From NCBI GenBank assembly GCA_964016885.1, contig OZ024740.1:134354001-134418000 (forward strand): a stretch of 64,000 nucleotides of DNA. The letters run 5' to 3'. Source of the DNA: Eledone cirrhosa. Lineage: Eukaryota. The notes below the pieces were generated by a model. That model was given only the letters and a program-made list of their open reading frames with translations. It had not been told where the DNA came from and did not search any database. The translations under genes and the position numbers were made by a program. Position 1 is the stretch's first letter. Each line of letters begins with the position of its first letter. This document shows positions 1 through 64,000 of this stretch, in pieces.

Positions 1-274
1 TTAAGCCAGTACAAAGTATAACTAAATTCAATAACTATAACCTGTGAGTATGTAGTGTATAAGGTTGAAGAGAATTATAGATTTATAGTATAGAGTAATA
101 GAATAGAATCATAAATGTAACGTTATGATATACTTAATCGTCTATCAAAACACTTCAAATATCACCACTAAAAATAGTATTTATATGCCTGTATATGGAA
201 GTATGACGGCCTGTGTGGGTATATATAGGTGTGTGCGTATATATACATGCACGCACACGCACACATATATATAT

Positions 275-324
<50 letters not shown>

Positions 325-476
325 TATATATATATACTTATTAAAACATACGCACATATGCATATATATATATATATACATATATATTCACATATATATA
401 TATATACACATATATGCATGTATATACACATATATATATATATCTAATGACTTGATTTTTTATTTCATTGTTTTAA

Positions 477-516
<40 letters not shown>

Positions 517-518
517 CT

Positions 519-558
<40 letters not shown>

Positions 559-938
559 TTTGTGTGCGTCTGTGTGTGTTTGTGTATTCATATAGATATA
601 AGTATTGAGTATTTCTATGCATGTATACATTACTGTTATCTTTTTTGTTTGCTTTTTGTATACGTATGTAGATATACTCGGTGAGAGTGTGTGTATGTGT
701 GTGTACGTAATTTCACATGTAAATACATTTTTTTAAATGTAAATCTAAAAGTATATGAAAAAATCCTTATTCATAGTTGGAGCTATTTTTTTTTTACTTT
801 GTGTATGTTGGTAGATTGTCTTTTTTTGGTTTTATTTGTTTTTTGTTATTCTTTTTTTTTGTTTTTTTTTCAGTTTGCAAAACATGTTTACATGTGTCTC
901 TTCGTTCTTTTTGTATGTATAATTATGTCTGAATATAT

Positions 939-972
<34 letters not shown>

Positions 973-1100
973 ATATGTGTTTCTGCAATGTTTTACGTGA
1001 CTGCATGTATACACAAGTTCATTGAATATATATTTTATACATTTTATACCTATTTTTTCCATTATTTTTTTATTTATTTATTCCTAAGTGTATGCATGTG

Positions 1101-1192
<92 letters not shown>

Positions 1193-1267
1193 CATATGCA
1201 TACACTTAGGAATAAATAAATAAATAATAATGAAAAAAATAGGTATAAAATATATGTAATGCATATA

Positions 1268-1321
<54 letters not shown>

Positions 1322-1727
1322 TATATACATATGTATATATATATATATATATGCATTTTTATATGTATATAAAGAGAGAGAAAGAGAGAGAGATACATAC
1401 ATACAAACATACATACATACGCACATACATACATACTCTTTATTCTGTGCCTTATCGATCGACGGTGAACTTTTTAAAACATATTGTCTTAACTGTAGGG
1501 TTACGTCAACAAGATCAGGATGAAAGCAGAGAGAAATCGATACAAGGTAATCAATAAATAGGGTTATTCATATAAATCAATCTTCTCAGTGCGTAGATCG
1601 AATAAAATATTCTACGTTAAAGACGCAGAACAGTAAAGGTTATAAACATGAATTATAGTCTTGATATTTCGGAGGTTATATATATGCGTGTGTGTGCATC
1701 TATGTATTTGTGTGTTTGTTTATATAA

Positions 1728-1761
<34 letters not shown>

Positions 1762-1911
1762 CTGTGTATGTGTGTGTGTGTGTGTGTACATATATATTAT
1801 ATTATATATAATACATGGCAAACTGGCGTACACCTTCCTAGATACTCCGAGTTTCCTGATGTCTGTTGGTCTTACTTCGTTCGTCAGCTGTCGTGAAGTC
1901 ACCATATATAT

Positions 1912-2017
<106 letters not shown>

Positions 2018-2285
2018 TGAGTGAGAGAGTGTGTGTGTGTGTGTGAGAGAGAGCGGGGGGGATAGAAGAATAATCCACCCTAGTACTTTGTCAACCTCGA
2101 TAGGATAAAAGGCAAAGTTGACCTCGGCGATCATTCAGAAATGCATAAAAGATTGCATACGGCTACTAAGTGATTCACCAGCTTCGAATGGACTTTACTA
2201 CACGTATTGAATCTGTCAATCTCATTGGTTTACTTGCTGTCTTTTCTTTCTGGCACGTGTCTTAGTGATAAGGGGGGGGGGGGGG

Positions 2286-2535
2286 CTTACGATCATAATG
2301 TCGTGGGTTCCTATTCCTCGACTGGGTTGTGTGTTGTATTCTTGAGCAAAACACTTCATTTCACGTTACTCCAGTATACTCAGCTCAAAATGAGTACCAA
2401 CAGTAGTTGAAGGTCTAACCCTGCTATAGACTGACGTCCTGTCCAGAGGGAAGTCTTGTACTCTCAGTTGCTTCACCCTACCAACCCTGGGATACCACCG
2501 GCCTGATGAGACCCCGGGTGTCGAGACATACTTTA
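2286..2535 (+). mobile_element. tRNA-derived SINE fragment (family also at 56121-56370)
   Basis: Shares 'cttgagcaaaacacttcatttcacgttactcca..atactcagct.aaaatgagtacca' with 56205-56262; B-box-like 'gggttcctattcc' upstream; boundaries approximate. Confidence 0.6.
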
Positions 2536-3852
2536 GACTTTAGCCTTCCCTCTGCCACTTCTATCGCTATTAATACTCTTTGCTTCTTTGTGTGTATTTC
2601 ATACCACTTCCACTCAATCGCTCTTAATTGGTTCATCTCTATTCTCATCACCCATGTTGTGTCCAACCACCCAAGCCCTGCACTAACCATTATGTCAAGT
2701 CTTTTTTTTTCTGTCCAGAAAGTCATCTCTCTGGAACTCCCTCTTTGTTCATATCTTTCCAAAAAAGGATCGACTTACAACAGTTTAAATGGAATATTAA
2801 TAACATCAATCTCTCCAGTTTCAGGAGGGAGACATAAAATATATAATCACTACCCCTTTCTGCACACCTACGAAATAAAAAGCAAAACTTATAAAACACT
2901 AGCTGACTTCAAAACCAACTATTTTCTTTTGGGTGTTGTTGTTTTTATTGTTTAGGCCTCGGTCATTTCTTATTGAGCAAATCTATGTTGAAAGATATTC
3001 CAGCCGAAACGCAGACTTGTCAACTCTCCCCGTCGGACGGGGAGATCTCCTACCCATTTTGGAGTGGGTGAAAAATGTCTTCTCTTGTGAAAATGGGTAT
3101 GCTTTTATTATGTAAAATCTCCCCATTTTACCTCATTTCTCCCCGTTTGGGGGCACTTTTTTATGGTACTCTCCGTTTGGGCTTTTAGAGCTTGGCAGGT
3201 CTGGAAATGATACCATCTTTTTAATGGTATGTCCAATTATATGTTATATGCCATTTCCTTGTGTGAGGTGTACTTTAATTGCTATTTCTTGCAGCTCAAG
3301 CTACCACATAGAGGTTCACGTCACGGGGTCGACTATTTACATGAAATAAGTATTGGTAATACCACTCGAGTGAAACCTTCTCAAATAAATCTTTTAATCA
3401 CCAGTCTTAAGAGGAGTTTAAGTCTCAACGTATCAAGTTCAACAGTATGAAGTGGTTAAAGCAATACAAGATTTCAGGTGTCACTCCTATATATCCAAAG
3501 CTAAATAGGCTTGTCTTTATCGGACACGGCTCCTCTAATACCGATTGTATTGATTTTTATATCAGCATTGTCTAGACTGCAAAACATTGTCATGTGAGTG
3601 TGAGCGCGTGTGTGTGTGTGTGTCAGTGTGTGCGTGTGTGTGTGCGAGTGTGTGTTTCTGGCATTTTCAGAGCTCACGTTTTGTGATTTTTATGGTTAGT
3701 TTGTGTGGCTATGTGTAATAGTATGTCTCTAACGTTAAGCCAGTTGGTGTTAGGTTATTTATTTATTTATTTTATCTATATTTTTCATGAGTTTTCTAAC
3801 TTTTTAAAATCACTCTTACTTGTTATTTATAGTTATTGCAAGTAGGTAACTG

Positions 3853-3891
<39 letters not shown>

Positions 3892-4232
3892 CATATATAA
3901 GTATTAGCCATCGACAAGCCGAGTCAGTAAGTCTACGAAGGTTTGATTTCCGTTCAAGTGATTTCACCTCACTTATTGCTCGTGTCTACAGTTCCTAGCC
4001 AGAGTCAATAGACTAGAGAGAAGTGTGCCTGGTCAGGTTAATTTCTTCTTGAAACACCCCATAAAGGCAAAGATTCTGTAGTGACACGTTGACTCCTTAA
4101 CAGTTATATAGTGGCTTAATTTTTCTCCCCTTTGGCAACACTCTTCGCAAGGTCTCACGCCTGCAAACAAAATTTCTCTCGTTACTTTTCGTGTTTCTTA
4201 TTTTATTTTCTCTCTCTCTCTTTCTCTCTCTC

Positions 4233-4271
<39 letters not shown>

Positions 4272-4610
4272 GTGTGTGTAGCTAGCCATTTATTTGCAAT
4301 AGTGTATGACTTGGTAGTCATATAACATGCTTACACTAAGGGTTTTAGGTCCCCTTGCAATCGCGAGCAGGGACAGACTCTCTCTCTCTCGACACTTCCT
4401 CCTTTAATACAGTAAAACATCCAGGATGTGACAGGAAAGATAGCTGGACCAGTCCTGAGCTAGTAACTTCTTTATCAACGCCGGTGGGATTTGAACGCAG
4501 AAACTCGGAACAAATATCCAACGCTCTAACGACTCTGCCAAATTGAACACTTCGTGTGGGTTAAACGTCTATGTATGTATGCATATATGTATAAATATAT
4601 ATATACATTC

Positions 4611-4663
<53 letters not shown>

Positions 4664-4737
4664 CGCGCGCGTGTGTGTGTGTATGTATTCGCGTGTATGT
4701 GTGTGTTTATACATATCTCTATGTGTGTGTGTATGAA

Positions 4738-4785
<48 letters not shown>

Positions 4786-7197
4786 AAAAAAGAGGGAGGG
4801 AATGAGAGAGGGAAGGAGTGGGTAAAATGAAGGAGTAGAGTAGTCGAGAAGACATGATAGACGTTCTTGTGATGTCTGATGACCTGACTGAAGCTTTTGA
4901 ATATATATCCACCGATACACTTTCGATATTGCTCTTGAGACTAATACGTCAGAAAGAATTATTGCATTCATCTCAACTTTCCATGTCCCATAGTAGGGAC
5001 TGTCAAATCTGGAAATATACTATCGTATACTTACTGTCGCTTTCGGTGTTTCAAATCATAACATGTTTAGTTTATCTCCGAACTTTTCGGAGATTTCTTT
5101 GTACAACTCAGGTAAAGATTCGGAAATGATTTATTACTAAATAATTACGTATTAACCACAAATATAATTTCGGATTATTTACCCTTTTCGTTATCATATT
5201 TCTAATGATATACACAGTTTATGATTTATAGATAATTTTGAAAATAAGTAAGAATTTGGAAGGGTTCAATAATATAACACACTTTCTCAATATAAAGCTA
5301 GTGTTTGGAACATAACTTCACAGAGGTTCTTGTATTAAATGATGATGGAAACTTTTTAGATAAATATAGACACTTTAAAATAAACAGATTTGTATTGTAG
5401 GACCAACGGCGATTTCGGGAGTTCTCTATTTTGGGATTGCTTTAACGAAATTCCTATGTTTGTAATTTTGCTAATCATTCATTCCTTCATTCTCATATTT
5501 AGTATATTGGAACATCTGTTGCATAATGACGGTGATGATAGTGGTGTATCGTTTTAATATGATAATCTGAGCCGAAGAAACTTTAACCTCTATCCGTGCA
5601 GATCCTCATAGACTAGTTAGATTGGTGTGGTTGATGTTCAGCTTGAGATTGAGGTAATTGATGTTCAACTTATCTGTCTAAAAGATTATGTCTAAAAGCA
5701 CTTCACACTCTACTGTCAACAATATTTAATAAAAGGGCTTACAACTCCAATGTATAACTCAGAATTGATCAGATGGTTTGTCAATAAAATAAAATCTATC
5801 CAAATCACGCTATGGAGAAAGTCTTCATAAATGCATCTTATAATATAATGAACTTAGTCTGTTCATGGCAAATATTTGGTTTTGTATAAACTACATTTAA
5901 TCGTACGAGCTAACAAGGGATTCTATATTCCATTGTTCTACTTACTAGAAATAACAACCAAGTCTGTCTCAAATCTTACCCCACTTCTAAACTGTTGGAA
6001 ATGCAGGCTAATTGAGTCCTAGATATATTAAATCAAAGTTGAGGAGGTGGTGGTCACAGAGGAAACGCCAGACAAACGATCAGACGTCGACTCAGAGCAA
6101 CAAGCATGACATTTGGGAGAGATCTGAAATGATAGAAAGCAGATAGAAAATCTACAAGAAATAGCAACTAAATTTTCCATCAAACCACACCCTACTACCT
6201 TAATAAAGGACACTTGCATACTGTATCCCGTGTTTACTATGCCTGAAGAAAAAACAGGAGAATCATGTCTGGAATTCTTTTCATTGTAGGTCTGCTTCAT
6301 CAGGGCTGACCTGTCGCTAAGAATAAAACAACCCACTCATATACTGACAGACAAACAAAAGTACCAAATATTCACAAAACCAAACTGCAAATGGCAATAT
6401 AATATAAGAAAAATTGAAGTGGCATTGTTATCTCCCTAGCCTAGTCCACTACAGAATGAAACCAGCATATGAAAATAGCAGAATGCACTCCACCGGAAAC
6501 AAAATACAAAAAATATATAAACATACAATATAACACTAATGCGCAAATAACACCTTTATAGAATTGAAATATGACAGTGTTATTTCCATAACACAGAAAC
6601 AATGCTACAACTCCGACAGAGGAAACTTAAAACCCAACAATAACCCTTGATAAAACAAAATAGGCCAAACCATAATAGAGGTAATATAACGTACTTAAAT
6701 CATGCAACTGATAACCTATATATCACAGGTATGGTTGAGAATGTAAGAAGTTCGTTTCACAATCATGCAGTCTGGAGTTCGATCCCACTGTGTGGAATTT
6801 TGGTAAATAGTCTTTATTATAGGTTCCAACCGACCTAAACTTGGAAAATAGAATTGGGTAAACAGAAACTGTGCGGAAGCCTATTGGATCTATTATACCT
6901 GTAACTCAAAGTTCCAGCCATGTCACATATTTTGTCACGCTGATTTTGTCTGTTGTGTGGTCTCAGGAATACTCAACCAATTACATGGTAATTCATGAAT
7001 TTCACATTCAGTTAATGAAATGGCTAAATGATCATCGTCAAAACCGATGAAGGATCCTTCGTATTTTGCAACTATATAAACAAAGCATAAACGTTCAAAA
7101 TATGAAAAACGGCAACATGAAACACATTAACATATCAAATATGTTTATTTACCATCAACTGGGTGATTGGTTGTTTCCTTGAGCAAGACACTTTAGG

Positions 7198-7479
7198 GTA
7201 AAGACCTCTTCTGTCACGAATTACCATGGGATTTGCACTTAGAAAAGCACAAGTTTGAGTAAGGCTGTTTGTGGAAGACTAGCAGTCACCCATGCATACC
7301 GGTCTCTGGTGCCAAGCTGTATCGGCCATTGCCATTCCCTTGAACAATATCGGTGGCGTGGAGAGAGGAGACCGGTATGCATGGGTGACTGCTAGTCTTC
7401 CACAAACAACCTTACTCAAAGTTGTGATTTTCTAAGTGCAAATCCCATGGTAATTCGTGACAGAAGTGGTCCCTTTACA
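7198..7479. repeat. Fold-back inverted repeat (~110 bp arms), probably SINE 3' tail
   Basis: 7198-7307 is the near reverse complement of 7369-7479, ~60 bp spacer; preceded by SINE-like 'ccttgagcaagacacttta'. Confidence 0.8.
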
Positions 7480-7834
7480 TTTACCTCCATTAATCTCACC
7501 AACCATCCGACCAGATTACCTAACCCAAATGCAACAGGCACAATATACACATAACAGAATCCTAACTATAGTAATTTCTGGACACCCCACACCCAATACT
7601 ATTCACCGATCTCTGTCGGAATGTGGTGTGTGATCTTCAGCAAGGTGGTGGTATTGTATATCTGAAGCGATCAATCTGTTCGTTGTACCTAATTGTTTGA
7701 CCAACTATCTATGTGTCATATTCAAAAGCAACATCAACCATATTCTCTCTCTTAGAATTATATTCTCTCTGTTTTGTCCTTTTTCCCTTCTCAGTAACCC
7801 CTTGCATTTTAGTGGCTCGAGTGAATATATATAT

Positions 7835-8596
7835 ATATATATATGAATGTATATATAGAGTATTTTGCAATACACTGTATGCTTAATTATATATATATAT
7901 ATATATATATATTAGAATTGGTGCTCTGAAATAGCGATATATATATGAATGTATATATAGTGTATTTTGCAATACACTGTATGCTTAATTAAAAGCATTT
8001 TGAAGACCTTACGCTATTGTTTTAGAGTAGTGACAGTCTCACTTACTTTAAATTTTCAGCAAACAGGGGGAAATAAAGCTGACAGAGCTCTGTTTCGTAC
8101 TATTTGTCAGCTTTATTTCCCCCTGTTTGCTGAAAATTTAAAGTAAGTGAGACTGTCACTACTCTAAAACAATAGCGTAAGGTCTTCAAAATGCTTTTAA
8201 TTAAGCATACAGTGTATTGCAAAATACACTATATATACATTCATATATATATATCGCTATTTCAGAGCACCAATTCTAATTTTCAATTTCTGCTTGACCG
8301 GCAACCACTCTGTATAATCAGTTCCTGATTATTACTAGAATTCTATAAGAATCAAACATTCATGATTTTCAGCAAACAGGTGGAGTACTTAGCTTTGATA
8401 AGTACCAAATAGTACGAAACAGAGCTCTGTCAGTTTTATCTCCCCCTGTTTGCTGAAAAGTTAAAGTAAGTGAGACTGTCACTACTCTAAAACAACAGCG
8501 TAAGGTCTTCAAAATGCTTTTAATTAAGCATACAGTGTATTGCAAAATACACTATATATACATTCATATATATATCGCTATTTCAGAGCACCAATT

Positions 8597-8600
<4 letters not shown>
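7835..8600. mobile_element. Retrozyme-like HHR repeat family B (~323 bp unit) in fold-back arrangement
   Basis: 7910-8105 inverted relative to 8106-8600; 'gtcag' register recurs at 8106 and 8429; partial copy 7835-7888; flanked by (TA)n; homologous to the 310 bp array at 19782-22140. Confidence 0.75.
8391..8435 (+). ncRNA. Type I hammerhead ribozyme, U3-A8 core variant
   Basis: agct-TTGATAA-gtac(caaata)gtac-GAA-acagagctctgt-C-agtt: stems I and II, palindromic stem III, GUC site; enclosed by 15 bp stem 8366-8380/8445-8459. Confidence 0.75.
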
Positions 8601-8661
<61 letters not shown>

Positions 8662-10874
8662 CGAAGTTGTAGCTGCAATGTAGCAGGTACTATTCGAGTT
8701 GTTTGAAGCAACTACAAATACAAAGCACTCAATGGAGTGAGAAGTAAACACAAAAGTTAAAAGTTTTGACACCAAAAGTAAACGACCTAAGGCAGTGGCC
8801 ATACATATACCACAACAACGATAAATACAGAAAGTGTGTGTGTGTCTGTTAGACAGTGTAAGCTGAGGTCAAATAACATTAACTAAATAAGTTTCCTTAC
8901 CTATCACTATGAAATGTGGATTACTGAAGTTTCCGTCGGTCTTGATGGTGAGACTTTCATTTGTCAAAGAACAGAATCCCTTTTAGTAAAATGACCATGT
9001 ATGAATCTTAATATTCCTCCAACGTCGGCGGAATTTCAACTCAAAGCTCAGAAAACTGAAACGAATATCACAAGGTATTCTATCTAACATTTCTGCCAAT
9101 ATGTGCCGCCTTTTAAAACTACATACTATTCACTTCTTGTAACTGGATGTACACATACCATTTTCCCAAAGCATTGGATTCAGACACCACCTTCACATGC
9201 CACATTCCCATACCAAAACACACATCTCCCACTTTTCGATTTCCTTCAATGCGCATACCTCCTCTCAATACTACTACATGCACATACCCCTCTTTCCATT
9301 CCACAAGATGCATATGCCCCTCCACATACCTCTAACTTTATAATCATTCTTTTCATACTACTAGATGCACCACACAATACCTTCACAAAATTTTCAAAAA
9401 CATTTAACTTCGATTAGGGGTTACAAACATCACGATTTTATATCTATTCCTATTGTAACAATTTCAGGTACCAACTTGTAGTCCTAATTTTTGGAGGTGC
9501 CAGAGAGGGAACCTTTTCGTGTGCATCCAAATTCTCCTCAAACCACAACTTAGTATCTTTACAAAAACACATTAGTTAATGTAGGTCTACATGCACTATC
9601 TGAAAACGAGTTAATAGTTACTGTTCCTAGGTCTACATGATCAAAGCTAACAAGGGGTTAAACAACAACAAAAACAACTATTTTCTGGCAGTACCTCCAA
9701 ATATTTAACAATTTTCGTTTCTTTATTTTTAATGTTCAGCTAGAGAGGAGTGGGCAGTGCCTATGATCCTTATCAAAAGCTCCGAGACTGGTGTGATGGA
9801 GAAATATATCGTTAAATGGAAACCTCAACCGAATTCAGAGTGGACTCCACTAAAGATACCCGAGGGCCAGGGGTTGTTTTTAAATAGGGCGACTGATATT
9901 TCTACCATATGCTATTTTAAAAAAACTCTCCAGCGAAGCACCTTTAAAAATAACTATCAAATAATATCATTGCACTCGTTTTCTTGCTTGTCACCCAAAA
10001 CCCCGTCTTCGTTCTAGCTTCAGACACTGTATTTCATTTTTAAGCTGTAGCACTACTACAAATGACCTTCAGACACACAACCTTTAGACATGTCCTCCAA
10101 ACATCAAATTCAGAAATCGAAAGTATGATAAAAATAACAAGAGGAGTATTTGTCAAATAGTTATTAAATTAAAGTGTAAATTAGACAAATTAAATCTCAA
10201 AAGCGAAAAAATAAAGATCATTCACGGTGCTGCTACAATTAAAACGGTGAAGCATAAGTTCGTGTTTCTGGGGTTGTTTTTGTTTCTGTTGGCTCTTTTA
10301 TTGTCTTTATGAAAATGTCGAAATAATTGTTATAATTCTTAAACCAGCCAATACATAATGACATGTTCTATTTTACTACAGTTTCATTGAGATCGTGCGT
10401 GTGTCTGTGTGTGGCTTTGTGTAAAGATGTATTATTTACTGGACAAGCGTAGTGTGTCTATGCTTCTACTCGTGTATATAAGAGCCATAGAGAAGGAGTG
10501 GGGGGGGGGGGGGGGTATCGAAAGACAGAAAGATGGAAAAAGCGAGTACAATATTTGATGATTTTTTTTTTCTTCTCACAATAGAAAGATTCATAATTAT
10601 ATAAATTGCCGAATGTATTATTACCCGTCTTTTTTTAAATCGACAAATGGTAATAGAAAAATGTTTTTGTTGGTGGTGTTGTCGTTGTTTTGTTTGTTTG
10701 TTTATTTATTTGTCTATTTTTTTTCGTATTTTCTTGTTGGTGGGGGTGAAAATTTTATCCAACATTCGAAAATAGAAACTGAAAAATATTTAAAAAATCA
10801 TATTAGAAAATATATCACCATATTGAAATATTTTAGAGTAAGAACAGAACGTAACACTAAAGTAGAAAATGACG

Positions 10875-10954
<80 letters not shown>

Positions 10955-11665
10955 GTGCGTGTGTGTGTGAGAGTGTGTGTGTGTGTTAAGAGACTAAGAA
11001 AGAAATAAAAGTCGTGACTTGTAGAAGCTAGCAAAAGTAATAATTTATAATGGAGGATGCAGAAATCCAATCAAAATTGGTAATTGTTAAAATATAACAA
11101 ACAAAAAGAAAGAAATATCTCCTGAATGATATTTATATTATTATTTTTTATTGCAAAATTTAAATAGAGAGGAACTATAGGATTTTCTAATAATACTCTC
11201 TACATTTGTTATGGTGTGCGTGGAAAAAAGATTAGATTAAATCTTACGTGAAAAACGGTGTAATGGTATGACTGATTGAATAGCTCCATTATGTGTTCAC
11301 GTTTCATTGCTGGCGTTGCCTATAACTTGAATTTATTATCTTTCTGTTAAGGGTTGGAAATCGTCACTCTCAATCGAGGGTAACTTGCTGGCATTTTCTA
11401 TGCTGTCGTTAATAGTTCTAGGAGACCATACAATCACGAGCAAGTATTTACAGCCCTCTCGACATTTCCAGCTTTTAATTCAACGGAACATCCAAGTTGT
11501 GACAGCTAGAGAAAGAATGAAAGCTACTCTATTTACAACTTCCTTTATCGACCCCGAAAGCATGTAAGGCAAAATTGACCTCGGCGATATTTGAACAAAC
11601 ATTGTAACGCATTCTAACCGTCGTTTTAACGACTCAGCCAATTATTGGCAATATTGCTATTGCAA

Positions 11666-11800
11666 GGCGGCGAATTGGTAGAGTCGTTGTAACGTCGGAC
11701 AGAATGCTTTGTAGTATTCATTTCGGCTCTCTGGTTTCAAATCTCACCAAGGTCAACTTTGCCTTTCATCCATTAAAAGTCGATAAAAAGGTACCAGTCT
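11666..11800 (+). mobile_element. tRNA-derived SINE (same family as 39834-40020)
   Basis: 'ggcggcgaattggtagagtcg' A-box-like head, 'ggtttcaaatc' B-box, 'aggtcaactttgcctttcatcc..gtcgataaaa..gtaccagt' body. Confidence 0.7.
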
Positions 11801-12314
11801 AGAAATCTGCTGTATTCACATATGGAAAGGAGGTGCGCTTCGCCAGGTTTAACAGTGCCCTAAAACGTTGCATGTCAATACGGCGTACCAACGACTCCGT
11901 CGGGAGTTACGGGACTCAAAAAAGGAGAATGCTACTGGAAGTCGAACGAAGGAGAATGCTACCGGAAGTTGAACACAGATCAATTACTTGGAAGGGCCAA
12001 ATGCTTACCGTTATACTAATGATTCCTTGACCACTATACTTAATCAGGCAATCAAACTGTACTTTAGATAGCAATTGGAGCCACATTTTTGCATAAAACC
12101 GAAAGAAATTTCCGAACCCTTCAGATGCAGGACATTACACGACATAGCCACACATCTCTCTATTTTACTTAACTTTTGAAAATCATGAAACTGTGAAACC
12201 GGTAAAGTTGTTGTAAATAAATCTATTTAAAGACTTTATTTGCAACTTCTTTTTCCTATATTTTTACCCATGTGGGATATACAAAAACCTTACTTTCTTA
12301 TCTATCTATATATG

Positions 12315-13880
12315 TATTAGAAAAGGGAAGTAAGGTTCTATACAAAACAGTGGCTATAGAGAAAAGGTGAAGTTAGAAATAGCACGGAAAATATATTTTA
12401 GGGTCTGTTTTTTTTTTGTTTTTTTTTCCTTTCTTTGATTCGTCAAAGTGACATTATTGAAAAAATGAGAGGGACAATTCTTTTAAAAAAGAGTGTTATA
12501 AAGTATATAAAGTATTACCGGTTTCGATGTATTATTAGAATTCATCTTATCAAATGCTGAGTATTACAATTAAAAATAATTAATAAGAATTTAAAAACTA
12601 AAAATTAAAGATTTAAAATTAAGAAGTAAGTTTTTTTCCATCTTCCTTGCTGAGAAAGAGACTGAAGAATGAGTTCTTGTGTATAGGGAGAGATGTGTTG
12701 TCATAAAGTAGCAGCAACAGTAGTGGTAGGTGTGTTTCTTCACAGAACAAAATTGTTTTTTGGGGACAAAGTAAATATGTGTGTGTATATTTCGATTGTG
12801 ATAATGGACTGGTCAAGAGTTCAGATGTGGGTGGCGGGGGGGTGTAAGCTAGAGACAAATTCTTGTAAAAGAAATTCTATTTTTGGAATATGGTTTTATG
12901 AAATGTATGTAGTGTAAGAGTGTATATATAAACATACACACATGTGTGTGTGCTCCAGCCTGTCTGTCACAGCTCCCTTTCTGGTGGGAAATAAAAATAA
13001 ACAGAGCAGAGCATCAGTGGTGTTTGGAAAATATGTGAATGAGCAATTTTTTCTCTCTTATTTCGTGGTGTGTTGATGGGGGGGGGGATCTAATGGGGGT
13101 GATTACATATTTAATTTTGGTTTAAATTTGTTAATAAATAGTTTTTCTTTATTTATGCTTTGTTGTTGAGTGAAAGAATCGGGGCGCTTGTAAAGGGGGA
13201 AGATTTAAAAGTTGGGTAGGGTCATTCCTGCACAATCTGCAATGTGGCTACTTAAGGGGATTTTTTCTTGTGTTTACGTCTCAGATTTGTCGGCGATGGA
13301 TGGTCATTATTTTGCGTAATGACACACCCGTCTGTCCTATATAGGTTTTTCGACAGCCACCACATGTCATTACGTAGATCAGATTTTCTGAGTTGCAAGT
13401 GAAGTTGTGTTTCACTGTGATTGTTTGACTATCTTTAAACGTGAATGTGCCATGAAGTTTTTCACCTAATGCGGGCCCTAGGCCATAAAAAAATTGTCCT
13501 TCAATTAAGTATAGACATGTGCCACCGTTTGTTCTTCCGCATTTTGTTACCGTAAGGTTGGAGATTGGTTTGTAAATATTTGTTCCAGTGAGAATGTGTT
13601 TTAGTGATTTGGGTTGCCTTTTACTTTTAATGATCTTGTGTGTTTCTAGGATTTTTTTCATTTTTTCATCTTTAAATAGAATGGGGAGGATTTTGTGTAG
13701 GAGCTCGAAAATTTCGGTGTTTCTGGGGTTGAACGTGGATACATATGGTAAGGTATTGTTTGTGGTTCTGTGCTTTGAGTTGTTGGTTTCATGAAAATTT
13801 GCGTTTTGCTCTGTCTATTCCGTTATTAATTATGTCAAGTGGGAAAGCTTTTAAGGTAAGTGTGTTTTTTAGTTCATTTG
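12315..13880 (-). mobile_element. 5'-truncated Penelope-like element (GIY-YIG end plus 3' UTR)
   Basis: ORF 13281-13661 (KCGRTNGGTC..LIYVMTCGGCRKTYIGQT) is homologous to the C-terminus of ORF 17574-19550; HHR at 12511-12558; left boundary approximate. Confidence 0.85.
12511..12558 (-). ncRNA. Minimal type I hammerhead ribozyme, U3-A8 variant, PLE 3' end
   Basis: Minus strand agcat-TTGATAA-gatg...catc-GAA-accggt-A-atact; palindromic ACCGGT stem III; one mismatch in stem I. Confidence 0.7.
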
Positions 13881-13914
13881 TAAATATGTATATATATATA
13901 AATATGTGTGTGTA

Positions 13915-13996
<82 letters not shown>

Positions 13997-14022
13997 TATA
14001 TATATATATATATGTATATATA

Positions 14023-14075
<53 letters not shown>

Positions 14076-14197
14076 ATATACATATATATATATATTTATT
14101 ATATATATAATAAATATTTGCTCTACGGTTCTTATATATCTGATATATATTTATCCTTATCGAGCCCTCTTTGGATTTTAGTCTTCAAATTTATTAT

Positions 14198-14274
<77 letters not shown>

Positions 14275-14277
<3 letters not shown>

Positions 14278-14373
14278 GGTGCCACCAGAAATGTATTCAC
14301 ACTTCAACACCATTCCAATAACTATTTCCTGTACTGGTAATCATAGTGTGTATACATGTTGGGGACACCCCTG
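14275..14373. mobile_element. Tc1/mariner-type MITE (~100 bp)
   Basis: Terminal inverted repeats cagggtg...cacccctg with internal tgtat.cacact/agtgtgtataca, flanked by TA. Confidence 0.7.
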
Positions 14374-14409
<36 letters not shown>

Positions 14410-14450
14410 CGAAACATAAGTCAATTGCATGAACTCATAATCCTTTATTT

Positions 14451-14506
14451 ACTGCTATATATATTTCGATGATAGCCATTGAATGGCTATGACCTCATCG
14501 GGCAGT
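14451..14506 (-). ncRNA. Type I hammerhead ribozyme (solo PLE-like 3' end), core reads CCGATGA
   Basis: Minus strand actgc-CCGATGA-ggtcatagcca(ttcaa)tggctatcatc-GAA-atatatat-A-gcagt followed by aataaa; same family as 62510-62564. Confidence 0.7.
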
Positions 14507-14564
14507 TAGTCAGTTCTTAGATATGCCAGCTCTGTGTTTATGGTGTTGATGGTATCAGAGCCTT

Positions 14565-14599
<35 letters not shown>

Positions 14600-14606
<7 letters not shown>

Positions 14607-15282
14607 GTGAGGTTTTTTTTACAAAATGAAAAATAACCCAGGTGTCCTACACGAGTGGAAGTATAAAGAAAAAGAGATGAAATCGAAAATGCAACTGAAA
14701 TCTTATTTTTTTTTTAAATATATTTATTTGGTTCCTTTACCGGTTTCGCAGTTCTTCTGCTTTTCAAAAGGTGAGTTGAGATGGAGGGTCTGTGGTTTTT
14801 CTCACATCTGGTTGGTCTCTAAATGTTACTTGTTTTATATGGAAAAAGTGGCTCGAAAGCCAGGTTTTTCGAGAAGTAATTTGATTGGTTTGTCAATAAT
14901 TATAATAAATTTCGCGCCAGTTCGCGTTACAATAGTTCTTCAAATAAGAGAGAGGGGGGTTGTCACAGGTTGTTTTTTCATATATGAGTGTTTGAATTTC
15001 TTTTTACTTGAAACAAGGAGGCTCACGAAGGCTTTTTTTTGGTTGGTTATAAATGAAATTTGGCTGTCACGTGAACAAGTTTTCATTACATTTTTGCGCC
15101 CTTATTTGGAAAACTATTCTGTAGTCTTTATAGTGAATGTTATGACAATGGAGAGATAGTGGTCAAGGGGAAATGGATTGGGAGAAATGTTCTGGTTCAG
15201 TGAATATGGCCAGCTGTCAGAGTTCAGGTGTCAGAGTTCAGATTTTCTATTGAGACTGAAGATATGTGTTTATTTGTGTGCT

Positions 15283-15313
<31 letters not shown>

Positions 15314-16850
15314 ATGTGTGTATTGGAAGATGATTCTATTAGTAGAGATGGGGGAGGGAGTTGTGTGTGTGTGTATATGGGTGTTATGTGTGTGTGTGCG
15401 AGTATGTTAAGATGGAGAGAATATATATTTTTTGTGTGTGTGTATATATATGTGTGTAGGAAAGTGGTTCTATTAGTAGAAATGGGGAGGGAGTTGTAGG
15501 TGTGGGGGTTGTTATGGATGTGTATGGGTGTTATGTGTGTGGAAGTATGGTTAGCATGTTAAGATGAAGAGAATATATATATATATATATTGTGTGTGTG
15601 TGTATGTGTGTGTGTAGGAAAGTGATTCCTTTAGTAGGAAGATGATTCTATTAGTAGAGATGGGGGAGGGAGTTGTGTGTGTATATGGGTGTTATGTGTG
15701 TGTGTGCGAGTATGTTAAGATGGAGAGAATATATATTTTGTGTGTGTGTATATATATATGTGTGTAGGAAAGTGGTTCTATTAGTAGAAATGGTGAGGGA
15801 GTTGTAGGTGTGGGGGTTGTTATGTGTGTGTATGGGTGTTATGTGTGTGGGAGTATGGTTAGCATGTTAAGATGAAGAGAATATATATATATATATATAT
15901 TGTGTGTGTGTGTATGTGTGTGTGTAGGAAAGTGATTCCTTTAGTAGGAATATTTTTGAATGAACATATTTTCCTGACTTTTTCGTGTTTGCTGTTGTAT
16001 TGCCAGTGCAAACGTATGTTAAGGTTTATTTAGTTCGGGTTTTTATTTTCTAAAGTAGGTGTTATGTGTGTGTATGTCATATTGTGGTGTTGACATAATG
16101 TATATTAAACCTTATTTAATGTTGGTCTATATTTTTGAATAAACATATTTTCCTTATTTATTCGCATTTGTTCTGTTGTATTGTTAGCGCAAAGGTAAAA
16201 TGGGAAGACTTGGAATTTGGGTGTCTTATTACTTGCGCAAATGTCTAGATATGCACTTAGTGGTATCTGTCTCGTGGTTGGATCTCGTAATTGTTGGCGA
16301 TGAACTGTCATTCTGTTTCTGAGTGTGAGTTTAGTTTGTCCTATATAATCTTCATTGCATCCTTTACATTTAATGGCATAAATTAGATTTTTTGATGAGC
16401 AAGTGAAGTGATTTTTTACAGTAAAATTTTGTCCTGATTTAAATGTATACGTGTTGCCTTCAATGAGGTGAGTGCAGGTTCCACAATTAGAGCGACCACA
16501 TTTTTTGATACTTGGTTGTGGGTTTGTGGTAGGTAATTTGGCATTGGTGAGTAATGTTTTCAGTGATTTTGGTTGTCTTTTGCTTTTGATTATTTTGTGT
16601 GTTTCAAGGGCTTTTTTCATTCTTGGGTTTTGTTTTAGTAGTGGGATGTTATTGTGAATAGTGTTGTAAGCTTCCGCATTTCTTGGGTTGTGTGTTGAGA
16701 TATATGATAGAATATTGGACGTACCTTGAATTTGTTTCTGTTTCCGTAATTCATCAATGCCTATTGCTTTAGCCCTTTCTATTCCATTATTTATTAGTAA
16801 TAGTGGGTACTCTCTCTCAAGTAGAATTTCCTTTAATTCTTGAAGTCTTT
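14600..16850 (-). mobile_element. Inverted 3' duplicate (inverted pseudo-LTR) of the Penelope-like element
   Basis: Reverse complement of 18805 onward; ORF 16105-16620 equals the last 171 aa of ORF 17574-19550; HHR mirror at 14734-14771; internal ~310 bp tandem duplication ~15325-15950. Confidence 0.95.
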
Positions 16851-17573
16851 AAACTAAAACTCACACACCACATGCACAACAAATAACAAAAAAAGTAACA
16901 AAACGTCCAACATACCCCCAGCAAAACTATAACGATAATCCCAGAAACCATAGACAAAACTATAACCCTACTAACAAAAACCAAAGATCCCCGAACACAA
17001 GGCAGGACCTGATCCGCAGATCACAACCCACACAAAACCTATTCCAAAACCGTAGACCCCTGCCCACACAGAGCCTGTTCCAAAACCATAGATCCCAACC
17101 CACACAAAGGAACCAAATCTACAACCCGGACTATCAACAAACCGAACCTCAATACGTCCGAAACTTCTATACATGACCACACAACAACAGGGGAAATACC
17201 ATTAGATATAATAATACCAATGAAAAAACATTCCAGAAAAATCATTTTTTAGACCAAGGCTACAGGACTCACGACACCCGGTGGCACAAACCGATTTTGA
17301 AAATCCGAAAATAATTAACAATTCAAATACAAACCTCTCAGCCCAACAAGTAAAAATTCTCTCCAAAGGTCTGAAATTCACACCAACACCACAATATCCT
17401 ACCCCAACGAGATAAATGACGATATCTCACACTTCTGTAGAAAATTACGTCTCACAGAGGAATTCTTTGACAAGGAGAATAACGACGAAGCAATTGTACG
17501 GAATAAAAGCAGCTACAACCCAACAAAAGGTAGAAACAGAGTTCTGGACAAATTTTGTGACCACATAGCTACC

Positions 17574-19550
17574 TTGCCATACCATGAACTACCGCAACCT
17601 AAACCCAAACCCAACACAAGTCGAAGGGAATGGGAGATTATCCATGAACTAAAAAACAATACGGACATTGTAATTAAGGAAGCGGACAAGGGAAGTACTG
17701 TTGTCATTATGGAGGCTGAAACATATAAAAATTCTATGTTCTCTCTCTTACAAAATACTAATTACTATGAAAGAGTAAAAAACTACCAGCAATCAAAAAT
17801 AATGACCAAATTAAACACACTGATTTATCGATACCAGGAAGACCTAACTAAAAAGGAACGCGATTATTTAACAAATTTTGAATACAAAACCAGCAACCTT
17901 TACGGACTTCCGAAGATCCACAAATGTAAAATAATCAACGATGCCTGTAAACAATCCACCTCAGCCTGCGTGAACACACAATACCCCACAGACCTTAAAT
18001 TAAGACCAATTGTAGCGGGCCCACAATGTGAAACACACAGATTGAGCAACTTTATAGACATACTACTGAAACCAATACTGAAACACCTACCAAGCCTTGT
18101 AAGAGACGATCTGGACCTCTTAAACCACCTCCCCAAACATGTCAACAACGACACTATTATTGTGTCTTTCGATGTAGTGAATCTCTACACAACGATCCCA
18201 CACCAATACGGACTAGAAGCAATAGGATTCTGGCTAGAGAAATATCCCAATGAGATACCTGACAGAATAGAAAAAAGCTTCATCACCGAGGGATTAAAAT
18301 TCATCCTACAGAACAACTTTTTTGATTTCGATGACAATACTTACAAGCAAATATCGGGGACTGCGATGGGCACAAAAGCCGCTCCAACTTATGCCAACTT
18401 AGTCATGGCATACTTAGAAGTCCAGATATATGAACAGTCCAAATCAAAATACGGATTGAACTTCCACAAATATTTATCAGAGAATTGGAAACGCTACTTG
18501 GATGATTGCCTCATTCTTTGGTCCCACACACTCGACCAACTGAAGGATTTCAAAAAATTAATAAACGGCATTAATAACCACATCCAATTCACAATGGAAT
18601 ACAGCCAAGATCAACTCCCATTTCTGGACATCTTAATCACAAAAAAAGACACAAATATCGAAACTGACATACACTACAAACCAACAGATTCCAAACAATA
18701 TCTGCTATTCACCTCCAACCATCCAAAGCACACGAAGACGAACATTCCTTTTAACCTAGCAAGAAGAATTTGCACAATTGTCTCCAATTATGAAACGCGA
18801 AATAAAAGACTTCAAGAATTAAAGGAAATTCTACTTGAGAGAGAATACCCACTATTACTAATAAATAATGGAATAGAAAGGGCTAAAGCAATAGGCATTG
18901 ATGAATTACGGAAACAGAAACAAATTCAAGGTACGTCCAATATTCTATCATGTATCTCAACACACAACCCAAGAAATGCGGAAGCTTACAACACTATTCA
19001 CAATAACATCAAACTACTAAAACAAAACCCAAGAATGAAAAAAGCCCTTGAAACACACAAAATAATCAAAAGCAAACGACAACCAAAATCACTGAAAACA
19101 TTACTCACCAATGCCAAATTACCTACCACAAACCCACAACCAAGTATCAAAAAATGTGGTCGCTCTAATTGTGGAACCTGCACTCACCTCATTGAAGGCA
19201 ACACGTATACATTTAAATCAGGACAAAATTTTACTGTAAAAAATCACTTCACTTGCTCATCAAAAAATCTAATTTATGCCATTAAATGTAAAGGATGCAA
19301 TGAAGATTATATAGGACAAACTAAACTCACACTCAGAAACAGAATGACAGTTCATCGCCAACAATTACGAGATCCAACCACGAGACAGATACCACTAAGT
19401 GCATATCTAGACATTTGCGCAAGTAATAAGACACCCAAATTCCAAGTCTTCCCATTTTACCTTTGCGCTAACAATACAACAGAACAAATGCGAATAAATA
19501 AGGAAAATATGTTTATTCAAAAATATAGACCAACATTAAATAAGGTTTAA
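17574..19550 (+). CDS. PLE reverse transcriptase / GIY-YIG endonuclease
   Basis: LYGLPKIHK, LRPIV, SFDVVNLYT, GTAMG, RYLDD, LPFLD, KCGRSNCGTC, LIYAIKC..YIGQT; homology continues upstream (ILSKGLKFTPTP ~17356-17390) across a frameshift near 17400. Confidence 0.95.
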   Translation: MPYHELPQPKPKPNTSRREWEIIHELKNNTDIVIKEADKGSTVVIMEAETYKNSMFSLLQNTNYYERVKNYQQSKIMTKLNTLIYRYQEDLTKKERDYLTNFEYKTSNLYGLPKIHKCKIINDACKQSTSACVNTQYPTDLKLRPIVAGPQCETHRLSNFIDILLKPILKHLPSLVRDDLDLLNHLPKHVNNDTIIVSFDVVNLYTTIPHQYGLEAIGFWLEKYPNEIPDRIEKSFITEGLKFILQNNFFDFDDNTYKQISGTAMGTKAAPTYANLVMAYLEVQIYEQSKSKYGLNFHKYLSENWKRYLDDCLILWSHTLDQLKDFKKLINGINNHIQFTMEYSQDQLPFLDILITKKDTNIETDIHYKPTDSKQYLLFTSNHPKHTKTNIPFNLARRICTIVSNYETRNKRLQELKEILLEREYPLLLINNGIERAKAIGIDELRKQKQIQGTSNILSCISTHNPRNAEAYNTIHNNIKLLKQNPRMKKALETHKIIKSKRQPKSLKTLLTNAKLPTTNPQPSIKKCGRSNCGTCTHLIEGNTYTFKSGQNFTVKNHFTCSSKNLIYAIKCKGCNEDYIGQTKLTLRNRMTVHRQQLRDPTTRQIPLSAYLDICASNKTPKFQVFPFYLCANNTTEQMRINKENMFIQKYRPTLNKV

Positions 19551-19935
19551 TATACATTATGTCAACACCACAATATGACATACACACACACACATAACAC
19601 CTTCTACTTTAGAAAATAAAAACCCGAACTAAATAAACCTTAACATACGTTTGCACTGGCAATACAACAGCAAACACGAAAAAGTCAGGAAAATATGTTC
19701 ATTCAAAAATATTCCTACTAAAGGAATCACTTTCCTACACACACACATACACACACACACAATATATATATATATATATATAATAAATGCTCTGAAATAG
19801 CGATATATATGTGAATACAGACATAGAATATTCGAAAATATTCTGTATGTTTATAATAAACATTTTGAAGACCTAATCGCTATAGAATAGAATACGTCAC
19901 GTATTACAATTAGATTCTCGATAAAAGCAAGGGAA

Positions 19936-19978
19936 GTAATCTACGCGTTTCATTCTTATTAGAAATCTTCAGGACCAC
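19936..19978 (-). ncRNA. Hammerhead ribozyme (first of 5 minus-strand copies; others start at 20246, 20556, 20866, 21176)
   Basis: Minus strand gtggtc-CTGAAGA-t-ttct(aata)agaa-t-GAA-acgcgt-A-gattac. Confidence 0.85.
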
Positions 19979-21345
19979 ATATCCAGTGCTTTTATCGAGA
20001 ATGACACAGCTAGAGACTTATAGAATACTTAGCTGTGTACAGGAACTGGTTTGAAAGAGCGGTTGCCGGTCCGGCAGAAATTAGAAATTGGAATAAATGC
20101 TCTGAAATAGCGATATATATGTGAATACAGACATAGAATATTCGAAAATATTCTGTATGTTTATAATAAACATTTTGAAGACCTAATCGCTATAGAATAG
20201 AATACGTCACGTATTACAATTAGATTCTCGATAAAAGCAAGGGAAGTAATCTACGCGTTTCATTCTTATTAGAAATCTTCAGGACCACATATCCAGTGCT
20301 TTTATCGAGAATGACACAGCTAGAGACTTATAGAATACTTAGCTGTGTACAGGAACTGGTTTGAAAGAGCGGTTGCCGGTCCGGCAGAAATTAGAAATTG
20401 GAATAAATGCTCTGAAATAGCGATATATATGTGAATACAGACATAGAATATTCGAAAATATTCTGTATGTTTATAATAAACATTTTGAAGACCTAATCGC
20501 TATAGAATAGAATACGTCACGTATTACAATTAGATTCTCGATAAAAGCAAGGGAAGTAATCTACGCGTTTCATTCTTATTAGAAATCTTCAGGACCACAT
20601 ATCCAGTGCTTTTATCGAGAATGACACAGCTAGAGACTTATAGAATACTTAGCTGTGCACAGGAACTGGTTTGAAAGAGCGGTTGCCGGTCCGGCAGAAA
20701 TTAGAAATTGGAATAAATGCTCTGAAATAGCGATATATATGTGAATACAGACATAGAATATTCGAAAATATTCTGTATGTTTATAATAAACATTTTGAAG
20801 ACCTAATCGCTATAGAATAGAATACGTCACGTATTACAATTAGATTCTCGATAAAAGCAAGGGAAGTAATCTACGCGTTTCATTCTTATTAGAAATCTTC
20901 AGGATCACATATCCAGTGCTTTTATCGAGAATGACACAGCTAGAGACTTATAGAATACTTAGCTGTGTACAGGAACTGGTTTGAAAGAGCGGTTGCCGGT
21001 CCGGCAGAAATTAGAAATTGGAATAAATGCTCTGAAATAGCGATATATATGTGAATACAGACATAGAATATTCGAAAATATTCTGTATGTTTATAATAAA
21101 CATTTTGAAGACCTAATCGCTATAGAATAGAATACGTCACGTATTACAATTAGATTCTCGATAAAAGCAAGGGAAGTAATCTACGCGTTTCATTCTTATT
21201 AGAAATCTTCAGGACCACATATCCAGTGCTTTTATCGAGAATGACACAGCTAGAGACTTATAGAATACTTCAAACCAGTTCCTGTACACAGCTAAGTATT
21301 CTATAAGTCTCTAGCTGTGTCATTCTCGATAAAAGCACTGGATAT

Positions 21346-21388
21346 GTGGTCCTGAAGATTTCTAATAAGAATGAAACGCGTAGATTAC
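21346..21388 (+). ncRNA. Hammerhead ribozyme (first of 3 plus-strand copies; others start at 21656, 21966)
   Basis: Canonical CUGAAGA/GAAA core, 6 bp stem I, palindromic ACGCGT stem III, GUA site; outer 16 bp perfect stem 21322-21337/21395-21410. Confidence 0.85.
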
Positions 21389-22944
21389 TTCCCTTGCTTT
21401 TATCGAGAATCTAATTGTAATACGTGACGTATTCTATTCTATAGCGATTAGGTCTTCAAAATGTTTATTATAAACATACAGAATATTTTCGAATATTCTA
21501 TGTCTGTATTCACATATATATCGCTATTTCAGAGCATTTATTCCAATTTCTAATTTCTGCCGGACCGGCAACCGCTCTTTCAAACCAGTTCCTGTACACA
21601 GCTAAGTATTCTATAAGTCTCTAGCTGTGTCATTCTCGATAAAAGCACTGGATATGTGGTCCTGAAGATTTCTAATAAGAATGAAACGCGTAGATTACTT
21701 CCCTTGCTTTTATCGAGAATCTAATTGTAATACGTGACGTATTCTATTCTATAGCGATTAGGTCTTCAAAATGTTTATTATAAACATACAGAATATTTTC
21801 GAATATTCTATGTCTGTATTCACATATATATCGCTATTTCAGAGCATTTATTCCAATTTCTAATTTCTGCCGGACCGGCAACCGCTCTTTCAAACCAGTT
21901 CCTGTACACAGCTAAGTATTCTATAAGTCTCTAGCTGTGTCATTCTCGATAAAAGCACTGGATATGTGGTCCTGAAGATTTCTAATAAGAATGAAACGCG
22001 TAGATTACTTCCCTTGCTTTTATCGAGAATCTAATTGTAATACGTGACGTATTCTATTCTATAGCGATTAGGTCTTCAAAATGTTTATTATAAACATACA
22101 GAATATTTTCGAATATTCTATGTCTGTATTCACATATATATATATATATATTCTCTTCATCTTAACATGCTAACCATACTCCCACACACATAACACCCAT
22201 ACACACACATAACAACCCCCACACCTACAACTCCCTCACCATTTCTACTAATAGAACCACTTTCCTACACACATATATATATACACACACACAAAATATA
22301 TATTCTCTCCATCTTAACATACTCGCACACACACACATAACACCCATATACACACACACACAACTCCCTCCCCATCTCTACTAATAGAATCATCTTCCAA
22401 TACACACATACACACACACATACACACACACAAGCACATAAATAAACACATATCTTCAGTCTCAATAGAAAATCTGAACTCTGACACCTGAACTCTGACA
22501 GCTGGCCATATTCACTGAACCAGAACATTTCTCCCAATCCATTTTCCCTTGACCACTATCTCTCCATTGTCATAACATTCACTATAAAGACTACAGAATA
22601 GTTTTCCAAATAAGGGCGCAAAAATGTAATGAAAACTTGTTCACGTGACAGCCAAATTTCATTTATAACCAACCAAAAAAAAGCCTTCGTGAGCCTCCTT
22701 GTTTCAAGTAAAAAGAAATTCAAACACTCATATATGAAAAAACAACCTGTGACAACCCCCCCTCTCTCTTATTTGAAGAACTATTGTAACGCGAACTGGC
22801 GCGAAATTTATTATAATTATTGACAAACCAATCAAATTACTTCTCGAAAAACCTGGCTTTCGAGCTACTTTTTCCATATAAAACAAGTAACATTTAGAGA
22901 CCAACCAGATGTGAGAAAAACCACAGACCCTCCATCTCAACTCA

Positions 22945-22982
22945 CCTTTTGAAAAGCAGAAGAACTGCGAAACCGGTAAAGG
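22945..22982 (+). ncRNA. PLE 3' minimal hammerhead ribozyme, U3-A8 variant
   Basis: cctt-TTGAAAA-gcag(aagaa)ctgc-GAA-accggt-A-aagg; mirror at 14734-14771; related copy at ~42884-42922. Confidence 0.8.
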
Positions 22983-23229
22983 AACCAAATAAATATATAT
23001 ATTTTTTAAAAAAATAAGACTTCAGTTGCATTTTCGATTTCATCTCTTTTTCTTTATATATATATATATATATATATATGAATCCAAATATCACCTTCAT
23101 AAATGCTTATTAGCTACAAGCTTAAAGACACAAGACATGCAATATTTTATTATTTTATTATAACGTACATGTGTGATTATGTTTTAAGCTCTAGTCTGTA
23201 TCTACTCTTTTTTGCTTGACGTTTATAGT

Positions 23230-24810
23230 GGACTGAAGAATTATCTCTTACCAATGTCCAGCAATAGTCTGCAAGCATTATTGTGCTCTATTTTCCCTGG
23301 TACCGCTTTTTCATGGTTGAAATATCTTCGTGAAATCTTTCACCATGTTCGTCACTAACTTCCCCACAATTTGCTGGAAAAAATCCAAATGTGAGTCCAA
23401 AAGGTTGATTTTAAGTGATATGTTACATCCCATATTATTGTAAGCCTTGATGAAGTTTCCCACCAATTCTTCATAATTTCCTTCCCTCTGTTTCCGAGAA
23501 ATCCCTTCGCCACTAATTTGAATGCTTCCCAAGCAGTTTCTTCTCCCCATGAAGGGCTGATTCAAAGTCACCATCTTTAAGCAGCTTTCGAATCTGAGGA
23601 CCAATGAAGACATCCTCTTTCATCTTAGCGTCGCTCAGTGAGGGAAATTTTGATGTTAAATACTTGAATCCCTGACTGGATTTGTCCATAGCTTTTACAA
23701 AGTTATTCATGAGCCCCAGTTTTATGTGCAGTGGTGGTAGTAAAATTTAGTTTGGTTCAGTGAGAGGTGGCTGTTGAACACTTTTCATCCCAGGCTCCAA
23801 TGATTGACGAGGTGGCTAGTCTCTCCTAATATAGTGGGAACCTCTTGCACGGTTGTCCCTTTCACATAGAAAGCAACGCTATTGGTGTATCAGCCCTGCA
23901 AACCCATCACAAGAGCAACAACCTTTAAGTCACCAGAGAGCTGCAGTTGATGTTCATCATATTTTATGCATTGCAGCATATGCTTTATATTCTCATAAGT
24001 TTATTTCATATGTGATGCATAGCCCACAGGAACTGATGGTTCACTACTGCCATTATGTAGCAAGACACCTTTGAGACTAGTTTTTGATGAATCAATGAAC
24101 AACCTCTAGTAACTGGGTTTGTATTCAATACCAAGTACTTCTATCAAACCATTAATATTGTTGCAGGCCAATAGACCACCTTCCATTATGCTGCTGATGG
24201 TCACGAAATTTTGAAATCTTCACATCAGGTTCTAGGAGATTCTACTGTTGAAGACGAGAGCCTAACAGCTCTCTGCCTTATTCTTAGGTAGTTGTAGATC
24301 ACTGGCAAGGTCATGGAATTCCCCTTATTTTATGAGATGTGCTCTAGAGGAATGTACTTCATCAAAATTTGGATTACTCTGTAATCCAGCAGTGTCATCC
24401 TTCTCTGCTTCCTCCTCATCACTTTCTTCATCTGACTCGAAGGATACCAAAGTTGGTGCATCAGGAATATGTAGGCCTTCTCCACGCGGAACTGGACGAA
24501 TAGCTGATGGAATGTTTGGACATTCAATGGATTCCTTTATCTTCTTTGACAAACCCTTTTTTACTGGAGGTACCATGCAGAAATAACAATTGTTGGTATG
24601 GTCTGTTGGCTACCGCCACGACATTGGCACAGCAAAAGGCATTCCTGTTCAACCATTGGTCAATGTTAGTAGCACAAGTGTTGTAGCATATGTGAGGAGC
24701 CCACTTCGTATCCTGGTCGCCAATCTTGCATCCAAAATATAGGTGATATGCCTGTTTAACCATAGCAGTTATACAACGCTTCTGTGATACAAGGTCACCT
24801 CACCACAAAT
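23230..24810 (-). pseudogene. Degenerate DNA transposase, Chapaev3 (CMC)-like
   Basis: Frameshifted fragments YFGCKIGDQDTKWAPHIC, PSAIRPVP, LLPPLHIKLGLMNNFVKAMDK, HLDFF, EHGERFHEDISTMKKRYQG; family assignment recalled from these motifs, not searched. Confidence 0.7.
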
Positions 24811-24927
24811 GTACGTGTATGTTGAAAAGTAGAGCTAACAAACAGTTTTAACCATGATATTCATTATCAGTGACCTAAAATCAGTTGGAAATTGTATTTT
24901 GGTTGTTGATCAATGTATATATATGTG

Positions 24928-28615
<3,688 letters not shown>

Positions 28616-28681
28616 TATATATATATATATACTGGCCGGAGTTCGTTGACTTAATGCCAGCAATCTTTGTTATATAATATA

Positions 28682-29533
28682 CTAGCAGTGGTACCTGGCG
28701 TTGCGCGGGATAAGGTATTTTGGAACGCGGGCCGCCAACAGACCTAATCGTGGAAAAACTGCATGCCTGGACAATATGTAAAGAAAATAAACCGAATACT
28801 CTGATGGCTGGATAATCTTTAAGATTTTCCTCGATGAAGCAGGAAAAATGCAGGTTTTCACCTAATGCGGACCCTAGGGGATCAATAAAATGAATTTTTT
28901 TATGTGCATAATATGCCATGAAGTTTTTCACCTAATGCGGGCCCTAGGCCATATAAAAAAGTTGGATTTTCTTTGCTCACGGTATGAAGAAAAGACTGAC
29001 TAATACATAGTTACAATTTCAAGGAAATCGCTCTGACGTAACGCCTGAAAAAGAGCCCTAAAAAACTTAAAAAACGCAGTTTCTCACCTAATGCAGTCCC
29101 TAGGGGATCAAAAAGTTGAATTTGTTATGTGCATAAGACTCCCTGAAACATAAGTAATACACGTGTAAAGTTTGAAAAAAGTTGGTTGAGTACTTCTCAA
29201 GTTTTAGGGATTCAAACTCACAGACACACATACACAGACAGACATCCTCGGGGAAGTGACGTAATGCAGACAGCCAGACATACAGACAGATACTATAAAT
29301 GCGCGACGTTATATGTATGTATCTATCTAAAAAGAGAAAGACTAAGAGAGATCGCTAAATTGCCTACTGCGGTCCCTAGGGCATAGAAAATTTGAAATTT
29401 TTTTTGCTCAGAACACTCCCTGAAACATAAGTATTATATGTGTAAAGTTTGTAAACAGTCGGTTGGGTGCTTCTCGAGTTATAGGGATTGAAACTCACAC
29501 ACACACAGACATTCTCAGTTTTATATGTATAGA
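28682..29533 (-). mobile_element. Non-autonomous Helitron
   Basis: Minus strand starts 'TCtatacatataaaa' and ends with GC-rich hairpin-like 'ccgcgcaacgccagg' then 'CTAG|t'; internal repeats of 'cacctaatgcgg.ccctagg'. Confidence 0.7.
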
Positions 29534-29574
29534 CTAGCAGAAAACCACCGATGGGCGGTTTTCTGCTAGTATAT

Positions 29575-30330
29575 ATATATATTACACACAGAAATGTATA
29601 TATATTTCTGTGTGTGTATATATATATATTACACACACAGAAATGTATATATATTTCTGTGTGTATATATATATATATTACACACACAGAAATGTATATA
29701 TATTTCTGTGTGTATATATATATATTTCTGTGTGTGTGTATATATATATATTACAGACACACAGAAATGTATATATGTTTCTGTAGCACTCCTCAATTCC
29801 CCCCTCTCTCCCTGCCGCTATCCCCCTCTTGTAGTCTGTCTCTTTCTTTCACTCTCACTCTCTCTCTACGTGTGCGCAAAAAACATTCGCACGCGCGCAC
29901 GTCTTTTAGCGTCTATTCACTCACTCTCTCTCCCTCTCTCCCTCCCGCTATCCCCCTCTCGTAGTCTGTCTCTTTCTTTCACTCTCACTCTCTCTCTACG
30001 CGTGCGCAAAAAACATATTTCTGTGTGTGTATATATATATATATTACACACACACAGAAATGTATATATGCTTCTGTAGCACTCCTCAATTCCCCCTCTC
30101 TCCCTCCCGCTATCCCCCTCTTGTAGTCTGTCTCTTTCTTTCACTCTCACTCTCTCTCTACGCGTGCGCAAAAAACATTCGCACGCGCGCACGTGTTTTA
30201 GCGTCTATTCACTCTCTCTCTCTCTCCCTCTCTCCCTCCCGCTATCCCCCTCTCGTAGTATGTCTCTTTCTTTCACTCTCACTCTCTCTCTACGCGTGCG
30301 CAAAAAACATTCGCACGAACGCACGTGTTT
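29575..30330. repeat. Compound minisatellite (~40 bp and ~115 bp units)
   Basis: Repeats of 'acacacagaaatgtatatatatttctgtgtgt' and four copies of 'cgctatccccctct.gtagt.tgtctctttctttcactctcactctctctctacg.gtgcgcaaaaaaca'. Confidence 0.85.
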
Positions 30331-32432
30331 CCACTGTCGGACAGACAGACAGAGAAATTGCTGGATTATACTCCTAGCTGCGCTGAGTGGAATCTCCTGT
30401 ATAAGGTTAGACTTTTCAATATTTCTTGTTTATATTTCCTAATATAAAATTTGGGTATTGAATGTTCGACTTTGTATCCCAAATAAGCTTTTATTTGCTT
30501 GTATATATGTATATGTATAAACTTCGTTATGTTTATATGTGTATATGCGGCTAGCTTGTCGAGTGCTTTGTTTGGCGCGAATTCTTTTCTTTGAATTCAA
30601 CCGCCAAACCACGTGTTTTAGTCTACAATAGATTCCTTCCCCTTTCCCATTAGAGGCAGCATGTAAGATTGGCAAGAACTACTGGATTCCTAGTCCAGTG
30701 GTTCAGCTAACATACACTGTATAGACCTATCTTATGATCTGGGCAACCTGCTGATGTGTGTAACAGCCCCGTTACGTAAATATCTGCTGCTGTTACGTGA
30801 TTTTCTGAACATTGAGAATCTAATATCTGCATTTGTGAAGTTGCATGGGAAGGATATCGTCCAGGAGTTGAGAATTTTACCATTCTCTCTACCAAAACAC
30901 AGCCACCGTATCTGCTATTAACTAAATGTGTGCACTCTGAACAGTTGATTGCAACTGCATTACTGCAATTCGGCTGATTCGTTGAGTGAGCTAGACGTTG
31001 GCCGGAGATCGTTAACTTAATACCAGCGATCTTCATTAATTTTATAATGTATATATATATATATATATTATATATCTTCATATATATATATATATATATA
31101 TAGGAACAAGTAGGACCCCGACGGCTGAGCTCAAGCCGTTTCGACGGCTAATTCTGGACTAAATGAAAATGTTTATCCTGGTAAATGAATAGCCGAACTT
31201 CTCAGGGGGTAATTCCATATATGGTAAAAGTGATTGTCACAAGGATTGGTCAAAAGTTTCTATCGTGGCATTTTGTGGAAGGTAGGGGTAGCTGAACTTG
31301 CCAGTAGAAGAAAGGGGGAGAGGGAGTGGAGGAAACTCAGTCAAGCGTTGAAAGTGGCAACTACAGCAGATTCTAAGGATAGTGAATAGAAGGTCGAAAA
31401 AATTATACTAGAGAAGGGGATGGGGGAGGAAGTTGAAACAATAAGTAAACTAAATGGAATAAATATATAGAAAATATAAAAAATATAAAAAATATATTAA
31501 AAAAAAACAATTTCTGGTTACTAGTCCCCTTCCACAATCATCAAATCTCTCACTAGTGCTGCTAAGCTATAGAAAAGTTTAATAGGTGGGACGGAATACT
31601 AAATAAGAGATTGTAGTGAAAGAATTTGATGAGTTAGTAGTAATCGGCCAAATCTATCTTACAATGACAGGTCAACAAGTAGAGGGCCAACATACTAAAA
31701 AAAAATAATACGAAATAATAATTCAGAATCCCGAAACTAATACGAAATATTAATTCAGAATCCCGAAACATGAATACTAATACGATATATATAAGTACTG
31801 CTACAATACATAAATTCTAATACAATCTACATAAATACTCATACAATAAATATTAAAAAATAATACAATATATATAAATACTGCTAAAATACATAAATTC
31901 TAATACAATCTACATGAATTCTCGTACAATATATATGAAAAACTAATACGAAAAATTAATTCAGAATCCCAAAAAATAAATACTGATATACGAGAAACTA
32001 AAGCAGAAATACCACTAAGAAATCCAGAAATCACGTAAATGGGGCAGCAACCAGAGAAGAAAGCAAGTATCTGGGGTCTAGCACATCTGCTATAAAAAGT
32101 GGAATCGGCCAATTCTATCATAAAATAAGGGGGGTGCTGAGGCTACAGAGGACCGAAGGGCTGCATCGGGGAGGACGAGAAGGTGAAAAGAACGACGACA
32201 ACGAAGGAGATCTGGGGTGGAAGGACTAGGAATGGATGGGGGGAAGAAGGAAATATAGAGGAAACGATAAAAAATATATTAAAAAAATATATAAAAAAGT
32301 TACGTCTACCTTTGTAAGCAGGGGTTACCCCTTACAAAGTCGGCAAGTGGGCTGTTTCAGCCCTTATTTACCCCCCCCCCCCGAGTCATTATGGGGTTTG
32401 AGGGCGAGGTAAGTCCTACGCAATCTGTGTTT

Positions 32433-34465
32433 TCATGCAGTTACCAGTTCGTCTTTCTTGTTTAGGAGTTGGTCCGTCAAAAACAGCATTTGTAATGTTT
32501 CCTCCGAGCATAAGTTACACGGACGGCGTCCTCCCGTGTAAGAGTTGGCTCTGGACAGTAAGCTCCAAGTGAGATTATAGGTTATATTGTTATCTTTGAG
32601 GTCCCAGATGTGGCCCGAAAGGGTAGTGGCGTGACGCCGGGCCGGGTTTCGGAAAGTATGTCTGTGTTGGTATAGCCGGGTCTTGAAGTCACAAGCGGTT
32701 AATCCTATATAAGCTTTGTTGGAGGTGTCCGTCCTCACGTTGCACTGGTAGATCACATTACGATCTCTGCATCTGTTGTCGAGGGGGCAAAGGGATCCAT
32801 CAGTACAGTTACACGTCCTGGTCGGCTCTTCACTGCTATCTAGGTTATTTCTTCCATATGGGTTGAGTTTTTTGTTGCGAGAGGAGACGATGTTTTGTGC
32901 AAAGTTAGGTGAGGTGCTGTAGGGGAGTTTGATGGTATTTTTGTTGATTATGTTGTGGTAGCGGTGTTGTAGTGGGAAGTGTTTTTCGATGAGCCTAAAG
33001 AATATTTTCCCGATAGGTGTTGTCACCTCGGCATTGTGGGGAGGATTATACCACGTTACGTTGCGTGAGTGGCGGTGTCGCCTGCTGGTTCCGCTAATGG
33101 AAGCTGGAAAATAGGATATTTCCTCCCGGAAGCCACTCCGCTTGAGGGCCTGGTTGTAATAAGGCGCATGTTCCTCGAATATCTGCTCATTAGCGGACAA
33201 ACGAGATATGCGGAGGGAGATGTTTTTAACCAGGTTATTGGTGATGTTTCTAGGATGGTTCGACCGGCGGTGGATGGAGTGCAGGTTGTCGTTTGGTTTC
33301 CTGTATGGGTAGTACAGATCGTTATCGAGGTTAAGGGTAACGTCCAGGAAGTTTACTTGAGTTAGGGACGTTTGTAGGGTTATTTTAAATCCCCAGTCGC
33401 GGAAGAAGCTGATTAATTGTTTACGGACTCGGTCTGTGCTACTGGGGTTGTACCCTTTAAGGGTAAGGAGCCCATCATCACGGTACAATCCACCGCCGAA
33501 TGCAGGAAACATATCGGTGAGTTTAAATAGTAGGAATAATCCTATAAGATCTGTGACTTCAGCCGAATCCGTCGCGCCCATACCGACGTCGAAGGGGGAG
33601 TCGGGAGCTCTCTTTATCCATTTGGAGTTGTCGAAAAGTAGGACTGTCTTCCTGACGTGGAGGATGATATTTCTTTCCTGGTCGGTGATGGGCGCAAGTG
33701 TCTCGGCAAAGTCCAAGGCGGCCGTAAGGAGCGGTAAGGTAATTGAAGCATAGTAACTCTCTATGTCAAACTGGATGAATTTTGTGTCTCGTTTGTCTTC
33801 CATATTGCTGAACCATGAGATTACTTCCTGGGTGTTGAACCATAGGCTAAGTCTGGCGTTTTGCTTAACTTTTGGTATAACGCGGTCTAGGATTTTTTTA
33901 CTGATTCTCCCTATGTCGGACTTCGTTGGGTTTATAAGCCTGATAGATGGTTTACGGTCGAAGATTTGTGGTCCTTCAGTGTGAAGTAGGGAGTCCGTGG
34001 GTCTAGGGGTTCCGTGCGGTCGGCGACCCGGAGGCTGGAGGTAATTTGTTGTCCATCTCGATTTATGTCCTCGATGCTTGAGTGGTTAGCCTTTTTATAG
34101 GTGGAGTTTAGGCTGCTCCTGATCAGTGTGTGGTATCTATCGGGGTTGACGAAGTAGAGTTTACCAGTTTTATCCGAGAGCACCATGATGTCATTGGTGT
34201 TTTCATACTCTGTTAAATTGCTACGGAGTTTTTGTAGGAATCTGTTGTGTCTGGGTTTGAATTTAATGCTCTTGATCAATTGGAAAAGGTCATTCTCGAA
34301 GGGTGAGAGCATAGGGTTGGGAGGGGGAGATTTGTAGGTATTAAATCCAAATCTCTCCTTGGTATCGAAGTCCTGATTGTCGCAATATCTGTCGTAGAAA
34401 AAAGTTCTCCATCTTAGTCTTTTCGCAAAGAGGTCGATTTTTTGCGTGAGCAATCCTTGTGACAA
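32433..34465 (-). CDS. PLE RT / GIY-YIG endonuclease (one frameshift near 33960)
   Basis: LKDHK//IRLINPTKSDIGRISK, FDIESYY, FDVGMG, LYRDDGL, VNFLDV, WYNPP, CNC..CPL..C, VIYQC..YIGLT..FKTR..H, CNLC, LLNKKDEL. Confidence 0.9.
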
Positions 34466-34488
34466 TCACTTTTACCATATATGGAATT

Positions 34489-34584
34489 ACCCCCTGAGAA
34501 GTTCGGCTATTCATTTACCAGGATAAAAATTTTCATTTAGTCCAGAATTAGCCGTCGAAACGGCTTGAGCTCAGCCGTCGGGGT
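34489..34584 (+). ncRNA. Candidate type I hammerhead with long stem II (mirror at 31115-31210, minus)
   Basis: acccc-CTGAGAA-g..cggcta[loop]tagccg.c-GAA-acggct(tgagctc)agccgt-C-ggggt; all three stems present; core deviates from CUGANGA. Confidence 0.6.
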
Positions 34585-34675
34585 CCTACTTGTTCCTATT
34601 ACCCACTCTACTACCCTAAGTATTGAGTACTTTGGTGCGTTATGTTCCATCTGGTTCCTTACCACATTTCCTTCG

Positions 34676-34734
<59 letters not shown>

Positions 34735-36649
34735 CACTAAAACAGTATATTCCTAATCTTAGATGTATTTATAGTAAACGATAACCTGAAGACAAGAGTT
34801 ATTATACTTAATGTTTTATGAGAAAGGCTCATTTTTAGATCCTGTCGACATATACTTGACATATAGTCGCACACATACCAGTGTACTGTGTAACACCACT
34901 AACTACGAATGTGTCAAACGCATTATTTTACCGTTCCATCTTCACTCAGGAAATTCTTCCACATTTGCGGTTTTTTTATCTTTGCCTATATTCCTTCTTG
35001 ACTGTCTATAGACATCGCTACGCTCAGGGAAACCCATCATTCAAAAGCTCTATTACTTATGCACCATACACATGCCCACCTATAAACACACAAGTACAAA
35101 TATATTCACTTAAACATATACACACATTTAATCGCCAAAAACAATAAATATCTAATCGTAAATGTAGCTGTTTGTCACCAGAAGTAAAATGATGTTTAAA
35201 TTTCCCCAGTGTGTATTCTTTTGTGCATTGTTAAAATAATGTTAGAGACAAATATTTCTCATATATTTCACAATTATAGGGTTTTTCTCTCCAAGGTGAT
35301 TACGTTTGCGGATACTTACGAATTCTTAATAAATGATTTCCCGTATATTTCACAGAGAAACTGTTTGCTGAAATGTGTAATCGCTATTGTTTAGTTGAAA
35401 TTCTTTCATAGACAAAATATTTTCCACGTTGTGTGAGTTCCCCTATTGTATGTTTCTTTGTACTTGAAAAATTCGTGTTTTAAAGAAAATATTTTTTTCT
35501 TCACTGTAATATTCAGTAATATTTATGTGTAATGATTCTCGTATAGTACACGTTTCACTTCGTAAAGGTTTCTCGCCGCTGTATTGCCGTCCTACTGGTA
35601 TGCCATGTCCCTTCAAAGGACTCTGGACTCCCATAGGCATAAATTTCACAGTGTTCATCAACAAATCCCATTTTCAAACTGCAGTTGGAAGAGACTTGCC
35701 TCTATCATGGACGTTCTATATGCTGGATGTTCTCATTCTGTAAGACAGAATAATCTCTATGCCAAAGCATATTTTAAAAGCTTAGAACGTTGTTTATCGT
35801 GAAGAATTTCGCTGAGAATATTTTGTCTATGTTTTGATAGAGGTAATAATATTTTTGGACCGTGCATCGCAGTTACAAAGAATACTAACGCTGTGTTTCA
35901 AACAATACATTTATGCAGAACTACCATGATAAATTTTTTGAAAAGGTTGACCAACATTGAATCGCCTTCTTCACAGGAAAAGCTAGGTATCATTTGAGCA
36001 AGTAATTGTGAGCGTGTGTGTATCTTTCACCGATGTACATCGGTGAATGATAAACCCATCGGTGAGGAAATCGCTAAACCAGCGCGTTCGAACATTTTGA
36101 TATTTATTCTGCGAGAGATTCACAAACACTCCCTTGTCACTCTCGCCATCGAAAATCCAGTGAACCACTGATTGACTCACTTGAAACCTATAACTCTTGA
36201 AACAATGCGTGAAATAAATTGGTGAGATTGTTACTCAAAACATGGAAAGTCAAACAATACCGACCTGAACCGAAAGAATAGATAAAGTGATCAATGTTTG
36301 TGTACATCTATTCTTTTAGGTGACTAGTAACTTGCTTTGAATGACAACAAGGGCTGTCAATTTCACCCAGAAGTGAGTTAAGAGGAAAATATCTCTGAAA
36401 TGTCAAATGTAGGTGGCAAATGCTAAATTGCTTCGCTGGCCACCGTATTTTAATCCAAAAAACGTAGGATCAGACTAAAATATTTTCTCGGTATAGTTTA
36501 GTGGAATTGGTTACAAAGTCCATCTGTTGCCGACATCTACTTAGAATCGTATCATATTCTGTGGCCAGTGAGATGCAAGTAAGATTCCTGAGCAGTGAAT
36601 AGGTTTATTTGTTGTGTGTTAAATATCATTTTTCACTGTTTTTTCACAT

Positions 36650-37100
36650 TTTCAGTCATATGATTCGCGTATACTAGGGATGACCTACAAGATTCTCAAA
36701 TTTTACCAGACGCTCATACTCTTCTATCGATCGGGAAATACAGTTGATGCAATGTCCACTTTATCCTTCTAGATAGGTTTCATGGGGGTTAACTACGATA
36801 TCCTAGAGTATATCATGTGTGTCGATGGGAACATATTAAACGGCCTTTCCTAGGGAACTTTTGGGTGAAGGGTTACTTATAATTTCTATTGCCTCTCAAT
36901 GCTATCAATAATGAGTCACCGATTCTAGATAGGCTCTATCGACATGGCAGTTCCGTCATTTGAATGTCTCTGGCAAGACGGATGAACATCCTCCTCGTAT
37001 TCGTTCAGCGTTGTTGGATCTCTGGCACTGTTTCGTTTCTCTTTGCACCAAATTTACCTCACTACTCACAGATAAAATCAATGGTTTTTATTCAACTTTC
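36650..37100 (-). pseudogene. Possible highly decayed PIF/ISL2EU-type transposase remnant
   Basis: Weak motifs IIDSIE..IE and ISRSIEEYERLV resembling IIDCTE..IE and IA..RIHVER; many stops. Confidence 0.25.
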
Positions 37101-37719
37101 AACCGTACAATACCGCGATTATTGTAAGCAGAATACATTATTGTTTGTTTTTGTTGGTGTTTATTCCAAATCGCGAACAAGGAAAAAGTGAATTTAGGCT
37201 GAATTTGAATTGAGAATGGAGAACAGATTTTTTAGATAGCGTACACCATATATGTATGTATAACCTGTCAAAATATTCATGCGTGGCTATCGCTTCACTG
37301 ACGTGCACGATACTGTCCGATACTGCCTTGTAAATCTAACTTTATTTAAAACAAAATCACTTATACACAAAAATGTAATTCCTTCTTATAAATTAGTTTA
37401 AAATCCTCGAAATCGGAAAAATTCTTAGATGGCTATTCTATTCCGATTCAGATATTGGCTTTGTTAAGTATAGTTCCTATGTCAATCCTTTATTCATTGG
37501 ATTTTATACTAATCGAAAAATTTAAGAGGTTTTCATTTTTCTTTTCTTTTCTTTATTAGAAAGACTTTAAATTGTTTCTTGTCCTCGTCAACATTTTTTT
37601 TCTAACTCGAAGTCAAGTTAAATATACTTTTATTTTTTCCAATTTAAAAGGCTATATAAGTTTACAGATTTAGGACGTAAAGCCTTTCTTTACTTATTTT
37701 CATCTGCCTACCTATATGC

Positions 37720-37772
<53 letters not shown>

Positions 37773-37820
37773 CGTGTGTGTGTGTGTGCTTGAGTATCTA
37801 TGTGTATGTGTGTATATATA

Positions 37821-37912
<92 letters not shown>

Positions 37913-38208
37913 GTATTTATTCATTTGTTTGTATATTCATTCAATGTTGATATAAAAAAGAGACTGATTCAAATAGAATTAATATATCATTTCCACTATA
38001 TTATTGCAGAAACCTTACAAAGAACGAAATAATGTGTTTTATACGACCGCACACAGAGAAACAAAAATGTAACTACATACATACATAGATACATACATGT
38101 GTACATGCATGCATACATACATACGTGCGTACGTACATAAATATATACATACATAGCGTATCCCGATATGTACGCAGATTCGACCATAATAAGGTGTACG
38201 TATTTACG

Positions 38209-38251
<43 letters not shown>

Positions 38252-38635
38252 TAGATAGATAGATGAATAGAGAAGTAAATAGACTGTTGAATAGAACGTT
38301 AAATAGACAAATAAATATAATCATTGAAATATACAATTATAGATGAAATCAATGGTAAAAATAAAATGTTAAAAACAAACTAGGTATATCTATTCTATTT
38401 ATTATTTCCTTACAAAATCAACCAATGTGTTTCAACTTAAGCATCTTCAAAAAAATGTTAACTTAAAAAATACATCATTTAGTAATTGATGTCAGACTGA
38501 AAAATATAAACCAAAAAGAGCTATGCGTTGAATATGTTTTCGAAATTGTAGCAACCGTAGAGGTCGGTACAAAGTCCCTTACACAACGTATTATTTGCTG
38601 ATATCTAAAGAAATGCTATTTTACTATTCTCAATT

Positions 38636-38733
<98 letters not shown>

Positions 38734-39002
38734 CCAAATATACCAAAATACCATTCTCACTCTTTCCAGTCCCATTTTCTTTCTCTGAGTAACTGCCCTC
38801 GTGATAGCTTCATCTATATTTCTCTCCTTGTTCTTCCCTGTCTGGTTTCCTTTAGAAATCTTCTATGTGAACAAAGGTACCAATTTTCATTTTTTGTTTT
38901 GTAAATACGAAAGAGATTTATTTTTGTGTTAACTTTATTATTCTTTCCGTAGGTACCTTGATTTGATTCATACTGTATTTTCCCATATATATATATGTAT
39001 AT

Positions 39003-39200
39003 GTCAGATCACTCTTGAGTGCTACTGGTAACATGTAAACCAGTACAACCTGTCGCATGGTCGGGTCGTCGGCGACTAAACTGGCAACCCCACCAAGTTT
39101 ACTTGGTGAGGAGGGTGATTTTGGACACCCTGCAGGACAAAAAACAAAACCTGACAAAGGGCGGAAGAACTCATAAGAGTCAACTGCTATCCAAAAATGA
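39003..39200 (+). mobile_element. Solo RTE 5'-end fragment
   Basis: Homologous to 28430-28615 (-), 45720-45918 (-) and 51376-51570 (+). Confidence 0.75.
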
Positions 39201-39833
39201 GTAAATATGTATATACACATGTACATATCTATGTGTATATGCATGTGTATGTGTATGTGTATGCGTATGTATATGCCTGTGGTGTCAGGTAGGGGCATGT
39301 ACCCCCCCCCCCATGTATATGGGGGCTAGCCATGCCCTTTTCAGGACAGCTCGTCCTTTATTGGGACCCACCTGACACTCAGCTCTCACCTGTGGCCCCC
39401 AAAAGCTGTAGCATGCAACAGTGGCCACACCCTGGTAAACCGCCTTGGCTGGCGGGCCGAACCAGGTTGAGGGTAGCCGGGCGGGTCTGAACCCCCCCCC
39501 CCCCCGGTGAGTTAGATGGGGATGCCTTCCCCCGCATGCGAAGACTGGACCCGGCAGAGTGAGTGGAGGAGGACAACATCGTCCAAACGGTCACGAAGGC
39601 GGCGTCAGCTGACTTTAGGCTCTAACAGTGACTATCCTTAACACTTTGGTTAACCTATACTTTTGTCAGAATATGATTAATGATTTTACGTATTAATCAA
39701 TATTCTAATACATGTACTTCTGCTCCTAACATTAAATTTTAGTAGAGCTGCTTCTTTTTAGACCAAACGCACTGCTGTTTCTAGCATTCCTGTTGGCCTG
39801 CTTGTATCCATATATTATTAGTACATTGCTCAG

Positions 39834-40020
39834 GGCGGTGAATTGGCAGTATCAGTAGAGGGTCGGACATGCTTTCCAGCATAGTTACGTCCCTTTACGA
39901 TCTGAGTTCAAATCCCGCCGAGGTTAACTTTGCCTTTCATCCTTACGGGGTCGATAAAATAAAGTACCAGTAATGTACTGGGATAATTTCTGGCCTTGTG
40001 CCAAAAGTGGAAACAATTAT
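39834..40020 (+). mobile_element. tRNA-derived SINE
   Basis: A-box-like 'tggcagtatcagtag', B-box 'gagttcaaatccc', body shared with 47446-47612 (-) and 55365-55730 (-). Confidence 0.8.
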
Positions 40021-40247
40021 TAATACATTGCTCACCCTATGCGTTCAGATCCTCTTTTGAATCTATGGTGACTGGTTGTCTATAATGCGTTTAGTAAGAT
40101 GAATGTTATGGTGCCTTCTATTTACCATTTGCACTCATGAAACAGCTGTATAGAAATATTGAAATTTTGGAATGTTACCATCTATGTAAGTTCTTTGACT
40201 TGCTATCCAATTTTTTTTTTTTTTTGGCAATGCATCTATGTGTATAC

Positions 40248-40283
<36 letters not shown>

Positions 40284-40298
40284 TTGTGTGTGTTTGTA

Positions 40299-40329
<31 letters not shown>

Positions 40330-42704
40330 CTGTGTGTTTGTGTATGTGTATGTGTGTGTGTGTGTGTTTATGTATGTGTATGTGTATGTGTGTGTGTATA
40401 TAGTGAGAAGCGATCTTCTAACAACTTTGTTCTCATATCTTCTTGTGTCATTGCACCTATATAATTGTAGAAACACGCATATTATGTGGATACCTTTGCC
40501 TAGACAATTTCTTAGTTATTGTGTTACTGCTCTTAATTAAAATTCTTAAATTTGTAGCGCTGATTTTAGGTTCTAACAGAGACTAGCCTTAACACTTGTT
40601 AACCTATACTTTTGTCAGACAATATGATTAATAATTTTTAGTATTAATCAATATATACATATATATATATATGTGTGTGGGGGGGTGTATGTATGTATGT
40701 ATGTATGTATGTACGTATGTGTGTGTGTTCGTGTGTATGTGTGTGTGTGTGTGTAATGATTTTACAGAGACATCTACGGATGTAATAACTTCGGAAAAAT
40801 ATTCAACAAATATCTCATGTATATATAAAATATCACCGGCTGAAATTAAATTAACATTAGAAATATGAACAATCTTTGCACATATGAATTAATATAAACA
40901 TTTGGGTAATTCATGATTTTAGCAATGTATAATAGAAGCTAACTGAATAGTCGTCATTAGGTGATCAAAATAAGTACAATGTAGCTGACGTTTGTTTTAT
41001 AACGTAAGGAATATAATTATTGTTGAAGACACGTTTACTATAATGAAAGTATTTTAATAAAGAATTAAAATAATAAATAGGAAGAGAGAGATAAGGAGGG
41101 AAAAGGGGAAGCTAAAAAAGTATAAAATGAAAAGAGATAAAGAGGGAGTAAGAGGGTAAACTCTACACCTTTGGTTGGGTGGTATATCTCAACTGCACCC
41201 TGTTAACAAGATGGTGAAAGCATTTCTGCGGAGAACAGCCAATAATACTTGCTGCATCGACCATTCCACCTCACGGGGCTCCTTCCTCGGGTGAAATGCG
41301 CTGCTTCCAAATTTGTGGAGGAAAACAGCAGTGCTGGTACAGAAGATTTTGGATGTCTGGATGGTGACCGGTACGAAAAGTAAACGGTTGGTCAACTGCT
41401 GGGATCTGGATTTATTCCACTCTTCTGCGTTAAGGACGGCAATTCCCTGGTTTGCGATCGAAGTGACAAAGTTGGAACCCTAGAAAGTGTGGCAGTGTGT
41501 AAAGTCCCATATTAGTGATTTACGCCACTCGATTAGATAAGGGTTATCACGTCTGTGCACTTACGATGACTACCGTCCAGGTCAGCTGGTTCCAGTTGTG
41601 ATAGGAAACCGGCTGCTTCACGGCTCACGGCTCCTTCCAATGATATCATTCGTTGTGGCGTGCCGATACATTTGACCTGCGCTGTGGCGTCAAGAAAGTG
41701 GATGTCGCCTGAACTACTTGACAATGAATCCACAACAGCATTTATGTTGCTCACACAGGCAAAAGCCAAAGAGCATAGCCACTCCGCTACAGGTGCACTC
41801 ATTATCAAAAAGGGTACCAGTTGATAAAGTGGGCCCCAAATTGAGCTATTTGCCGATGCTCTAAAGCAGACAGTAAGAAGGTGATACAGTGTTATTCCAA
41901 GGAAGACTTGGTCCTCGTACAGGTTGAACTGCATTTGGTGTCATCACATTTGTGTTGGAATCCTGCAGAGTGGGGGACAGTGAGACAATCAATTCAAACG
42001 ATTAGAGTTGGTTCAGGTTTCTCGTTCACATAAGATTCCGAACATTTTCAGAGAATCTCGTTGATGAGGGTGCAGCTGAATGTCATGGTTGGCAGGTAAG
42101 CAAGCAGAACCAGGTTCGAAGTTGAGCGAAAGTCGATGTCACCGAATGTCCCGAATTTCACCAGTCGATGTTGTCGAAACTTACATTACAAGTAAGTTTG
42201 GCGCAACGACAGATGGTGGCGTCAAATTTGTGGAGGCATCCCGCGTGAGGATGACAAGGCGCACTGCGCACCGAAAATAGAGATTTGACAAGGACGAAGC
42301 AGCTCTTCAGGAAATAAAGCCTGTGTACGCATCGATGAGGTTTTTTTGGCTTCCAAGCACTCGTATGATTTTCGAGAGATTTGAAAAGCAAGAATGTAAG
42401 CATCCTCTCTTGGAGCATGACGTACCTCAGTCTAAACAGGCAAAACCAGGGGTGGTTTGCCTTTGCTGAACACTGAATTGGTAGACCATTTCCGATTCGA
42501 ATTGGTCCTCTATTTTCTATTTTTATTCTCTGTTTGTGTTCGCCGTAATCCTTTTGTCTTATGGAAATAATTCTGCAATTAACACCTGATGAAATCGCCT
42601 AAGTCTTGCATCATGAAAGCTGGGCCATCAAAATATGTATAGTGTTTCCGCGAATTAAAATTATGAAGTAAATGTCTAGTCCTTCCTTCTTTTGTTTTAA
42701 TGAG

Positions 42705-42735
<31 letters not shown>

Positions 42736-42745
42736 GTATATATGT

Positions 42746-42952
42746 ATTAGAAGGTGAGGGGGGGGGGGGGGTTAAATGAAAAAAAAACGCGATGTCCTAC
42801 ACGAGTGAAAGTATAAGGAAAAAAGATGAAATCGAAAATGCAACTGGAGTCTTTTTTAAAATATATATATATATATATTTGGTCCCTTTACCGGTTTCGC
42901 AGTTCTTGTGCTTTTCAAGAGTAGAATTGAGATGGAGGGTCTGTGGTTTTTC
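42746..42952 (-). mobile_element. Solo 3'-end fragment of the 14600-23058 PLE family, containing an HHR
   Basis: Matches 14600-14800 ('tgtcctacacgagtg.aagtataa..gatgaaatcgaaaatgcaactg..cctttaccggtttcgcagttctt'); flanked by (TA)n. Confidence 0.85.
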
Positions 42953-43066
42953 TATATATATATATATAGTTCAAGGAAACAACAAACAGAGGTACAAAAA
43001 GGCCTATTAGTTTCACACTTTATATGGAAAAGGGGAAAGAACGTTCGACGTGTCAGGCTTTAGCCC

Positions 43067-43107
<41 letters not shown>

Positions 43108-43756
43108 AAAATTTGAAAATATGACCGGTCTGAACGCAGGAAATTGCTGTAATGACTGTCGATCATAACAGATAATTGCCGATATTGACGAAAGGGATGA
43201 ACAGAAGCGCCTACGAGGAATGAAATCCTGTATCTTTCAAAGACACACACACACACTCGCATACACACATACACATGCATATGTGTGTGTGTGTGTGTGA
43301 CATTTCACGCACTTTCTTTTAAATTTCATTCTCAAAGCTTTTGGAGAATGACCAGAGTATATTGTAACATACGCATTTATAGATACGAATTTGTAAATAC
43401 GAATTCATCACGAGGTGGGATAGATCTCAGAACCACAAGGTTTACAAATGAATATTCTTAACCAAATAGCTATATCTGCACAAATTGTGTGAGTTCGTTT
43501 GTTTTGTTGTTATTATTATTGTTTTGTTTTTTTTTCCTTTTGAGTAGATGGAGGAGTGTTTGACATTTTGACATATTATGAGTAAGACTTGTCAACTGTC
43601 TCAACCAACCGACACATTTTAATTTAGTTTCGGCAAACAAATTATTGGCCTTCTAGAAAGAAATAGACAAAAGAACATGTATGATGCATACACATACACA
43701 TACACACATATACATAGAAACATACACGTGCTCACACATATATTCTTTCACACACG

Positions 43757-43820
<64 letters not shown>

Positions 43821-44966
43821 TATGAATATATGAATATATATGATTATTTATAAATATATATAAAGATATATTTAAACATATTTTTATACATAAATGTAAG
43901 TATGCACACGTACACACAAACTCACATATATGCACATATATATATATATACGTACACACACATATATGTATATACAGATGTATATGTATACACAGATGTA
44001 CGCATGGGTTATATTTTATTTTATTTATATACATATATATATATAAACATATATATACATATATATATGTGTGTGTATGTGCGTGTGTGCGCGTGCGTGT
44101 GTGCGCGCGCGCGCATAACCATGTATGCAAATTACACATACATAGAGACACAGCACAATTGTTCATACATCCAGATATATATACATTCAATATTATGCAT
44201 ATTAATTCACATATGCACATTCACTCAAACATACACACACATAAAGTGACATACACACACTGTTTATTACTACATTCAAGCACATACTTGTCGTAGAGTT
44301 CGTGCACGCATGCTTAATCCTATACACATGATTACTGACATATTTACATAAACGTATACACAAATACGCTTGAAAATTACTAAATATCCTATTTAACATA
44401 CACACACACATTTATAACCACATACCCATGTGTTATCTTACTCATACACATAATCATAGCAACATAATCGCACACAACTTCATACATACCTACCTACATA
44501 CATAAATACATACATAGGTACATGCATACATGCATACATACGTACATACATACATACATACATACATACATACATACATACATACATACATACATACATA
44601 CATACATACATACATACATAGGAAATTACAAGTACAATCCATTAATGTAACAGTAAAAATATGTAAAACATTCAAAAAATGTTGCATCTAATAACTGCAT
44701 ATACACATGTACAGATGCAAAGCATATACACATGCACACATACAACTCAAAACATACACATCCACACATACAATAACATCCATATCTACACATGCATACA
44801 CACATATCTACCTAGTTGATGTTGTGTAAATTCCAATGAGAGAGTCTTGTGTCTATGTTATAAACCGACTCTCTCTTTATTGGGAAAAAAATTTGTGAAA
44901 TTATAAAACCAGAAGAACATACATACATACATACATACATACATACATACATACATACATACATAC

Positions 44967-45918
44967 ATGGTGGCTGCCAACTCGTTTTCGAGTACGGCCA
45001 CTACTTTATATCCATGTAGGAGAACCCCTACCGATGCGCTGAACGAGTGTGACTTTTTAGTCCAGCCAGCGACTTGAAAACTCTGGTACAAACACTACAC
45101 TTGTGACAATTATTGACACATAGTGCTTTACCTTTGGTACCATGTGACGACAAGTGCAGAGAGATCTCCAGATACAAAGCAATGCCTGTGCCATGAAGCT
45201 TTTATAGTGAGCAAAGGCACTGCACACTATACATACATACATACATACATACATACATACATACATACATACATACATACATACATACATACATACATAC
45301 ATACATACATGGTGGCTGCCAACTCGTTTTCGAGTACGGCCACTACTTTATATCCATGTAGGAGAACCCCTACCGATGCGCTGAACGAGTGTGACTTTTT
45401 AGTCCAGCCAGCGACTTGAAAACTCTGGTACAAACACTACACTTGTGACAATTATTGACACATAGTGCTGGGCCCATGGTACCATGTGACGACAAGTGCA
45501 GAGAGATCTCCAGATATAAAGCAATGCCTGTGCCGTGAAGCTTTTATAGTGAGCAAAGGCACTGCACAAAGCCAGTCCCACTCTCTTAACCAAGATGATA
45601 TTTACCAAAAAGAAGAACAAGTCAACATCATTGGATACCATCAGGGATGCAGGTGTTGTATCAGAGTTTTCCTTCTCCTAGAATTCTGCCTTGACAAAGG
45701 CTAAGGGGTCATCTCTCCCGGTGATTTTGGATGGCCATTGACTCTTAAGAGCTCCTTGCTCTTTGACAGGTTTTGTTTTTAGTCCTGCAGGATGTCCAAA
45801 GTCACCCTCCTCACCAAGAAACCTTGGTGGGGTTGCCAGTTTAGTCGCCAACAACCCGACCATGAGACAGGTTGTACTGGGATACATGTTACCAGTAGCA
45901 CCAACTGGTGACCTGACA
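44967..45918 (-). mobile_element. RTE-related non-autonomous retroposon with duplicated 3' part and (ATGT)n tails
   Basis: 5' end homologous to the RTE 5' end at 28430-28615; 'ctaggagaaggaaaactctga' motif; 3' hairpin gtggc..ctcg(aaaa)cgag..gccac; near-identical inverted partner at 51376-52375. Confidence 0.75.
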
Positions 45919-47445
45919 TACATACATACATACATACATACATACATACATACATACATACATACATACATACATACATACATACATACGTGTATGTAGC
46001 TATACAGATAGACAGACGCACACATATGAATCGATATACTTTCTCACAAACACATACACAAATGCTAAATTATTGAGGGAGCTTCTACCTGCTAGAAATA
46101 GTAGCTAAATGTCTTTGAAACACACCCTACCACTTTTGGAAAACGAAGGATACACGAATATAAATACACATTTAAAATACGCATGAGTTCTGTAGGCACA
46201 CTTGCACAGAAACACACACATGTACTAAACCGATCTGACCATACTACAGCCTTTATTCTCATACTCCCCCATACAAGGACGTGTACGCATGCACATACAC
46301 AAATAATAATTACCACCCACATACACGCCTACGTATATGCACATAAGGATGCACATGCATAAACATATACGCAAACGTATATGATCATTGTCATATACAC
46401 ACACACACATTTGTTCACAAGTACACAAATACATACAACACCTACTCACATAATTACAAACTCAAACTAATATACATAGATACAAGTTATACGCAACTAT
46501 ACAAGCATGCAACACACTCATACGATCACTAACTCATATATAAACACATAAACACATAAACACACTCACACATAAACACACTCACACATAAACACACTCA
46601 TACATAAACACACTCACAGTATACATATGCCTCATAAACAAACGTACATAACTATACGACTGAGATTATCACACACTGCAAACATGTGCACACACACACA
46701 CAATAGATACTACAAACACACACACACACACAATAGATACTACAAGCACACACACACACAATAGATACTACAAACATACACTTATCATACTCACGATTAC
46801 AGAAACAGACATACATAAACATACGACATATACATACCATAGTTACACACTATTTTTCAGAGATACACACAATCACACAAACAAATACGCATAATCATAC
46901 CTCACACACACACACACACACACAGACTACAAAACGTACGATTACACACGACTACACACATGTACACATATTTGAGCATTATCACACACTCACACACTGT
47001 CACACAGATTACAACACGCACTATCACACACACATATACACACACATATACACACACATACACTCAAATTACAATACTCTCTATCACACACGTATACACT
47101 CATATGCGTGCATTATCACACACGCACACACACACATACACACACACACAAGTGATGCAAACATGCTCACACCAACAAATACAAACGCACCACATAGTGT
47201 GAAGGGATTTTAAACGAAACTAGCGCCAGGTTTCTACATCCGTGAATCTCACCGTGAAATTAGCTGTCTGTCTTTAAATGATATTAAATTCATTTCACTG
47301 CTTTTATTTTGGGCAATGAGGGTCAAATAAGTAGATTTCTTATTGACCTTGTCAGTAAGGAAGTTGTTGGTACATTTTGAGAACTTTGAAATATCGAAAA
47401 TGGAGCTTTGCCTGTTACTAACTGGCAAGTGGTTCCTTGACCTGA

Positions 47446-47612
47446 ATATTGTTTCTACTTTTGGCACAAGGCCAGCAAATACCCAGTACATTACTGGCAC
47501 TTTATTTTATCGACCCCGTAAGGATGAAAGGCAAAGTTAACCTCGGCGGGATTTGAACTCAGACAGTAAAGGGACGTAACTATGCTAGAAAGCATGGCGT
47601 CCAACCCTCTAC
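47446..47612 (-). mobile_element. tRNA-derived SINE
   Basis: Reverse complement of the family at 39834-40020. Confidence 0.8.
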
Positions 47613-47899
47613 CCTTGACCTGAATATGACAAGTAACAGTCATATTCACCTCAAATTGCAACCCATTATCTGAAAAAATGGAAGGACACACAAGATAATA
47701 TAGTCATAGGTAACCCTTCCCCAAAAAATCTAAGGATGATCATGGCTGGAATGCCCTTGATAGTAGTTTTGCAATGATTTTTGTTGACCTGGGGCTAAAC
47801 AACAGCAGTAACTGGTCTAGTCAACGAGGAAGCGTTTAAGTTGTTGCTTAACATGCTAGAAATACTACTACTACTAACTACTAAATTCGCCACTCATTT

Positions 47900-48360
47900 G
47901 TAGTGACATGATAAAACCTTTCCATCTCACACGATCCAACTTTAACTGCCTCAGTTCTTCCCTGGATAGTTCTGAATCTTAATGATACTCTTTTATATCT
48001 TGAGAGGTCTTCCGCGTTTGAGCTTCACATTAGTGAGCTCCCATAGAAGAAGTTTTGTAGCAGGTTCGTTACCTCTCATGATATGGCCTGCATACTGTAT
48101 ATTGAAGGCACCTGACACAGATGGTATTGCTAATAGACGGGAGGTTGTGATGACATGACCTGCAAGTTGAGGACTCCTGACACGTATGGTGTGGCTAATG
48201 GGAAGGAGGGTGCCGTAGAGAATTTTGTTTGTAACATTGTCAAGAAGTTTGATGTTTGGGGTGGTTTTTATCCTTCTTAGCATTCGTGTGTAGCAACACT
48301 CAAAAGCTTTGGTGATAGGCATTGTTACCGACCATAATTCACAGGAATACAGAAATATCT
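47900..48360 (-). pseudogene. RTE LINE 3' fragment
   Basis: CYTRMLRRI..LYGTLLPISHTIRVR..LAGH..KLLLWE..RGRP, similar to the C-terminus of the LINE at 25042-25632. Confidence 0.75.
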
Positions 48361-48577
48361 ATAAATAGTAAATAAATATCTGAGAAATCATATCCTACTG
48401 TCTTAAAACAAGGAAGACTATTAAATAATGAAAAGTCACGGCTGAAATAGTTGATCATAGACATGACTGATCATAGGTATGTTAGATCTGTGCTGATCTA
48501 GAGCTAAACAACACTAACTAGCACCCTAGATACGATATTTAAACGTCCCTCCCTTGTATCTCTATTATTATATATCT

Positions 48578-48642
<65 letters not shown>

Positions 48643-48733
48643 GCTGCTACTGCTACTTCTAATACTACTACTACTATTACTACTACTAATACTACTACTA
48701 CTGCTGCTACTGCTGCTACTACTACTACTACTA
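48578..48733. repeat. (CTA)n microsatellite
   Basis: Direct reading. Confidence 0.95.
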
Positions 48734-48894
48734 ACTGGATGAGGATGCCATCCATTTCTAACTTCAGCCTATATTTTAACAGTCCTGAAGAAGGAACTAA
48801 AGCCGTAAACTTCACAGGCTAACACGATCGATACAGTCGGAGTTCTTGGACATTTGTAAATTGATAGGTGCATGGAAAATATAGACAGGGTTAA

Positions 48895-49400
48895 AATTAC
48901 GTTATGATGAAAAAGAACTGGAGGAAATTGATAGTGTGAGCCTGGACAGGGACAAAAGAGGTGGACCTAAATGGAGTGCACAGAAGATCAGCTGAACCCG
49001 AGGAGCAAAGATCGTTGAAGTAACGATAGAAGAACCAGGGTGGGAAAATATTACATCTCTGGGATAAATCTTGGAGTGGCTTCATGAGTGACTCTATGCT
49101 AATCAGGGTGTTTATATGTGTAGCAGCAAGACCGTCCCGGATGTTGGGGAAGTACACCATTATGATTCACACATAAGCTTTGTACAGAGTTAGTTACTGT
49201 TGGGAGCTAATGTTTTGTGTACTTTTTGAATCTATAGAGGAAGGCCAGTCTTTTATAATGCAATCTTTGTTATATTTGATCGTCATGAGATATCGACTGT
49301 GATGGTGAGATTTAAAATGGATCATGACTTTGAGGGTTCTAGTGTGTGTGTTGTTGTTCATATTAAGGAGAATGGGACGACAATCTTGTATATTTACTTT
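48895..49400 (-). pseudogene. Decayed CR1/Jockey-group LINE RT C-terminal fragment
   Basis: LYKAYV*IIMVYFPNIRDG..L..R.N..FFYRYFNDLCS resembles LYK..VRP.MEY..IW.G...FYRYF.G.CS. Confidence 0.6.
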
Positions 49401-49819
49401 GACATGTTACCTCCATTACTATTTCAACAAATACGATAAAATCTTTGCCTCGCTGTTGAAATCAAAATATAACTGAAACATATTTGGAGTTATCTCCCAT
49501 ACTTGCCGGAAAATGAAAATGATATTTACTGATGATATTGTTTTATGCATTAAATATGTAAGGGATAGATACTTTAAAATTAAGCTACTGTTTTTCGTAG
49601 GGACCGTGTCTTATTTTGCCCTTTATTAGTTACGATTACAGCAGATGGGCAGTCCCATGGCTCTTTTTAGGGTCCCCGAAAAACGAATGGTGCAATGCAT
49701 TTTGTCCGATGTACTAACGATTTTGCCATACACTACTTGATTTATTTAATTTCTAAGGATTAGATTTATTTGCTTCTATTGCTTTCTCGACACGTCCTTT
49801 TTCTTTTGGGTGGGGGTGG

Positions 49820-50170
49820 GGGCTTTAAGTATGGCTTGTTGAAATGCTTCTGGTTGTACGGGGCTAGATGCAATACTTCTAGTTGAACTTAGCTAGTTAT
49901 AAGGCTTCTGACAGTATATGGTTATTTTTAATGCTTATGGTTGTACATAGCTTGCTGTAATACTTCTAGCTGGTGTATGTGTGTAGTTGTAAAGATTCTG
50001 GTTAGACGCGGCTATTTGTAATGTTTCTGGTTATACGTAGCTTCGGGTTGAATATAGCTTGTTGTAATACTTCTAGTTGTTGTATGTGTATTGTAATACA
50101 TTTAGTTATACGTGGCTACATGTGATAGTTCTGGTTGGACTTGACTAGTTTTTATACTTCTTGATTTTCG
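49820..50170. repeat. Degenerate ~28-30 bp minisatellite
   Basis: Recurrent 'g.ggct.gttgtaatacttct.gttg.a' units. Confidence 0.6.
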
Positions 50171-51304
50171 TCACAAAAGAATATCTAGTTTTATTGACGG
50201 GGCCATTGTTATTTCCTACCACATCTGTGATGCCTTTTTTCTGATTATGCCACTATTTTTAATCACAACTGTTAAAAATGTTGCCTTCATTGTTGCTTCA
50301 GTCGATGTCATCGTCATCGTTGCCATTTTTATTGCTGATGTTGTTGTTGTAATAAATTAGGCCGTTACTATTGTCATTATTCTGACGTTTTCCTTCCCAG
50401 TTTTCCAAAATCTGATTCTAGCTACTACCGTTACATCCGGAGCTTCATACTGTTACTTCCGTAACCATTCTCAACTTATTTTTACTGACATTATTGGCCA
50501 ACATCTGAAAATTGATGCAAGTAGAAAGTTACCCATTAAAGGAACACACTTCTTTTTCTTCTTCTTTCTTTTTATTTTTCTTCTTTTTCTTCTTCTTCAT
50601 TCATATTTTAACAGTAAAATGTAAAATAAACTCCAGCTTATGTCAGATGCCAACCAAATACTGTTTGCTATATATTTCTCAGAACGCTACTCGATGCCAT
50701 GTTTACGTGGTAAATTCTAATGTAATAAAAAATTATAATAAATTCAATTATGATTTTTTAAATCATAAATTCTCATTAGGAGAAGCAGGAGAAACACGTG
50801 AGCTATGGTAGTGTTGGTACACAGCTTGTTAATTTTGTGGGAAAGTATTGAGGTAGTTACCATAGAAGAGACGAAGAAAGCAACAGCGTATGTGTAAATC
50901 AGTAAAATGTTAGTGAGTTCATCCTTTCTAACCAATTAAATAGTCTTTTTCAGAATATTTACTGATTTAGAAACCTTACTGAACGGAGTAACTTTTTTAA
51001 CGGTTTCGCCAGGCCGAGGTGGGCTATACATTTGACCCTTTTCGGAGTCTCTAAAACTAGCAAGAAGGGATGAATGTATCCTTAAACCGAAGATCTGCCC
51101 CGATATATATATAAAAACAATCTACTTTTATAATCGTTGAGCGATAGGAAGTTTGTGAATTTGAAAGAAGCATCAACGTTGTTTCACTACGAAAATTGTC
51201 TAAGTTGAGTATTTAAGGCCTGAAGAGGTAAAAAACTTATACAGCACAGTGTGTGTGCATATGTGTATGTATATATATATATATGCATGTATATATATAT
51301 ATGC

Positions 51305-51375
<71 letters not shown>

Positions 51376-51379
<4 letters not shown>

Positions 51380-52375
51380 AGGTCACCACTTGGTGCTACT
51401 GGTAACATGTATCCCAGTACAACCTGTCTCATGGTCGGGTCGTTGGCGACTAAACTGGCAGCCCCACCAAGGTTTCTTGGTGAGGAGGGTGACTTTGGAC
51501 ATCCTGCAGGACTAAAAACAAAACCTGTCAAAGGGCAAAGGAGCTCTTAAGAGTCAATGGCCATCCAAAATCACTGGGAGAGATGACCCCTTAGCCTTTG
51601 TCAAGGCAGAATTCTAGGAGAAGGAAAACTCTGATATAACACCTGCAACCCTGATGGTATCCAATGATGTTGACTTGTTCTTCTTTTTGGTAAATATCAT
51701 CTTGGTTAAGAGAGTGGGACTGGCTTTGTGCTGTGCCTTTGCTCACTATAAAAGCTTCACGGCACAGGCATTGCTTTATATCTGGAGATCTCTCTGCACT
51801 TGTCACATGGTACCAAAGGCAAAGCACTATGTGTCAATAATTGTCACAAGTGTAGTGTTTGTACCAGAGTTTTCAAGTCGCTGGCTGGACTAAAAAGTCA
51901 CACTCGTTCAGCGCATCGGTAGGGGTTCTCCTACATGGATATAAAGTAGTGGCCGTACTCGAAAACGAGTTGGCAGCCACCATATATATATATGTATGTA
52001 TATGTATGTATATATATATATATATATAACACCTGCAACTCTGATGGTATCCAATGATGTTGAATTGTTCTTCTTTTTGGTAAATATCATCTTAGTTAAG
52101 AGAGTGGGACTGGCTTTGTGCAGTGCCTTTGCTCACTATAAAAGCTTCACGACACAGGTATTGCTTTATATCTGGAGATCTCTCTGCACTTGTCGTCACA
52201 TGGTACCATGGGCCCAGCAATATGTGTCAATAATTGTCACAAGTGTAGTGTTTGTACCAGAGTTTTCAAGTCGCTGGCTGGACTAAAAAGTCACACTCGT
52301 TCAGCGCATCGGTAGGGGTTCTCCTACATGGATATAAAGTAGTGGCCGTACTCGAAAACGAGTTGGCAGCCACCA
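51376..52375 (+). mobile_element. RTE-related non-autonomous retroposon (inverted partner of 44967-45918)
   Basis: Near-identical reverse complement; 3' ~350 bp duplicated with microsatellite spacer. Confidence 0.75.
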
Positions 52376-52546
52376 TATATGCATGTATATATAGATATAG
52401 ATATATACAGTATATGTATACATGCATACATACACATCTATATATATATATAAGTGTATATATATATATATGCATACTTGCATACTTACCTTCATATTTA
52501 TGTATATATATATATTTGAAAAAAGGAAAATAATTACTTCACTTGA

Positions 52547-53668
52547 CTAAACAATTTAATTTTATAATAATTTGATTTTGTAGATCTAGTAAGTTCTTTG
52601 TTAACTTCGGTGGGGAGATTTTTTAAAAATTCCTCATTGACTTTCCTGGTTAACTTTCTCGCATTCGTCGGTGGTGATTGTCAAACTGATCTCAGGTTGT
52701 GTTGTGATGTGTGACTCTATATATAAGAGATTTAGATGTGTATGGGGGTGGGTGGGGTTGTAATGAGTGTGGGAGTGAAGGAGTGTTGATGAAGATTTAA
52801 AGGAATTAAAGCATATATATGCACACAAGAGCTGAAAGAAAATAGTGAATGGTAAAAGCAAGATAATTGATTGAGAATAGAGTTGGGAAGTGTTGGGGTG
52901 TTTAAGAAGTGTTTTAGAAAGGTCTTGTGAAAGTGCCCTCTTGCTAGTTCCATTTCAATAAACGACCATTGGTGAATAAAATAGCCAGATGCTTTTCAAA
53001 TTCCTTTCTTATAGCTGAATCAACTATCTTAAATTTATAAAGAAAACTTCAACAATTTTTTTATATTAAAGATGAATGTGGGGGTGTGGGTGAGGTGGGG
53101 GTGGGTGGGGGTGTGGGGTTAATGTGCTGTAAGATACACGTCTTTTGATGAAAAGGGGATGACAGCGAAGAGAAAAATATACGTCAATATCAAGCGGTGT
53201 ACCACAGGGAACCGTCTTGGGGCCATTAACGTTTGTGGTGGCTCTTTCAGACATGTCCTCTCTAATACAGACAGCCTCCCTCACAAGCTATGCTGAGGAC
53301 ACGAAATTAGCACAGGCACTCAGATCGATAAACCGGCTGATGCGACTCTGTTACCATTCACTGTTTTCTTTCAGCTCTTGTATGTATATATATGCTTTAA
53401 TTCCTTTAAAACTTCATCAACACTCCTTCACTCCCACTCCCATTAACAATCCCTACTCTAGACTCATCCAAATCTCTTATATATAGAGTCACACATCACA
53501 ACATAACCTGAGATCAGTTTGACAATCACCACCGACGAATGCGAGAAAGTTCTCCAGGAAAGTTAATCAGGAATCTTTAAAAATCTTTCCACCGAAGTTA
53601 ACAAAGAACTTACTAGATCTACAAAATCAAATTGTAAAATTATAGTATTATAAAATTAAATTGTTTAG
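52547..53668. repeat. ~310 bp inverted repeat arms (52547-52856 / 53351-53668) enclosing a LINE RT fragment
   Basis: Arms are reverse complements with some divergence; spacer encodes SGVPQGTVLGPLTF..LTSYAEDTKL (~53190-53310, +). Confidence 0.8.
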
Positions 53669-55364
53669 AACTACAAGTGACGGCTTATGTCATCAGATAA
53701 AAACGCAAGACAATAGCCGACATCATCAGATGTAATAAACATTGATACGGGCCGCCTCCGTATCAATTCTTTGTTTAGTATGGATTTCTGAACTAAATCT
53801 TTTAAATTGTTTATGTTCATTACATCTGACGTCACCGACTGTCTTCATGATCTAATCTTAGCCCACCATAGAAATGCGTATTATGTATTTGTGAAGGAAC
53901 ATATTAGAATCCAGCCTTCTATTTGCATATGTGTGCGTGTGTGTGCGTGTGTGTGCGTGTGTGTGCGTGTATGTGTGTGTGTGTGTGTGTGTGTACGGGG
54001 TCTGGGTCATATATAGCTTTTGATTAAAAAATATAATTTCTTGGGTAAATATCTATCTTGGGTAATTTTCTTTTTTATGGAATAACTCTCCCGTGAAACA
54101 CCCGCCATGTGCTTTAATATATGTAGCTTTTCAGAACCTTTGATTTCCTATACGTCTACATGTTGCTTGTAACTTCTAAATGAAGGTTTTGCTTTAAATG
54201 TTCTGAAGCAGTCACATTAGCTAACTGTGTCTCTTTTTGATCTAGTGAGTTTCCAAATATCTAACATCTTCCTTATTCTGAAAACAGTTTCCATCTTGCA
54301 TCCAGTATCTGTCTTCAAGGAATCATATAACTATTGTCTAATTAAAGCAATTCCTCGCTCCAAATATACTTGCTGCAAAATAATCCGTACATCCACGAAT
54401 ACTCTGGTACATCAAGTCACCTAACTGTTGTCACATTGAAAAGCTAATATTTTGCGTTATCAAAGATGGTTTTCAGTTGTCAGGGATATTTTAATTCAAT
54501 GGTACAGAGCGTTCAGCCAGAATTTGAGAGATACATAGTTCAAGTGTCTGTAGCGACTGCTTACTACTTTTTTTCTCCGTCTATTAAGATATTTTACCTG
54601 ATTTTCTAAATCTGTGTTCACGGCTATTTTCTTGCGTTCGAGATTGTTCACATTTATATGTGCATAATTATTTGCGCCGGATAATACAGAACTGAACTAG
54701 TTAGTTTGTGAATAATAGTTTGGTCCTGAAATAACACTCCAGTGTCAATGAAAAATACACTAATATTCTTAAGTGAAATAAATAATGTATTTGTTTGCCT
54801 TCATAAATCTTTATACAAGAAAAAGAAAATATTTCAGGTTTACAGCATAACAATAAAGCAATTTACTATGGCACTTTATATTTTATCTGAACATGTAATG
54901 AAAGTGTGAATGGCCGAGTGACTAAATTACCAGACAACCAGCTGGGTTTTCAATATTTCAAATCTTAGCGATGCTGTATTGTGACTTAATATTCAAAATC
55001 CTAGTCCCCCTACCTGTAAACAACACAGCAGTGTAAGCATTTTAATATTGATATTTTATTCACTAGCATACACAGTTGTGTTCAACTTCTTTGAAGACGA
55101 AATCTTAAATGATGTTCCAACTAAAACTCACTAAATCATTCATCTAAGTTCGTTTAACCACGTTTAGCCACCTCTGACGAATCTTTGTTTAGTTGTTACT
55201 ACTACCCAGTAGATTTAATTTCTCTCAGAACCAAGCGATGGAGCCGCCATGAAGTTGCTCAGCCTGCTAGAATTAGCAGCCATGTCTCCCGAAAATCGTC
55301 TAGGTGTAGAAAAGAATACATTGGATATTGTAGAACTACATAAATGTTCAGAGTTAACCAATAA

Positions 55365-55730
55365 TAATTGTTTCTATTAAAGGCACAAGGCCAACAATTT
55401 GAAGGGAAGGAGAAAGTCGATTAAATCTTCCCCGGTGCTTTACTGGTGCTTTATTTCATCGGTCCCGTAGGGATGAAAAGCAAAGCTAACCTCGATAGGA
55501 TTTGAATTAATAACAATAATAATGATTATTTCTACTATAGGCACAAGGCCAGCAATTTTGGGGTATGGGAAAAATCGATTAAATCGACCCCAGTGCATTA
55601 CTGGCGCTTTATTTTATCGACCTTGTAAGGATGAAAGGCAAAGCTAACCTTGGTGGGATTTGAACTTAGAACCTAAAGGGCCATAACTAGGCTGCAAAGC
55701 ATGGGGGCTGACGCTTCACCTATACTGCAA
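55365..55730 (-). mobile_element. Two tandem SINE copies
   Basis: 'aggcacaaggcca.caattt..ggatgaaa.gcaaagctaacct..ggatttgaa' twice. Confidence 0.75.
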
Positions 55731-56120
55731 ATCCAAATAATAATAAGTGCTTTCCTTGTGTATTTACTACTGTGCCTCACATCATACATGAAGTCACAAA
55801 CTAACTTTCGTCCTCTTTTATCGTCATCATTGTTTGTCACTCACATATTCTAACAAAACGTTAAGTATTACAGCACCTGTTTGAATATGGTGATCTCATA
55901 GTGTTTAAATAAAGACATACTGGTTTAGGGTTGTTGTCTAGTCTTAAATCAACCTTGACTGTGCAGACCTATGATCAACGGCATACCATTAGTAACCATC
56001 ACATATTTATATGGGTATCTAGAGCTACACTAGCCAATGTATCTTTCCAGTTTTTATTACCAACTGAGCCTCAGTCATTACCACCAGGCACATTGGAGTG
56101 ATTTCTGGTGGTCTTCTCAA

Positions 56121-56370
56121 GGTGCATGGCCTTGTAGTAAAGGCGTTGAACTTACGATCATAGTGTCGTGGATTTCGATTCCTGGACTAGATTGTTATGT
56201 GCTCTTGAGCAAAACACTTCATTTCACGTTACTCCAATATACTCAGCTGAAAATGAGTACCAGCAATAGCAGGAGAATTAACCCTTCGATTGGCTGGTGT
56301 CCTGTCCAGTGGGTGCCATGTACTTTCAGTCGCTTCCCGCCACAGAAACGAGGATAAGCACCAACCTGAG
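56121..56370 (+). mobile_element. tRNA-derived SINE
   Basis: 'ggtgcatggccttgtagtaaaggcg' A-box-like, 'tttcgattcc' B-box, body shared with 2340-2470. Confidence 0.7.
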
Positions 56371-56692
56371 ACTTTTTCTCCAGACTGGTATGAAATGAGG
56401 GAGCGTGGAATTAATTGTGTATTTATGACGCAAAAAAAGAATTGAAACTAACTAGTGATAGAAAATTGTTGCTTGTCGTATCTTAAAGTATGTGAAATGG
56501 CATTCTAATCTGCACTCTTCACCTAAATACTATTTGGAGTAAATTGAATTGTAAAGGTATTAGTGCAAAAGCATGGAATAAATAACTAAATGAATAAATA
56601 AATACTAGGAAGAAAAGAAGAATTCTGAGCGTACTTAAATTTACTGACCGTTTGACCTGAAGCAAAACACAAGTACCAACAATATTTTCGAA

Positions 56693-56898
56693 ATGCTGTA
56701 TCTTGGACAAAAGATTAATGAAATTATGACACACGATGAAGCTTTAAACAAAACAGTTACAAATATCTAACCTATACTGGAAGAAATAACATTTTTGCTA
56801 AAATTAGCCATGATGTTATTGGTGGTTATAAATAGTCAGAAAATACTTCTAGAGTCAGCTACCTCTTAACATACAATTTAAATGGTAACGACATCAGA

Positions 56899-56979
<81 letters not shown>

Positions 56980-57207
56980 TATATATATATATTTGGTGCT
57001 ACTGATGTCCGTTACCATTTAAATTGTATGTTAAGAGGTAGCTGACTCTAGAAGTATTTTCTTACCATTTATAACCACCAATAACATCATGGCTAATCTT
57101 AGCAAAAATGTTATTTCTTCCAGTATAGGTTAGATATTTGTAACTGTTTTGTTTAAAGCTTCATCATGTGTCATAATTTCATTAATCTTTTGCCCAAGAT
57201 ACAGCAT
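56693..57207. repeat. ~205 bp inverted repeat around a (TG)n/(TA)n loop
   Basis: 56693-56897 is the near reverse complement of 57002-57207. Confidence 0.9.
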
Positions 57208-57211
57208 GCAC

Positions 57212-57243
<32 letters not shown>

Positions 57244-57340
57244 ATCTATGTGTGTATGTGTGTATGTATATATACATACTTTGGGTCAACAAGTATGAAA
57301 TTTGTAGAAATTTATTGAAAAAAGAATTTCATAGTTGACG

Positions 57341-57419
<79 letters not shown>

Positions 57420-57611
57420 AAAAGAATTAAATGAAATGAAATTTCTCACTCTTAGTACGGCTGATACTTAAATGTAAGTATGTATACAGACGTACAGTAA
57501 TATGTATATATATACATACATGCACACATATATATATGTACGTATGGGTTTACCGAACATTTATTATAATGTTCGGTTTGTTTGTAAACAAACAGCCCGA
57601 ATTAAGCCGTA
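57420..57611 (-). mobile_element. Partial diverged copy of HHR repeat family C
   Basis: Reverse complement of ~60125-60400 ('ccgaacatttattataatg..gtttgtaaacaaaca.cccgaattaagccgta'). Confidence 0.8.
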
Positions 57612-58085
57612 TGAACACATGGGTCCACGAGGCAATATCCCTCGGGACTGCAGATTTTACTGTTTGTTTCCTCGTATCCATCGGCGGCAGGTCCTGAAAA
57701 TAAGAACGCAGACGGGATACGTAGGAAAGCGGATCTTGTGCAGCAAGATCGACAGGGGCAAGCATTTGCCCAGGCAACGCTAGAGGAGCACCATACAATA
57801 ATTCGGCCGGGGAGAACCCAAGGTCCTCCTTTATTGATGACCGAATCCCCAACAACACAATAGGGAGGTACACGCTCCAACGCGTAGAGTCAGGAGAAGT
57901 CCGTAGAGCGGCTTTTAGTTGTCGGTGGAAACGCTCCACCATTCCATTAGAGGCAGGATGATATGCAGTCGTTCGGATGCGTTTAGCGCCGATGATTTTC
58001 GTTAATTCATGGAAGAGATTCGATTCAAACTTTCTTCCACGGTCCGTTGTAATCGTGGTTGGCACTCCAAAGCAAGCAATCCATC
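57612..58085 (-). pseudogene. Ty3/Gypsy integrase fragment
   Basis: [59 protein letters not shown]. Confidence 0.9.
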
Positions 58086-58088
58086 CTG

Positions 58089-58288
58089 ATACTCTCTGGC
58101 AACCTGAACATGGTAATGTAAAGACCTCTTGGTCTCTTGCACGCTGACTTCAAAACGGTAAACAACTAACTTTAATTCATCCTTTCATCTCTCTTGGCAT
58201 GTCAACTATTCTGCTCTACATAGCTCAACCTTGTTAAATAAACATTGTACATACAACCCAGTGTCGCTGTTATAATTGTTGACCCCGA
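58089..58288 (+). mobile_element. Partial LTR with degenerate PBS
   Basis: Direct repeat of 59415-59613. Confidence 0.85.
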
Positions 58289-59250
58289 GAAAAAAATAAT
58301 AGGATTGGTGTTGTGTGAATATGAAAAAAAGAAAATTAATTAGCAGTAGTTCAAAAAGAAAAAATTCCTCTAACAACATTCCACGTGGATTTTTTCTACA
58401 ACATTTTTTCTACAACATTCCACATGGATTTTGTCTACAACGAAAAATATAAGTAATCTTTTCCTCAGCAGCAAACAAATAAGAAAAAATGTTGCTTTTC
58501 ACCTCACGTGTTCACCTCACGTGTTTACATCGTTTAAATGTGTTTCAATTACTGGATATATCCTTCGTCCGTCTTACAAGGAACACTCAAAAAGACTTGG
58601 ACTCCTGTATTCTTATATTCAACATGTCAATTTTGATGAACATCACAGCTCGCTTACTCATTCAACTAAGCCTTTTTCGCTACTTTTCCATCACTTTCAA
58701 AAAAAAATTGAACTCTCGCCATATACAAAGTGAATATAGCCTTTCCTTCTTTTTCATCACATCACGTTCACACACAAATTTTTCAAAATGGCTGCCAACG
58801 ACCTGTTCCACTGTCATTTTCCCGCCATTTTCTCGCGCAATAGAAATCTTTTTTTTTTAACTTGACTTTAACCTTGTTTCGGCACGTGTGGGAACACACA
58901 GCTCGACTCACTGAGATAACACACGCCATAGATAATGTTTCTTGCCAAGGATTCTCCAGCCTTAAGCTATATTCTCCTATTTGCCGGTTTAAAAATTTAC
59001 CACGTTTTGCCGTTGAAAACTGCGATTTTTATTCAGAATGATTATTTCTATAGTCGCTGGCCTCTTGACCCATCCAAGTCAACGCGTTCTCAACATCGAC
59101 CATCAACTTTGGCTGTTATTTCTAGCACTTTGCGCAACTCATTTTTTCGGGGAAACTTTTTACTGTGAATGGAAACAACATCGAATAGGCTCACTCCGCG
59201 AGACAACAACACAGCTTCATCTTTGCTTTATCAACAACCAAAACCAGCCC

Positions 59251-59619
59251 TGTAGCGCTTTCTAGACAGGAAGTAGCTGGAGTTACTTCCCGTTGAGGTT
59301 GCAGAACCTTCTTAGGGACTTCCGTCCGAGGGAACTATAAAGGAGAGAGCCGAAAGCTAACTAGCTCTCTTTTAACCTGCCTGGCCCTTCGGCCAGGCGC
59401 GTTCCGCCGAGGGTATACTCTCTGGCAACCTGAACATGGTAATGTAAAACCTCTTGGTCTCTTGCGCGCTGACTTCAAAACGGTAAACAACTAACTTTAA
59501 TTCATCCTTTCATCTCTCTTGGCATGTCAACTATTCTGCTCTACATAGCTCGACCTTGTTAAATAAACATTGTACATACAACCCAGTGTCGCTGTTATAA
59601 TTGGTGACCCCGACGTGAT
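59251..59619 (+). mobile_element. LTR (~350 bp) with tRNA-Trp primer-binding site
   Basis: Starts TGTAG, TATA-like ctataaa ~59336, aataaa ~59562, ends gttata; PBS TGGTGACCCCGACGTGAT at 59602-59619 complements the 3' end of tRNA-Trp. Confidence 0.85.
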
Positions 59620-59863
59620 CTTCTACATATATATATATATATATATTAAAATAACAGATTAAAGTTTAAGCAACAAATCACTGCTTTCACCCTTAACAGG
59701 GTCTTCTGAAACTAAAAAAATCAATCTGTGAACGCAGAAGTAAATATTTCGAAAAACGTTGCAACCGAAGGAAGACAGGAAGACGATACTTTGGTTCGTG
59801 GAAACGTTCCCTGGCAAAGAACGGAAAAAAACGAAGATAATACGTCATTATTTGGAGCGTAAT

Positions 59864-60209
59864 ACGTATGGATTCACCGAACATTTATTATAATGCTCGG
59901 TGTGTTTGTAAACAAACATCCCGAATTAAGCCGTACAGTGTCTAGCAACCATCGTTGCTTATTTGTTCAACACTGACAAAGGAACGCTGTACTAGTTTCA
60001 AGCTTATTAGCTATCGTCAGCAACGTATACCTTCCTGCCAGATGGTTGAACGTCTGAAAGTATATACTTTCCTTATGCATATTAACGGCTGAGCAGCCTA
60101 ATTTGCATATCGAGGGAGTTAATCGGCTTAATTCGGGATGTTTGTTTACAAACACACCGAGCATTATAATAAATGTTCGGTGAATCCATACGTACATATA
60201 TATGTGTGC

Positions 60210-60304
<95 letters not shown>

Positions 60305-60782
60305 TACTACTGTACGTTTGTATACATATATGTATGTACGTATACATACTTATATTTAAGTAACAGCCGTAACTAAGAGTGAGAAATGAAATTTCGTTTC
60401 ATTTTTTCCGTTTATCGTTTTCGGTACCCCGGCCGATTAACTCACTCGATATGCAAATTAGGCTGCTCAGCCGTTAATATGCATAAGGAAAGTATATACT
60501 ATCAGACGTTCAACCATCTGGCAGGAAGGTATATGTTGCTGACGATAGCTAATAAGCTTGAAACTAGTACAGCGTTCCTTTGTCAGTGTTGAACAAATGA
60601 GCAACGATGGTTGCTAGACACTACGGCTTAATACGGGATGTTTGTTTACGAACACACCGAGCATTATAATAAATATTCGGTGAATCCATACGTACATATA
60701 TATATATGTGTGCATGTATGTATATATATATATATGCATACTACTGTACGTCTGTATACATATATGAATGTACGTATACATA

Positions 60783-60790
<8 letters not shown>
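59864..60790. mobile_element. Retrozyme-like HHR repeat family C (~500 bp unit including TA tract), fold-back
   Basis: 59864-60127 is inverted relative to ~60430-60695; 'ggcttaat.cgggatg' at 60125 and 60625; HHRs at 59984-60026 (-) and 60533-60575 (+). Confidence 0.8.
60533..60575 (+). ncRNA. Type I hammerhead ribozyme
   Basis: atgttg-CTGACGA-t-agct(aata)agct-t-GAA-actagt-A-cagcgt; outer stem gttcaac/gttgaac. Confidence 0.85.
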
Positions 60791-60821
<31 letters not shown>

Positions 60822-60846
60822 TTATATATATACATATGTACATATA

Positions 60847-62150
60847 TAGGGTGGGGCATAATTCCTGTTACAAAGTTTTAAATCAATTTTAAAAATACTT
60901 TATGTTGCTAATATAACTAATATATTTGTATCAAATCCATGCACTATAATCATATTAACTATTTTTCAGAACATTACGCCATTAACAATTTGCAATGTCC
61001 ATAGAATTGAAAAGAAAGTTCATAATAGAGAAGCATGAAAAAGGCCTGACTCCACCCGAGATATTTAAACTGGGGAAAACTCTTAAGATCAATAGAATGT
61101 TGATCAAAAGGACAATCGATCGATTTAAGGAAACTTCCTCAACCAAAGACAGACCTCGATCCGGACGCCCTCACCCCTCAAGAACACCAAAACTCGTTAA
61201 AAGTGTGAGGGGAAAAATAAGGCGTAATCCAAGAAGGTCCATGAGAAAAATGGCAGAAGAAGCAAAAACATCGCCGAGAACTATGCGGAGGATATGTTGA
61301 GATGATCTGGGGATGTCACCCTATAAGTTCCAAAAGAGGCAGCTTCTTTCTGCAGCCACAATTGAAAAAGCCTCTCCAGAAGTAAACTGTTATTGAACCG
61401 TATCAAGGATGGCACGCTGCAAAACATCATCTTTACAGATGAGAAGTTATTCACTGTGCAGCAGTCTCACAATCATCAAAATGATTGAGTACTTGCAAAT
61501 AGTCTCAAATCAATTCCTTCAAGTGTAGGAAAAGTGTTCAGAACACAGAAACCAGCATCAGTGATGGTTTGGGCAGCCATTTCTGAAAGAGGGAAGTCTC
61601 CTCTGAATTTTGTGCCTCAAGGAGTTAAAATTAACAAAGAACTTTACATAAAGGATATTTTGGAAGGAGCACAGATGCCATGGTGCACATCTGTTTATAG
61701 CGATGACATTTGGACTCTCCAACTAGATGGAGTGACGAGCCACACTGCTAGCATAACACAACAGTGGTGTAGAGACCATTGTCCTGCGTGGATCAGTAAG
61801 GAAGAGTGGTCTCCCACATCACCAGATCTCAACCCTCTCGATTTTTCTTTATGGTCAATTCTTGAGAATGAAGCCTGCTCTACTCCTAGCCAAAATATTG
61901 AAACTCTAAAATCAAAACTGAATAAAGTATGGGAGAAAATACCCATGGAAACTGTTCGTGCAACCATCGAAGACTTTCCTAGAAGTCTTCGAGCGGTGGT
62001 GAGAGCTAGAGGAAAGCATTTCGAATAAATTTGTGTGCAGTTGTTTAATAGTATATTTATTACTATTTGTTGAAGTCAGATCTTGAAATAAATGTTTTTT
62101 TCAAGAACTATTTGCATTTTATTTTGTAACAGTTTTTATGCCCCAGCCTG
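60847..62150 (+). mobile_element. Tc1/mariner maT (DD37D) transposon, inactivated
   Basis: TIRs (t/c)aggg.tggggcataa..ctgttacaaa, TA flanks; HTH..RPRSGRP, FTDEK, QLDG followed by 37 residues to the D of SPDLNPLD; stops and frameshift at 61298-61500. Confidence 0.92.
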
Positions 62151-62242
62151 TATATGCGTATATATATTTATGTATATATACATATATATATAAATATATG
62201 TATATGTATATGTATATGTATATATGTATATGTATGTGTGTG

Positions 62243-62302
<60 letters not shown>

Positions 62303-62309
<7 letters not shown>

Positions 62310-62615
62310 AAGTTAAATAAAAGTCAAATGATTAAAATTTAGCTTCGTTTATTACTGCTATATATATTTCAGTGACAGCCATCTTTGGCTGTGACCTCTT
62401 CAGGCAGTTTGAATTAGTATGGTATAGACAAGTACATATGTTGTTTAGGTGTATGACAATATCATACACCTAAACAACATATGTACTTGTCTATACCATA
62501 CTAATTCAAACTGCCTGAAGAGGTCACAGCCAAAGATGGCTGTCACTGAAATATATATAGCAGTAATAAACGAAGCTAAATTTTAATCATTTGACTTTTA
62601 TTTAACTTTATTTTA
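62303..62615. repeat. Palindrome with 154 bp arms and 5 nt spacer carrying two divergent HHRs
   Basis: 62303-62456 is the reverse complement of 62462-62615. Confidence 0.95.
62510..62564 (+). ncRNA. Type I hammerhead ribozyme (mirror at 62354-62408, minus)
   Basis: actgc-CTGAAGA-ggtcacagcca(aaga)tggctgtcact-GAA-atatatat-A-gcagt then aataaa. Confidence 0.85.
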
Positions 62616-62708
62616 CACTACTCCGGAGTAACCAAACCAACCTGCGCACTTCGTCGAGTGCTCCAGCCTGCATACTGAGGTGTTGGTATACAACCAACAT
62701 AAACTCAA

Positions 62709-62755
<47 letters not shown>

Positions 62756-62760
<5 letters not shown>

Positions 62761-63860
62761 GCACATTTTGAATGCATTTTCTGACGCTTGCACTGCCCTA
62801 GGATTGACTGTCAGTCTCAAGAAAACCGTCATCATGTACCAACCTGCCCCTGGTAAGCAGTACAGTGAACCAAATATATATGTGTATGGTAAACGACTTG
62901 GAGTGGTTGATCAGTTTGTCTACCTGAGAAGCACTGTCAATCGATACAGCAACCTTGATAGTGAAATCTCACTTAGGATTAGGAAAGCAAGTGATGCTTT
63001 CGGAAAGCTAGAAAGGAGACTCTGGGGTCGGCGAGACATATGCAAGATGACAAAGGTAAAGATGTACAAGGCATGTGTGCTCTCTTCTCTTCTTTATGCC
63101 TGCGAGACCTGGGTCACATATCGACACCACCTTAAACAATTGGAGCGTTTCCATCAGATGTGTCTCAGACGGATCCATGACGTTCACTGGAGGGACCTCT
63201 ATGTGTGACAGTATGGAAACTCTTGTGCTTAAGCAACGACTCTGTTGGAGTGGTCACCTTGCCAGGATGAAGGATTATAGAATACCAAAACAACTCTTTT
63301 ATGGAGAGTTAGTTAAAGGAAAACGACCGCCACATAAACCAAACAAGAGGTATAAGGATTCCTTGAAAACCTCTTTGAAAGACGCTAACATCTCTGTTGA
63401 TACATGGGAAAATATTGCTGCTGATAGTAATAAATGGAGAAAGACTGTATATGAGGGAAAAGTTGCCTTTGAGGCATCTCGAATCGCATACGAGAAAGTA
63501 AAGCGGGATGTGAGAAAGGGCATTGCTGTTGCACTTCCAGACGGAGAGGGTCCTCCTATGGTGCTGACATGCAGCGTTAGTGCGAGACTCTGCCTAAGCA
63601 AAGCTGGACTCGAAAGTCATCTTCGCAGTCATAAAGTAAGATCAGTGGTTGACTACCAGGCTGTTGTTGGAGATGCTACTCATCATGCTTGCCAAGCATG
63701 TGGTAGAGAATGTAAATCAGCAGGAGGGATCAAACGACATGCAAAAGTACATGAACTCCAACCACAGCCGGCTACTCCCAGTGAATGTTTTAGTTGCCGA
63801 CTGTGTGCAAGACATTTTAGATCATTGGCTGGGCTAAAAAGCCACATTCGATCGCAGCGC
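62756..63860 (+). pseudogene. RTE-BovB-like LINE 3' part with three C-terminal C2H2 zinc fingers
   Basis: GLTVSLKKT, FVYLRST, RIRKAS.AFG.L, LLYACETW, LERFHQMCLRRI, RIPKQLFYGEL; fingers CSVS..HLRSH, CQAC..HAKVH, CRLC..HIRSQ. Confidence 0.9.
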
Positions 63861-64000
63861 TGTTATTTGCTATCGTGTGTGTGTATAGATATGTTTATGT
63901 GTGTACGAGTGTGTGTATATATATATGTGTATATTATTATTGTTGTTATTGTCGTTATTATTATTGTTGTTATTATTATTATTATTGTTATTAATATATA

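Follow-up and report, generated by a model that had tools for sequence, protein, structure and literature searches.

Layout and copy number of the A and B repeats

The window, the whole stretch of 64,000 nucleotides analysed here, contains insertions of two short non-coding repeat units, A and B. Tandem spacing gives a unit of 321 bp for A, which corrects the approximately 323 bp of the original prediction, and one of 310 bp for B. The A locus is a two-armed insertion that has decayed and contains a single complete hammerhead; its reading as a clean dimer was rejected. The B array sits in a TA tract within the 3' region of a PLE whose ends differ. The features of the two loci, in window coordinates, are as follows.

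7833..7889, minus strand: 5'-truncated A fragment of 55-57 nt, ending at start site 1 and lying between TA tracts
7888..7912, no strand: (TA)n tract, target sequence
7911..8106, minus strand: A inverted arm, beginning in hammerhead loop II and ending at start site 2
8105..8598, plus strand: A forward arm, about 1.5 units, subfamily A1
8180..8193, plus strand: frozen block AGGTCTTCRAAATG, repeated at 8503-8516
8211..8230, plus strand: terminal hairpin with covarying stem and freely varying 4-nt loop, repeated at 8534-8553
8255..8283, plus strand: 'tail' from inferred RT start site 1 (after 8254) to site 2 (8280-8283), repeated at 8576-8598
8285..8312, plus strand: frozen block directly 3' of site 2, with a small hairpin (8291-8303) and the CAGAGC partner strand (8307-8312)
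8319..8327, plus strand: CAGTTCCTG, a hairpin tip
8340..8349, plus strand: frozen block ATTCTATAAG, with 0 changes on internal branches
8366..8459, plus strand: outer stem, 8366-8380 with 8445-8459, enclosing the ribozyme
8391..8435, plus strand: predicted type I hammerhead with U3-A8 core (8395-8401) and palindromic stem III (8419-8430)
8599..8658, no strand: (TA)n tract, target sequence
19782..21270, minus strand: B array inverted arm, 4.8 units of 310 bp, ending near start site 2
21269..22141, plus strand: B array forward arm, 2.8 units, ending at start site 1

The predicted cut of the A hammerhead falls after 8431, and the forward-arm hammerheads of B, which have a C3-G8 core, lie at 21352, 21662, and 21972. 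Relative to the A1 majority, the A forward arm carries 12 differences, two of which (8307 and 8496) disrupt predicted pairs. The tail starts with the frozen block CGCTATTTCAGAGCA. Block AGGTCTTCRAAATG is either unpaired or forms 4 invariant base pairs with the GACC loop, and the structural context of ATTCTATAAG differs between A and B. Four blocks had been proposed as linkers kept in both units, and all four are present in A and B and, within the window, almost exclusive to their units. The tail block is found at 8253 and 8574 in A and at 21520 and 21830 in B, the AATTTCTGC..GACC block at 8285 in A and 21552 in B, and the AGGTCTTC block at 8180 and 8503 in A and at 21450 in B. The fourth, CAGTTCCTG, lies at 8319 in A and 21276 in B, with 1 additional match elsewhere in the window; it is common to the A and B units seen here but is replaced in subfamilies A5 and A6.

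A and B share 63-68% identity and both branch from one family. At the level of sequence, common descent is established, with A and B as sister branches of one non-coding repeat family. Genome-wide, at least 19,424 exact matches were found to a pattern common to A1-A4 and B, against 0 for the reversed control; this number is a lower bound because the search pattern misses A5 and A6. Among the first 100 pattern matches listed, 79 were B-type and 21 A-type. The fetched copies, whose sampling was biased toward sequences resembling the queries, fall into about ten subfamilies (A1, A1b, A2a, A2b, A3, A4, A5a, A5b, A6, and B1-B3), and a further type with three copies (L346, L347, and L373) has a B-like stem I and outer stem. 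A tree of 26 real copies has the topology (B,(A6,(A5,(A4,(A1,A2))))), which is the same with or without the ribozyme columns, and a 100% branch puts A6 apart from A1/A2. The units are tandem, of low GC (<50%) and of the 150-450 bp class, with no ORF and no LTR; they wrap head to tail for up to about 4 units in A and for 29 or more in B. The host genome is 3.0 Gb, and TA/TG microsatellites are plentiful in it. Exclusion-pattern searches for more families or a partner gave 45, 403, and 40 matches, and nearly all of the 30 examined from each belonged to A/B subfamilies, known or new, or were due to chance.

Hammerhead and covarying helices

A type I hammerhead is predicted in both A and B, with the core, stems I-III, and a GUC/GUA site, and the core pattern was matched by 145 of the 164 distinct units. 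An Rfam scan at the gathering threshold returned 0 matches in the window, so that the A and B hammerheads were missed. The A core, UUGAUAA, was fixed in 26/26 of the A units first aligned; given this fixation and its compensatory pair, we rejected the reading of UUGAUAA as a 'dead ribozyme.' At the 3-8 core pair, A1/A2 and A6 have U-A, whereas A4, A5, and B have C-G, a distribution on the tree that requires at least two switches. The U3-A8 variant of the C3-G8 pair has been reported in Schistosoma PLE hammerheads (PMC4209133). Stems II and III had been said to differ between A and B and yet pair. Covariation supports both stems, but in B stem III amounts to just 1-2 bp flanking a palindrome (dimer type), and a U.U closes stem II. 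As a monomer, the hammerhead fold lies above the predicted minimum by 5.3 (A) and 6.7 (B) kcal/mol. For comparison, 8/9 predicted retrozyme dimers are reported to have failed to cleave in vitro (10.64898/2026.07.22.740005), and the ribozyme of an anole PLE was described as dispensable for in vitro insertion (PMC11167929).

Helices were defined from subfamily A1 alone together with the canonical hammerhead. Both units fold better than shuffled sequence (z of -6.15 for A and -3.83 for B). The outer stem lies where it was predicted, with its arms at 8366-8380 and 8445-8459, and between A1 and B1 all 15/15 of its positions pair with 8 two-sided changes. Covariation across copies, which the original prediction had offered as its own check, was recovered: a tree of 164 distinct units shows 21 two-sided compensatory changes on 103 internal branches, compared to 2.4 +/- 1.5 (maximum 9) in 600 shuffles in which the changes were moved among columns. 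Pairing was kept after 62/96 changes at pairs on internal branches and after 133/464 on terminal branches, which serve as the neutral control (p 6e-11). In 23 real copies, 16/65 pairs changed on both sides and 94% of cells pair, compared to 31-47% in slid controls, and a blind RNAalifold run found a two-sided change in 19/47 pairs. The asymmetry between G.U and A.C was not significant (27:16 vs 114:105, p 0.24), so it is the ribozyme core that identifies the sense strand. In the subfamily comparison, register errors affect the A2b outer stem and the B 'Pa' helix, and the A1b/A2a majority at one Pb pair is an effect of the pattern with which those loci were fetched; because both effects work against the model, the tests are conservative.

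The proposal that helices were replaced while still pairing, and that selection acts on the whole RNA, therefore applies to part of the molecule. Selection on RNA structure is supported at the outer stem, the hammerhead (stems I-III and the 3-8 pair), and two hairpins before the TA tract. Three A helices (alignment columns 67-83, 94-106, and 231-245), however, lose most of their pairs in B, and the helices of the conserved blocks show 0 two-sided changes. The hairpins quoted at 8211-8230 and 21480-21499 were located there, but their supposed exchange of one stable tetraloop for another does not hold. A census of 242 distinct hairpin contexts counted GCAA 111, GCCA 40, ATCA 29, TTCG 19, and ACCA 18 times as the terminal loop. 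The stability of a UUCG tetraloop depends on a C-G closing pair, and the closing pair of the terminal hairpin is U-A, not C-G.

Insertion ends, frozen blocks, and PLE neighbors

Of the 140 non-redundant loci, 86 have two arms whose 3' ends both point outward. The 3' ends cluster at 144 and 170-173 nt past the predicted cut site in A and at 139 and 170 nt in B, so that the two fixed sites are spaced 26-31 nt apart. TA-type repeats adjoin 179/227 of these ends (151/197 in A and 28/30 in B). Such flanks would mask any target-site duplications, which in non-LTR retrozymes, where they occur, exceed 4 bp. In 59/62 scorable two-armed loci each site was used once; the window A locus is a probable exception, and the count becomes 58/62 if its 55-nt fragment is a separate event, both arms of that locus then ending at site 2. 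An end outside both site windows was found in 24/86 two-armed loci. The 5' breakpoints are scattered through the unit with no clear enrichment at the cut site, and their pile-up at position 1 is a reference edge effect. Many of these loci show snap-back junctions at hairpins. The arms continue through the cut site over many units, and B arrays are of a single haplotype across both arms: in three of them, private variants are fixed in all units read of both arms and absent from other arrays (20 stretches examined). This combination implies a template that is either a circle or an uncut homogeneous multimer.

PLEs are described as inserting into (TA)n targets with an inverted 5'-truncated copy and a 30-40-bp tail on one end (10.1101/2021.04.23.441226). 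In vitro, the PLE tail corresponds to the sequence separating two RT start sites, and the protein, predicted to be a dimer, cuts and extends both target strands (PMC11167929). The insertion ends of A and B carry this PLE signature, with two start sites, a one-sided tail, an inverted copy, and a TA target. The one-site-per-arm rule also constrains the second-strand step of PLE transposition.

Frozen blocks changed at 0.00-0.22 per column on internal branches, compared to 0.8-1.6 for the outer stem and hammerhead. They are nearly invariant between subfamilies yet mutated in single copies, and unit extraction tolerated up to 3 mismatches in them. The series of ten subfamilies separates the parts that drift (helix sequences and loop letters) from those that are frozen (the ribozyme core and start-site blocks). 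Several of the linkers, including the tail block and the GACC block, are mutually complementary; the pairs include CGCTAT/ATAGCG, CAGAGC/GCTCTG, and a small hairpin around GAC, and GACC may possibly pair with GGTC. We therefore dropped the description of the linkers as unpaired, since most can pair with each other, albeit without covariation. One-sided changes in the block helices fit pairing, and A6 lengthens the CAGAGC helix by one pair, but none of the block-block helices has a two-sided change in the 23 real copies, which leaves the pairing of this domain unproven.

The linkers had also been suggested to be promoter or RT-recognition signals. The frozen domain encloses both sites, since the tail block starts exactly at site 1 and the GACC block lies directly 3' of site 2. 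This position at both insertion ends favors RT recognition over a promoter role. The most conserved blocks likely mark where copying starts. This names a candidate RT-binding domain of roughly 60 nt and two exact start sites within a 310-nt template.

PLEs are abundant in this genome, with 10,597 GIY-YIG candidates. In a small sample of 50 GIY-YIG loci from these candidates, no autonomous PLE with A/B-type ends was found, and no coding partner appeared in the 5' flanks of 93 one-armed loci or in 30/40 exclusion-pattern matches. Only one pair of the one-armed loci has a common adjacent flank, which is another TA-ending repeat. Neither the A and B units nor a shared 5' extension contains an ORF of the kind expected of an autonomous PLE, and no pLTR matching A or B was found.

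A young PLE occupies 14662-23058 of the window. Its 743-aa stop-to-stop frame (17319-19550) encodes RT and GIY-YIG, its inverted arm spans 14662-16850, and it has a U3-A8 hammerhead of its own at 22949-22978. Many loci contain the final ~150 nt of this PLE as short inverted pairs. We rejected this element (17319-19550) as the partner because its 3' end has its own hammerhead and lacks the A/B block. Two more PLE-like coding fragments, of other families, lie on the minus strand at 32433-34465 and 13281-13814. At two further loci (L170:3171-6282 and L169:3001-4596), PLE coding sequence abuts A 5' ends without a TA tract; these joins could be either a template switch or a nested insertion.

A probable retrozyme family copied by PLEs

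We consider it probable that A and B are non-LTR retrozymes, that is, hammerhead-processed RNAs copied by a PLE reverse transcriptase. A fold kept by paired mutations, together with two PLE-type fixed ends, makes them likely RNA parasites of PLEs. Tandem copies would be transcribed, and hammerheads would cut the multimer, B likely as a dimer through its palindromic stem III; the monomers would likely be circularized. The PLE protein would then nick both strands of a (TA)n tract and likely bind the tail and GACC blocks, which together make up the conserved domain. Copying from one nicked strand would begin at site 1 and from its counterpart at site 2, and in both cases would proceed round the template and past the cut site, with two divergent arms of variable length and a 26-31-nt tail on one arm only as the outcome. 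Only templates keeping the ribozyme and the binding domain would found new subfamilies, and inserted copies would decay neutrally.

More tentatively, the tail and GACC blocks could be a portable PLE entry site on a circular RNA, at which a dimeric PLE primes both strands and rolls both arms, with the fold-back transcripts being hyper-edited by the host; we regard this fuller version as possible but somewhat doubtful. If it were true, every array would be a frozen record of one bidirectional rolling-circle retrotransposition. In run X5, which came from another sample and whose kind was not recorded, 264 contigs fell on B (window 21580-21889), and in 5/6 loose ends listed the only differences from B, by eye, were clusters of A>G (2) or T>C (3) changes. 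In the genomic B control, 0/40 units had more than one A>G/T>C-type change per 30 nt. The X5 variants would thus appear to stem from double-stranded RNA, hyper-edited in an ADAR-like manner in both polarities, of the kind that fold-back arrays would yield. Three further runs labelled as other organisms (X4, X6, and X7) contain B as a closed 340-nt contig with 4-5 differences from the window unit, and also pieces of A; close relatives, mixed samples, or recent transfer are alternative sources.

Animal non-LTR retrozymes are described as tandem, low-GC, non-coding units of ~300 bp with one type I hammerhead per unit and thousands of copies, highly self-paired and co-existing with PLEs, all of which is also found in A and B (PMC7229834; 10.64898/2026.07.22.740005). 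To this picture A and B add two RT-start-like fixed ends, a one-sided tail, inverted arms, and (TA)n targets. As in PLEs, a partial tandem is accompanied by a 5'-truncated inverted copy, one end bears a tail, targets are AT-rich, and two start sites lie downstream of the hammerhead; a palindromic stem III is likewise shared with reported PLE minimal hammerheads, as is, in A, the U3-A8 core variant (PMC4209133; 10.1101/2021.04.23.441226; PMC11167929). The tail is 26-31 nt in A and B and is reported as 30-40 in PLEs. Start site 1 of A and B follows a UA run that could pair with the target, whereas the anole PLE is described as starting without homology in an AC-rich stem-loop (PMC11167929). Unlike PLEs, A and B have no ORF and consist entirely of a single repeated unit. 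Newt satellite 2 and Schistosoma SM-alpha resemble A and B in being tandem repeats with a type I, partly dimer-dependent hammerhead. Both are transcribed, with internal promoters of snRNA type (newt satellite 2) and tRNA type (SM-alpha). Such promoters were not found in A and B.

A catalog of hammerheads in a squid genome describes no such family in its available text (PMC6962438). Our literature search, mostly without subscription papers and supplements, returned no description of the A/B family or of tails or inverted arms in retrozymes. Nor did the available text of four sources contain a PLE end signature in retrozyme arrays or a mapped start-site domain (PMC7229834, PMC8969392, PMC6962438, and 10.64898/2026.07.22.740005). 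The words 'inverted' and 'microsatellite' are absent from the available text of the 2020 retrozyme paper (PMC7229834), and the 2026 preprint, as far as its available text goes, bases its argument for a PLE link on co-occurrence and pLTR similarity without settling the mechanism (10.64898/2026.07.22.740005). The features described here qualify A and B as a putative new non-LTR retrozyme family with insertion-level evidence of PLE mobilization and predicted cleavage. Earlier proposals that PLEs mobilize retrozymes drew on co-occurrence and sequence similarity, to which A and B add a PLE signature in the insertion ends themselves. Because the retrozyme class is already known, the value of the family is mechanistic and does not lie in a new kind of system. 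The A/B template also suits the published in vitro PLE assay.

The same element and enzyme could operate with a template that is not a circle but a linear, uncut multimer derived from an existing array. The anole PLE is reported to have used mainly unprocessed RNA in vitro (PMC11167929), the two units of the window A forward arm differ at several sites, and homogeneous source arrays exist. Against this, the fixation of array-specific variants across both arms implies a bottleneck at the monomer stage, and long-term selection on the catalytic core makes sense only if cleavage has a function. RNA circles have been shown for other animal retrozymes (PMC7229834). On balance, we find a linear template rather unlikely, and circularized monomers remain our preferred template.

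We also think it unlikely, and to a greater degree, that the frozen blocks of this same element are mainly a DNA promoter, of snRNA type or containing a TATA box, for the next unit. A tandem RNA element needs a promoter and none was identified in A or B; ATTCTATAAG, which may have a TATA-like role, is invariant in two structural contexts about 50 nt before the core; and a third hammerhead element in the window, family C, offers a parallel with a TATA-like box 46 nt before its core and a U6-like upstream element. However, when A and B were compared with the 120 nt upstream of 4 U6 and 2 U2 loci, only AT-rich stretches matched, ARAGORN found 0 tRNA genes and neither A nor B has a tRNA head, and the tail and GACC blocks stand exactly at the insertion ends and are mutually complementary, which speaks for recognition by the reverse transcriptase.

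Far less probable is an origin of A and B as truncated pLTRs of an autonomous PLE, amplified as satellites with no separately replicating short RNA. The insertion anatomy is indeed that of PLEs, Xenopus retrozymes are reported to match pLTRs with local amplification proposed (10.64898/2026.07.22.740005), and PLE coding sequence lies directly at the A 5' end in L030 and L006. Such an origin does not account for long head-to-tail runs of units without an ORF or for scattered 5' ends with hardly any shared flank, and unequal crossing-over does not produce the central inversion and the same two precise ends that the long arrays retain. We can scarcely credit that the paired changes reflect DNA-level correction of imperfect inverted repeats by hairpin template switching instead of selection on RNA, even with common snap-back junctions, a long perfect stem as the most strongly covarying helix, and no significant G.U/A.C asymmetry, since the 3-8 pair, 5 nt apart in a single-stranded loop with no hairpin for repair, switched at least twice, core G5, A6, A9, and GAAA were retained, the palindromic stem III was rebuilt with a different sequence, and unpaired blocks are frozen too.

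Family C lies at 59860-60800 of the window, with cores at 60020 (minus) and 60539 (plus), and is two-armed and TA-flanked like A and B. Unlike A and B, it has a motif matching the element about 75 nt upstream of the U6 genes of this genome, followed about 40 nt later by the TATA-like box, and it likely carries an internal promoter of the U6 type. At L155:456-800, and also in L177, an A tail is joined directly to a family C hammerhead, a chimera suggesting that one RT, shared by both families, switched templates. The element at L283:1000-1210, which is small, palindromic, and TA-flanked, has a B-like hammerhead core and is otherwise unrelated.
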